From Callorhinchus milii (lineage: Eukaryota), in contig NW_024704742.1 of the NCBI RefSeq assembly GCF_018977255.1, positions 64,482,001 to 64,546,000 of the forward strand: a stretch of DNA of 64,000 nucleotides, written 5' to 3'. The position numbers and the translations under genes are program-made. Shown in pieces: positions 1 to 64,000 of the stretch. The notes below the pieces were generated by a model. It worked only from the letters and a program-made list of their open reading frames with translations. It was not told where the DNA came from and searched no databases. Within the stretch, counting starts at the first letter, position 1. Each line of letters begins with the position of its first letter.

Positions 1-265
1 AACGGTAATCATTTGAAACTTATTAAAGCTTATTTATGCAAAAGTAGCAAACACTGTTTTTGTCGTTATTGTGCTAGCAATTTGGTTTGACAAATAGTTT
101 TCAATTCCAACATAATATGTCTTTTGATTTGTTCTTTTAAATTGGAATATTACAAACTAACGATTGGAACCTGTTTTAACTAATACTAGGAGAAAGAAGA
201 AAGAAATTTAGGAAAACCATCTTCAGTTAAAGAAAAAGGAGATAATGGAAAATCTTCCAAAGATG
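1..265 (+). repeat. inverted duplicate of RGS12 8746-9010 (exon end, full intron, first 76 nt of next exon); continues off the left edge
   Basis: 1-265 is the reverse complement of 8746-9010 with no mismatch seen; identity stops abruptly after ...TCCAAAGATG. Confidence 0.97.
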
Positions 266-3081
266 AGAACAAGATTGCAAATAATTTCATTCAAGGAAAC
301 ATTATATTTTGCTTTGGTCAAGCGGATTATTTAATACATGTGAAAACACATCACTATGCTTAAGAGTATCCAAAGCAAACTACTTAAGAGTTCCAATGAA
401 ATTTGTCTAGAATGGTATGCGGATTCTCTCCTGAAGATGTGCACACTGCTCACCTAATCCCAGAAAACTATAGGCATGGGTTGGCAAGAGCCAACAACTT
501 TGTGAGTTTTCACGTGCATTTTCTTTCAAATATAATTTTTCAGAAAAGTTATCCAGTCCTCGACTGTAAAGTCCTTCAAGTGAAGAGCGCTCTATAAGTC
601 AAGTTGTTGTTGGTCCACCACATTACTATAGTCCCAGATGAAAGTCGATTTACCAAAGATGGTTATACTGTGTATTTGTAGTCGAATGGTGAATAGTACA
701 GATTGAACTTTAGGAATAATAGGCCAAAAGACTTCATACTGTGTTATGCATGTCTATGGTTCTATGATAAGAAGAGGTATAGGACTTGAATGAAGCATTA
801 TAGGCTATCTACTTGTCGAGCCAAACACCAGCGCGAGTCACTACCTTGAGAAGGATAGAAAAGTTGGGTCCAAAATAAAGGCATATAAATCAACTGTCAA
901 GCTAAAAATTATGGAAGCAAGCTCAAACATATATTATATATGGCAGTTATTTTAAAATACATTTCTAATTATATAAATCAATTAAGAAATCATGCAAAAT
1001 CAATTGTAATATCTCAATTCACATCATATCCTTAATAATATTCATTTCTAAATGAAAACTCAATCCTGCAATCTTGTAAATTTTAAATACATGATCAGGA
1101 AAACTATTTTGCAATGCTGAATGTAAAGGGCAGTTAAGGGAACATATTCAGTTTAACTTGCTTTTGCTGTCTAGCTATTGCTTCCTCATGATACAATACA
1201 AAATAATCCCTGAAGAAAAAAACCCAATAATAAATCGGTCACTTCAATCCACGACTGTTTGTGGGACATTGCTGTGTGCAATTGGCTGCCGCGTTTTGCC
1301 CACAAATATACAGTCAATTCACTTTACAGTATATTCTGTGAAGCGCTTTGGGACATCTAGAAGATGTGAAAAGCACTATATCAAATACAAGGATTATTGT
1401 GTTATAAAATACAACACAAAATTACATTTGTATAGATCCTTTCACGTCGGGAGGACGTCCTAAGGCGCTGGGACAGTAATACTCAAAGCACTGTTTGTAA
1501 ATTAGGTCATAAGTGAGGACTCTGATGTAGTACTGCTACCAATGTTACAACTTGATTTTCAGTCCCAATGGTCACAAGCGCAATAGATAAAATATTTATT
1601 TATATGCGCTGTATATGGTTCCCAGCTAATTGAATTCCCAGTGAATAGCAGCATAATAATCAGCAAACCAATCTCTGTTTTAGAGTTCTTTGTCAATCAT
1701 TAGATATTATTCTATTTTATTTATAATAGCATAAATAAAATATCCTTATTCCCAAAGTGTAATGATGATGGTGAATTGTATAAAAGGGAGTTGATTATAG
1801 AGAGGTAATTAGAACAAGAAGCTAGTAAAATTAAAATAATTTAAGTGTTAAACAATAAAGTTTGAGAAAAGATACAGTCTCTTTAGAGACTTTAATACAA
1901 AAAATGGAAAGATAGCAATACATTTGTGAAAACATCTACAACAGGTATCTACGAAGTACAGATAAATCATAAGAAAGCAAAAAAAAGTTTTTAATTCTAG
2001 GATGAATCATGGCAGTAAAACAATCTAAATTAGTGTACAGAATTATACAAACAAGATAGTAAAATTTACAAATAGCCAAGAACAATGCTTTTAATCAAAA
2101 AAGTAATGATTTCTTGGGTTAAATTTCATGCAACAAACTTTTCATAGAGGATTTTCCAGTTATAATTATTTGCTGAAAACAGAACAAACATCTGGTAACC
2201 TGATATCACATCCCCTTCAGGGATAATGTTGCAATTAATTTTTGACAGCCAGGTTACAAAATGAACATTGTTCAATGTAAGCCTGTTGGTTTTCAATTAT
2301 TGTTTAATTATAAAATTATAATTTGTTAAAAATTTTCTCAAAGAGCCTACTAACATTCATGAAAAGTAAAATACTAAATGAAGGCACTTAGAGTATAGGC
2401 AATTGCTTCAATCATCTAGCTCTTCAAAAGTATCTTTGGTCTCAAACCTATCATCAAAGTATTAGTTATCATTTACATTACATGAACTTAAATCATTCTG
2501 CAATTAAATTTGCGCAATGCTGCATGATATAAAAACAAATATTTCAACTGAGTTTAAACTAAAACTTCAGTACCACCTAAAATGTGCACTCTGACAATGA
2601 GATGATCAGGGAGATTAGAATGAGTTACTGTTGTTTGTCAAACAATGTAAAAACTGATTTGTGAAAAAGTGTTAATCATATTTAAAAATTATGTGTGGTC
2701 CTTGGATCTGTCTTGTGATAATTTCTCAATCACCAGTGCAGTGACATAATGTTTAATAAAACATTGCAGGAATTATTCTAGAAAGTGCAACGGGCCCAAC
2801 AAAATATCCTCAAACACAGTTAAAATTAATTACATAAAAATAATTTGTATGATACACATTGAAGTTCACCTTTTCTAGTGTCCCAATCCAGAGTTTTTTG
2901 TATTCTCTACAGTACTATGAACAGTTAGATACTGCAGAAAACATATGTGAACTGATAAATTAGTGCATTATGTATGCTTTGCAAGTCCTTTTCCAGTTTT
3001 AAAAATATTACTTTCAATACAATCAACAACACATTTAAAAATTGTTATGAATTATCCAGTCAACAAATGGACACACCCAAT

Positions 3082-3770
3082 TTAAATACCTGAAGCGGAT
3101 CTGTGGTGTGAAGAGTTCTTCTGATCATCAGAGCAGGGGGTTGGTGGAGTATAGTTAGCTACATCCAGTTTACTGATACTGGATGATGGTGTTAGTGAGG
3201 GAGGTAACAATGTACTGTTGGGGCTACTGATATCACCTTCTGCCACTAGAGTCAGATCAGATACATTCTCATCTTCACAAGGCTGTATTATTTCAGACTG
3301 CCTATCTCCAGAATGTCCTTCCCACCTCTGGTCATTCACATGTAGAATTGGAGAGACTGGTGCATGAAAGGGGACATCATGTAACTGCTGAATATCTGGT
3401 TTTACAAGATGGGATGGCACTGAAACAGGCCAATGCCGGCTGTCTTGTTGATGCATTGGCTTGCCTTTTAGATTGTTGGGATTTTCATTAAAATTCAGCG
3501 TAGACGGATTAGTTGGGCTGGAGTCTATAAACTCTAATTTATCAGACTGTTGTGCTGAGATGAAAGCTTTGTTCACAGAAGTATCTGTTTGGCTTTTGTC
3601 CTCACGTTTCTTGCCATTCACTTTATTTGCTACAGGTGTGGAGGAGCTAGGCTCAGGCATGGGAACCTTGAGGCGTAGAAAATCTGGTAGAACGAGGTCT
3701 TCTTTCTTCAAAAGTCCACGTTGATCATCGACCCGATTGCGTTGAGCTTTTGTCAAAAGATTAAATAACT
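3082..3770 (-). CDS. RGS12: RGS12 GoLoco exon (ELFNLLTKAQRNRVDDQRGLLKKEDLVLPDFLRL...EGDISSPNSTLLPP...)
   Basis: ttttggcag acceptor; GoLoco DQR triad; GDISSPNSTLLPP is RGS12-specific; ends at TAA 3082-3084 or splices out at the CAG|gtattt donor at 3090. Confidence 0.96.
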
Positions 3771-5547
3771 CTGCCAAAATGAAAATATCAATCCGGAAAT
3801 TAATACATCAGAGAAAAGCAAATGTAAGTTCTTAAGAAAAAATAAAACAACTCTCCTACCATAATAGTAAATCAACTCTTCGTTGGGTTTTGTTATCTGT
3901 CAAACATGGAAAAACTTCAATACGGGACTCTAACATGACTATAATTGCCTAAGAAGGCGAAATTCAGCCATCATTTGCATTTCCGAATAATATCCAGTGA
4001 AAAATATTGAACAGTGTGTAAATACCCATTGATAAGGATCAGGCTCAGCGGTCATGTACCAACAGTCGAACAGCAATCTAACACTAACTATGTGGATAGG
4101 GCATTTTGGGTGAGGTGCTTGAAGATGGTCAGTGCCAGTGGAACTGGACTTCAGCATGAGTCAGTACTTTCAGGATGTGGAAGGAGAAAATTGGAGCAAT
4201 CCAAAAAAAAAACAGGATAGAAAGATAGTCAGGCCAAAAACAATAGGGGGAAAGAAAGGAGACAATTAAGTTGAATGGAAAGAGAAGGAAACATTACAGG
4301 TTTTAATAGGGCATAAGTCATAGTGTAGCAAGAGAGTTTTGTAATATGGTTATTTCACTTTAAACATCTTTCACACAACCCTACGTATTTCTCCCACTAA
4401 TTTTCTCTTTTTCCTCAACAGTTAGGGGAATAGATAGCATCCTCTGTAGCCAAGAACGAGAGTCCTAAGGGTGTGTTGCCTACCTGGTGCCAGGGTAAGT
4501 GATATCTCGAGGCAGCTGGAGAGGAATTTGGAAAGGGAGGGGGCAGATCCAGTTGTGGTTCATGTTGGGACAAACGACATAGGTAAGAACAGGGAGGAGG
4601 TGCTGCAGAGGGAGTTTCAGGAGTTAGGAGCTAAGTTAAAAGATAGGACCTCAAGGGTAATAATCTCTGGATTATTACCTGAGCCACATGCAAATTGGAG
4701 TAGGGGAAGACAGATTAGGAAAGTTAACACATGGCTAAAGAATTGTTGTGGGAAAGAAGGGTTCCATTTCATGGGACACTGGCACCAGTACTGGGACAGG
4801 AAGGAGATGTACCGATGGGATGGGCTCCACATGAATCAGAATGGGACCAGTGTCCTAGGGAAAGGGTAAATAGGGCTGTGGCAAAGGCTTTAAACTAGTA
4901 AAATCGGGGGAGAGATCAGAAAGAAATGTCATAAACCCAAATATAAAGGAAACACGAGATGAGAGTATAGGTGAGACAAAACTAAGGAATAAGGAGAACA
5001 TAAATGGTCAGAGAATTAAAAATAAAGTGAGAGGAACAACTAATAAAAATGATTTGAACTGTCTTTACAGCAATGTACACAGCATCCGAAACAAAAAAGA
5101 ACTGGGGGCAATAATTCGTAGTGAAGAACCAGATATAGTAGGGATTACTGAAACATGGCTACGGAAAGTACAGGACTGGAAATTAAACATTGCAGTGTAT
5201 AACATATTTAGAAAGGATAGAGACAGGAGAAAGAGCTGTAGAGTAGCTGTACTTATTAGGGACAACATCATGGCAGTAGAAACAAGGGACATAGCCATTA
5301 GTAAGATAGAAACAGAATTTGTGTGGATAGACATAAAAGATGAGAAGGGATCAATCACACAAATACGGGTACTCTACAGACCACCTAATAGTGGAAGGGA
5401 GGTAGAGGAAAAAATATGCAAGCAAATTAGGGAAATGAGTAACAGACATACTGTAATAATCATTGGGGATTTCAACCACCCCCAAATAAATTGGCTTGAA
5501 GAGGTAGGTAAAGGGGATAAGGGAATGGAATTCCTTCAATGTGTACA

Positions 5548-5879
5548 GGACTCCTGTAGCTCAGTGGTTAGAGCATTCGCTTTGTAAGCGAGAGACCTGA
5601 GTTCAATTCCAGGCAGTTCAGGGCGAAACCTTGGGCAAGTTTCCTTTCTCCACACAGAGCCTAATAATAATCCCTCCAAAAAACAAAAACAATAATAAAT
5701 TGGTCATTTTCAATCTACGACTGTTTGTGGGACATTGCTGTGCGCAATTGGTTGCCGCATTCGCCCACAAATATACAGTCAATTCACTTTACAGTATATT
5801 CTGTGAAGCGCTTTGGGACCTCCTCCCGACGTGAAAAGTGCTGTATCAAATGCAAGGATTATTATTATTATTATTATTA
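5548..5879 (+). mobile_element. tRNA-derived SINE with Deu-like core and L2-type tail, nested in CR1
   Basis: A box (TAGCTCAGTGG), B box (GTTCAATTCC), ctgtttgtgggacattgctgtgcgcaattgg core, (TTA)n tail; near-identical copies elsewhere in the window. Confidence 0.9.
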
Positions 5880-7229
5880 CCCAGAGGCCCAACAAGGGAG
5901 GAATCACTGCTGGATGTAGTAATGGGAAATGAACCCAAGCAGATAAGAGAAGTAAGAGTAGGGGAACATCTAGGCAATAGCGATTATAACTTAATAAGGT
6001 TTAAGATAAAGATTGAGTATGACAAAGACCAGGGTAATAGATTGGAAAAAAAGCTGATTTTGAGGGGATGAAAATGGAACTTGGGAAAGTAAACTGGAAA
6101 ACAATATTGGCAAACAAAGAGATAGAGCAGCAGTGGGAAACATTTAATATGGTGATCGATAAGATTCCAGGAGAAATATATTCCGCTAAAAAACAAGATA
6201 AAGCTAAACAATAGTGAAACGCCGTGGATGAATAAAGACATAAGAGCAAAGTTGAGACTGAGGAAAGAGGCGTTCACTGAGTACATAAACAACAAGGGAG
6301 ATCATGACAAAAAAGAATACGAAGAGGTTAGTCAAAACAACAATTAGGAAGGCAAAGAGGAACTATGAAACTAAATTATCAAGGAATATAAAAGACATAG
6401 TAAAATATTCTACAGACATAAATAACAAAAGAAAAATCAAAATAAGAATAAGGCCACTAAGGGATGGACAAGATAAGTTCACAGACAGCGACAGCAAAAT
6501 GGCAGAGATATTGAACAATTACTTTGCCTCAGTTTTTAACAGGAAGATGGATCAGGTGGATATGACAGTAAAAAAAATCAAAAATTATATAAATACATTT
6601 AAGATAAAAAGGGGGCGATAACCAATAAACTAACCAAACTCAGAGAGGATAAAACCCCTGGTCCGGATGGATTGCATCCGCGTTCATTAAAGGGATAGCA
6701 GAGACACTATTACATATATATAATTCATCAGAAAAGGGAGTAGTGCCAGAGGACTGGGGGATAGCTAATGTTATACCTATATTTAAAAAGGGAGATAGAA
6801 CAAGCCCAAGGAACTATATATCTGTCAGCTTAAAAGTGGTGGCAGGAAAGATAATGGAATCTTTACTGAAAAGGGTAATAGAAAACTTCTAGAAACCGAA
6901 AATATAATACAGCAACAAAATTACATTTGTAAAGTGCATTTCACGTCACGAGGACGTCCAAAGGCCCTGAAGAATAGTCTGCAACAAATAATAAAAACTG
7001 CAACAAATAATAAAGAAGTCAGTATGGATTTCAAAAAGGAAGGTCATGCTTGACCAATCTCATTGAATTCTTTGAAGAGGCAACAGAAAGAATACACAAG
7101 GGTAATGCAGTAGGTGTAATATATTTGGATTTCCAAAACACATTCGATAAGATACCACATAATAGACTAACGAATAAGGTCAGAGCATGTGGAGTCAGCC
7201 ATTCTTATTTATTATTTATTTATTATTCT

Positions 7230-7484
7230 TCATTAGCTTTCAGCCACTCTGCCCCCAACCTCTGGGATTCCATCCCCCCAATCACTCCGCCTCACCCCTT
7301 CTTAGCCTCCTTCAAGTCCCGCCTCAAAACCCTCCTCTTCGAGCATGCCCTCGGTCACCCCCACTTCCCCTTCCCTCCCTTCCCCCTCCCTGACCCCAGC
7401 TCGGGTTTGAAAAGCTGATCATTTCTTTTTGAAATGCTGTATGACGTGAAAGGCGCTATACAAATGTAATCTTGTTGTTGTTGT
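7230..7484 (+). mobile_element. L2 LINE 3' fragment nested in CR1
   Basis: AFSHSAPNLW...FKSRLKTLLF C-terminal motif and (TTG)n tail. Confidence 0.8.
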
Positions 7485-8664
7485 CAGGCGAAAAGTAGCA
7501 GAATGGATAACAAGCTTGGCTACAAGATAGAAAACAGAGACTAGGGGTAAGGGGTAGCTAAGCTACTCAGACTGGCAGAGGGTGGGAAGTATTGTTCCAC
7601 AAGGATCGGTATTAGGATCACTGTTCTTCACAATTTACATTAATGATTTAGACTCGGGGATTGAAAGTACAATTTAAAAAATTGCGGATGACACCAAATT
7701 GGGGGGAGTAGTTAATATTGAGGAGGACTGCAACAAATTACAAGACATTCATAAACTTGCTGAATGGGCATTTAATTGGCAAATGAATTTCAATATAGAT
7801 AAGTGTGAGGTGGTACATTTTGGTAGGAGGACTAAGGAGGTCACATACTGCATGGAAAATAAGAATCTAAATGGGGTAGAGGTGAAAAAACATCTAGGGG
7901 TAGACACACAAATCACTAAAAGTAGCTATGCAGGTTACTAAGACCATAAAAAAAGCAAACCAAGCATTGGGATTCATTTCTAGAGGGATAGAAATAAAAA
8001 GCAGGGAAGTTATGCTAAACTTATATCGAACATTGGTTAGACACACGGAGTACTGTGTACAGTTCTGGTCCCCATATTATAGAAAAGATATAGAGACACT
8101 GCAGAAGGTGCAAAGGAGATTTACAAGGATGATACCAGAACTGCAAGGTTATACCTATCAGGAAAGGCTGAACAAGCTTGGACTCTTTTTTTCTTGAAAA
8201 GAGAAGGTATTATAGGATAGACATGGAGAAGATGTTTCCACTTGTGGGGAGACCAAAACCAGGGGCCATAGATATAAAATAGTCACCAATAAATCAATCA
8301 GGGAAGTCAGAAGAAACTTCTTTACCCAGAAAGTGGTGGGAATGTGAAACTCGTTACCACAAGGAGTAGTTTAGGCGAATAGCATAGATGCATTTAAGAG
8401 GAAGCTAGATAAGTACATGAGAGAGAAAGGAATAGAAGGTTCTGCTGATAGGCTTAGTTGAGGATGGGCAAGAGGAGGCTCATGTGGAGCATAAATGCCA
8501 ACATAGACCAGTTGGGCCAAATGCCCTGTTTCTGTGCTGTATATTCTATGTAATTCTATGTCTGTATTGCTTCATGGCAGACTGGGTTAAAACACTTCCT
8601 TCCACTGAATTGGTACTATTCATTAAGTTACTGTGCTAGCCAGTTATTTTGTAGCTTAATATAC

Positions 8665-8821
8665 CTTCTACTTCATTCAATTTCAGTTTGGGCTGTTTCT
8701 TCTTTTCTGTCCTTTCAATTAAATCTTCTTTCTTCAAACTTCTTCCATCTTTGGAAGATTTTCCATTATCTCCTTTTTCTTTAACTGAAGATGGTTTTCC
8801 TAAATTTCTTTCTTCTTTCTC
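8665..8821 (-). CDS. RGS12: RGS12 exon (EKEERNLGKPSSVKEKGDNGK...KKKQPKLKLNEVE)
   Basis: 157 nt, atactag acceptor, gtatat donor, phase 0 to 1. Confidence 0.92.
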
Positions 8822-9006
8822 CTAGTATTAGTTAAAACAGGTTCCAATCGTTAGTTTGTAATATTCCAATTTAAAAGAACAAATCAAAAGACATATTATG
8901 TTGGAATTGAAAACTATTTGTCAAACCAAATTGCTAGCACAATAACGACAAAAACAGTGTTTGCTACTTTTGCATAAATAAGCTTTAATAAGTTTCAAAT
9001 GATTAC

Positions 9007-9074
9007 CGTTACATCATGATTTCTTGTGCCCAAAGTGGATGGACCTGGTTTCACTCCTCCACTCTTCTGTTTAT
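9007..9074 (-). CDS. RGS12: RGS12 exon (DKQKSGGVKPGPSTLGTRNHDVT)
   Basis: 68 nt, tttacag acceptor, gtaatc donor, phase 1 to 0; DKQK...RNH motifs shared with RGS12. Confidence 0.9.
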
Positions 9075-9361
9075 CTGTAAATAAACATTGTAATGGATGA
9101 TACTCTATTACAATAGCTCTACAACTCTAAAGAACCATTACTAATGACTGATCTTAAAATAAACATATGAATAATACAGTGACTCTTAAGCAGCTTTTAA
9201 ATTGAAATTTGGATGACAAACATTCAAAATTTGGCATGAATTTTAAGAGGAATGAAAATTCCACAAAAGAAATTGGGGATTCTGATGCATTTTTTGCAAT
9301 TATTTTTGTTTAAAGGGAAATGAGACAAACATCTGAAAAGGAAAAATATAAAATAATAGGG

Positions 9362-9797
9362 GGATAAGGCAGGGGAATGGGCCTAAATAGTCCCAATGTT
9401 AGAAAGAACCAACATAGGTATGATGGGCCAAATGGCCTAATTCTGTGCTGAAAATACTGAAGGATGCTAATTGGGTGGAAATTGTCTAAACTCATTTCAT
9501 GAGTCAAGACAGAGAGTGTCCTACTCAAAGAGTTGACAGAGTAAACTTTCAATTCATCTATCTGGGCTTGAGCTAAAACTCAGTTATCAGACTGTGTCAT
9601 CCACTTAACAAATATTTTAGTGCATGGACCAGTTTATTTTCATGTAACACAATCTCACACCCAAGGCTCCTGCTAAAAATGTCTTAGAATCTAACTCAAT
9701 AGTTCTTAAGAACATAAGAAATGCTGAACAAAAAAAGACAAAGGGCCTTCTGGTTCGCCTTCCACCTTCCTTGGCGATCGCAAGCACATATGTCCTG
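9362..9797 (+). repeat. direct duplication, copy A (copy B at 13752-14570)
   Basis: colinear similarity with long exact runs such as catctatctgggcttgagctaaaactcagttatcagactgtgtca. Confidence 0.9.
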
Positions 9798-10075
9798 AAC
9801 TACCTATGTACTATATCCAAAAAAATTGTTGGTCAGAAAGATGCCTGACACATATAATCATGCTTAAGAGTACCAAACCTAGGAGAGTTCCTTGCATCCC
9901 AGCTACACATGGAAATTCCTGGGTATTGGAATGGAATGTTCACTCTTTCCCTGGAGGGATTCCCTAATTCCAGAGATTGTTAGTAGGTGCAGGTTGGCAC
10001 GAATCCTCACTCTACACTTGTACTCACTGAAAAAATCATCACCTCCAGCTATAAAATGAACTACATCTTGCTTAC

Positions 10076-10172
10076 CTTTTCCTGCACTATGCTCTGCAAC
10101 ATCCAGAACAACACGCATTCCATCAAGATTAGAGATAGGAATGCCAAGATCTAAAACTTCATCTTCTCCATT
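10076..10172 (-). CDS. RGS12: RGS12 exon, end of RBD2 (NGEDEVLDLGIPISNLDGMRVVLDVAEHSAGK)
   Basis: 97 nt, ttctatag acceptor, gtaagc donor. Confidence 0.95.
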
Positions 10173-10542
10173 CTATAGAATAAAAATAAGGAATAAACTT
10201 AATTTCTCATCTTAATTACAAGTAAAAAATAAAGAATTAGCATTACACAGAACTGTAGGACATAAACCAAGTATAAAAAAAGGAAATATGGTCCATGTAT
10301 CTCTCCCCATCACCCAGGTGAATCCTTAAGATATTCAGATCATTGTTACCTTCTTCTATCTTTATTTTTTGAATGGTAAAACTTCCTACACCCTGACCCA
10401 AAAATGCATCTTAAACCCACCCTTAGGAAATTCTACCAACATAAGAATTTGCTAGGCGAAAGAAGATCAAGGACTTCTTTTGCAAACCCAATTTGCCTTC
10501 TATCTTTCTGGCAGTCGCATGACATATCATGCCCCAAACTGT

Positions 10543-10866
10543 GGAGTTCCTGTAGCTCAGTGGTTAGAGCACTCGCTTTGCAAGTGAGAGACTTGAATTC
10601 AATTCCAGGCAGGTCAGGGCGAAACCTTGGGCAAGTTTCCTTACTCCACACACCTAATAATAATCCCTCCAAAAAACAAAACAATAATAAATTGGTCATT
10701 TTCAATCCATGACTGTTTGTGGGACACTGCTGTGCGCAATTGGCTGCCACGTTCGCCCACAAATATACAGTCAATTCACTTTACAGTATATTCTGTGAAG
10801 CGCTTTGGGACGTCTAGAAGACGTGAAAAGCACTATATCAAATGCAAGGATTATTATTTTATTATT
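10543..10866 (+). mobile_element. tRNA-derived Deu-type SINE
   Basis: same family as 5548-5879, full length. Confidence 0.9.
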
Positions 10867-11429
10867 TTACAAGAACATAAGGCTACCTTATGCTACCTAA
10901 CAATTGAAATAGCAGCATGCTACCTAACAATTGAAATGAGATCATCACATTCATCCTTGCCAGGCTTTATTAGTTTCCTATTCCCATAGTGTGGGAAGGG
11001 ACATGAGCTGCAGAGTCTGAATAATCCACAGTTTGTGGAGGGAAGAGTTGGGAAGTCCGGCAAGCAGGGAGTTAGTATAATCAAGCCTGGACATAATAAA
11101 ATTAGGGAGGAGGGTTTGTTTCAGCAGCTTGAGGGGAGATGGGACCTCGGTTTGAACATCTCATCCAAAGGTTGGCACCCCTGACAATGAAACACAACCT
11201 CAGCACTGCATTGGAGTGTCAGATTAGACCAGGGGTCTCCAACTGGTTGATTGCCACTAGGGTGTCTCTCGCATGATCAATAAAAATAAAAGGAGCAATA
11301 TTTACCACAGTTTAAACATTAAGTATTTTGCAAGTGAGAGACCTGAGTTCAATTCCAGGCAGAGGGCGAAACCTTGGGCAAGTTTCCTTACTCCACACAG
11401 AGCCTAATAATAATCCCTCAAAAACAAAG

Positions 11430-13745
11430 TCGATCCGTTCAGTGATGGGGAGCCAGTAGAACCTGGCCAGAACTGATGAGATGTGGGTACGAAGTTTGTT
11501 CCAGGGTCGGTATGCGGGCAGCAGAGTTCTGAATGAGCTGGAATTGTGCATCAACTGCATATATGTGGAAGTTTACCCCCGTGTCTGAGGATGATATCGC
11601 CAAGAGTGAGCATATAGATGAGGAAAAGAAGGGGGCCAAGGATGGAGCCCTGGGGGTACCCCGAGGGTGAATGGGCAGGGGTGGGAGGAGAAACCATTTG
11701 CCGAGATGAAGTGGAGGCGGTTGGTTAAGTAGGATTCGACCATTTGTGTGCAGTCCCACTAAGGTGGATAAGGGGGGCGAGGCAGTGGAGAAGGATGGCA
11801 TGGTCGACTGTGTCGAACACAGCAGAGAGAACCAGGACGACAAGGAGGCAGAGGGAGCCCTGGTCACAGATAGAGAGGACATTGTTTGTGACTTTGATAA
11901 GTGCTGTCTCTGTGCTGTGAGCAGGGCGAAAACCAGACTGCAGAAACTCAAGGAGGGAGTGGAGGGAGGGGTGTGACTGACGTTGATCTGCAACAATGCA
12001 TTCCAGGACTTTGGCAAGGAAAGGTAGGTTGGAAATGGGATGGTAGTGCAGAGGGATCGAGGGTGGATTTTTTGAGGAGGAATGTGATAACAGCGGTTTC
12101 ATGGAGAGTGGAAAAAGCCTGAGGAGAAAGACTGGTTGACTGTGTCGGCCAGCAGGGGAGAGAGGAGGAGGAGTTGAGTGACCAGCAGCTGGGTGGGGAG
12201 GGGTTTGAGGCAGCAGGTGGTGAACTTCATGCAGGATTGTGGTTGAGAGGGAGGAGGAAGAAATGGGGGCAAAGGAATGGGTAGTGGCAGGAGCTGTGGC
12301 GGAGGGAGAAGGTGGTGTGGATGGTTTGGGTGGGGTGCAAGGTGACATGGGTGGGGTGGGAGGAGAAGGACAATGCTGCCAATCGCATGTTTGCAATCTT
12401 TGAGACAAGGAAGTCTACAATCTCTTCGCACTTGGTGTTTGATGTGAGGATAGAAGGAGCTTGAGGGGGAGCATGGAGGAGGTGATGAATGGTGGAAAGC
12501 AGTGTCTTTGGGTTGTTTTTGGCCTCCAGGATGACTTTGGAGTAAAAGTCAGTTTTGGTCTGTGAAAGCGAGAGGCGGTAGGTGCACAGGGGCTCGAGCC
12601 ACAGATGGCGGTGAATCGTAAGGTGGGATTTCTGCTACCTGCACTCAAGTATCCGGGTTTGTGCTTCAAGTGAGCAGAGATGTTGTACTGGGGGAGCGGG
12701 TGGAATTGGAAATAGCCCTGGATTTCAGGGGAGCCAGGAATTGGCTGCATCAGGATCGCTGCGGGTGGAGGGCCAGAGGGAGAGGAAGTCCGAGGAAGAG
12801 AGGGCATATGTGAGGGACTCAGGGGGAAGCTTTTTTCAGGGGCAGAAAAAAATGGTGGAGAGCTTGGAAGAGGCAAGGGGGATGCGGAAAGAGAGGGAGA
12901 TGAGGAAGTGGTACGAGATGGCCTTGTCCTTGATGGTCACGTCGAAAATGTCTGGCCATGTGTGATGACGAGTTTGAGGGGGTGGCCACGGTTGTGGGTT
13001 GGTGAGTTGATGTGGAGGGTGAGTTTAGGGAGGAGAGGAGGGCAGTGAAATCCGAGGAGGTGGTGCAAGGAGAGTTAAGGTGGAGGTTGAAATCACCCAT
13101 TATGAGCAGATGTTCATTGCAGTGGGATAGGGATGAGAGGAGAGCGGAGATATCGGTGAGGAAGGAGCCAGGAGGTTTGGGAGGGCGGTAACTAGGAGAA
13201 TTTTGAGGGAGCGAGAGGAGGGATGGTAGAGGATGAGGTGCTCAAAGGAGGAGAAACAGCCAGAGGAATAGAAGATAGACCAAGGGAAACTTGGGAAATG
13301 AGGGCCACCCCGCCGCCACTTTGATTGGGACGGGTGTGTGGTGAAAAGTGTAGCCAGGAGAGTAGGCTTCAACGAGGGGCACGGGATCACCAAAGGAAAG
13401 TCAGGTTTCTGTAAACCCTAAAATATCGATGTGCTCATCCAGGATGAGGTCATGGATAGTAAAAGCTTTATTGGAGAGGGAGCAAACATTCTGGAGGGAA
13501 ATGCAGATAGGTTTGCTGGTGGTGGGGGATGGAGGGGAGAGTGTAATAGAGAGGATTTGGGGTCGTGGGGGAGAAATGACTGTGGAATTTGAGGAGGGGG
13601 GAGAGTTGGAGAGGCTATGGATGAGGGAGTGGGAAGGGGTGTTTGCCTTTCGGAGACAGTTGGTGCAGAGAGTGAGCGATGGGACAGTTGGCCTGGCTAC
13701 TCTGGGACAACCAATGCCAGGAGCCACTATGGGCCCGGCGAAGGA
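11430..13745 (-). mobile_element. L2-clade LINE, degraded, with APE and partial RT
   Basis: LQNVCSL..GFTET, MGDFN, QSGFRPAHSTETAL and AVFDTVDH motifs; internal deletion after YAVDAQ. Confidence 0.88.
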
Positions 13746-13751
13746 TGCCCA

Positions 13752-14570
13752 GGATAAGGCAGGAGAGTGAGCCTAAATAGTCCTAATGTTAGAAAGAATC
13801 GGATAGGTATGATGGGTCAAATGGCCTAATTCTGTGCTGAAAATATTGAATTTTCCCCAGGAACCCCATTCACTCCCTGGCGCCTCCCTAGCTCTCCAAC
13901 CTCCTCACTCCCAAATCTACCAACCAGCAACTCCACTCGACTGGCACACGCCTCTTCCTCATCCCTCACACCCTCCACCCCACCATTGGAGGTCGCGCTT
14001 TCAGCCACTACGCCCCCAAACTCTGGAACAGTCTCCCTCAATACCTCCGCCTTGTACCCTCTCTCCCCTCGTTCAAGTCCCACTTGAAAACGTTCCTCTT
14101 CGACCGTGCTTACAGCCACCTTCCCCCTCCCCCCAGCTCAGAGTCAGTCTTTGCCACTGTTAAGCACTCTGAGACATTACCCTGCATGGATGGCGCTATA
14201 AAAGTGCAAATTGTTGTTGTTGTTGAATGATGCTAACTGGATGGAAATTGTCTGAACTAATTTCATATGAGTCAAGACAGAGTGTCCTATTCAGAGAGTT
14301 GACAGAGAACAGACTTTCAATCCATCTATCTGGGCTTGAGCTAAAACTCAGTTATCAGACTGTGTCACCCATTTAACAAATATTTTAGTGCATGGACCAG
14401 TTTATTTCCATGTAACACAATCTCACACACAAGGCTTCTGCTAAATAGTTCTTAGAATTTAACTCAATAGTTCTTAAGAACATAAGTATATGAGAAATGC
14501 TAGACAAAAAAAAACCATGGTCCCTCTAGTTCGCCTTCCACCTTCCTGGTGGTTCCATGCATATATGTCC
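13752..14570 (+). repeat. direct duplication, copy B, interrupted by an L2 3' fragment (13852-14222, TSD TTGAAT)
   Basis: matches 9362-9797; TTGAAT at 13846-13851 and 14223-14228 flanks the insert. Confidence 0.88.
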
Positions 14571-15690
14571 CCTTTGAACCTTATCTAACAATGTTATTTC
14601 CTAAAAAAAACTATCTAATTTGTGTTTGAAAGAATCAACAATTCCTGCTTCAACATCTCCCAAGCGAGTCTGTTCCACAGGTTCACTCTTCGCTCACTAA
14701 AAGTGTTTGTGTAGATTCATTCTGCATTTACCCCCTTCAATCACAGGCCGTGTCCTCTGATTTTTCTATTCTGGATAAGTTGAAACAGCCTGTCATGATC
14801 TATGTTGGCCAGCCCCTTTAGAAACTTAAAGACAATAATCATGTCACCTCTCAATCTTCCTCTTTTCCAGCATGAACATGGCCAATTTACTTAGTCGCTC
14901 CTCATAGTCCAGTCCCTCCATTCCCTCAATCAATTTGGTTGCCCTTCTCTGTATCGTCTCAATTTCCACAATATCCTTTTTGTACTGTGGTGACCAGAAC
15001 TGTACACAGTACTCTAAGTGTGGTCTCACTAATGATTCTTACAGTGGCAGGATTATCCCACTATTTCAGCTTGCTATTGATCTTTTGTTATATCCCAATA
15101 TCTGGTTTGCTTCACTCACTACCAGAGCATTGTTGGGAGAGCTTCAATTTATTGTCAATCAGGACCCCAGGTGTTTTCATTTTCCATACATATTATTTTC
15201 TTTCGTTCAAATAATAATAATAATAATAATAATCCTGGCATTTGATATAGCGCTTTTCACGTTGGGAGGACGTCCCAAAGCGCTTCACAGAACACACTGT
15301 AAAGTGAATTGACTGTGTATTTGTGGGCGAACGCGGCAGCCAATTGCGCACAGCAATGTCCCACAAACAGTCGTAGATTGAAAATGACCAATTTATTATT
15401 GTTTTTGGTTTTGGAGGGATTATTATTAGGTGTGTGGAGTAAGGAAACTTGCCCAAGGTTTCGCCCTCTGCCTGGAATTGAACTCAGGTCTCTCACTTGC
15501 AAAGCGAGTGCTCTAACCACTGAGCTACAGGACTCCACATAATAGTCTCTTTCAGGATTTTTTGTCCCTATGTGAAGTACTTTACATTTCTTCACATTGA
15601 ATTTCATTTGCCACCGATCTGCCCAATTCCCAAGTATGTTCAAATCCTCCTGTAACCTATCTTGTTCAGTTCTTGATGATAGTGTACAGG
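14480..15690 (-). mobile_element. CR1 LINE 3' part with nested SINE
   Basis: WADRWQMKFNVKKCKVLHIG and [13 protein letters not shown] motifs; interrupted by the SINE at 15210-15536. Confidence 0.88.
15210..15536 (-). mobile_element. tRNA-derived Deu-type SINE
   Basis: full-length reverse-strand copy of the same family. Confidence 0.9.
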
Positions 15691-15772
15691 CACACATTCA
15701 AAAGCAAAGTTGCATTTGAAATTTCTAGAGTTCCTAAAGAAAATCAAAGTCCGTTTATTTCTATATACTCAC

Positions 15773-15899
15773 AATTCTAGCCACTAATTCATTAAGTTTT
15801 AAACCATATTTTGCCACCACTGGTCGCAATACTTCGGTCACTGGTTTGGTTGGTTTGGCTTTTAAACCAACTGATCGATTGATAGGGACAAGGTCCAGT
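15773..15899 (-). CDS. RGS12: RGS12 exon, RBD2 (LDLVPINRSVGLKAKPTKPVTEVLRPVVAKYGLKLNELVARI)
   Basis: 127 nt, ttttcag acceptor, gtgagt donor; nearly identical to mammalian RGS12 as recalled. Confidence 0.97.
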
Positions 15900-17132
15900 C
15901 TGAAAACAGAAGAAAAAAGTTTAATAGTCAGCTTTGAACAGTCAACATGATATTTTCTTTCAGAGGCCCAGTTCTCAATGCAATCAGTGGGGCTGCAGAG
16001 CTAAGTGATGGGGCTGCTTGCAGTCACAATATGGGAGTGGAGTTGGTGGGTTGAGCTCATAGTGTGCAATTGGAACACACTCTCTTAGAGACCAGGTTCA
16101 AGACGTTCTCAAAAGTCTACATGATAGACATGGAGTTCCTGGAAGAAAGTCTTTACATCCTATGGACAATTCTCCAGTATGAGGTGGCATTTATGCTGCA
16201 GTTTTCTTGATGAACACATTTGCATATTACTGCGCCTGCTTCAGTTGATTTCCCTTACAATTTATTCCACAAATCTGGGTATCTGTCTCTGGGTGTCACA
16301 GATCTGGGTATCTGACTTTGGGTATCTGGAATTCCAACCTAGCCTGAATTATTTTTAAAAATCCGTGGGCCCACATGCATGTAGACATTTTGAAAAATGT
16401 CAGTAAATGCCAGTACTAGCATTGTAAGGACACTTAGCAGGAAATTCCAGTTCACCAGACTGGACCGGATCTCCCACCTCCATCCTTCCCCCCCCCATTA
16501 GTTGGCTAGCCAAGGTTCAAGTGCATTCTTCAAATGAAAGACATGAGCTTTGTCAATCCTCTCAATAATCTTGGAAACTTCAATTAAATAACCTAAAATA
16601 AGAGAGTAATAATCCTTGCATCTGATAAACCACTTTTTATGTTGGGAGGATGTCTCAAAGTGCTTCATAGAATTTTACTGTACAGTGTAGTGACTGTGTA
16701 TTTTGTAGGCGAACGTCCCAAGATGACTTATGAATTGACATTTAAATACATATATTGGAGTTTGACTAATGTTCAGAATTATAATTAACATCCATAATTT
16801 AATCTGTAATCAACATTCATGATTTAACTCACTACAGCACAGTAATATAATATGGATAACTTTATTATAAAATAAAGTATTTTACATTCCCTCGGTGGAC
16901 TTGAGAACAATTAGCAGTAGCAGTATACTCAGAGATGACAGAGGTACATTTACCCAATGTATAAATAAAGAAGATTAGGAGAGTCTGAACCAGGGTAGGC
17001 ACATTAGAAAATGTATTCAACTGTTAGTTACACTTGGAATGTTGTATTGACTTTTCATTCAACCCTTCTACATTTTATAGCTCATGATTTCAACAAATTT
17101 TAGGAATTTAAACGAAGACATTTTTAACTTAC

Positions 17133-17206
17133 CGAAACAAAGTGCGCTTTTCTAATCGAACCTCCCGTGTGTTTAACGTAATGCAGTCCTGATCAAGTAC
17201 AAGGGG
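17133..17206 (-). CDS. RGS12: RGS12 exon, RBD1/RBD2 junction (PLVLDQDCITLNTREVRLEKRTLFR)
   Basis: 74 nt, aaacag acceptor, gtaagt donor; hand translation. Confidence 0.95.
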
Positions 17207-17984
17207 CTGTTTAATAAATTGTAATGGTATAAAAGTTAGGGTATTGAAGCTACTCAATTTTCACAGTAAGCACTCATAAATCAATGACTTCAACAATTTT
17301 GTACATGATCTAAAGAGAGCAGTACTGATCCCTACCAGAATTAAAACTCTCATTGTCTTCTTACATACAAGAGTACTGAAATTATTTTTCATCGACAATA
17401 AACTGATGGGAATAATGTCTGCTAGAGATTTAATTAACAAGGTATTTAAAATGTTTTTTTGTGCAAGTTGATAATCAAAATTATAAAAGGAATCAATCAG
17501 ATGGATGTTAATCGGCTGTTTCTACTTATTGGTGTGTCCAAAACAAGGTTGATAAATATAAGATGGATCTTAGCAGATCTTAAAAGGGAATTTAGGAGGA
17601 ACTTCTTTATACAGAACGTAGTGAGAATGTGGAATTCACTGGCAGATGCTGTGATTGAAAGCATCAACATATTTAAGGGGAATTTTGATGCAAGGATAAA
17701 GGAATAGAGGGATATAGGAAAGATTAGGAGGATTGTAGGCTCATGTAAAATATAAGCAGCAGGAAAGCTTGCTGGATAGTACTTTCAATGTACTTTTTAG
17801 CTGGTTAGACGCCAGCAGTACCCCAACACATACTCAGAGGTCCCCAAACCTTGGCTTTTGTCAAACTGTGCTAATACCCTCTGGAATTAAGTAACCAGGA
17901 TGTTTCCCTTCAGGGAGAAAGTCACATCCCATTCCAATATACATCCCTAGAATTTCTATTTGTAGGTGGGATACATGGAACTCT

Positions 17985-18545
17985 GTTTGGTCGGCTTGTC
18001 GGCCTTCCCAACTCCTCCCTCCACAGGCTGCAGATAATTCAGAACTCTGCAGCCAGTGTCCTCTCCTGCATCAAACTCCGTGACCCTATCTCCCCCACTC
18101 TCGCCCGACTCCATTGGTTCCCTATCCTTTAGAGGATCCAGTTCAATATCCTGGTCCTCACCTACAAAGCCCTCCATGGCCTCGCCCCACCCTACTTCTG
18201 CGACCTCCTAACCCCCTACCAACTCGCCCGTTTCCTCCGCTCAGCCGGTTCTGGCCTGCTCCATGTCCCCCAACCCACCCGCCCCACCATTGGCGGGAGA
18301 GCCTTCAGCCACTCTGCCCCAACCTCTGGAATTCCATCCCCCAATCAGTCCGCCTCACCCCCTCCTTAGCCCCTTCAAGTCCCACCTCAAGACCCTCCTC
18401 TTCGACCATACCATCAGCCACCCCCCTTCCCTCCCATCTCCCCCACCTGACCCCAGCTCGGGTCTGAAATGCTGTACACTGCCCAGCACCTTGGGACGTC
18501 CTCCTGACATGAAAGGCGCTACACAAATGTAATCTTGTTGTTGTT
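17985..18545 (+). mobile_element. L2 LINE 3' fragment
   Basis: LQIIQNSAA..LHW..FKSHLKTLLF coding remnants, stem-loop and (TTG)n tail. Confidence 0.85.
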
Positions 18546-18939
18546 GGTTTGGATACTGTTAAGCATGGTGATGGGTTCCTACATGTGCCAGACACCTGGT
18601 TGACCAAAAAAAGTGATAGCTTATTTGGGCCAAATGGCCTGTTTCCGTGCTGTAATGTTCTGTGTAATTCTATGCATTTCTATGTGAATAGAACATTGTT
18701 GAGAAATTTGGGAAATTGGAACACCTTTTAGTAAATATAGTATAGTAAGAAATATATATAGTACTTTCCTAAAAGGCATGTGATTTAACACTTAGTCTCT
18801 TAAAAAAATCTTTTGCCAATAGACCAAAATCCAATATAAACGAATAAAAAATTAACCTCATTTTGTTTGAAATGTTTTGAATCTATTTTGTTCCACTGTT
18901 ATATAGCAGTAAAAGTAAGCAGAAAGTAACTTCAAATAC

Positions 18940-19143
18940 CTTGTCTGCTCCAACCAAAAAGAGGTCTATGGCTGCCACTTGAATGTGCAGTTGTTCAGAA
19001 AGCTCAGTCAGTAATTCTCGAATGGAAATGCCAGCTTGAATTGCTACCGTGTAAGAAGAGCCATCTGGAAGATTCACGATGCAGTGTTTTGCAGACTTTT
19101 CTTTCTCAGTCATAGGCATTAAGACTCTGGTGGCATCAGACTT
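18940..19143 (-). CDS. RGS12: RGS12 exon, Ras-binding domain 1 (KSDATRVL...KHCIVNLPDGSS...DLFLVGADK)
   Basis: 204 nt (201 nt if the second AG of a tandem AAGAAG acceptor is used), gtattt donor. Confidence 0.93.
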
Positions 19144-19574
19144 CTTAAAATAGAAGAAGAGTTTTGATCAATTCAATTTTGAATACAAAATGAACACGTC
19201 AAAATAGAACACCAGTAGATTCTTAAACCGTTATGCAAGTCCCTACTAATAAGAAAAAAAATTATCTTGGCTGTAGACTGGATTAAAATTAGAAACAAGC
19301 AATATTCATAAAATTATTTTAACCTCATCCCTCCCAAAATATAAACAGTAAATATTGTTACTGATGCAAAAGGTTCTGGAAATCTTCTCTGTACCAATGT
19401 TGAAGTACAGGATGACCAAAAAGTCATGATTATCTAAAAAGATCTTTAATTTCTTTAAGACTTATTAGACATTGTGATGGTACCTTGGGACATCCTCCCT
19501 ACGTGAAAGGCACTATACAAATATAATTTTGTTGTTATCACAACTTTTTGGTCACCAAGATGTATCACAACATA

Positions 19575-20690
19575 TCCGATACATGTGGAAGTTTACCCCG
19601 TGTCTGTGGATGATATCGCCCAGAGGGAGCATATAGATATGGAAAAGAAGGGGGCCAAGGCTAGAGCCCTGGAGTACCCCGCAGGTTACTGGGCGGGCGG
19701 GAGGAGAAACCATTTGCCGAGATGAAATGGAGGCAGTTGATTAAGAAGGACTTGAATCTTGCGAGTACGGTCCCACTAAGGTGGATAAACAATAATAATC
19801 CTTGCTTTTGATATAGTGTTTTTCACGTCTTCTAGATGTCTCAAAGCACCTCAAAGAGTATACTGTAAAGTAAATTGACTGTATATTTGTTGGCGAAACG
19901 CAACGGCCAGTTGCACACAGCAGTGTCCCACAAACAGTTGTGGATTGAGTGACCAAATTTCTTTTTTGGTATTATTATCAGGCGTGTGGAGTAAGGAAAC
20001 TTGCCCAAGGGTTCACCCTGCCAGGAATTGAACCCAGATTTCTTGCTTGCAAGGTGAGTGGTCTAACCACTGAACTACAGGACTCCATAGATGAGGGAGG
20101 AGAGGCGGTGGAGAAGGATGGTGTGGTCAACTGTGTCGAACACGGCAGAGAGATCCAGGAGGACGAGGAGGCAGAGGGAGCCCTGGTCACAGATAGAGAG
20201 GATGTCGTTTGTGACTTTGACAAGCGCTGTCCCCGTGCTGTGGGCAAAAACCAGACTGCAGGGACTCGAGGGAGGAGTGGTGTGACCAAAGTTGACCTGC
20301 AACAATATGTTCCAGGACTTTGACAAGGAAGGGTAGGTTGGAAATGAGACAGTAGTGTGGGAGATTAGAGGAATTGAGAGTGGGTTTTTTGTGGAGGGGT
20401 GTGATAACAGCAGTTTTCAGGGGGAGTGGAACAGATCCCGAGGAGACACAATGGTTTTGACTGTCGGCCAGCAGGGGAGAGAGGAGGGGGAGTTGAGTGA
20501 CTAGCAGCTGGGTGGGGAGGGGCGAGGCAGCAGGTGGTGAACTTCATGCTGGTGATTGTGGTTAAGAGGGAGGAGGGAGAAATGTGGGCAAAGGAGTGTA
20601 AGGAGGAAGGAGTGGCAGGAGCCGCGACAGAGAAGCTGGTGTGAATGCAGCCAAGCGGGTGTTTTCAATCTTTGAGGCGAAGTATACAGA
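19575..20690 (-). mobile_element. L2 RT fragment with nested SINE (19790-20086, minus)
   Basis: [15 protein letters not shown] motif; SINE head ends at 20086. Confidence 0.85.
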
Positions 20691-22745
20691 CTACAAAGTG
20701 TTAAATGTACAATACTGCCCTCTCCTTCACCATGTAAGTCATCTTGGATCCAGTTGAGGCCTAGAGTACCTGCTTATCTCCCCCACCCAAAGAGCAATAA
20801 TGAGTTTATCCAAAATATAGCCTATTCAAGCCTCTCCTTACAAATGAAGATATCCAGTGTGAAAGGCTGCAGGATGGGTTGACGTCGCCTATTGTTTAGG
20901 ACTAAAAAGTTGCAGGAACAAATCCAAAATATCCCTGAGAATACAGCCCACCAGTCGCCTCTGAACCTCCTAATGGAGGATGTAACAAGGTTACAAAATC
21001 TTTGGATTGACCTGAAGAAACTTTCCTCTTAAATTCTGAAGACTGGAAGGCCCAACTTTCCCTCTCGCCCTCTGCCATAAGAGCTATGTGAAGCACTATT
21101 CCACTCCCTCATATAATAGCATTGGTATTAGTCATTGGTATTAGTCAATGTTGGTTAGTTTCTTCATCCTTTGTCCAAGAATTAATCCCTTGTTCCAGAA
21201 TTGCTTTGAAATGAAATGGTAGTTTGCAATATGTACACACCTCCAATGCGTATGGGACAGGCCAGAACAAATCCTACCTAGAAATGAAGCACCAGAGACA
21301 GAAGTCTTCCAGAATTCAATAAAACCTCTCAAATTTGAAGAATGAGCACTGGGTGTACTGCCATCGACAAATCACCAGAATGTTAAAACAAGCATTTGAC
21401 TGTTACACTCTGGTTGCAATGGCATAATAAAGTAGGTGCTATACAACATAAATTTACATCTCGAGACAGATCTTGGGCCATGAAGCAGGCCAGGGCCTAC
21501 TGAGCGAAGGGAGTGGCCAGATCGATATAGTTAGAGGTGGCGGACAAGATTACCAGGTAGGCCAGATAAATGAAAATAAGAACTACCCAATAATTAAAGT
21601 TACTACAAAGCTATCGAAGAATTGTGTAAAAAGTAACATTTGTCAAGAAAAAACAGAATCATAGAAATTTACAACACAGAAAGAGGCTATTCAACCTATT
21701 GAGTCCGCACCAGCACTCAGAGCTAGCTGTACTTTCAATCCCACTACAATACCCTAGCCCCACACTCGTTCAAGCATCTAACTTTCATATACCTACTTCC
21801 CTTTCGAAACCCACAACCATAACCACTTTACTTGGCAAGCCAATGTATATCCCCCAAACTCTGTGTGAATAAATGTTTGGGACTGGACTAAACACGCCAA
21901 CCATGAGCACAAATTTACACTGAAACAATCTCCTACGATTCTTCATCCTGAACGAATGGAACACGAATGGTAAAATATCTGCATGGCTTCTCCGAGTAAA
22001 ACAATAACCGCAGGTAGAGTCACGATGAATCTGTTGCGTTGCTAGAAGAGTCGTATAACTAAAAGTGTAAAAAGTTAAATAAAAACAAGAAGTTCTTGTC
22101 CAAATAATCTCTAAATTCAGAATTAAAGTCAGAAAGTTCTCTACATTTGAGTAAAATTAAAATCAGAAAGCTCAAAGTTTGTCACATGTCAGCACTTTGG
22201 AAACAATTTAAGTGAAGTCTCACTCGCTTAATTAGTAAATTGCCACAATAAACCAACATAATTTAAATGAATCTTTCATGATCCTCTCTATTAGAGTATC
22301 CAGAACAACATCACCAAAAGAAACGCAAGATACATTTTTTTAAGAGGAAGCTGAAATTATTTTATTTTACTTTGCTTTATTTACAGGCTGGTTGGTTGTT
22401 CATATCTTGAGACAAAAAAGGAAACTCAACTTTTAAGTATGGTTTTTCATACATTTCCAGGACAGACTTCATTTGGTTGAATCCTGAATAAAAGGTGATA
22501 AGATTCAATAGTTTAGCATAAAACAAAATGTTTCCTCACTCCTTTCAATATTTGTTAGGGATCATTTCTTGCGTAACAACTCAAATTGAAACAAAGAAAG
22601 ATTCCCTGCTCTTTTCCAGGAATGACAGCCAACAATTAATGCTTCACGAAAGCAGAAGAACTTGAACAGCAATATGCAATTTTCTGGGTAGTTTTACACT
22701 AGAGATATTAGGCTGTTCCCATATTTCTGCTTATTTTGCACTAAC

Positions 22746-22861
22746 CTCTTGTTTGTTATTTGCGTGATAGCCAGGAGAAGTCGATTCCGTACAAGTGGAA
22801 GATGACATGGAACCCAGTGATTCGCGGCGGTAGTGAGACAATCCATTACTATCAGACAACT
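22746..22861 (-). CDS. RGS12: RGS12 exon (ELSDSNGLSHYRRESLGSMSSSTCTESTSPGYHANNKQE)
   Basis: 116 nt, ttgctag acceptor, gttagt donor, phase 1 to 0 fits neighbours; RRESxGSxSS motif. Confidence 0.85.
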
Positions 22862-23277
22862 CTAGCAATTGAGAAAAACATATTGCATCACAATAAAAGA
22901 TTTTCTTGAAATCTTTGATCAAGTTTTGAAACACACAGGCAGAAAATATAGGAGTGGAACATATAGCCTTTTTTTAAATATTCATGCTGTTAATTACTCA
23001 TGATGGCTGTTTATGGAACATTGCTGTGAGCAACTTGGCTGCCACATTTTTCTACAAATACATTGTCACTATACTTTACAGCAAATCCTGTGAAGCGCTT
23101 TGAGATGGCCTCCCGATGTGAAAAGGCGCTATATCAAATGTAAGGATTATTATTATTTAATTAAGAAACCATTGCTAACTACCTTTAGGTGAACACCCCT
23201 TTCCAGGTGGAGCACTAGCTTCCAGTTTGTTAAAGTTCTGGAACACATTGCAGCAATTCAACTAAGATCAAACTATT

Positions 23278-24535
23278 CCCTCCACTCCCTACTCGAGCTT
23301 CTCCAGTCCGGTTTCCGCCCTGCCCACAGCACAGACAATGCTCTTCAAAATCACAACTTATGTCGTCCCTCTACCTCCTTGTCCTTCTGGATCTCTCTGC
23401 TGCATTTGACACAGTCGATCACGCCATCCTCATCCACTGCTGCTCGTCCACCTGAATGAGTCCGCACTCACCTAGTTTGAATCCTACTTAGCCAACTGCC
23501 ACCATTTTGATTGTGCATATCTTTTTTTCCTGCGGTGTATCGCAAGACTCCCTCCTTGACCCCCTTCTATTTTCTTATTTGCATGCTACCTCTCGGCGAT
23601 GTCATCTGCAGACATGGGGTCAACTTGCACATGTATGCACCCAAATCTACTTCTCCTGTTCCAACTGCGACTCCAGGTCCACTGATGTTCTGTCAGCTTA
23701 TTTGTCAGACATCAAGGCCTGATGAATGCAACTTGTGAATATCGGAAAAGACGGAATCCTTGGCTCTCATCAAAATCTTCTCTCCTGCGGCTCTGACCTC
23801 CTCAACTTCCCCGGCCTATCCGAAATACTTCCTGAACCAGTGTGTAACCTGAGTGTTAGCTTCAATCCCCAGCTGTACTTCCTACCCCACATCCAGTCCC
23901 TGATCAGTTCAGACTTCCTCCACCTCCATTACATTGCCCGTCTACAATGATACCTTACACCCAGCATAGCCGAAACCCTCATCCAAGCTTTTGCCACCTC
24001 TCGCTTCGACAATTTCAATGCCCTCTTCGCTGGTCTCCCCAGCTCCACTATCCACAAAATCCAACTAATTCATAACTCCGCTGCCGAACCCAGTCTCACC
24101 CACTCTAACTCCATACCTCCATCACGCCAGTCCTTGCCAGGCTCCACTGGCTCCCTATTACAAAATGATCGACTTCAAGATCAAACTTGTCTAAAAATCC
24201 CTTCATGCCCCGTCATCTCCCTAACTCTCTGATCTGCTTACTCCCCACTCCACCAGCTACCACCTCCGGTCTACTGGCTCCGGCCTCCTGCTCATTCCTC
24301 ATCCCCTCTACTCTATCATCAGTAGTTGTGCTTTCAGCTATTATGATCTGAAACTTTGGAACTCTTTCCCTCAATCCCTTGCTCTCTCCTTCCCCATTTT
24401 CAGATCACGCCTGAAGACCTTCCTCTTCGACCGTGCATATACTCACCTCCCCCTAACGGCATCAGGCTCCACCTCTATTAAGCGCTGAGACGCTGCCCCA
24501 GGTGAAGGGTGCTACATAAATACAAATTATTGTTG
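23278..24535 (+). mobile_element. L2 LINE, RT to 3' end, degraded
   Basis: QSGFRPAHST and [13 protein letters not shown] remnants, 3' tail. Confidence 0.85.
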
Positions 24536-25828
24536 TTTTTGCCCAGCTGCTTTTTTTCTTGATTTATCAAATATGATTTTTAGTTGTTAGGGGCGACTTC
24601 TAATTGAATTTTTTTCATTTGATGAAGATGAAAAAAATTGGTTTCTCACCAATATAAAAATAAGTTTTAAAAAATTCTCAGATAGAGGCCTGCCAACTTG
24701 CATTAATACAGCACCCTTCATATTAAGTATGTCTCAAAGCACTTTATAGAGACGTGCTGCACACCAAGCACAGAAGGTGGGAGAGAAAGGTCTGGTTGAA
24801 GAAGTAGTTACAATCCTTGAATTTGATATAGCATCTTCACATCAGGAGGACATCTCTAAGCTCTTCACAGGATTTACTGTCAAGTGTAGTGACAGTTATT
24901 TTGTTGGTAAACGCAGCAGCACAAACAGCCATGAAATGAATGACTAATTTTATCTGGGGGAGTTTTTCAAATTAATTTGCATACATTTCTTGCCCATCTG
25001 GTACTTGGACGATCTGAGCTAGTTGAGAGCTACCATCACATATCAAGTATAGGGCAACCAGTAAGAAAAGTGAAGGAGATTGTTTGTCCACCTCATCTGG
25101 CAGCCCCCAAAAAAGGCTGAATAAAGATCACCTGTGATTCTTAGCTCCCAATAATAATAATTCTTTAATTTGATAGAGCACCTTATCACATCGCTATGCT
25201 GTCTCAAAGCACTTCACAGAATATACTGTAAAGTGAATTGACAGTGTATTTTGTGGTCAAAATGTTCTCAGATGAAACAAAACGTCCATGGGGAATAGTG
25301 GTTTGTGGCATTGGAGGTTTGAGGGGAGGGAGAAATTTTGTCTGAAGAGAAAACCACCCAGAGTTAACTAGTGGATACATGGAGGTGAATAAATATTCTG
25401 GAGATTTAGCTTGATTGCCTTTAAGAGACTGGGGGCATCCTTGCAGAACTTTCCTCTCAGAAGAAAAAGTAGTGGAGTCCATGGAAGGAGAGGCGTGATG
25501 GGCCAACTAACTTTATTTCATTAAATGTTTCTTATGTTGTTAAATGTTGACTGTTTTTCAAAACTATGGCATTCGGGCATCAGCAGATGTGCCACAGAGA
25601 TCTAGTTACAAATATCCTCTAATTTCCCTTCCAACAATCAGAGCTGAGCTTGTCAATGCATCTTCTAAAACTTCCTACCTGACATTGGGAAGAAACTATC
25701 AGATAATGAGTAACATTTTGGACCTTTCATTTTGCAACACACCAAACACTGAGTTTGAACAGCACAATTAAGCATTGTTAATGATCTATGTGTCACCGTA
25801 TATATATATACAGATATATGGTACTTAC

Positions 25829-25976
25829 CACCTTGTGAATCACTATTTTCTTTTCGCTTTTGAGGTCTTCCCAAGCTCCTTCGTGACCAGGAAAAAAATG
25901 CTCCCTTTTTCTTATTTCCATCTTCATCATCCAATTCAGTGAGGAGTAATCTGCCCGATTTGGATTTTGTACTGAA
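25829..25976 (-). CDS. RGS12: RGS12 exon (FSTKSKSGR...KKKGAFFSWSRRSLGRPQKRKENSDSQG)
   Basis: 148 nt, gctcag acceptor, gtaagt donor; KGAFFSWSR is an RGS12-type motif. Confidence 0.93.
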
Positions 25977-26739
25977 CTGAGCAACAAACATAACGGATTT
26001 AAAATAAGTTTGAGTGTTGTATGGGGATGCCGTTTGTCTTCTCTGAGCCAATTCAATGCAGGAGAACTTTTGTTTATCTCGCATTCACACAATATACTCA
26101 TTTTATCAACTTTTGAAAGGATCACTAGGATTCAAACCCACAAACCTTTTGATCCAGAGGTGCACAAAGTGGCTACTATTAAAAAAAAATTGCAATTGAT
26201 AGGCCATTCAGCTCATCGTGACGATTGTTGTCATAATCTTATTTTCATAGTAGCCAGCAACTTGAGGTTTGGTCAGTTCCTTCATTAGACTATAACAAAT
26301 TTTCAAAACATTACTCTGTTAACGATGTAAGAAATAATGCATTTCCTTCATAGTGAACGCTTGCTCATAAATCCAACACATTGAATCCACCTTGATTGGT
26401 ATGCAGAGATGTAAGCAACTGCTGCTCAAGGTCTGCATTTCCAAACTCGTAGAACCATCACTCAATGGGGTAGGGATGTGTATCCAGGGTGTGCAAGCAG
26501 CATGGTGGCAATGCTCTCACGTATTTCATGCTGAGCTGTGCTGCTCATCAGGAAGCTCACAGTGAGTTTCTAGTATCCGCTACCAATCTAATGAGGCTGA
26601 AAACTATGCTGGGCAGATGTCAAATAACCAACTAGTGACTATTCTCTGGGGGGGAGAAGGTAAGCAGGATCTCCATGGAGCTGCAAAGTGACGTGCCCGC
26701 CAACAGAATGTAAGAATCAAGGCAACTCTTTATGGCAGT

Positions 26740-27180
26740 CATGTTAGTTCAGCTTCTGAGGCAGGCAGATCCTTAGTCCAGATCCAAGGTATTGCTGCTG
26801 ACAGAGTAACCAACCTGGCTTGTTGGTAGGACTCGTTGGGGCAGACCAGTCACTGAGGACAGGGATTCTTCCCACTCAACTTATTTTAACCCTCCAGCCA
26901 AAGCCCTCATGGGTCAGGTAGTTCTAGCTGGACAAGCAGTGAGAAGCTTGCCAGACAGTGCTCTCAATACAAGCTATGTGTTATTAGCTGGTGAAATTCC
27001 ATCAGTACCCCAACTCACACTCTGAGGGCCCCAAGGCTTGGCTCTTGCCAACCTGTGCCTAATGCTCTCTGGAATTAGGTGAGCAGGGAAGAATGCACAT
27101 TCCAATCCAGACATAGGGGAATTTTTATGTGAGGGTAGCAACAAGGGGTTCTGTAAATGTCAAACACCTGGCGGACCAAA
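26740..27180 (+). repeat. unclassified interspersed repeat (related copies at 44480-45035, 17797-17985 plus 18548-18610, 27830-27970, 60835-60900, and about 370-495 on minus)
   Basis: shared blocks such as gaagcttgccagaca, ccccaag..ttggctcttgccaa..tg..ctaat.ctct..gaatta.gt and acacctgg..gac.aaaa. Confidence 0.75.
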
Positions 27181-27505
27181 ATAAATGAGTACATACCATC
27201 CTTTTAAATAGGATGCAAGACAGGAAAACATGTTTTCACTTGTTAAGATCATTATCACTTTGTACCATCATTCAGTGATAGATCATGAATCTGACTGCAA
27301 TGGAATGTAACTGGTTCTCTCATGTCTATGCTGTAACTTGTCCTTAACTTGTTACTACTTGACTTACATTGAATACTGCTGAAAACTGTGATTGATTACT
27401 GCTCGCATCACTGACAGCTATTGTGGAATTAAGATATAACTTACGTTTCTGAGGTGAAGCAGAATTTGCAGTTATTTTTTAAAAATTAAGTTATTAAATA
27501 CATAC

Positions 27506-27676
27506 CTTTTTGGGGGTGGAGAGGTCTGAACTGGCACTGTGTTTTGAGGCAGGGCTACTTGGTACAAGACAAGGATCAGGCAAGGAACGACCCTCCACTT
27601 CTGCCAGCATGCATTCTTGATAAAGTGGTGATTTCAGAAAACGAGTATAGCTATCAAACTTCATCAGATTAAAAAT
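27506..27676 (-). CDS. RGS12: RGS12 exon, end of RGS domain ([33 protein letters not shown]...STPKK)
   Basis: 171 nt, aaacag acceptor, gtatgt donor; [12 protein letters not shown] motif. Confidence 0.97.
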
Positions 27677-27975
27677 CTGTTTTGGAGGAAAGAAATATCA
27701 GTTAAATTAGTCACTGCTGTTTATGGGTCATTACTTCATGCAAATGTATGTTCTTACAAATGACCGTCCTCCTTGGAGTGCTCTAACCACTGAGCTACAG
27801 GACTCCTACTACAAGGTACTGCAGATGTCTTGGAGAGGCAGGGATTCTTCCCACCCTTGTTAAATTTGCAAACAAAAGCCCTAACAGGTAGGGTAGTCCC
27901 AGCTAGACAAACAACTGGAAGCTTAACAGACTGTACTTTAACTCGCAACTTATTCACTTTTAGCTGGTTAAACTC

Positions 27976-28228
27976 CAACAACAACAACAACAACAAGATT
28001 CCATTTATAAAGCGCCTTTCACGTCAGGAGGACGTCCCAAGGCGCTGTACAGTTGGGTCATGACCCGAGCAGGGGGGAAATGGTCAGGGTGAGGGGAGGG
28101 AAGGGAGGGAGCGAGGAGGGGGGAAATGGTCAGGGTGAGGGGAGGGAAGGGAGGGAGCGAGGAGGGGGAAGAGAGTCGAGAGGGGAGCTGAAGGCTCGGT
28201 CAAAGAGAAAGGCTCGGTCAAAGAGAAA
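27976..28228 (-). mobile_element. young L2 3'UTR fragment with 2 x 46-bp repeat
   Basis: near-identical to 50963-51190; 18-bp duplication at its 5' truncation point. Confidence 0.88.
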
Positions 28229-28679
28229 CAGTAACCTAAGGCACACAAAACTCCATATCACCATCACACCAGGCTCCACAGACTCCCTATCACAGAACGG
28301 ATGAATTTCAAGATCCTCTCACATATATACGAATCCCTTCACGCCTTGGCATCTCCCTACCTTTCTGATCTGTCTCCCCACTCCACTACCCGCTGCCTCC
28401 ACTTGGCTGGTTCTTGCCTCCCGCTTGTCCCTTATCCCCTCTGCTCCAGCATCGGCGACCATGCTTTCAGCCATTACGGCCTGAAGCTTTGTAACTCTAT
28501 CCCCCAATCCCTCCGCCTTGCCTCTCCCTTCCCCTCTTTTAGTTCATGACTGAAGGCCTTCCTCTTCGACCGTGCTTAAGGTCATTTTCTCCCTCCCCCG
28601 GCTCGAGACACTGCCCCACTTAAGGGACGCTGTATAAATGCAAGTTGTTATTATTGTTGCAGGAAACTAAAAACAGTCT

Positions 28680-29095
28680 TTACATTTGATATAGCATCTT
28701 ATCACATCGTGGAGACATCTTAAAACACTTCATAGGATATACTGCAAAGTGGAGTGACTGTGTGTTTTGTGGATGAATGCAGCAGCCAATTTGCACACAG
28801 CAATGTCCTACAAACAGCCATGAAGTGAATGAACAATTTTATTTGGGAGGTTGTTGGGCCAGGGCCCTGGAAGAAACTCCCTTCTCTTTTCAAATCGTGC
28901 CATGGGATCTGTAACATCCAACTGAACAGGCAGGCGGGACCTCAAGTTTAATATCCCATCCGAAGGACAGTATCTCTGCCAATGCAGTGGTCCCCCAGCA
29001 CTGCACTGGGCATCAGCTTAAGACTATGAGTTCAAAGTCCCGACATGTGGCTTGAATCTATAACCTTCTGACTTTGAGGGGAAAATGCTAACAAC
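28680..29095 (-). mobile_element. older tRNA/Deu-core SINE (similar copies at 39605-40080 plus and 47185-47590 minus)
   Basis: degenerate tRNA head, ccttcggatgggatattaaac core and Deu-like block. Confidence 0.65.
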
Positions 29096-29243
29096 TGTAC
29101 TGCAAAAACAATATATTAAGTGAACCCATGCTTAATAATGGGGTTGCTCTATAATTTTAAACCATGGTTCAGGAAAAATTTGGCTTATAATCAAATATAA
29201 ATGATTTATTATAGAATCCTGTAAAAGACTCCACATATACTGT

Positions 29244-29592
29244 AGAGTTCTGTAGCTCAGTGGTTAAAGCACTCGTCTCGCAAGTAAGAGACCTGGGTTC
29301 TATTTCCGGTTAGGGCAAAGTTTCCTTACTCCACACGCCTATGTTTATCTAACATTAAGTAATTACCCGGTTGGTAGTCGATTGGCGGATCGCCTTTCCA
29401 GGGATGTTAATGCTAAAAAAAATAATTTAATCGCTCAGTCCATGCATGTTTGTGGGACACTGCTGTGCACAATTGGCTGCCACGTTTCGCCCACAAATAT
29501 ACAGTCAATTCACTTTACAGTATATTCTGTGAAGTGCTTTGAGATGTCTAGAAGACGTGAAAAACGCTACACAAATGCAACGATTATTATTA
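29244..29592 (+). mobile_element. tRNA-derived Deu-type SINE (variant middle)
   Basis: A/B boxes, Deu core, (TTA) tail; variant middle shared with 58560-58845. Confidence 0.85.
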
Positions 29593-30261
29593 TGATAGTG
29601 AGTAAATTAACTGTACATTGTATAAAACAAATGAAATCAAAGTACAACTTGTGTTTCCTATTCTTGCATCCTATATGTAGCACCTTGCATTATCTCTATT
29701 TCAATTATTTTCATTTGCCAGTTAATCAGTCCATGTGCATACCCTATCAAACTCCTTTTGATAATAATCCTTGCATTTGATATGGCGCTTTATCACGTCT
29801 TCGAGACGTCTCAAAAAGCTTCACAGAATATACTGTAAAGTGAATTGATTGTATATTTTGTGGGCGAAACTTTGTAGGACCTTTGCTGTTTTTTCTGATT
29901 CCACTGTCCCCCACAACTAGTTTTAACTGCAAATTTAATTATCTTACACTGGTCTGCAAATCCAGGACATTAATATACACGAACAACAGGAGAGGTCCCA
30001 GTACTGACACCAGAGGTACCCCTCTTAATACCTCCCCCACTTTGATCTAGCAACCTGAACAAAAACCCTCTGCTTCCTTCCCTTCAGCCGATACTGAACC
30101 ATGTGATTTTTATTACCCAGTGACCACATTTTGTGACGGAATCTCTCATGTGATACTAACAATGTACAACTTTTCTTGAATTGTAATGCCTTTTGAAAGT
30201 AAGCAATGAGGAAAGAGTCTCTCCTAAAAAAAAATGAATAAAAGATTGTGTATTACTATAC

Positions 30262-30405
30262 CTGAAGCTGTTGCTCTTTAAACATATTGGGGTGTGGCGC
30301 ATTAATGATTTCATCAGCCAATTGTGCTTGACTGTCAATGTTGACCGGTGTGATTGCCTTATTAGATAAAAAATTATTGTAGATCTCCCGGGCTCTGTAT
30401 AAAAG
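30262..30405 (-). CDS. RGS12: RGS12 exon, RGS domain (LLYRAREIYNNFLSNKAITPVNIDSQAQLADEIINAPHPNMFKEQQLQ)
   Basis: 144 nt, translated by hand (frame not in the ORF track); ttcacag acceptor, gtatag donor; PVNIDS motif. Confidence 0.96.
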
Positions 30406-31699
30406 CTGTGAATGACAATACAATCATACTTGAGGAACAAATAGAAATTAAATGCATTTCACTCTGCTATGATTAAGTATCACCCATCTACATCAGAACA
30501 GTAACATATCAATATTTTATCTTTCTTATGAAAGAAAATTAGAAAACTCAAAACAAGGACTATCTGCTTCCTGTGTGTATATATAGCGTACAGCAGTCTA
30601 TGCTTATGGTTCATATAGCAATGATGTATATGGGGTAAGACACCATTTGATTTTAGTTGAGAAAGCATTGTAAAACTTTGATAGTCTGAATGAGTGGCAC
30701 CACTTGCAGTTAATTAAAATCAACATCCACTGTATGTGAGCATCAGTCAATATTCAGGTATGATGATGAATATTTCTATATGAATTTAACTAAACAAAGA
30801 TCACTGGTTGACTGGTAGGCTGATCTTAAACTTGTAAAACCTAATGAAAATTAATAAAGTAATTGTGAACACACATACTTTAGATTGAATAGTCATGTGA
30901 GCAAGATGTTGTTCTGGTTAGATTTGAAATCAGATCAAATATTTTGAATAAAACTCAACATTTTTCAGTTGTAATTAATTGTCACTTTCAGAAGCCTCAT
31001 TCTAAAACAATGAATTGAATTAGTAATTTCATTGAAACAGTATGATGTTGTGGCTTAGATTGCTGTGCTCTTTACAATATCAAAATGTTTCCAAACACAG
31101 CAAACTGCCAGAAAAATCTGTGAATGAACAGAATTCTGAGTGCATCAAAACTGTACTAAAACACGTTCCCTTTTACATTCCCTAGATTCCTAAAGTATAC
31201 ATTTCCTAAGGGTTAAAGTAGATTTGTGATATTCTATACAATTTATCAAAATAAGTGATATGCATATATGAATTATTGCACTGTTGATTTAAGTGGTTTT
31301 CTATTTTATATATTATCCAATCTAAATTAATTTGTACAAATACAAACCAATTATCTACAAATATAACATCCTACTTGATGAAATTCTTAAAACCAATATT
31401 GAAGACTATCTGAATGATGCAAATGATAACTTACAATCAAGTTGTATAATTTTATTATTTAATTTCCAAAACGAATCAATAGAATTGAAAATGCACCTCG
31501 TTAATCCAATAAGCGACAAAGGGGGTTTTGATGTTGTTTACCTGTATTACTGCAAAGGACAACAAACAAAAGAATAACACTGCAACTGACGATTTTCAGT
31601 GTTTTGGTGGTAAGAATGGAAAAACTTAAGGCTTAGTTTTTCTTCCATGTAGGTGTTACTTTTAAAAATCAACAGCTTAACTTTTATTACATTTCTCAC

Positions 31700-31792
31700 C
31701 TGTTTCCTGTCATTTTGAGCGATTTGGCCAAAGTATTCACAAGACTGCCAGAACAAGATATTTTCTTCGCTGAATTCTTTCTTCAAGAACTC
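31700..31792 (-). CDS. RGS12: RGS12 exon, RGS domain (EFLKKEFSEENILFWQSCEYFGQIAQNDRKQ)
   Basis: 93 nt, tttcttag acceptor, gtgaga donor; EFSEENILFW RGS signature. Confidence 0.97.
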
Positions 31793-32639
31793 CTAAGAAA
31801 ACAAGTTACCGGACTTGAACTAAATGAATATAACTAAAGAAAGATCACTGGTTAATTCATCTTAAACTTGTAAAAAAATTATTTTAGGAGGATTTAACAC
31901 AGAAACAGGGTCATTTTAATTTACCTTCCGTACTGCTCAATTTTAGAAAAGTTATGACAATAATTTACGTGAATCATGTATAAATTTACATGAAAGCTAG
32001 ATCTGAACTTTTAACCGATCTGTCACTGAACAAAGAAAATGAAAATCCTGAAATGTTTCAGTCCAAGTAATCAAATAAACAAAGATCAACATTCACCCAA
32101 ACCCCCTATGAAAAGCTGGTTTGATCAATTTAGGTATTTTAGGTTTTTGACATGGTAAATTTCTTCCAGTATGCATTTACAGGCAAATGGTCCAATACAC
32201 AGACATTTCCCAGCATGTGCAATTTTCAAGACATCCGCCAGTGCAACATAAATAGCAATTTGACTTTTACCAAAAGTAGCATTACTCTTCACTTTGCCAA
32301 ATATTACAGTATTTGTGCATGAATAGCTACCTTTTATTTTTCTTCAATTTAGCAACCATTCCTTTCCTTGCCATTGTTGTTTTACTAATTCACCTTCCAT
32401 TTTGTATTGAAACATTCCTCCAGCAGTGAGACATCACATATAAATCAACAGCTTTCATTACTCCAGATACAAAGAACTGAAATGCCTCTTATTCTGATGA
32501 TGCATAATTCAAATAAAGAAATCCCATTTGAAGCTGATTCTGTCAATGTCACTACCTTTAAAACCAAGAGGTATTTCAATCCTCAGAAGAACTCAATATT
32601 CCTAGTGAAATTAGTTTTGTATCTGAACGGTATACTTAC

Positions 32640-32809
32640 CGAGAAGAATCTTATACCAACTGAATCCTGCAGAAGTCGTTCAAAGGACACAGCCCAGCTG
32701 GCTACTCTCCGTTCAGTGTGTTTTTTGCAGCTCTGGACACTGGGAAGACTGGCATTGCTGTTGAGGCTGTTATCACTGTTGCAGTTGTTGAGATCTGCAC
32801 CATTTAACT
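32640..32809 (-). CDS. RGS12: RGS12 exon, start of RGS domain (ELNGADL...ERRVASWAVSFERLLQDSVGIRFFS)
   Basis: 170 nt, ttggtag acceptor, gtaagt donor; peptide closely matches RGS12. Confidence 0.96.
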
Positions 32810-32890
32810 CTACCAAACAAAACAACAAAAGCTGTGTAACCAACAATATTTTTAATATTATCTTGCATGGTTATTAGGACCATGCATTAA

Positions 32891-33864
32891 TGTGGAGGAG
32901 AAACAAGACTGTTTATAAACAACAAATTGTTTTCATTTCCTTATCAGTCATTTTCTCACGAAAAAATGGTCTACAGCTGTAGAGCGCTCTGTTGCATTTG
33001 TTTTTACAAAGGAGGTGAAAGGTCACCTAATCAACGGTATACATGGAGATCGATTCAAAGGAGAGAGAGAAGGAAGAAATTGGAACTTGGGAGTCACGAA
33101 CCATGTTCCAGCTTCTAAAGAAGGAAGATTAAGACTACGATTTAAACAACACTAAACGTACAATAATACCTGGATACTTTTGTGTGATATCGAACTGGGA
33201 ACCGTATAACAATACTTGGATACCCTTTGATGGACATATATTTGAATTAAAATGGACATTAAATTGGACATTGCTCCTCTATCTCTCCCACAGCATTTGG
33301 TTTGATCAACTTAAATCGTTGTGAACTGTAGTATATGTGGATAAGTAAACATAATTGGATGTATTCTGTTAATTATTTACAACCATTATTAATCTGAATT
33401 AATAAACCTTGATTAATTGTATAACATTTGTATCAGTCCTTACTTCTCTTTGACCGAGCCTTCAGCTCCCCTCTCGACTCTCTTCCCCCTCCTCGCTCCC
33501 TCCCTTCCCTCCCCTCACCCTGACCATTTCCCCCCTCCTCGCTCCCTCCCTTCCCTCCCCTCACCCTGACCATTTCCCCCCTCCTCGCTCCCTCCCTTCC
33601 CTCCCCTCACCCTGACCATTTCCCCCCTCCTCGCTCCCTCCCTTCCCTCCCCTCACCCTGACCATTTCCCCCCTCCTCGCTCCCTCCCTCCCTTCCCTCC
33701 CTCACCCTGACCATTTCCCCCCTCCTCGCTCCCTCCCTTCCCTCCCCTCACCCTGACCATTTCCCCCCTGCTCGGGTCATGACCCAACTGTGCAGCGCCT
33801 AAATGGAATCTTGTTGTTGTTGTTACTTCACCGCCGCTTCACAAAATTAAAATTAAACCTTACA
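32891..33864 (+). repeat. 5' LTR (left end uncertain; contains an L2 insert)
   Basis: similar to 37770-38305; AATAAA at 33401-33406; ends CCTTACA just before the PBS. Confidence 0.88.
33447..33822 (+). mobile_element. young L2 3'UTR fragment with 6 x 46-bp repeat, inserted in the 5' LTR
   Basis: TSD TTACTTC at 33440-33446 and 33823-33829; the empty site is visible in the 3' LTR (gtccttacttcaccgc). Confidence 0.93.
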
Positions 33865-33865
33865 T

Positions 33866-33883
33866 TGGCGCCCGAACAGGGAC
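33866..33883 (+). promoter_or_regulatory. primer binding site complementary to tRNA-Lys(UUU)
   Basis: TGGCGCCCGAACAGGGAC, a perfect 18-mer 1 nt after the LTR terminal CA; complementarity extends through TTGA. Confidence 0.95.
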
Positions 33884-33887
33884 TTGA

Positions 33888-34726
33888 GCCATTCTTTGAT
33901 GAAATATTGACGGAGAGTTATGAAATCCCTGGGGTAAACACATCCATGTGTATTGTTGTTTGTGAAAAGTAAAAGCAAATTTGTACTGACAATCAGGATG
34001 TAACGGAACAGACCAAAACCAATTTGATACGTCAAGTACAGAAAATACTTTTGACTGAGGTGTAGTCCTCATGAGCACATCTGGTGCATACGCCACTGTC
34101 AGAGAACAACATTGTGTATTTTGATTTAATCTCCTATAATCTACTGTGAGTCTCCATGAACCATCTGGTTTTCTAACTGACCAAATGGGAGAATTATTAG
34201 AGTTTGTAATCCTTCTTAAAACTCCCTGTTTCAATAATGAAATTATAGTGGCTTGCACATGTGCATCAGCTTCCAAGGAAAGCAATATTGCTTCTGTGGA
34301 TGTGGAGAGTCTTTTCCAATAACGTTAACCTGTCCTGTTAGCTTCTCACAATCGTGTTTACGATTTGTGAAAACAACATTGTTAGTACATTAGCAATGTT
34401 AAAAATGTCATGTGTTAACACTTTATTTAAATCATACCCCTCGGTTTTCTTTATTGCATAAACAGCTCCATGATCTGTTATTTTATTCCAAATATATGTG
34501 CCAGGTTTGGTACTTTTAACTTGCCATAGTAGTTTGTTTGCAAAATCAATTATTAAATGATATTTGTCCAACAGATATGCATCAATAATATTTAAATGGT
34601 CTGGAGTGTTCACCAAAATACATGGCAATTTATTTCTAAATATCCCATTTGAAGTGGAATTGATTCCACCCCATATTGACAATTGCCTGTAAATCCACCT
34701 AATTGGTGATAGCTTCAAGTTGCTAA
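33888..34726 (-). pseudogene. inverted protease C-half plus RT N-half of the provirus
   Basis: NSPIWSVRKPDGSWRLTVDYRRLN, VLDVSNWFWSVPL and LPQGFHNSPSIFHQRM on minus, opposite to the rest of pol. Confidence 0.92.
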
Positions 34727-37342
34727 TCAAGTGACAGCACAGTTTAGCCAACCTACTGCTATCATTCAATATGTTGATGATTTATTGTTACACATGCCTG
34801 ACATGGACTCATGAACAATTATTGATGGAGCTTTTACAATTGCTCTATAAATCAGGATTAAAAGTAAATCCTAAGAAAGCAAACAGTTGCTAAGGAGACT
34901 ATCATTTTTAGCAATCCAAATTGGTAAAAATGGTCGCACTCCTGATAAATATAAATACAGATTATTGACTGCTTATTCTTTGCCAACTTCTGTCACAGCA
35001 GTGAGATCCTTTTTAGGACTGATAGGATTTTGCAGGGATTTTATTGAAGATTTTGCTACACTCAGTGCTCCCCTCTATGCTTTGTTACGAAAACATGCTG
35101 AATGGAATTGGACGCCAGCCTGTATTGAAGCAGTACAAAAATTAAAACAAGCTTTAGCGTCAACGCCTATTTTACAAGCTCCAGAAAGGGAAGCGCCTTT
35201 TTATTTAGAGGTAGCAGCCACAGATTTCTCTATTTCAACAGTTTTATTACAGCTCATGCATAATAAACTGTGTCCATATGCATATTAACTCCTGTAGAAT
35301 TACATTTTTCAAAATGCGAAAAACATTTATTGATCAATTTTTGTCGATACAACATTTTGAATACATTGTTGGTTTATCACCTATGGTCTTATTAACCAAT
35401 CACACCCCAACAGAATTACTGTTAGATGGTCGATTAAAAGTTGGATCAGTATCAAATGTCTGTCTGGCTCGATGGACTTTGTTGTTACAAGGATAAGACG
35501 TTATGATTAAACAATCCACTTCTCTGCCATTTTTGACTAACAATTTACTGCATGAGGGAGATACTCATTATTGTGATATAAGTGGCCCAACTTACCTGGA
35601 GGGTTCATTCAAGGCAATTGAAATTCTACAATTTACTACTGTCTACATCAATGGTTCTAGTTCAGTAGTAGTGGGGGTAAGGCAAACAGGATTTGGAATT
35701 TATGTTCCAAATATGGATTTAAAACTAGAAATGTCTTTACCTGATTACTGGTCAGCACAGGGGATAGATTTAGCTGCAATTGCATGTGTTTTACAAAACA
35801 TTGACAAGTATCCATTACCAATTACAATCTATTCAGATTTTATGTATATATGTAATTCACTTACAGAGTATCTGCCAATATGGAAGGCGAGGGGGTTTGT
35901 ATCAGCAGACAGGAAACCACTCCCTTCTGGAAAATTACTGCAAGCTATTATTAAAATGGCTTTACCATGAGTCTCGAATTGCAATTCAAAAAGTCAAAGC
36001 ACACACAAAGATCATACCTCGTGCAAAAGGTAATAATGTAGCAGATGAATTGGCAAAGAAAGGGGCAATAAGTGACACAAAATGGGATCCAGCCATATTG
36101 TACCAATCTATGGAAAAAGTGGCCACAATAATCTCAAGAGAAAACCTGTAGATTTAAAATGTGCCCAAGACATTGATGGGGAAATAATTCAGACTATTAA
36201 AGCACTAAATTCTAAAGAAGCCGTGAATAATCAATATTCAAGGCATGTATCAACTTTAAGTGTAAAACATGGTTTATTGTTTTATAAAGATTTGTGAGTG
36301 GTTCCAATAATTTTTCAGAATGACTTTTTACAACAAGTACATGATGTGCCCACCTCTGGACATCAATCCAGCTCTACTACACTAAAGCGACTGCAACAAA
36401 TAGTCTGGTGGATACCTTTTGATGGACATATTAATCCTGACTTAAAATTTAAAGAAAGCATTGTTGAAACATACAAGGATCTCACTTTACAGGAAAGGTG
36501 ATGGAATGTGCAATGCATTTGCTAGGAATTACACAGAAATTCCATATAGCATACCATCCTCAATCATCAGGAATAGTGGAACGTATGAACCGAACTCTAA
36601 AACTGTTACACAAATTTATCACTGAAAAAGTAAAATGTTGGGATCAATTGTTACCATTAGTGCTCATGGCAATTAGATCAACACCTTCTCGGTTAACATT
36701 TTCACCATATGAGTCAATGACAGAGATTAAAGCATACACCTGAACATTTATGGTTTACTGATATGGCAGATCCTAAAATTCAGGCTGTGACACGTGAACA
36801 ATATGTAAAACAATTGTACTTACATTTCAAAGAAATACATTTGTTTTCTGCTTCAAACATTATCCGTTCTGAACAGACAAATGCTATGTACTTTGATCAA
36901 AAAGCAAAACTGGTAAAGCGGGAAATTGGCCAAAGGTTTACAGTAAAAAACTATGATCTAAAAGGACCATTCTACCCTCGATATGCCGAACCATACCATA
37001 TTTGTGGATAAAGCAAGTACTTCAGTGTACAGGGTAGCCAATACTACCAAGAGAAATGCATGTCCAAAGTGCTGTAATTGATCAAGATTGTATAAATGCA
37101 GTGATGATAAACCTGATTGGAACCCTCCTTTGCAGGATATAAAACCCAAGTGTGTGTTAAATGATTATCCAAAAAGAAGTGAATATCTTCACATTTGGGA
37201 TGATGTTATTTTGCCTTTTGAGGAAGATCAAATCAGGAAAAGAATTGAAGAGTCAATGCATAGACCATTGAGATCTGTTAATTCCTTAGAAGACGTAAGT
37301 ATAGAAGTCGCAACGACATCAACAGCAGTAGATCAAGAATGA
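34727..37342 (+). pseudogene. pol remainder: RT C-half, tether, RNase H, partial integrase
   Basis: QVTAQFSQPTAIIQYVDDLL onward; stops and frameshifts; deletion inside integrase near 36410-36500. Confidence 0.92.
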
Positions 37343-37750
37343 ATAACATTTTGGTTAAGAAATAGAATAAGGGAAAAAACTAAACAACAGAAGGCATGTT
37401 TGGGATGTGATCAACATCCCAGTAAGAGAAAGAAAAAGACACAAGGATGCATAGGTTCATTATAAAATCAATAAATTGTAGGAGATTCTTGAATTCACCC
37501 CAAATAAAACAGGGAGGATAAATTAACTTTTCTTTTTATATTACAGAAGACAGGTTTGAGATCAAATGCAGTGAAAGAGATGGAGGAGAATACTGCCAAT
37601 TTTACATTAATTACAGTAATAATACTGGGTTTACGTTTGGAACCTTAACCCTGACTGTAAGATTCTGTAATTAATGTGTTAAATAATATCTCAAATATAT
37701 TAGCGATGTTTATATATTTGAGACACATCATCAAGCTCATTGAGGGGAGC

Positions 37751-38305
37751 TGGTTGTGGCTAGCTTTCTCAAGGAGGAGAAACAAAAGACTATTTATAAA
37801 CAACAAACTGTTTTCATTTTCGTATCAGTCATTTTTTCATGGAAAAATGATCTGCAGCTGGAGAGAGCTATGTTGCATTTGTTTCGAAAGAGAGAGAAGG
37901 AAGAAATTGGAACTTGGAGCCACGAACCATGTTCCAGCTTCTAAAGAAGGAAGATTAAGACTACGATTTAAACAACACTAAACGTACAATAATACTGGAT
38001 ACTTTTGGGTGATATCAAACTGGGAACCATACAACAATACTTGGATACCTTGTGATGGACATATATTTGGATTAAAATGGACATTAAATTGGATATTGCT
38101 CCTCTATTTCTCCCACAGCATTCGGTTTAATCAACTTAAGTTATTGTGAACTACAGTATACATGGATTCGTAAGCATAATTGGATGCATTCTGTTAATTA
38201 CAGAGAACCATTATTAATCTGAATGAATAAACTTTATTTAATTGTATAACATTTGTGTAAGTCCTTACTTCACCGCAGGTTCACAAAATTAAATTAACCC
38301 TTATA
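37751..38305 (+). repeat. 3' LTR (start either 37751, after the purine run GAGGGGAG, or 37656 at TGTAAG)
   Basis: similar to the 5' LTR from 37770 on; AATAAA at 38226-38231; ends CCTTATA. Confidence 0.85.
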
Positions 38306-38985
38306 AGGGTGTAGGGCAGGGGGAGGCAAAGTGATCGAAAACACGGTCGAAGAGGATGGTCTTGAAACGGGTCTTGAAGGAGACGAGGCCAAGGCGGAGG
38401 GACCGTGGGATGGAGTTCCAGAGGGTGGGGGCAAAGTGACTCAAGGCCCGCCTGTCAATGGTGAGTCAGGTGTGGCATAGGAAGCAGGCAAGAGCCCACT
38501 GAGCGGAGGGAGCGGGCAGATTGGTAGGGGGATAGGAAGTCGCAGAGGTGGGCAGAGCAAGGCCTCAGAGGGTCATGATAGGGTCACGGAGTCTGGTGCG
38601 GGAGAGACCACAGGCTTCAGCATTCTAGATGATCTGCAGCCTATGGAGGAAGGAGTTGGGGAGGCCGACAAGCAGGAAGCTTGCATAGTCAAGCCTGGAT
38701 GTTATGAATGCGTGTATGAGGGTCTCAGCGCCTGCGGTGTGAGACAGTGGTGGAGCCGGGCGATGTTGCGGAGGTGAGGGAAGGCAAAGTGGGTCATGGC
38801 ACGAATGTGGGATAGAAAGGATAGCTCAGGGTTGTACAAGATGCCAAGGTTACAGACTGGCTCAGTGAGGTGGAGTGTGCATCCACGAATGGTGATGCTG
38901 TCAGTGCCTGAGGTGTGGAGTCCCTGACGGGAGCCGATCAGGAGAGCCTCGGTCTTGTTGACGTTCCATTGTAGAATGTTACTAC
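38306..38985 (-). mobile_element. L2 LINE 3' portion
   Basis: reverse strand reads NVNKTEALLIG..RLDYA..FKTRFKT remnants. Confidence 0.78.
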
Positions 38986-41208
38986 TCTGTAAGTGGAAGA
39001 AACCCTCCTAAATTTCCCATTTGCTCATTCGTTAGCTATTTTAAATTGGTTCATTCTCGTCACTGGTTCACCATCTAGGAAATTGTGAGCTGTAAATGTC
39101 ATTCATATTAAAAATTGTGCCAGTGAAACACTTTATCAATATTACTTTAGATTCAAGATATGATATCAGATCCCAGATGATATCGCAACAAATCTTGTGA
39201 TTTATTACTCTCTACACTGTAAAAATTCCTCAAGGCCATGAGATTGAGTGGGAGAAGAGACTCTGTGCTAAACTGAGAGACACTTCTGATAAGAGGACAA
39301 TTACATTTATGGAAGAAGGCAAAAGTAGTTGAAAATAAGGAATGTGTCACTGAAAGGCACAAGTTCCACATCCACCCTCTAACATGTTCATGCCAGGTTA
39401 CATGAGCCACAAATCAGAACTGATGTTAAAATACTCAGAAAGAGACTGAATTTGTATAGGAGAAAATGCTGCACTGTACCCCACCCACTAATGAGACCCA
39501 ATTTTACTGTAATAAAATGTTAATGGTTGCTCCACAAAAAGCTAATGTAATTTTGTATGGATTTTAATTAAATAAGTCTTACATTTTTCCTCCAAATTCC
39601 ACTTGACAGTCTGGCTCAGTCAGTAGCACTCTGGCCTCTCAAGTCAACAACTAGCATTTATATAGCGCCTTCAGGTAGGTAGTGTCTCGGAGCACTTTGA
39701 AATTGTCATTGTCAGATTTTTAAATGGTTTCAAGCTGCACATCGGAATTTTGAATTCATAGTTTAGGTTGAAATTTCAATGCAGTGCTAGGTTTGCCATC
39801 CTTCTTATGAGACGTTTAACCAAGATTCTGTCTGCCTGTTCCTGTGGACCTTAAAGAATCCATCACAATATTTGAGAAGAAAAGGGAGTTGTTTCTGATG
39901 TCCTAGCCAACAAGCCTCAGATAAAAATGATCATTCACTTCATGGCTGTTTGTGGGATGTTGCTGGATCAAATTGGCTGTCACGTTTGCCTGCAAAATAC
40001 ACAATCACCTCACTCTACAGTAAATCGTGTAAAGCACTTTGAGACATCCTCCCAACGTGAAAGATTCTATATAAAAATGCAGTTACTTTAATTGAAAAAA
40101 GATGAATATGGAAAATCAAACGTATAAAAATAACCTGGTGAATAACAGTCAGCATGGGTTCAAAAGGAACAGATTTCATTTGACAAACCTCAGGCTTTTT
40201 TGAGGGGGTGATAACCCAAATTGACTGTGGGAAGCCATATGACATTAATGTAGGTGGACTTCCAAAAGTAACAAAATTGAACAAAGTAACACATAAAAGA
40301 CTCCTTCACAACAAAACAAAAACAAATTACAATTGTATAGTGCCTTTGAAGTCGGGAGGACGTACCATTGGACAGTCAAGGATGTGCACCCAAGCTGGGG
40401 GTTAGGAACAGGAGGGGTGGAGGGCAGGAAGAGTAGGGGGATGACTGAAGCTGGGGTTGAAAAGGCCTTGATATCATTGGGTGTCAAGTACAAGATGTGG
40501 ACATTGATTCAAATTTGGCTGAAGGGAAGGAAGTAGAGGATTATTATTATTGTTGGGAAAATTTTAGGTTCAAATTTAAACCAAGCTCCAAAAACTTCCT
40601 GTCTTTTTTTAGGCATGCGAGCATCAGGAAAGCTTTTCATCAGCATCAAGAAAGTGCTGAATTCCATGCTTCTTAGCCAGATATTATCTTAAAAATAATT
40701 TTAAAAGTAAAAATTCTAAATTAAAGTAATTCTTGCAGCTGGGAACCAAAATCTCATTAAATTAAAAAGCACCCAAATTGAAACACTCTTACCAAGCTAC
40801 AAAGCACAAATAAATACAGTACTATTAAGTTCAGTTGTATTTCTACCATCGGTAAATTTCAGTGTTTCTTCAACAGTATTTTTATCATTACTTGTTGCAG
40901 AAAAGACCACGATAACATGTCTTTGAAGCACAGTAACTGTACTGGGTAATTAAATACTATTAAATTCAGTGTGGAACATTTAACCAATCTGATTCCAGTT
41001 AAGTGTTATTACTCTACCACATCATAGTTAAATAATAAAGTATTTTAGTTTTAAAACGTTCTTCTTTCTAAGTGAATCTGTCCAAACGTACTGTTTTGGC
41101 AATAGCTATAATCAGCTAACATTTTAAATTTCTCAAATAATCTCACAGAACAAAATGTACCCCTTCTTGACAAAACAAATAAAGATCTTCTGCTCCCTCC
41201 CAGCTTAC

Positions 41209-41293
41209 CTGATTGAACCTGATAGGATCCACTATGGTGCCGTCTCACCAAATACTTCAAACCTTTTGCTGCAAACCTGGTGCCAGAATCCAT
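41209..41293 (-). CDS. RGS12: candidate alternative first coding exon of RGS12 (MDSGTRFAAKGLKYLVRRHHSGSYQVQS-G)
   Basis: ggcATGG Kozak-like start, 85 nt open, strong donor CAG|gtaagc in phase 1, in frame with the 32640-32809 exon; non-repetitive context; no transcript evidence. Confidence 0.5.
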
Positions 41294-43788
41294 GCCAATC
41301 TAACTGTACTTTCCCAGTAACACCTGGAAACCATCTACTGCCAGCCTAAGTGACATTTTGTCCAGGTTTACTTGTCCTCAGATGAAGAAAATCTATCTGT
41401 TTCTCCTGATAGTTTAAGACCTGTAGGAAATTAGACTGCCCGCTCCTTCAAAGAAATTCTCCTCCTCTTGACCGTAAGCAAGGGAAACAGATTAAATGTC
41501 AAACACAATGCTTTAAGAGAGCAAACTAAATTATTTAGGATGACTTGTACTCTGGCGTTGCCACAGGAACCTAAATTATTGATAATCCAATGAAAAACAC
41601 CACTTGTGGTAGGACAGATAGCTTTTGGTACATCCATGTTACCAAAAGCTGTCTAACTTATTTCAGGACTAAAACGACTATAGTCATCCTTTTTAAGCTC
41701 CATTCCTATGAATCTAATCAAAGACAAAACAATCTGAACACTGTTGCTAAAGAACTAAGTGGTAGAAACTTCTAGGATTAAGACACAATTAGAAACCAGG
41801 ATGAGCTACAGTATAATCAATTTGTTTTTAATATGTGCTACAAGAAAGGTATTTTTATGTAGACCAGCAGAATAAAAATCAAATATATGTAAAAAGGGAA
41901 TCTGATACACACTATTTTTCTGTTAGAATTGATAGGCACTGTCGAATTTAGTCCACATTTTTTTTAAGCACTGGCCTGCTTCACATACCCTACCCTGCCC
42001 GCCCCACCTTCAGCAGTCGTGCCTTCAGCATATCTGCCTCTACTTTCTGGAACTCAATCTCGGAAGCAATTCACCTCACCCCTTCCGTCTCTTCCTTTAA
42101 GGTCAGTCTCAAGACCCTTCTCTTTGTCAGCACCTTCAGTTATATCCCTCTGCCCCACCACTCCATCTCCAACCTTCTAGGCCCTCACCCCTCCCAAATC
42201 AGCTCCCCAGCTCGGGTTCAAATCCACCACCTTGGGACGTTGTTCTGACGTGAAAGCAGCTATATAAATGGAATTTGTTGTTGTTATTGTTGTTATCTTT
42301 CAATTATAGTTCTAGAAACAAAGTTTCAATTAATAAGTATAGAGTCAGGGAAGGAATTCATTTTTTTTAAGTTCCACTTTTTTATTATAGTGAAAATTCT
42401 TAATTTAATTCTTCTGTAGTAGAAATACCAAAGTTTCCTCAAAGTATATTTAGAAAAAAAGATACAAATGTTTTATAATATAAATTTTAGGCATTATTTA
42501 TCGAATGTTATGGCTCAATACAACTCCCCTAGATTGAGAGTAATACTGACAAAAATGAGTTTTTTCAGACACTTTCTGCAAGCTGAAGCTTATTATAAAA
42601 GCAAAGATGAACAATTACAAATTAATTGCAAAATTCTATTTCAATAAGAAAAAGATTCAAACCACTAATGAAATTACTTCAGTCACAAAACAACCTGAAT
42701 TGCACCAAGACAGATCATTTCATTTTTATGATTATGTTAATAAAACAACAGTTTAATGTTCAGAATAAGAGGTTGTTTCACTGATAAGCAACAATTTTTG
42801 CAGACAAACAACACTATAGCTGTATTCCCCATAATTTTATTTCAATTAAATACTCAAAATAGTAGCCTAATTCTTGTGCATTTCACGACCACTTTCATTT
42901 AAGGATAAACATTATTCAATTCAATAAAAATAGGAACACAGTACATTTAATTTACTGAGCTGTTAACAAGGAAATATCCAAAGTGCTTCCAATCTCAGTC
43001 AAGATGGGTGAGTCACCATGGATTTTCGTTAATAGGTCAAGTGAATACATATTTTAAAACAGTGAACTGCATACCACTACTACTTTGTTGTCTATTGTCA
43101 GGTTTCAGATGAACAACCTATTCTCTATATTTAAAATCCATTGTTTAAAAACTACTACAAAACTTTTAAATTCTGCAATATATCACCTATGCATTATAAA
43201 GCAGTTAAAAGTCTACTGCATTTAAGTCTATTAACGTTTTATCACAGCTAGTCAACAAAAATCAATACTATTGTTCCAAAAGCTGAATCCCCAGATTTCT
43301 AAATGTTCACCAATAGGGAACTGAGTGATGCCAAGGTTGGAAAACTGTATTTTCCACTTTAGATAAGATAATGAACAAGAAATCTGCCTCTATCAGATCC
43401 CAAGTGAAATAAATTTGGGGAGAGACTCAATCTAATTCCTAGTGGACATGATTTCAGACAAAAACGGTTCATAACAATAATAAAATAATCCTGGCATCTG
43501 ATATAACACTTATCATGTCATTGAGACATCTCAAAGCTTTTTGCCATAATATACTCTAAAGTGATGTAACTGTGTGCATCTTGTGTGCAAAATGTTACAG
43601 TGGTTTGGATCAGTAGTTTCAATCAGAAAGTCACAAGACAGGCCGGTGAAAGATATAAATGATATGTGCGCAAATTCAATACATCTCCCTCAGAAAGGCT
43701 TGTATTTGGGTATCCAAATCTTTTTCTGTCCAAATTTCTCCACTTCCTTTTCTCTCGTCATGGCAGCAAATTATATTGATAACTTCGA

Positions 43789-43844
43789 AAGTTTGGTAAC
43801 TTTCCACAAAAGTTTGCTAACTTTCCACAAAAGTTTGCTAACTT
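43789..43844 (+). repeat. 21-bp tandem repeat, about 2.7 copies
   Basis: aagtttg(g/c)taactttccacaa repeated. Confidence 0.8.
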
Positions 43845-45810
43845 GTGATCCTGGTTGAGATAAACTGATCAAATGTCCAGTAGCTCTCCCCAAGCAGTAG
43901 ACGAGAGGACAATGACACTGCTTGCACACCTCTGGATCATTGAATACTGGAACCCTACAGATAAACTTGTCATCAATTCAAACTTTTTCTGTTGGATGCT
44001 CAAAAGCTTGAGGTGCAGCATTGAGATATAGAATTGAATTTGTCCTACACACATGAGCCAACAGAAACAATCTTGCCACAAGAGAAACAGCAACACACCT
44101 TTTAAATAATTTCATAATCTGCAAAATGTTATTCTCAAGTGGAATTTAACTACTGGGAATTAAAATGCTCTGAAAATAGAGTGAATCTGAGACATTTGGA
44201 AGACACAATTTCTCATATTGGAGGTCATTACATCTTTACTTGCAAGCTGACCTAAAACATATCCTTCTGCCTCCGTTTCTTAATTTTTTTTCTCACGGAC
44301 AGCAGACATCTTATATACTTGGGAGGTACATAAGTACTTCATGAGGGAATTCCTAGCTTCCCTGCTGGCTTAGTTGCTAAAATGACTGCAAGGAGACAAT
44401 TCCAGAAGGTAACTTCAAACCATACTATCCCGGAGCGGGTGGGGGGAGGGGGAGTCTGCTTCGAGCTGAACTAGCTTCAAGGTGACCTGCTGGGCAATAG
44501 AACTTTGAAATGAAATCAATCCTCTGTGGTGGTCTCAGGAGTCAATTTCTGAGCCACACAGGTCTGAGTTCTCCAGAGCACGACTAAAGACAGAGCAACC
44601 GGCTTGGCTTATCGGCAGGTCCTGGAGGGGCAGACCAAGTCACTGGAAATAGGGAATATTCCCATTTAGCTCTTGTTAACCCACCAAGGGATCCTAATAG
44701 TTGGAGTGGCCCTAAGTGAACAAGCAGCTGGAAGCTTGCCAGACAATGTTCCCTCCCAATGGTAAACTATGCTGCTTTTAGCAAGTTAAATTAACAGTAT
44801 TACCCCAATGCACACGTTAGGGTCCCCAAGCCTCGGCTCTTGCCAAATTGAGTCTAATACTCTTGAAAATTAAGTAACCAGCGTGTGTCCCACCAGGAAG
44901 AGAGTGTACATTCTATTCCAAACAAACAGAAATTTCCATGTGTGGGCGGCATATACACGTGGAATACAGTCTGGTTTGGATACTCTTAATCACGTGACAG
45001 CTTTTCACATGTGTCACACACCTGGCTGACAAAAAAATAACATGGTCTGTACTTAATTATCTCATCTCATCTGGGCAGCCACAATTAGCCTCAAATCTAG
45101 AAGAGTGGGGAAAATCTGCCAGTGAGCCTGCTCCTAATCACTTTCCTGTGCTGGAAAGTTAATGTTTATGGACATTGGTCTAGTTGGATTGGGCTCATAT
45201 ATAACTCTCCCCAAAGTTCAACATACTGCTGACACATGATGGTTACACATGATGAGTTACTGGAGGACAGGATGGGGGTTGGAGTTGGCCCCTGTGGGAT
45301 CAAACTACAGGGTAAAAAGGGGCTGTAATATTTGTTTTTTCCAGTGGGACAACTTGTGCTTGTTGAAGAATTTTCAAGAGCTAATTCGAGTGTTTTGTGA
45401 TTTAGTGTATTTGGGTTCTACCAGCAATTCAGCCAAGAATCCTCCTTTTTTTTAAATGCTTGGCATAGGTGCAACATTTGCATATATACCAGCTATTCTA
45501 CAATGCTATTGTTATACTGGCGGAATCCAAAGAAAAATCATGTTATGAAGACATGATCTGAAGTTAGAAGCTTCAGTTTATTTGGTTTATAGAAAATCTG
45601 TATGTTACAGCAATCATAGGAAACATATCATTGCCAAGTAAAATGAAGTATGCTTACAGTGTTGACCCATAATAAAACTTATTCCATAAATAGTGTATAT
45701 TTTGGAAACGCACTAAAGGTCTAATCATAAATAAATAAAAACAATTAACACAATTTAATATTGTTGCCCTACTATATCGTGCTTTTACTTATCTGAAAAT
45801 GTGCACTAAC

Positions 45811-45832
45811 CTCCATCGGAGACAGCTGCAGT
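45811..45832 (-). CDS. RGS12: RGS12 22-nt micro-exon (TAAVSDG-E)
   Basis: tcttgcag|ACTGCAGCTGTCTCCGATGGAG|gttagt; matches the conserved SATVSDGE/AVSDGE motif before the RGS box in RGS12/14; ends in phase 1, fitting the 32640-32809 exon. Confidence 0.85.
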
Positions 45833-47599
45833 CTGCAAGAAAATAGAGATGGACATGAGTGAGAACACATCATTACAAATGTTTTTTTCCTGTCTGGTTT
45901 GAAACTAACATCACTGATGATTCATAACAATGATGATTTCAAAACAAATGCTTCATTTGAAATGTAAAGGAAGGACATGCTAGATAAGACAAACAACTTT
46001 CACCCTACACACGAAAATGTTCCTGTGTCTGCTGTGGAATGTGTACTACCTCCCTGGAGGGATTCACCCTGCTAACCTGATTCCAGAGAATATTAGGTGC
46101 AGATTGGCAAGAGGCAAGGCTCCGGGACTCGGTACTGCTGGCATTTATACAGCCAGGAAAACTAGAAGAGAGATTACACCTGAACCGCAAGCCAAAATTA
46201 ACAAAACAATTAAGTATTAAAAATAATCCTTGCATTTGATATTGTCTTATCACGCCGTTGAGATAGCTCAACATGCATTGAGCGGCTTCATTCAATGTAA
46301 TGATACACTGGAAAGGGTTAAATGAAAAACAAAAACCTTTTGCAATTTAGGATTCTAAATTACAAAATTGAACTTGTATGAGCAACAAGAAGGGATGAGA
46401 TCCAGGTGTTTAAAATGCTTGCAAGCATAGATGACACAGATGTAATCAGGTAATTTCACTTGGTCTAAGAATAAAGTACAAGACACATGTTGAATATTAA
46501 TTTGGTGAAAATTATCATCTCCAATGTATCCATTGTTTAAAATTATACTCAATCAGTAACTGGATATTGACTGGTACACAAATTTAATCTCCCCCCAAAC
46601 CATTTTAGATGGGATTGTCAGGCCACGAAATGAGGCATTAGAGTGTCAGCAAATAGGATACTGAGGATTAATAGAAATTGTGTATTTTTCTACCACCACT
46701 GTCCTTCAAACCCTCGCTCCCCCACCCAAAATAACACACACTAACCACCAGGAACAAAATTTCAGGAAATCAAAGTTTACGCTGTTTTGATTGTACCTTC
46801 AGAACGAGGCTGAATAAATATCTAGTTCAGAATCCTATTGTAGGTAACAGGAACACAGAGACATTTCCTATTGGCGTAAATATATTCCCTTCCATCCAAT
46901 CAGTATAAATCTCTTCTAAAATATCTTATTAAATAGGTTCTCAAAATCCATCCATCTCTGAAAGCAACTCTGTTTAAATAAAAATTCTACTGGGGACAAC
47001 TATCAAATGACATATCCAATCACCAATGTGTCTACAGTGTTGGGAGGAGGAAGACAACAACAACAACAAACAAGTTTCATTTATATAGTGGCTTTCACGT
47101 CGGGAGGATGTCCCAAGGCACTGGACAGAATTCATTGGAGATCATCATATTTGAACAGTGAAATTAATAATAATTTTTATAAACTTTGCATTTGATACAA
47201 CACCTTTCATGTCAGAAGGATGTCTCAAAGTGCAGCGACTGTGTATTTTGTAGGCGAATGCAGCACCCAATTTGCATGCAGAAATGTCCCACATACAGCC
47301 AAGAAGTGAATGACGAATTTTATCTTGGGAAACTGTTGGCCAGGTCTGGGGGAACCTCCCTTCTCTTTTTGAGAAGTGTCATGAGATCATTAAAGTCGAC
47401 ATCAGTGGGGAGGATGGGACCTTGGTTTAATGTTTCAACTGAAGTATGGCACCTCAAACAATGAAGCGCACTCTCAGAACAGTATTGGAGTATCATCCTG
47501 GACCATGGGAGTTCAAAGTCTCCAGGTGGAACTTAAATACACAACCTTCTGACTCAAAAGCAAGAGACACCAACTGAGCCAGGCTCACTTAAGATGTAG

Positions 47600-48460
47600 G
47601 GAATAGATATCAGGAGCCCTGTAGTGCCAGTCGAATGGAGGCCCCGGGTAGTGTATTGGGGAATGAGGAGATCAGAGATAGGGAGGTGCCAGGGAGTGAA
47701 GGGATTTGAATGTGAGGATCTTGAAGTCGATCCGTTCAGTGATGTGGAGCCAGTGGAGCCTGGCCAGAGCTGGTGAGATGGGGGTATGGAGTTTGGTCCG
47801 GGTCAGTATGTGGGCAGTAGAGTTCAAAATGAACTGGATTTTATGAATAGTAGAGCTGGGGAGACAGGCGAGGAGTGCGTTTGACTAATCCAGGCGGGAA
47901 GTGACAAATGCATGCGCAAGGGTTTCAGCTGCATTTTCGGTTAGGTACAGTCGTAAGCAGGCAATGTGGCAGAGGTGGAGGAAGGCGATCCTGGTCAGGA
48001 ACTAGATGTGGGGGAGCAAGGACAGCTGGGGGTCGATCCGGATGCCTAGATTGCGCACTAGTTACATGGTGAAAACAACAACAAAATTACATTTGTATCG
48101 CGCCTATTACGTCAGGAGGACATCCCAAGCAGGTCATGGCATGGATATGGGGTAGAAAGGATAGTTGAGGGTCAAACAAGACGTCAAGGTTCCGGACTGG
48201 CTTAGTGAAGTGGATTGTGCATCCTTGGATGGTGAGACTGTCAATGCCTGAGGTGTAGAGGAGCGACGGGAGCCAATCAGGAGAGCCTCAGTCTTGTTGA
48301 CGTTCAACTGTAGAAAGTGAGCTCTGAACTAGGACCTAATATCTGACAGACATTCTGTCAGGACAGCAGTGGTGCTGGAATCGAGGGTGGAGGCAGAGAT
48401 AGAGTTGGGTGTCATGTGAAGTTGACCCTGTGTCTACGGATGATGTCACCAAGAGGGAGC
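47600..48460 (-). mobile_element. cluster of L2 fragments
   Basis: LQLNVNKTEALLIG and RLHWLH..RIDFKIL remnants. Confidence 0.75.
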
Positions 48461-48466
48461 ATTTGT

Positions 48467-48748
48467 GGAGTCCTGTAGCTCAGTGGTTAGAGCACTCGCT
48501 TTGTAAGTGAGAGACCTGAGTTCAATTCCAGGCAGAGCGCGAAACCTTGGGCAAGTTTCCTTACTCCACACAGAGCCTAATAATAATCCCTCCAAAACCA
48601 AAAACAATAATAAATTGGTCATTTTCAATCTACGACTGTTTGTGGGACATTGCTGTGCGCAATTGGCTGCCGCGTTCTGTGAAGCACTTTGGGATGTCTA
48701 GAAGACGTGAAAAGCGCAATATCAAATGCAAGGATTATTATTATTATT
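48467..48748 (+). mobile_element. tRNA-derived Deu-type SINE with a short internal deletion
   Basis: same family as 5548-5879. Confidence 0.9.
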
Positions 48749-50962
48749 TAGATATTGAATGGCAGCTCTCCATTCAAGCACTTTCAACTCCTGTCTCAAT
48801 TTGTACATTATTGTACCCCACCTTCAGTATAGCACTACCAACCTTATAGCACTGGTCTCTTGTTGATCTGGGTTAACTTGAAATTTGATACACGCAACTT
48901 GTGTCGCAGATTAGCCAGTTCCCAAACTAAAAAATGGCTGACATCCAGGATGTTAGGTCACTACTTACATCACTTTCTGCATATAGCACACTATTTATTC
49001 GCAGGAAGCACTGCTGACATCATTTTACAAAAGAAGTAATGTCAATGGCGCTTCTTGCGCATAGCACACATGCACAGGAAAGTTTGTCAAGAAGCCATAT
49101 TTGATGACTTTTTTTTGGCATGACATTTTTTAATGCTTCATTAATCTATGCTACCTCTGAGATATTGGACCCAGAAATCCTCCTTCAAGTCCTTCAGCTA
49201 CAGATATTAAGTGCGTGTGACGGGTCGGGGCTTAGGTTCCCATGATTATCTCACATGGAGCACTGCGTAGGCTGCTTCAAGCTCGGTAGGCGAGCATGCG
49301 GTGAAGGGTCCACTTCGCTCCCTATGTGATCATGTATTCCTCACCCCCTCACTCACCAAATGATCAGGTGATGGTCTTTCCTCTCTCAGCCCTCCCCAAC
49401 CCCCACTACTATTGCACGATGATGGTTGATGTTTTGCCCCCGGGGGAGGGGGAGGGCGCTGAGAGGCTTAATTTTGTATTCTATGGGGTGCGTATGTTCA
49501 GTGTTCTGTTTGAGGGAGGCATGGGAAACAAAGCTTTGACCCGGCAACGATAAGCAGCGTTACAAGTTGCGTGATTGTCGATACGACCAGCGCAGATAAA
49601 TTTAAGTGGATTTAATAGGAAACTCAGCGGAACACAGTGGCTGAATACTTGGGCAGATGTACAATTTAGGCAATTATATGATTTATACAGATAAGATTTA
49701 TGAGAGTTTTACTGTATTGTGACAACTATTCGATCCTGTGACACTGCTGAACTGCTTGCACAACAAAATTCTCAGTTTGTAATGCTGTGCTTTGTTGAAA
49801 GATTTACCACTGAATGTCCCTGAATTTACAATGCCTAATTTCATTGCCTAATTATTCACGTCATAAACTCATAATGCAATCAACACAACCTCCTCCTTCC
49901 GTGTGAACACAACCTCCTCCCTCCGTGTGTACGCCCCCTCCCATCCCTCCATAGTGATGTTCTGTCTCAACCAGCAGATAATTAGTATATAAACTGGAGT
50001 AAACGGGTATTATTTTGTCAGTTTCCGGACCTGACATGCTGAGTTTTAAGAGTTTCAGGTATTTCCTAGAACCTGAGGGGCTAGGATTGGGATTTACACT
50101 GGAAATAGTTAAAGAATGAAATTAATGGTGTTCGACAAAGCATTCTTTGTGTTAGTTATCATAAGAAATTGGTTATCAAACATTGCAAATTTTATACCAG
50201 TTTTTTTAGTAAGGCTTTGTGGAAAAGTAGATTGCTAAGAAAAGATTGAAAATTAGATCCCACTATTTTGATTAGCAATCAGAAGATGATAAAAACACAA
50301 CTATTTATGAAAGCTTAACAAAATATTCTTTGCATCAGCATAAATTTTACGAGTTCCAAGTTCCAAGATGGGACTTGAATTCGCAACCTTCTGACTCAGA
50401 AGCGAGAGTGCTGCCAACTGGGTGAGACAGGCTGATACACAAATCAGCAAACATCAACGTGCTTTACACAATGCAGGCTGTTTTTGCAAGTTTTCTCTTG
50501 GTTAGGGTGTGCCGCAGAATGCAGTCAAATTCCTTAAATGAGAAGTTCATTAACCCTTACATTTCTAAAACACAGAATGCTGCAGTAGTTAGTAACACAA
50601 ACAACTTGTCTAGTAAGTTTAAAATAGTTTAAATTCACATGTGAAATCAGCAATATTGATAACTAGTGTAGAAATTGAGGGACATGAGATTACATTTTTT
50701 TAAAATATTTTGGACCACAAAATTAGGGTATTTTCCAGCCCTATACATACAACCACAACAATAATTTGCATTTATATAGCATCCCTCACACAGAGAAGCG
50801 TCCCAGAGTGCACAAATCCAAGCCGGGGGAGGTGACTGTAGGCAGGGTCAAAGAGGATGGTCTTCGGGCTCAACCTGAAGATGGGGAAGGTTGGGGCAAG
50901 ATGGAGGGATTGAGGGAGAGTGTTCCAGAGTTTGGGGGTTTTATGGCTTTTTATGGTTTTAT

Positions 50963-53210
50963 ACAACAACAACAAGATTCCATTTATAAAGCGCCTTTCA
51001 CGTCAGGAGGACGTCCCAAGGCGCTGCACAGTTGGGTCATGACCCGACAGGGGGGAAATGGTCAGGGTAAGGGGAGGGAAGGGAGGGAGCGAGGAGGGGG
51101 GAAATGGTCAGGGTGAGGGGAGGGAAGGGAGGGAGCGAGGAGGGGGAAGAGAGTCGAGAGGGGAGCTGAAGGCTCGGTCAAAGAGAAAGGTTTTGAGACC
51201 GGCCTTGAAGGAGGAAAGGGAGGAAGCGGCGAAGGCACTGGGGGATGGAGTTCCAGAGCCTCGGGGCTGAGAGGCTGAAGGCCCGGCCACCGATGGTAGG
51301 GCGGTTGGGGCGGGGGATGTGGAGCAGACCGGAGCCAGAGGAACGGAGGGTACGGGCAGGTAAGTAGGGGGATAGTAGGTCGGAGAGGTAGGAGGGGAGC
51401 GAGGCCGTGAATGGCCTTGTAGGTGAGGATGAGGATCTTGAATTCGATCCTCTGGGGGATGGGGAGCCAGTGGAGGTGAGCGAGGGTGGGAGTGATGTGG
51501 TCCTGGTGCGGGACAGTACACGAGCTGCAGAGTTCTGAATGACCTGCAGCTTGTGGAGGTTGGAGGAGATGACCTGCGCGGGGTGGCGGGGGGGACGGAG
51601 GAGTCGGGTTGTGGTGGAAAACAGTAGCCTGGGGTTGTTCTTCGCCTCCAGGATTATCCTGGAGTAGAAGGACGACTTGGCCGAGGCTAGAGTGGAGCGG
51701 TAGATTTTGAGGAGGTCCAGCCAGATTTGTCGGTGGACCGTTAGGCCAGATTTGACAAAGGTGCGTTCAGCGGCCCGCACCTGGCTTTTCAGTGAGCGGA
51801 GGTGGGTGGTGTACCAGGGGGAGGAGCGGGAGTAGGAGACAGTGCGGGAAGTGATGGGGGCAAGAGTATCGAGTGTGGAGGAGAGGGTATTGTGGAGGAG
51901 GGAGAGAGGAGAAGAGGGGTCGGTGAGGGTTGAAGGCCAGAGGGAGAGGAGTTCAGAGGACTCCAAGGCATCGGTTAGGGATTGTGGGGGTAACTTCTTC
52001 CAAGGGCGGTAGAAGATGGTGGTGGGTCTGGTGGAGGTGGGGAGGGGGGTGGAGGTGGTGAAGGAGATGAAGTAGTGGTCAGAGATGGCCTTGTCGGTAA
52101 TAGTGACATCCGAGACACTGAGGCCCCGGGTGATCACCAAATCGAGTGGGTGGCCGTGACTGTGAGTGGGGGAGTTTATGTGTAAGGAGAGGTTGAGTGA
52201 GGAGAGCAGGGAAGAGAAGTCTGTGGAGATGGAGCAGGAGGGGTGAAGTGTAGGTTAAAGTCGCCCAGGATGATGAGGCGATCGGAGCAGAGGCAAAGAG
52301 ATGTGAGGAGTGTTGAAATGTCAGAGATGAAGGTGGGAGAGGTTTTAGGGGGCCGGTAGAGGAGGAGGATTTTAAGGGAGAGGAATGAGGGGTGGGAGAG
52401 GGTGAGGTGCTCAAAGGAGGGGAAAGAGCCAGTGGAGTAGGGGGATAGGGCAAGTGGTGTCCTTGAGATAAGGGCAACACCACCGCCACGGCGGTTGGGG
52501 CGGGGATGTGGTGGGAGGTGTAGCCGGGTGGTGTGGCCTCCGTGAGGGGAAGGTGTCGCCTGGGGTGAGCCAGGTTTCCGTTAAGGCCATGATATCAACG
52601 TTCTCATCAAGGATGAGATCGTTGATGACCAGGGCCTTGTTGCAGAGGGAGCGGACATTTTGCAGTCCGATGTGGAGGGAGCGGTTGACAGAAGGGTGTG
52701 TGGGAGGGGAGGGGGGTCCAGGTTGTGAGGCAGGGGTGGGGGAATGGGGATGAGGGAGGAGAGGTTGACTCCCCGGGTCTGTGTCCGGGGTGGCTGGCGA
52801 GTGTGGTGGGGAATGGGGCAGTCGGTGTGGCTGCTGCTGGACAGCCAACGCCGAGTGCCACGGTGAGCCCGGCGGAGGATTCCCAGGCTGGAACAGAGGG
52901 AGGTTGTGGGAGGGTCAAGTGGGGATAGAAGACGAGAGGGACGGAGAGAGAGGAGGAGAGAGCGGGATAGATGCAGAGGGGGGAGGGTTTGGGGATAGAG
53001 AGGAGGGGGGAGCGGTGGAGGGGGTGAGGGGGCTCGGGTCAAAGCGGCAGCCATAGTGCGCACGCGGGGACCGGGAGCGAGCGGTCAGGTGGATGGCATT
53101 ATCCCGTAGATTGGGGCAGCGAACGCAACAGGACCATAGTGGGCTCTGATGTGAGCCCTGGGGGGGGGGGGGGGGCGCAGAGGGTTTTTTTTTTTTTTTT
53201 TTTTGCGCGC
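50963..53210 (-). mobile_element. young L2 element keeping its 5' region, APE endonuclease and 3' end but lacking RT
   Basis: GLQNVRSLCNK..MALTETW and ISDHY motifs; in-frame join near 51572 to HKLQVIQNSAAR; CpG-rich; 2 x 46-bp repeat and (TTG)n tail. Confidence 0.88.
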
Positions 53211-53334
53211 ACGCACCTGAAAACTAATCTATGACGTCGCAGTTATGGTGCAAAGTTTACAAAAGATCCCTAGGTTTCTTTCCTCTTCAGTTAATATTAT
53301 TGATGCAATTTACATTATCAATGTTGGAATACAA

Positions 53335-53617
53335 AAGTCACCAATAAATCAAATAGGGAAGTCATGAGAAACTTCTTTACCCAGAGAGTGGTGGCAATGT
53401 CGAACTTGCTACCACAAAGGGTAGTTTAGGTGAATAGCATAGATGCAATTGAGGGGAAGCTAGATAAGTATGAGGGAGAAAGGAATAAAAGGTTATGCTG
53501 ATAGGCTTAGTTGAGGAAGGACAGGAGGAGGCTCATGTGGAGCATAACCGCCGGCATGGACCAGTTGGGCCGAATGGCCTGTTTCTGTGCTGTATATTCT
53601 GCGTAATTCTATGTAAC
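53335..53617 (+). mobile_element. CR1 3' end fragment
   Basis: closely matches 8280-8560. Confidence 0.85.
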
Positions 53618-55089
53618 TCTTATCACTACAAACAGTACATTCATCCACATTTCTCCATATATAATGGTATTTCCCTATTATAATAATGAATGATCAAAAC
53701 CAGAATTTCAAGCCATAATCAGGAAGTGGAAATCTTACTGTATGCAGCCATATAATTTATGAGAACTTATTGGTAATTAATATTGTAATTTAATACAGTA
53801 TTTAGAGATCTAATCAAAGGTACGAGGGCTCCTCCAATTGCTCAGTGAATTTACCCAATGAGTGAATTACCCCATATGGTCCAAGAAGGTCCCAAGTTTG
53901 ATATGCAATGCAGTCTTTGCTGAATTAGTCATTCTGAGCGAGGCAGCAATCAGGCCTATCCAATATTTTGATTACATTTATCACTTCCTTGCTTCCCCCA
54001 GGGCAGCACCACATCTTTTGTAAACCAATTCTGTAAATAAAGTGGTGTATTGTCTGACAACAAAACACAGGCATAAAAAATAACCAACTAATTGTGCTTA
54101 AACCACACTAATACTATTACTAATAATAATACAACAATAATAATCCTTGCATTTGATATAACTCCTTATCATATCGTCAAGACATCTCAGAGCGCTTCAC
54201 AGGATACACCGTAAAGTGGATTAACCGTGTATTTTGTGGGCAAACCGCTAAATACTAAACATGAGTTAATGCAAATTGTGAATACTGGCTCCAGACATTA
54301 AAGTATATTTATGGTGATAAGTTAAACAACTTCAAATTCACAGCTTATAGCTTTCACACAAACTTTTCAAAGCTTGGGAAGTTCACAACAAGTCCCTTTA
54401 CAGCCCAATTTGATTGTGCAAGATCTGTTATGCCTCACACAAGTACCAGTGTCTCACTCTACAATATCTGGTCACAAAATCCCTCGTGGAAACCTTTCAT
54501 AGCTTTTGACAAAATTGGCATTTCTTCACAGTAAGAACAGTCCCACTATTTTTTTATATGAATGAATGTTCCACAGATGCGTAAACATCATAGATTATTT
54601 TAATGTGGGCCTCAAAACAGTAGGACATTTAAAACAAGACCTTATTTTTACACAGAAGTGCCTAAAACTTCCACAAATTAATTGATTTGATGCAGAACTT
54701 CCTAGTTTAGTCTGTATTCTACCAGCCAACCATGAAAATTCAAGAATTTTGCTGATGAGATATGAGGGGAAGAATTCCATCTGGATATAGATTTATTATA
54801 TTAGTACAGCACTTCAAAGTGTTCAGAATTTGGCAAATTCTCAAACACAGTTTTAATTTTGTAATCTACGAGTGCTCTTAAGGTGGTGTCAAGAGTTTTA
54901 ATAATAATCCTTGCATTTGATATAGCGCGTTCATAATACATCTTCCATAAATGTGATAATTGTGATCCAAAACATTATTTTGATCATGTACTATTTACAG
55001 TATTTAACAGTATGGCCAATGATTTTCAAATATGACTACTTCATTTTCTGTTTTTATAATTTTAACTAACTTTAAACTAACTTTTTGAG

Positions 55090-56538
55090 ATTCCTCAAAA
55101 AACCTTCCCTAGATCCCTCAAACCCCAGCCACTACCACCCCATTTCCAACCTGCGCTTCCTCACTAAAGTCTTAGAACGCGTTGTTGTCAATCAACTTCG
55201 CGCGTACCTCTCCTCCCACTCCCTCTTTGAACCCCACCAGTCCGGTTTCCGCCCACAGTTCAGAGACTGCGCTTGTGAAAGTCACAAACGACATCCTCTC
55301 TCTCTGTGACCAGGGCTCCCTCTGCCTCCTTGTCCTCCTGGACCTCTCTGCCGCATTCGACACAGTCAATCACGCCATCCTCCTCCACCGCCTTTCCTCT
55401 GGTCATCCACCTCAGTGGGACCGCACTCGCCTAGTTCGAGTCCTATCTCAAAAACCGCCAGTAGTATATCTGCATAAATGGCTTCTCCTCCCGCTCTCAC
55501 CCGGTTATCTGCGGGGTACCCCAAGGATACATCCTTGGCCCCCTCCTCTTTCTGATCTACATGCTCCCGCTTGGGGATGTCATCTGCAGACATGGGGTAC
55601 ATTTCCACATGTACGCGGACGACACCCAACTCTACTTTTCCACCTCTCTTTGTGACCCCCAGTCCCCTGATGTTCTGTCAGCCTGCCTGTCAGATCTCAG
55701 GGGCTGGATGAGCGCAAATTTCCTTCAACTGAACGTCGACAAGACAGAAGCCATACTCTTAGGCTCTCATCAACGTCTCAAATCCCACAGCTCTTACCTC
55801 CTCCACCTACCCGACCTCCCCCTAAAACTCTCCGAACCCGTACGCAACCTTGGCGTCAGGTTCGACCCCCAATTGTCCTTCCTCGCCCATATCCGGTCCC
55901 TCACCAGCACCGCTTTCTTCCACCTCCAACGCATCGCCCGTCTCCACAAATACCTCTCTCCGAAGGCCTAGTCCATGCCTTTGTCACCTCTCGGCTGGAC
56001 TACTCTAACGCCCTCCTCACCGGTCTCCCATCCACCACCATCCATAAAATCCAAATCATCCAAAACTCTGCCCCCCGCATTCTCACCCGCATGGAACTAC
56101 GTTCCCCGATCACCCCAGTCCGTGCCAGACTGCACTGGCTGCCTATCTCAGAGAGGATCGATTTCAAGATCCTCACCCTTGTATTCAAGTCCCTGCACTC
56201 CTCTGCACCCCCCTACCTCTCTGACCTCCTCTCTCCTCAAAACAGTACCCGTTGCCTTCGTTCCTCCGGGTCTGGCCTTCCCGAGTCCTCCGTTCCACCC
56301 TCAGCGGCCGTGCCTTCAGCCACTATGCCCCGAGGCTCTGGAATTCCCTTCCTCACTCCCGTCGCCTCGCTCCCTCTCTTCCTACTTTCAGGTCCCTACT
56401 GAAGACCTTTCTTTTCGACCGTGCCTTTGGTCACCTTCCTCCCCCTCCCCCTGGCTCAGCCCCGGGATTTTGTTACTGTGAAGCGCTCTGAGATGCCGTC
56501 CGGCGTGGAGAGCGCTATATAAATCCAAGTTGTTGTTG
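55090..56538 (+). mobile_element. L2 LINE, RT to 3' end
   Basis: [26 protein letters not shown] and LQLNVDKTE motifs; (TTG)n tail. Confidence 0.92.
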
Positions 56539-58559
56539 TCAATTAAGTGAGTTTAATAAGTCACCAGTTTGGAAAGGAGGAAGGAGTCAAACGATGAAAA
56601 GAAAATCAAGTTAAATAGTTTATATAGTTTATATCACAAAAAAAAATAAAGTAATAAAATAAATGAAAAAAATAAGTGTCTTGTCTGAAATCTAAAAAAA
56701 ATTATAAAATCGATAATGCACAATAAAATATGTGCTCCCCCATCTTAAAATCAGATTGGTGATTATCTTGTAAGTTTCACAAGTGGAAATAAAGATATAA
56801 GTTTATAAAGGCCAACTCAGCAAAACTGATTCAGCTGGCTGCAACTCAAAGCAGACCCTCTCTTTTTCATTTTGTGTCCGTCCCCAACAGCAGAAGTGCT
56901 ATCACTGGCAGATTCTTAATAAGAGTTTGCAGTATTACCTTCAAGCTAATTGTGCGCTGTCAAGTTTGTGGTACTATATTTGGTGACTTTTCTGTCTGGC
57001 CTACCACTGTTTATGATCTATATTTATTAAAAGAAAACATGAATTCCATTAATTGTATCTAGAATTTTATGCCCGAGCATATTTCATATCAGCAGCCTCA
57101 GGATATTTTAGAACTTGCTCTTTATAAATCTGAAATATTAACAATGCAATCTTGCAAAAGATTTCTCAATTTAAAGTAAACAGGTAATTCTTTACTAAAT
57201 TAAAGGATATTAAAGATCTTTACAAAACTATGGAGAATACTTCATATTATTATATGAGAATACTTTAAATAAATGTGAGAGCCATCAGAAAATACTGTTG
57301 ACACAACACAAGACTTCTGAGTTACACTGACAAAGTTAACAAGTTTTAGGCTTTTTTTTCTATCAAAATAAAATGTATTACATCTCAGACCACATCTCCT
57401 ATGAAAATGGAGCAGTAATACCAAATTTTAATTTTATACCTACAGAAGTCAATTTAATTTCCTTTACCAAGATTTTCAAACCAGTAAAGTAATCCCCAAA
57501 TATCCCAAATTGGGGCAAACTCTAGGATACATAGAACAGTACAATTTAATTATTCAACTCTTGCCATCCCACAAGTGAAATCCCAATTGTTTCAGGAACT
57601 CTAATAATAGTGCAAAGATAGTGTTCAATATCCTGTATGTATCCTTATAAATTTTCTTAACCACATTTGTCCAGCTTCTTTCTTAAAAAATTAACTAACT
57701 TTTAACTAACTATTAGCTAACTAACATCAGATGGCAACCTATTTTAACTAGTCACTGAAAAAAATTCTGATACCTTCTCTTGCCTGAGTCTCAATACTTC
57801 TACATAACTGAATACTGTTATCACCATAAATAAAGTGTTAATAAAATTAATTTCTTGTTGGAAAGTTTCTTGACATTTACACAAAGAATTCTATAACCTT
57901 ATCTCTTTAACAGCAAAAACATCTAACATTTTCATGATCAGAATCACTATACGAGAAGACGGATTGCTATCTTTCCCTTATTACAGCAATGTGAAGCAAA
58001 ATGATCTAAAACACTAACATAAGAATGACAGTGCGATCTAACTTGAAAAGTATTTCATATTGTTGTTCTTCTACATACCACTGATTTATGATGAACATCA
58101 CCGAGTTTAAAAGAAAACCTTCTTCTGGGCATCACGAAGTTGGTTTAGCAAGTTATTTCCATGAATAAAGCAAACTCGGCTTATACATGAGGCTTCACAG
58201 AATCAGTTTCCAGTAGTATGATGTTTGCGTACCATGTCCGTACATGTCGACCACAAAACTGACAATTTATTCATCATAATTACGCATAGCGACAGCAAAA
58301 GCCAGAAACTGTGAAGTAATCTGGCATTCATGTGAAAAGACTGAACACTTATGCCCTCTAGTTCCTAGTAAATTGAAATCATTCAATTTGCCTTCTTTAC
58401 ATATACCAAATCTGAACATTAATCTACACTTACAATTTGTCATGATTATATCAATAGTGCACATTCAGTCCTGCAGTTTGATGCAGTGTCATTCAGTAAT
58501 AAGCATATGATGCAGGATCCATAAGTATCAGCCTGCAATCCTCTATGATATCCAAAGAT

Positions 58560-58845
58560 GATTAGAGCACTCGCCTCACAAGCGAGAGTATCTGGGTTCA
58601 ATGCCTGAGCAGGGGGAACATTGTACATGAAAGTTTCCTTGCTAAGCACACCTCTGTTTACCTAGCAGTAAATAGGTTAGTCGATTGGCAGCTCGCTTTT
58701 CTGGGGGTAATAATCCCTTCAAAATAGTATTTTGCTCACAAAATATACAGTCAATTCACTTTACAGTATATTCTGTGAAGCACTTTGAGAATTCCCAAAG
58801 AAGTGATAAGGTACTATATCAAATGCAAGGATTATTATTATTATC
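58560..58845 (+). mobile_element. tRNA-derived SINE (variant, partly deleted)
   Basis: B box, family 3' half and (TTA) tail. Confidence 0.8.
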
Positions 58846-59861
58846 ATCATGATTAAGTCTGACAAATATGTCTGCAATGCTGGACCTCCAGCTCCTGGAT
58901 CGCAGCTTTCCACTACTGGAGTAATGAAGTACAGTAAGTTACTTACCAAAAGCAAAGACAGGGGAACCCTCCAGGAGAGCTTTTGTCTAGTTTGTGGGTC
59001 TACTGTGGACCATTGTTAACCAGAACAATGATAACATCTGGACTTCTGGAACTGCCTAGCCAACTTCCCCTGCTAGATCACTGATGATATATTTGCCACA
59101 TATATCTGCATATCTGTCCCTCGGTCACTGATGATGTGCATGTGTGCTTTGAATAGAAGTATCGCTGATATAATTTCCTGTACATGATGCAAAAGAATTG
59201 CTTCTGACATCACCTTTGGAAGGAAGATATATTGGTGGTGCTTCTTGCAGAAGGTGCTAATGTGTTCATCTACATGCTCCCCTGTGGTTACATCATTCGC
59301 AAACATGCAGGTTAGGTTCGACATCCAAATGACACCCAAATCTACCCTTGATTCCAGATCCACTGAAGTTCTGACTGACAGCCTGTTAGACATCAAGACT
59401 TGGATGAGCCTCAACTTCCTTCAGTTCAACATGGTCAAACGAAAGCCATTCTTCTCTGATCTCACCCATGCCTTCTTGCTTCCCGCTCAGACTTTTTAAA
59501 TGTTTCTGCTCTCCCAAACGCACAGAACTAGTGTGCAACATTGGTGTTCAGTTCAACCCTCAAATCTTTCCTCCCTCAAGCTCAATCTCTGACCAAGACC
59601 ACTTTTCTGCATATTAGCCACATAGCCACCTCCGTCCCTAACTCACTCCCAATGTGGCCAAAACTCCCATCCACACCTTCACCGTATTCAGACGAAACTG
59701 TAGCCTCAAATAGGATCCACTTTTGGGTGCAACTGTGGCTACAAACACTTGAATAGATAGAAATCAGGCACATAATTGTACCTAAGGGCTACTCCACATG
59801 TACCTCTCTTGTGATCTAGCATAATAATTATCAAAGTATAATTATCCTACCTCTCATGTAA

Positions 59862-60598
59862 TCTATATCTATTGTCTATCTATACTAATAAAACAACAAT
59901 ATATGTCTGTCTGTGTAGCTGTTTGTGCTTCAAGAAGGATCTCAATAACCAATTGACATAAAGACATGATTTATACCTCATCGGAAAGGTCTTACAGTTA
60001 GGAGTGACATGGGCATATTTGTCTGTATTTAAGTTTCGTGTTTTTCCATCGGATCAAAGTGCCGCTGTGGCGTCACAGCACACGAACATATGTACGCGCG
60101 CACTGCAGTTACACATGGTGGCCGAGCTGGCTGACCGTAGTTCGGTGGCATCCTGCGTCACAGAGATCGTACGTAGCCAAGCAGCGAGAACAAAATAAAG
60201 CACACAGACTAAGCTAAGCTGCGGCAACAGCAAAAAGATTAATTTTTTAAAGCGCATTTCACGTCGGAAGAACATCCCAGTGATTATAAATTATACATTT
60301 ATATTTATCATTATAAAATGCCTAAGTGAAAAACAAACCTTTCAAGGGTACGTAAAAATGCTAGACAAAAAAGAGAAGGCTCATTAAATGAAAATGAAGA
60401 ACAAAGAACAGCGTGGCTGCACTTCAATCCTGAAAGGACTGCAACAACGTGCCAAAATGAGTTGCCCACTGAAAGAACAGCACGGCCAGGAATCCTCCCA
60501 GAGGAATATACGTAAAGATGAAATGCCTGTTTGTGTGTCAATCTACATTCCATATTGGATCCTTTGGTTGCAAGCGTAGCTTCAATGGGTACAGCTAG
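59862..60598 (+). mobile_element. non-autonomous Helitron
   Basis: 5' A|TCTATATCTA..TCTATCTATACTAATAAAA; subterminal hairpin TTG(C)AAGC-GTA-GCTTCAA about 9 nt before the terminal CTAG|T; no TSD; CpG-rich interior. Confidence 0.8.
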
Positions 60599-62369
60599 TA
60601 ATTGCCAACTGTACCTGAGATCTCAAACCACTTTACAAAGTTTTTGAAAGGTGTACTGACAAAGTATTTGTAAATGAATGTGCCAATCAACATGCAAACG
60701 GCAATGTTCCAGAAACGGCCATGAAGTGAATGACCAATATTATTTGGGGGATTGTTCACAAGAAATACCGCAAGAAACTTCCTTCTCTTTTTGAAAGTTC
60801 CTTGGGATCTTTTGGAGGGGTACACCAATTACTGGGAGCAGGGACTCTTCTCACTCAGCTCGTGTTAATGCTGAAAGCCAAAGCCTTAACAGGAGGGAAA
60901 TCATGTCAGCAAAATGTGGTAATCACTAGTTAATTAGCCTCTGATTGGGGTTCCCAGACTAAGAGCAGCTATTACACAAGTCAGTTGCCCTGTGCCCTAC
61001 ATTATAAAAATGTACCTTCATATTTAACTATGTTCGTATTCTGAAAATATTTTCTCTACTTTTATAATATAAAACAAATTAGATTAAAAATTCATTGTGC
61101 TGATTATATTTCTAACATTTATAATCATTTCAATTATTTGAGAATTGGCTAAAAACCAATGTTTTTCTTGATTTGGACTCATTATCATTGAGGCTCCTTT
61201 TTAGTCTCATTACCGAATGTTGATGAATAAATGGAGGTTTTTGCTCTTTGGCCTTTTTTGATTTATATTGATAATCCTTTTCTTACCTCCAGACCCAGTT
61301 AGCCTTTTAAGGGCAGGAAAATGTTTCTGAGTTTCAGAAGCATGAATTTATTTGCTCTTTCTAAAAATCTTGGCATATTGTACAAACTGTGAAATTGTGT
61401 TTTACCTGGAGACGCTCACATCAGCCTCGGGGTAAATTTGTTGTAACTTATGTTATAAGGTAAATAATAGTAGAATATTACAGGAGAAACACGTCCAATC
61501 TTTAGGGAAAAAAAGTGGTTCCAAAAACAACAAATCACTGTGCAATACTTACATCAATGACACTTGAGTAAAATAGGAGAAAAATTAGAGATGTTGATGA
61601 ATTAAGAAAATTAATTTTAGTGGCAGTGAAGTGACCAGATTTTAATTCCTGACCATAAACTTGAGAACAATATGCTTTCCTCTGAACTTCCCTCATTGAT
61701 TAGATCTGCCAGAGCATAAATAGAAGCACTCCGAGACACTGCCCTGCCTGAATGTCAGACATTTTCGTTGCAAAGCTGAGACAAATTAGATACCTTCAGA
61801 CGACCACTACAGACAGACTGTTGGCCACACAGAATCTCTGTGGTGAGCTAATCAAGCCATTGTATAATATTACTATTATAATATTATAATATATATTGTA
61901 TAATCACTGGCTGTACAGAATGTAGAATGGCTCAGATCAAGCTGGAGAAAATAAGGCATTCCTATCAGAATGAGTGAACATATAATAATATAATAATAAT
62001 CCTTGCATTTGATATAGAGACTTTCACATCGGGAAGATAATAATAATATGTTATTACATGCCTATATAATATATATTATGTATGTAATATAGAATATATC
62101 TATGTATATATGTTAGTATATTATATATACAATCAGTTGTCTCAAAGCCCTTCAAACATTTACTGTATAGTGATTATATTTCTGTTTTTAGACAAACATG
62201 GGAGCTAATTTCTACATAGTAATCTCCCAAAGAAGACCACAAAGTAAATGATCAATTTTATCTTGGGGATTGCTGGAAGAAACTCCCTTTTCTTTTCAAA
62301 TGGTGCCATGTTGAGTAGTGGGCCGAATAGCCTTCTTCTGTTCTGCAATAAAATACCTGTGATGTCTTC

Positions 62370-62640
62370 AGCTGCCTTCAGCCTTCAGCTCCCCTCTCGA
62401 CTCTCTTCCCCCTCTTCGCTCCCTCCCTTCCCTCCCCTCACCCTGACCATTTCCCCCCTCCTCGCTCCCTCCCTTCCCTCCCCTCACCCTGACCATTTCC
62501 CCCTCCTCGCTCCCTCCCTTCCCTCCCCTCACCCTGACCATTTCCCCCCTGCTCGGGTCATGACCCAACTGTGCAGCGCCTTGGGACGTCCTCCTGACGT
62601 GAAAGGCGCTTTATAAATGGAATCTTGTTGTTGTTGTTGT
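62370..62640 (+). mobile_element. young L2 3'UTR fragment with 3 x 46-bp repeat
   Basis: same family as 33447-33822; TGTCTT on both sides as a likely TSD. Confidence 0.88.
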
Positions 62641-62739
62641 CTTTAACGTGCAACTGATGAGGTACATGGGACCACAGTTTAATGTCTCATCTAAAGAACA
62701 GCACATTCAACAAAGTAGCACTTCCCAGTACTGTATTGG

Positions 62740-63305
62740 ACTGTCAGCCTTACCAACTCTTCCCTTCACAAGCTGCAGATCATCCAAAACTCTGCAGCTT
62801 GTGTACTCTCGCGCACCAGGCTCTGCGACCCCATCACTCGCACCCTCGCCCGACTCCACTGGCTCCCCATCCCCCAGAAGATCGAGTTCAAGATCCTCGT
62901 CCTCACTTTCAAGACCATCCATGGCCTTGACCCCTCCTACCTCTCTGACCTACTGACTCTCTACCAACCTGCCCGCTTCCGCCATTCAGCAGGCTCCGGT
63001 CTGCTCCACGTCTCCCGGCCGACCCTCCCTACCATCGGTGGCCGGGCTTTCAGCCTCTTCTCTGCCCCCACACTCTGGAACTCCATCCCACGGTCCCTTC
63101 ACCTCGCTTCCTCCCTTGCCTCCTTCAAGGCCGGTCTCAAGACCCTTCTCTTCGACCGTGCCTTTGGTTGCCTTCCCACCTTTCTGCCTTCCCTCACCCC
63201 TACACCACCCCTCCCCCATGCTCGGGCCCCGACACCTGACTGATCAGCGCTTTGAGACGTCCCCCCGAAGTGAAAAGCGCTCTGTAGATGTAATTTTGTT
63301 GTTGT
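62740..63305 (+). mobile_element. L2 LINE 3' fragment
   Basis: [27 protein letters not shown] remnants and tail. Confidence 0.85.
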
Positions 63306-63763
63306 TAGCTCAGACTGAGTTCAAAGCCCCAAAGTGAGGCTTGACTCACAGGGGAGGATGCTGCCAACTGAGCCAAACTAACAAAAGACATAAGCAAAGA
63401 AATACTGCATATTCCCATATAAAATGAGTATTATATTCTGATTATTTCACTGCTGCAATTAACTCTCTTAATTAACCCTTTTTTTAAAGCCGATTTTATG
63501 GCCATTCTTTTAAACCGCACTTTTGGTCACTTTTCCCTTCTCTCCTTCCTCAGCTCCCCTCATCGCAGTTCAGGGTCCCAGCCAATTCTGTGAAGAGCAC
63601 TGAAATATCCTCCTAATATCTAAGGTGCTGTATAAATGTAAAATAGCTGTTGTTGTATGGTTGCTCACCAAATCCAGAAAAATGGAATACCTTTGCCTTC
63701 ATAGAAATCACCACAGTAACACACATAAATGTATATACCACAGGGGTTCAAAACAAGGCTGCA

Positions 63764-63796
<33 letters not shown>

Positions 63797-64000
63797 CAGG
63801 TCAAGTATCTCACAACACAAGTAAAAACTTGTGCAAGTGCTATGCAGCCAATAAAAGGCAAGGCAAAAAAGACCCTTTTTAAATGTACATGATTGGTACC
63901 TTCATGTGACCATTTTGTATATGTTTTTAAACATTTCACATGATCCGGCTGATCCTCTTCTTTTAACAGGAATGTATCTTTGTCTACCTCCCTTATAATG

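Follow-up and report, generated by a model that had tools for sequence, protein, structure and literature searches.

As assembled, the RGS12 gene of the elephant shark Callorhinchus milii carries, in what appears to be the last intron of its long isoform, a junction at which part of an upstream RGS12 exon has been joined to the intron in inverted orientation. Within the window, by which we mean the whole 64,000-nt stretch of DNA that was analysed, the first 265 nucleotides form one arm of a perfect inverted repeat, and the other arm lies inside the gene (Table 1). With a probability of about one half, this structure is best read as a young in-cis inverted duplication generated by strand fold-back, an allele of the DUP-NML-INV/DUP type that is present in the sequenced animal and not in the whole species. 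The junction itself is probably private or polymorphic.

Table 1. Features of the RGS12 junction region, in window coordinates. X1-X3 and X5 are sequencing runs; P0123 is a protein model.
Feature	Position	Strand	Remarks
Inverted arm	1..265	+	exact copy of 9010-8746, gene sense on + strand, runs off window
Hybrid frame	190..363	+	25 RGS12 codons plus 32 new codons, TAA 361-363
Junction signature	263..280	+	3 shared bases (263-265) in an 18-nt block, 14/18 columns match 8748-8733 (-)
Spacer	266..8745		8,480 nt between arms
Likely short dispersed repeat at breakpoint	266..374		depth 712-1165, bin 230-572, runs X1-X3
Short-isoform 3' untranslated part, start of the long isoform's last intron	1890..3081	-	X5 record 27
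GoLoco exon	3082..3770	-	internal form 3770-3090, 681 nt, phase 1 to phase 1
GoLoco exon, short isoform	stop 3084-3082	-	read-through past the 3090 donor
Native arm	8746..9010	-	self-comparison
Native exon, intact	8662..8821	-	both sides spliced in X5; copy breaks at 8746
Antisense intron piece in L2-like repeat, first exon of P0123	11563..11605	+	14/14 residues

The inverted repeat

An earlier note on this DNA had described positions 1-265 as the reverse complement of 8746-9010, and self-comparison bears this out with zero mismatches. None of the other 121 inverted pairs found in the window is as long, and among the 25 of the 121 that were listed, this pair alone both exceeds 150 nt and is 100% complementary. 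The content given for the arm also holds, namely 4 nt of exon 9075-9007, the 185-nt intron 9006-8822 (also spliced out in run X5) and 76 nt of exon 8821-8662, and the copy does lie tail to tail with RGS12. The suggestion that the copy is young is likewise supported. Within the spacer lie the part of the native exon that the broken copy lacks (its 3' half), one intron and the GoLoco exon, followed by the first stretch of the last intron.

On the intron side of the junction, positions 266-374 are likely a short dispersed repeat, to judge from their high depth in runs X1-X3, the unique contigs of which begin at 345. A second copy was not found in the window by self-comparison, and an Rfam search of positions 1-4000 returned 0 matches. 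Recombination between repeats at the two breakpoints was rejected, since self-comparison shows no repeat common to them.

Two 3' ends of RGS12

RGS12 lies on the minus strand, where its last coding stretch in the window is 100% identical to protein P0001 over 229 aa; the 14 exons of P0001 tile from 45832 down to 3085. The GoLoco motif maps to the start of exon 3770-3090, and since this lies after the break, the inverted copy is without GoLoco, as the earlier note had stated. The motif of the elephant shark (3771-3706, minus strand) scores 24.7 bits against a Pfam cut-off of 25.1, compared with 32 in Heptranchias; automated domain lists omit it because its score falls just below this cut-off.

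The protein has two alternative C-terminal ends. Of 120 listed homologues, 84 end in ATFV, and 22 terminate a few residues past the donor of the GoLoco exon, like P0001. The latter, read-through ending recurs in birds, turtles, frogs, marsupials and sturgeon, and the choice between the two ends is an old one. The idea that the short SASGI ending is a product of the rearrangement was rejected on account of the same 22 homologues. The long ending takes the form KATFV in 9 of 10 other cartilaginous-fish proteins, and the corresponding C. milii exon is present in models P0123, P0126 and P0002. This exon was not found within the 64-kb window; because it lies outside, positions 266-3089 would be the beginning of the long isoform's last intron. 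The junction is located about 1.6 kb past a presumed-RNA contig of the short isoform (X5 record 27, a single contig spanning 1890-3772, with ATTAAA at 1896). The placement of the copy past the RGS12 3' end, as originally proposed, is thus correct for the short isoform only, the site being inside the last intron of the long one.

Two further details of the gene models were observed. Two donors 6 nt apart (9007-9013, minus strand) separate the RefSeq isoforms X1 and X2 (P0124 and P0001), and sequencing run X5 uses the donor at 9007. At 10035-10037 (minus strand), the UniProt models P0002 and P0127 read V, and the window and runs X1-X3 give D. This difference of one base beside a T run may be a variant of the junction-linked copy or a 454 error.

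Extent of the arm beyond the window

The ancestral order of the region can be written A-c-d1-d2-E. Here c ends at 8746, the 8,480-nt spacer is made up of d1 and d2, with the GoLoco exon in d2, and E stands for the remainder of the last intron plus the KATFV exon. In these terms, the junction at 265/266 links position 8746, where c ends, to position 266, where the spacer ends, on the opposite strand. Model P0123 (XP_042198087.1), annotated on the same contig as P0001, offers a view of what lies to the left of the window. Its first 14 residues correspond to the plus strand of 11563-11604, followed by an A and a GT donor in a phase that fits the GoLoco exon; elsewhere in the window, no site matches more than 7 of the 14 residues. 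The exon order of P0123, i.e., the antisense piece 11563-11605, the GoLoco exon and the KATFV exon, corresponds to c(inverted)-d2-E. Read most simply, P0123 indicates that the inverted arm is likely no shorter than 2,860 nt, and that a second GoLoco exon and the true gene end come after it. It is less likely that P0123 starts at the window's own 11563 and runs on rightward of the window. The GoLoco exon thereby occurs twice in the annotation of the newer build, the second copy being implied by P0123, and there are two apparent copy gains, the arm and the GoLoco exon each being found twice in the newer build or its annotation; the pairs may also be two haplotypes. Model P0125, which contains the intact exon and starts at 30285, was not used as proof of a 21-kb arm, as it may be a second haplotype or a transcript-filled model.

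Recurrence of the junction in an older genome build

The peptide encoded across the junction is present in two further models, P0126 (RefSeq XP_007903474.1) and P0137 (UniProt A0A4W3JQR2); the cluster of P0001 has 7 members. P0126 is full-length from the PDZ domain, crosses the junction for 25 of the 32 new residues and then continues into the GoLoco and KATFV exons, and P0137 likewise reads across the junction. Judging from record numbers and exon order, we infer that both models rest on the 2014 build, P0126 being a gi-numbered record and hence presumably older than the long-read build. The older build was assembled with CABOG from 454 and capillary reads (PMC3964593), and the newer one with FALCON from PacBio reads, the assembly description in supplement 1 of PMC8302630 containing no reuse of old contigs. 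According to the reply to reviewers in supplement 2 of PMC8302630, one animal supplied DNA for all of the authors' papers. Because both builds share this DNA source, the junction is backed by two library types but by one animal.

These observations make it likely that the junction is real DNA. A chimeric read should be missing from independent libraries, and a read chimera is unlikely because the junction peptide also occurs, in P0126 and P0137, in the older build made from other libraries. The broader explanation of a pure assembly or library artefact, whether a fold-back or a chimeric read, would account for arms that are identical over 265 nt and for the lack of a junction-spanning read or contig among the pieces listed for four runs. 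It is nevertheless improbable, given that the junction is base-exact in two models that differ in layout and come from other libraries and another assembler, that the breakpoint carries microhomology and microhomeology, and that the arms are 8.5 kb apart and not abutting. The earlier note had considered an artefact, either a fold-back or a haplotype misjoin. The former is unlikely, and the latter survives in a modified version, in which the junction is real and belongs to one haplotype but the duplicate arm is false.

The two builds differ in the order of the segments. In the older, P0126 links the 5' part of the gene to the junction; in the newer, P0001 links it to the intact exon, and the order in the window agrees with the newer models. 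Because both builds come from one animal, every double copy could be accounted for by two haplotypes. The main alternative, possible if tentative, is an inversion of the 8.5-kb spacer in the heterozygous state, alone or with a flanking deletion or small duplication, in which the junction would be real and the duplicate arm false. The assembler would have taken the normal haplotype through the spacer, switched to the inverted one at the junction and run a few kilobases back into the gene, in which case the duplicate arm and the second GoLoco exon would both belong to the other haplotype. Transcription from the RGS12 promoter of the inverted allele would then run into the junction, and the GoLoco exon would be lost. 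The difference in order between builds of a single animal, arms that are 100% identical, and the unrearranged continuation found in run X5 all fit such an inversion, as does the fact that the newer build had contig-end overlaps of at least 10 kb that were merged only if they reached at least 30 kb (supplement 1 of PMC8302630). The inverted arm has no annotated protein in the newer annotation, which would suit a short spur of this kind; a short arm fits the missing protein under either reading. On the other hand, the same junction is found in both builds, and the reciprocal one in 0 of 10 retrieved models, where it would show only by luck. Moreover, in both builds (P0126, P0002 and P0123) the junction and the KATFV exon are separated by a GoLoco exon in sense orientation, the reads of the newer build, with an N50 of 13.3 kb (PMC8302630), could span the 8.5-kb spacer, and the polarity of the junction fits self-priming, which yields a duplication.

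Several peculiarities of the older models were also considered. P0126 joins 339 (plus strand) to 3807 (minus strand) without a canonical acceptor on the window sequence; position 3807 comes after an in-frame stop, and both sides of the join share ATGT with a one-base offset. Our guess is that this odd join reflects a gap in the older assembly. A direct second junction linking 339 and 3807 was rejected, as the frame of the model is not reproduced on the window sequence, and it is also disfavoured by the kilobases of spacer that the window has beside the junction; a search for a partner of position 3807 returned 16 candidates, which is the chance level. P0129 and P0137 were set aside as evidence of a second gene, as both could simply model short isoforms of this one. 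In the literature, the accessible part of the supplement to PMC3964593 contains no mention of RGS12, WSSD, segmental duplication or heterozygosity, no publication naming RGS12 together with Callorhinchus was found, and none of the literature matches listed for elephant-shark structural variants carried the species name.

Junction signature and proposed mechanism

Contig record 25 of run X5 fits the window from 1070 down to 263 and then continues with 308 other letters. Because it fits as far as 263, the three bases at 263-265 are common to both partners of the junction. They are embedded in an 18-nt block whose match to the partner (78%) exceeds the 70% cut-off used for microhomeology (PMC6902434); only 24 of 18,280 sampled positions score equally well. 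The free energy of the fold-back pairing is a weak test, 173 of 3,943 positions pairing as well. The junction sequence matches the spacer side perfectly and the exon side imperfectly, and by the donor-acceptor rule given in PMC6902434 the priming end would be the gene-sense strand that ends at 263. Its imperfect partner is found 8.5 kb back on that very strand, as an intrastrand fold-back requires. This polarity favours a duplication without proving one, a between-strand switch that gives the same polarity being possible.

The preferred fold-back duplication can be outlined in four steps. The gene-sense strand would first have broken or stalled, leaving a 3' end at 263. As the junction suggests, this end would then have annealed to its own strand at 8748-8733, by three perfect bases within the 14 matches of the 18-nt block. 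Segment c would next have been copied backwards, the product of which is seen in the assembly. Finally, as P0123 suggests, a second switch would have led back into the intron ahead of the GoLoco exon. The predicted product, A-c-d1-d2-c(inverted)-d2-E, is a DUP-NML-INV/DUP allele.

Evidence from other samples

Four of 24 listed runs, from two studies, were placed as contigs on positions 230-10500, with 32 of 184,888 pieces listed. One of these, X5, is by our guess an RNA run and carries three exon-exon joints. Position 8746 is crossed unbroken by contigs of X1 (8533-9584), X2 (8593-9409) and X3 (8533-9584), each with at least 153 letters on either side. X5 crosses the other breakpoint into sequence that is not the arm, and in it the intact exon is joined by splicing to both of its neighbours (8820/9006 and 3770/8665). 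The finding that contigs in 4 of 4 other samples cross a breakpoint unbroken suggests that the junction is not fixed. Had the junction been there at comparable depth, contigs of this kind ought to have been interrupted by it. This contig evidence is weakened by the repeat at about 266-374 and by graph simplification, through which Logan contigs drop variants (PMC12424806). The gap at 236-295 among the pieces listed for X1-X3 has no evidential weight.

The same data bear on the view that the rearrangement is fixed or common in the species and that the arm is a young transcribed paralog or an antisense source, which is very unlikely. A paralog would be expected in other individuals, and the contigs of all four runs pass a breakpoint unbroken, a result that contig simplification weakens; graph cleaning beside the repeat 266-374 could, we suspect, have hidden the junction. 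The unbroken contigs over 8746 in all three genomic-type runs, the divergence of X5 beyond 263 and the splicing of the intact exon on both sides in X5 argue against fixation. In its favour, the junction is present in both builds, and a 149-nt spacer contig (7834-7982) stands at 0.52-0.60 of the mean depth in each of three runs, the value expected of a fixed duplication. Contig 5020-5155, however, has 1.06-1.64 times the mean depth, and long contigs within one run differ up to 2.5-fold; contig depth was rejected as a measure of copy number because it is too noisy.

The hybrid reading frame

As reported in the earlier note, the frame that enters the junction from the arm remains open for 32 new codons up to the stop at 361-363, and an AATAAA is present at 874 on the plus strand, both of which could be cited in support of a transcribed paralog. 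In random draws at local composition, however, 32 open codons occur in 8% of cases. Of 10 retrieved C. milii proteins, those of the newer annotation all lack the new tail, and no protein of the inverted arm was found in that annotation (in one search, of 343-1,092 residues among the 8,000 best candidates). No junction-spanning splice joint is present among the 15 of 671 joints listed, and no promoter has been shown for the inverted copy, the 5' end of the arm being beyond the window. The proposal of a new paralog is thus not borne out, and nothing supports either a new paralog or a functional 32-residue tail.

Comparison with known rearrangements

In human PLP1 rearrangements of the DUP-NML-INV/DUP class (PMC6902434), which is termed dupINVdup in PMC5338099, distal ends are joined in inverted orientation with microhomeology at the join, and the shark junction is alike. 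For this class, three layouts satisfy the same two junctions (PMC6902434), and the two shark builds fit two different ones of the three. PLP1 events span megabases, whereas the shark event spans kilobases inside one gene of a wild fish, and its second junction is only implied by P0123. Human fold-back duplications have spacers of 766-70,466 bp (median 3,428) and microhomology of 2-8 bp (Hermetz et al. 2014, PMC3907307). The shark spacer of 8,480 nt, its three shared bases and its intrastrand polarity are all within or like the human range. In the Hermetz type, however, the distal end is lost through terminal deletion, translocation or ring formation, which is not the case in the shark. Because the distal KATFV exon is kept in both annotations, the shark event would be interstitial and a second switch would be needed.

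False duplications are produced by heterozygous regions in unphased long-read assemblies, and contigs that overlap or duplicate one another are described for the newer build in supplement 1 of PMC8302630. The present case resembles them in its identical copies, its origin from a single animal and its build-dependent order; at most the arm, and not the joint, would be false, because the junction recurs in an independent build. Taken as a whole, the junction is likely a real-looking, young, inversion-type junction of an already known class.

Implications for RGS12

If the DUP-NML-INV/DUP layout A-c-d1-d2-c(inverted)-d2-E is true, the short isoform would be untouched and the arm, lacking a promoter, would sit in the last intron as an insert and not a gene. 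The pre-mRNA of the long isoform would be predicted to carry both arms and two in-frame GoLoco exons, and since both arms would be held in one molecule, double-stranded RNA would need no antisense promoter. In the two other layouts with the same junctions, transcription from the RGS12 promoter would run into the junction and might produce a 1,214-residue protein lacking GoLoco. A far-reaching extension, to which we assign only a slight chance, is a segregating or fixed allele in which a single fold-back event has given the last RGS12 intron both a perfect inverted repeat, 2.9 kb or more in length, and another GoLoco exon that is in frame, together with a fold-back pre-mRNA. Such a pre-mRNA would loop out the first GoLoco exon and could yield either RGS12 proteins that differ in having one GoLoco motif or two, or a circular form of that exon, so that domain multiplication and an RNA-structure splice switch would have been caught at birth.

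The practical consequence concerns the reference models of RGS12, which are split or garbled: in the newer annotation the conserved KATFV exon is assigned to a separate "RGS12-like" model (P0123), and in the older the main protein (P0126) includes residues derived from the junction. Anyone who uses this slowly evolving genome as an outgroup might mistakenly conclude that a paralog exists or that the C-terminus has been lost. The junction also displays, in a wild cartilaginous fish, a signature of human genomic disorders. The event would be of greater importance if the allele were common and altered GoLoco dosage or exon choice, which nothing here shows.

Other repeats in the window

An RGS12 intron contains two short reading frames at 33863-34781 (minus strand), one of which (34324-33863) looks like a decayed reverse transcriptase of an LTR element or retrovirus. 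Four dispersed arrays of a 46-nt unit, at 28024-28212, 33411-33813, 51048-51236 and 62380-62594, are 98-99% alike and occur in both orientations; they are likely the ends of a young mobile element.

Follow-up and report, generated by a model that had tools for sequence, protein, structure and literature searches.

Several described groups of retroviruses bear on the element reported here. CmiERV lineage I was described from the elephant shark by Han in 2015 (PMC4422223) and was placed with snakehead retrovirus (SnRV) on the basis of Pol. 'SnRV-like' ERVs are known from the coelacanth (PMC4977317), and further fish retroviruses have been assigned to class III or 'Clade Huo' (Xu 2018, PMC6001957; Zheng 2022, PMC8922424). 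In chondrichthyan genomes, most ERV RT matches belong to clade III (Blanco-Melo 2024, PMC11089739, Table 2), and foamy-like elements (FLERVs) have been published from fish, including sharks (PMC5512871). A tether followed by a second RNase H is present in lokiretroviruses (Wang and Han 2021, PMC7947760) and in Odin (PMC9040795). ERV3 and ERV4 (Chong 2014, PMC4299795) are both defined by the lack of zinc fingers in gag.

The present locus lies at 32891..38305 of a 64,000-nucleotide stretch of NW_024704742.1 (the window) from the holocephalan Callorhinchus milii, antisense within an intron of RGS12. It is very likely a dead provirus that belongs to an old family of endogenous retroviruses. With high probability this family is new and apparently unnamed, and belongs to the known class III or 'clade Huo' grade, i.e. 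class III in the broad sense. No paper naming it was found in the openly accessible literature, a search that extended to neither Repbase, Dfam nor subscription journals.

Architecture of the provirus

The initial annotation read the locus from its letters as a provirus of the form LTR-PBS-PR-RT-tether-RNase H-IN-LTR, and all of the named parts are present (Table 1). The pol order from protease through RT, tether and RNase H to integrase is found here and is collinear in the sister copies. The predicted tRNA-Lys(UUU) primer was borne out, the primer binding site pairing at all 18 nt with the 3' terminus, CCA added, of a tRNA-Lys(TTT) gene from the same genome; ARAGORN called a tRNA at two matches to the PBS pattern and none at two others. 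The outer limits needed revision: two LTRs are indeed present, but the first ~115 nt of the 5' LTR are missing, so that the TG at 32891 is not a true LTR end, and the 3' LTR begins only at 37656. The LINE tail within the 5' LTR accounts for ~375 nt, with its tandem array of 46 bp spanning 33485-33774.

Table 1. Features of the provirus and the neighbouring host exon, in positions of the window.
Feature	Position	Strand	Remarks
Host exon, RGS12-like gene	32639..32811	-	intron holding the provirus runs to the next upstream exon, edge 45813
5' LTR, 5'-truncated (~115 nt missing), end ...TTACA	32894..33864	+	carries LINE-tail insertion
LINE 3'-tail insertion in 5' LTR, 46-bp x 6.2 tandem array	33448..33822 (limits approximate)	+	same sequence at LINE end in L009
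PBS	33866..33883	+	18/18 complementary to tRNA-Lys(UUU)
Inverted internal segment: protease C-terminal part and RT N-terminal half (PF00078)	33884..34726	-	profile match and sister-copy comparison
RT C-terminal part, YVDD at 34770-34781, thumb/connection, broken frame	34727..35109	+	
Tether, a degenerate RNase H (PF17919) in two frames without the catalytic Asp	35110..35496	+	
Second RNase H (PF00075), in two frames, with substitutions at some catalytic positions	35635..36067 (about)	+	
Integrase remnant with internal deletions: zinc-binding piece (PF17921), core C-part, C-terminal domain	36304..37100 (end approximate)	+	
AT-rich 3' region, polypurine tract decayed, env not recognised	37100..37655	+	
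3' LTR, full length 650 bp, TGTAAG...TTATA	37656..38305	+	start agrees with the 5' LTRs of L025 and L018 (sister copies)

The two LTRs, judged earlier to differ at about one base in ten, are separated by 46 substitutions over 497 aligned bases (9.3%, K2P 0.10). They might stem from different insertions, the locus being a recombinant of two proviruses and LTR dating meaningless. Such an origin is unlikely. It would fit the truncated 5' LTR and the absence of a target-site duplication around this copy, and the 5' LTR reaches 92% with other LTRs of the family as against 91% with its own partner. The truncation alone explains the absent duplication, however, and the sister copy L025, which retains its duplication, shows the same LTR divergence (0.09). 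The question of recombination bears on dating rather than on identity.

Within the internal region of what is then best read as a single provirus, the segment 33882-34705 is reversed relative to both sister copies that fully cover it (L018 and L019), as had been proposed for 33888-34726. Since neither sister copy is inverted here, the inversion is specific to the present copy. It carries the N-terminal part of RT on the minus strand (33887-34273, PF00078, E 5.5e-17) and the protease, of which the C-terminal part alone is present; the inverted piece has no Pfam match to a protease family. The YVDD active site is present as annotated. The tether, first drawn at 34887-35496, holds from 35110 onward, while 34887-35110 is RT thumb/connection; its PF17919 match covers ~35110-35285 and it goes on in another frame to its end. 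An acidic residue kept in all three Gypsy rows shown is lost from this tether. The second RNase H lies where it had been expected, at about 35630-36070, and is followed by a zinc-binding piece (36304-36411) and a core piece (from 36474) of integrase. Compared with the sister copies, the provirus has lost gag, a portion of the integrase core and 1.3-1.5 kb of the 3' region (near 37550), and the ORF at 37082-37342 gave no result from the protein atlas. The provirus would code for no working protein.

In three runs presumed to be RNA, none of them recorded as such, spliced contigs stop at 32811 in every case and leave loose ends; one of these ends maps to 45813. Because the host splices across the RGS12 intron that bears it, the provirus appears to be tolerated. 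LTR cover in the same runs consists of short, divergent contigs that are uninformative on expression of this copy.

Sister copies, gag and env

Apart from this copy, the family numbers no fewer than 38 LTR loci, and roughly a dozen loci bear pol; LTR divergence ranges from 0.09 to 0.20. The initial annotation pointed to sister copies as a source of gag and env, and they supplied the former. Remnants of gag occur in three of the four copies that cover the region, with three stretches matching PF00098 in L019, and the sister-copy gag has three CCHC zinc knuckles. Target-site duplications measure 5 bp in L018 and 4 bp in L025. A 5-bp duplication, read in one of two copies, is shared with ERV3/ERV4; the three knuckles set the family apart from them, in a comparison whose rows include no labelled ERV4 reference.

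No recognisable env match was obtained in this copy or in four sister regions, in a survey where only one of four control regions gave a weak match. Searches of the 3' region by tblastn, with ORFs of ten loci of other families as queries, and by phmmer, with six env pieces, returned nothing credible, the controls being weak in both. Two loki env pieces from locus L022 gave no match to a paramyxo/pneumovirus F-like env, at low power. By eye only, a hydrophobic stretch can be made out close to the 3' end. A codon-position test between copies found no periodicity in the 3' region and none in pol either, and hence has no power. With env unrecognised, the status of the family as a retrovirus rests on phylogeny.

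Position among the retroviruses

RT trees were built from the provirus pieces left unjoined, in one careful tree of 49 rows and 333 columns and a second of 68 rows; class II retroviruses and Odin are absent from the trees. In both careful trees the retroviruses stand apart from lokiretroviruses (98/91), with the provirus RT among them. The 49-row tree places it within the non-foamy retroviruses (96/95), in agreement with the earlier view of a retrovirus-type element that is neither Gypsy nor gamma/epsilon-like, and more narrowly in a 15-row clade (95/98) comprising the provirus family, CmiERV lineage I, and coelacanth, frog and unnamed elements. Both provirus pieces group with the sister copy L019 (97/83) and, beyond it, with three unnamed proteins (97/91). 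In the 68-row tree the 15-row clade is not recovered and non-foamy monophyly reaches only 85/41; the backbone of the RT tree is unstable. Nor is the backbone settled in the RNase H and integrase trees. RT identity to the provirus is 63-66% for unnamed, frog and coelacanth elements, 59% for CmiERV lineage I, 54% for SnRV (the highest among exogenous viruses tested), 37-42% for foamy and loki and 27% for Gypsy. Membership of Ty3/Gypsy (Metaviridae) was rejected on a separating branch of 100/100, a tether without its catalytic residue followed by a second RNase H, and an RT inside the retroviruses. An RNase H of loki+foamy type was likewise discarded, as that group (92/87) excludes the provirus RNase H, in a tree with an unsettled backbone.

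The family resembles the Clade Huo/class III ERVs as a non-class I, non-foamy fish retrovirus, but Clade Huo does not form one clade in the RT trees. SnRV joins class I in the RT tree and, weakly, in the RNase H tree, and foamy/ERV-L-like rows in the integrase tree, while ERV-L-like rows form a separate clade in the RT tree. A union of the 15-row clade with SnRV was rejected by the AU test on RT plus connection (p=0.002). As a literature label, 'SnRV-like/Huo' therefore fits the provirus family only loosely. Four coelacanth and frog Pol proteins (P0002-P0004 and P0006, auto-annotated as 'protein NYNRIN-like') belong to the same clade and are similar along the whole of pol, with RT identities to the provirus of 63-64% for P0002 and P0003; they come from other hosts, have open reading frames and are not sister to the provirus family. 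They probably correspond to the 'SnRV-like' group of PMC4977317.

It could be asked whether the provirus is simply an older member of CmiERV lineage I, or of a family already present in repeat libraries or among the unnamed tips of genome-wide screens. All three motifs taken from the CmiERV scaffold-2 element, as published, are present at locus L010, in keeping with the cartilaginous fish host first proposed, and this lineage shares with the provirus its host genome, its 15-row RT clade and a pol that combines tether and RNase H. The RT screens of chondrichthyan genomes by Xu 2018 and Blanco-Melo 2024 would probably have caught such loci too. A known identity is nevertheless decidedly improbable. 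Besides the RT identity of 59%, the PBS and LTR differ, L010 has a single zinc knuckle as against three in the sister-copy gag, and LTR divergence is about three times greater than the 0.033 of lineage I (PMC4422223). L010 also has a TLV_coat env. In the 49-row tree, a Xenopus element is closer to lineage I than the provirus family is, and grouping with lineage I was rejected by the AU test (p=0.004, quick LG+G4 tree). At the family level, then, the RT did not fall within a described family, and the provirus family is, judged by its sequence, separate from lineage I. The suggestion that such a lineage is poorly described in cartilaginous fish was half true, a related one having been reported from the elephant shark in 2015.

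The provirus had also been proposed as spuma-related or class III. The second term stands in its broad sense; the first, taken strictly as a basal foamy-related (spuma-like, CmiFLERV-type) element, is very improbable. In the PDB, which has no closer relative, both RT and RNase H match foamy proteins best (Pol and RNase H), and YVDD, the Lys primer and the existence of shark FLERVs are all compatible with a foamy affinity. A foamy clade was not rejected in a quick AU test with two foamy viruses only (LG+G4, p=0.56), but it was with eight foamy rows (p=0.011). The provirus RT lies outside the foamy clade at only 37-40% identity, whereas L037, a different element of the same genome, does group with foamy viruses (100/99). 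The CCHC knuckles of sister-copy gag are a further difference, for foamy Gag is not known to carry them. The discussion in PMC4299795 likewise describes foamy Gag as without such knuckles.

That the element is Loki-like, as also suggested, or Odin-like, the lineage thereby reaching cartilaginous fish, is scarcely credible. By eye its tether is similar to those of loki, a search with a frog relative ranks loki proteins high, and no env was recognised in the family, Odin being env-less (PMC9040795). But a dual RNase H and a YVDD site are traits of retroviruses in general that do not point to Loki, the provirus RT has LPQGFH in place of the PFG[Y/L] of the loki rows viewed in the published alignment, lokiretroviruses form a separate 100/100 clade in the RT, RNase H and integrase trees (from which Odin is absent), and grouping with them was rejected (AU p=0.012).

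Lokiretroviruses do occur in the Callorhinchus milii assembly, only on small contigs and with a close match to a lamprey element. These contigs look like contamination; a literature search found no paper on lamprey DNA in this assembly. As a practical warning, such copies would pass for a first chondrichthyan record.

Meaning for retrovirus taxonomy

Few ERV families have been described from a holocephalan, and the provirus family is a further, older one; the wider group to which it belongs has members on record from fish, coelacanth and frogs. Its use lies in retrovirus taxonomy and dating, and no mechanism is changed by it. The trees suggest that elements from fish, coelacanth and amphibians form a separate branch, close to where the non-foamy retroviruses begin, which is concealed under the name 'SnRV-like/Huo'. 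It is possible, if rather doubtful, that the 15-row clade, with its short branches near the non-foamy base, represents a real deep branch of retroviruses, unnamed and lumped with snakehead retrovirus in the literature, and that the provirus family is an old offshoot, env-less and with three knuckles, which was once an intracellular retrotransposon. If so, the clade would provide a good outgroup set for the first orthoretroviruses and for timing the exchange of RNase H, integrase and env.

Anatomy, decay and setting of the provirus

The locus is a real, dead provirus of what is apparently an unnamed, ordinary family of class III / Huo grade. Pfam searches recovered pieces of RT, tether, RNase H and integrase; together with LTR comparison and the primer-binding site (PBS), they bear out the LTR-PBS-pol-LTR layout with tether and RNase H proposed in the initial annotation, and its tRNA-Lys(UUU) primer is matched exactly. 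The two LTRs it described are present, with limits revised to a truncated 5' LTR and a new start of the 3' LTR. The pair shows 46 differences over 497 aligned bases (K2P 0.10), in line with the one base in ten estimated by eye. Because the 5' LTR is truncated and bears a LINE-tail insertion, the target-site duplication is gone.

Coordinates of the provirus and the neighboring host exon (window positions)
Feature	Position	Strand	Remarks
Host exon	32639-32811	minus	matches RGS12, E 1.8e-8
5' LTR	32894-33864		first ~115 nt missing; LINE-tail insertion with 46-bp array
PBS	33866-33883		complementary at all 18 positions to the 3' end (CCA added) of a tRNA-Lys(TTT) gene in the same genome
3' LTR	37656-38305		start fixed by the same sequence opening the 5' LTRs of sister copies L025 and L018

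Compared with sister copies L018 and L019, an 840-bp segment that covers a piece of the protease and the N-terminal half of RT is inverted, with a short inverted microhomology at its ends. Deletions have removed gag, the protease start, a portion of the integrase core and 3' sequence amounting to 1.3-1.5 kb; stops and frame changes interrupt pol, and the provirus is unable to encode a working protein. Its tether lacks an acidic residue that all three Gypsy rows displayed in the alignment retain. At a deletion in the integrase, 22 of 23 bases (36409-36431) match the LTR, which looks like filler copied from LTR DNA.

Contigs from all three sequencing runs used, whose RNA nature is only guessed, splice the RGS12-like exon to 31700-31791 and depart from the genome at the exon edge, 32811; one of their loose ends has a single map position in the window, 45813. 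The provirus therefore lies antisense within an RGS12 intron. A minus-strand LINE RT fragment (38306-39007) directly adjoins the 3' LTR, and like pieces, assigned to a LINE family by eye only, occur at about 51000-53200, 55200-56500 and 62200-63300. Five tRNA-Ala/Thr calls by ARAGORN (5548, 15463, 20013, 29247 and 48470) are probably tRNA-derived SINE heads.

Sister copies in the genome

The family was sought in the 991.5-Mb genome. When a piece of the LTR served as query, all 40 scored candidates (the best 40 of 271) matched, comprising the provirus's own two LTRs and at least 38 others, these 38 being 84-92% identical to the query. The pol query gave at least 63 matches (best 40 of 73 candidates scored) at roughly a dozen loci together with an amplified cluster, and the 3'-region query at least 88 (best 40 of 104 scored). 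Family RNase H-integrase fragments are repeated, partly inverted, at G000:C3:3.10-3.20 Mb and likewise on small contigs C884, C897, C1037, C1066, C1441, C1525 and C1640, a pattern resembling local satellite-type amplification.

An LTR search was suggested earlier as a route to intact copies; the five sister copies examined (L018, L019, L025, L026 and 3 kb of L027) are all decayed. Gag remnants persist in three of the four copies spanning that region; L019 retains three PF00098 knuckles, and a like set can be made out by eye in L025. Target-site duplications measure 5 bp in L018 and 4 bp in L025, with LTR divergences of 0.20 and 0.09, respectively. No env was recognized in the 3' region of the window copy or in four sister regions, by a search whose controls were themselves weak. 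A protease-like LxDSGASLTIL stretch occurs in the 3' region (L025:7400-7500 and matching parts of L019 and L027), followed downstream by a hydrophobic run and then basic residues; these may be chance in AT-rich DNA.

Phylogenetic placement

Trees combined protein database matches with loci from the same genome, class II retroviruses and Odin being absent, and the provirus entered as separate natural pieces. BFV, FFV, SFV and WEHV1 rows were named from source records, and fish-foamy-like rows from their own tree position. ERV-L-like and most Gypsy rows carry labels presumed from motifs. Labels for snakehead retrovirus (SnRV, P0009) and the loki rows come from visual comparison with the alignment supplied in the supplement of PMC7947760. 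Eight proteins (P0002-P0004, P0006, P0023 and P0031-P0033) are full retroviral Pol proteins that NCBI names 'protein NYNRIN-like', which misleads as a name for open frames of ERVs. For RT, a 72-row quick tree was accompanied by two careful trees: one of 68 rows, after 22 of the initial 90 were removed as redundant, long or short, and one of 49 rows, made by removing 28 more and adding 9.

In all three RT trees, the window RT lies within canonical retroviruses and outside the loki and foamy clades. The 49-row tree supports non-foamy retroviruses (96/95) and a 15-row clade of the window family, CmiERV lineage I, coelacanth and frog elements (95/98), which the 68-row tree did not recover. The family holds together in RNase H (99/96) and integrase (100/97) trees, both with backbones lacking resolution. 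HMMER against 1.84 billion representatives gave no match that covered most of the RT piece at more than 58% identity; the closest full-length RT matches reach 63-66%.

Loki, foamy, Gypsy, ERV3/ERV4 and lineage I membership all failed in the tests made. The Loki-like affinity first entertained was rejected by the AU test (p=0.012), and the spuma-related one was rejected with eight foamy rows (p=0.011) and not with two in a quick test (p=0.56). Nor did the RT fall inside a described family, grouping with lineage I being rejected (p=0.004, quick tree). The class III suggestion survives as a grade; joining SnRV to the 15-row clade was rejected (p=0.002, the clade having been picked after the tree was seen). 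A more novel and less likely reading would make this clade a basal branch of its own, still without a name and so far classed together with SnRV.

The accessible portions of PMC4422223 describe three CmiERV lineages, lineage I grouping with SnRV, and L010 carries all three motifs taken from the published scaffold-2 element, making elephant shark the probable host. The family would probably have been missed there because a downstream env was required. Clade Huo is defined in surveys (PMC6001957, PMC8922424), and 2843 clade III RT hits are given for six chondrichthyan genomes (PMC11089739). As far as the consulted portions of PMC6001957, PMC8922424, PMC11089739, PMC4977317, PMC4299795, PMC5512871, PMC10699275 and PMC9040795 extend, RT positions are unstable and SnRV-related ERVs unclassified. 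No publication naming the family was found in the portions of the literature consulted; hit tables in survey supplements may list the locus.

Other ERVs share this genome. L009 (G000:C5:11756500-11766499), of the lineage-I group, has the same tRNA-Lys(UUU) primer site (PBS at 7864, minus strand), and with the distinct families L014 and L017 at least four families of the clade are therefore present. L037 (G000:C5:60469333-60473535) has a foamy-like RT without a normal YxDD that groups with foamy viruses (100/99, 49-row tree); we take it to be probably one of the published CmiFLERVs. True lokiretroviruses occur at L021 (G000:C466) and L022 (G000:C548) and on C364, C556, C771, C909 and C1182, with 100/100 support in each of the RT, RNase H and integrase trees. 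Full-length loki RT matches number eight (93-100% alike), every one of them on a small contig; the large contigs have none. Visual comparison shows a close resemblance of their RT and env to the lamprey Loki-Lca rows in PMC7947760, whose accessible part defines lokiretroviruses and reports them in none of three chondrichthyan genomes. These loci are most likely lamprey DNA, recent horizontal transfer being less likely.

Age and mode of spread

The LTR divergence translates to 23 Myr at 2.2e-9 and to 226 Myr at 2.2e-10, the rate assumed in the accessible part of PMC4422223; it is safer to state that it is about three times that of lineage I. By analogy with established retrovirus biology, the element would have worked like any retrovirus: transcription would start in the 5' LTR, tRNA-Lys(UUU) would prime minus-strand DNA, the C-terminal RNase H would be the one in use with the tether as a connector, and integrase would insert the element, making a short duplication. 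The lack of a recognizable env suggests intracellular spread, an eroded env being the alternative, and the excess of loci that consist of an LTR alone or have internal deletions would fit LTR recombination and copying in trans.
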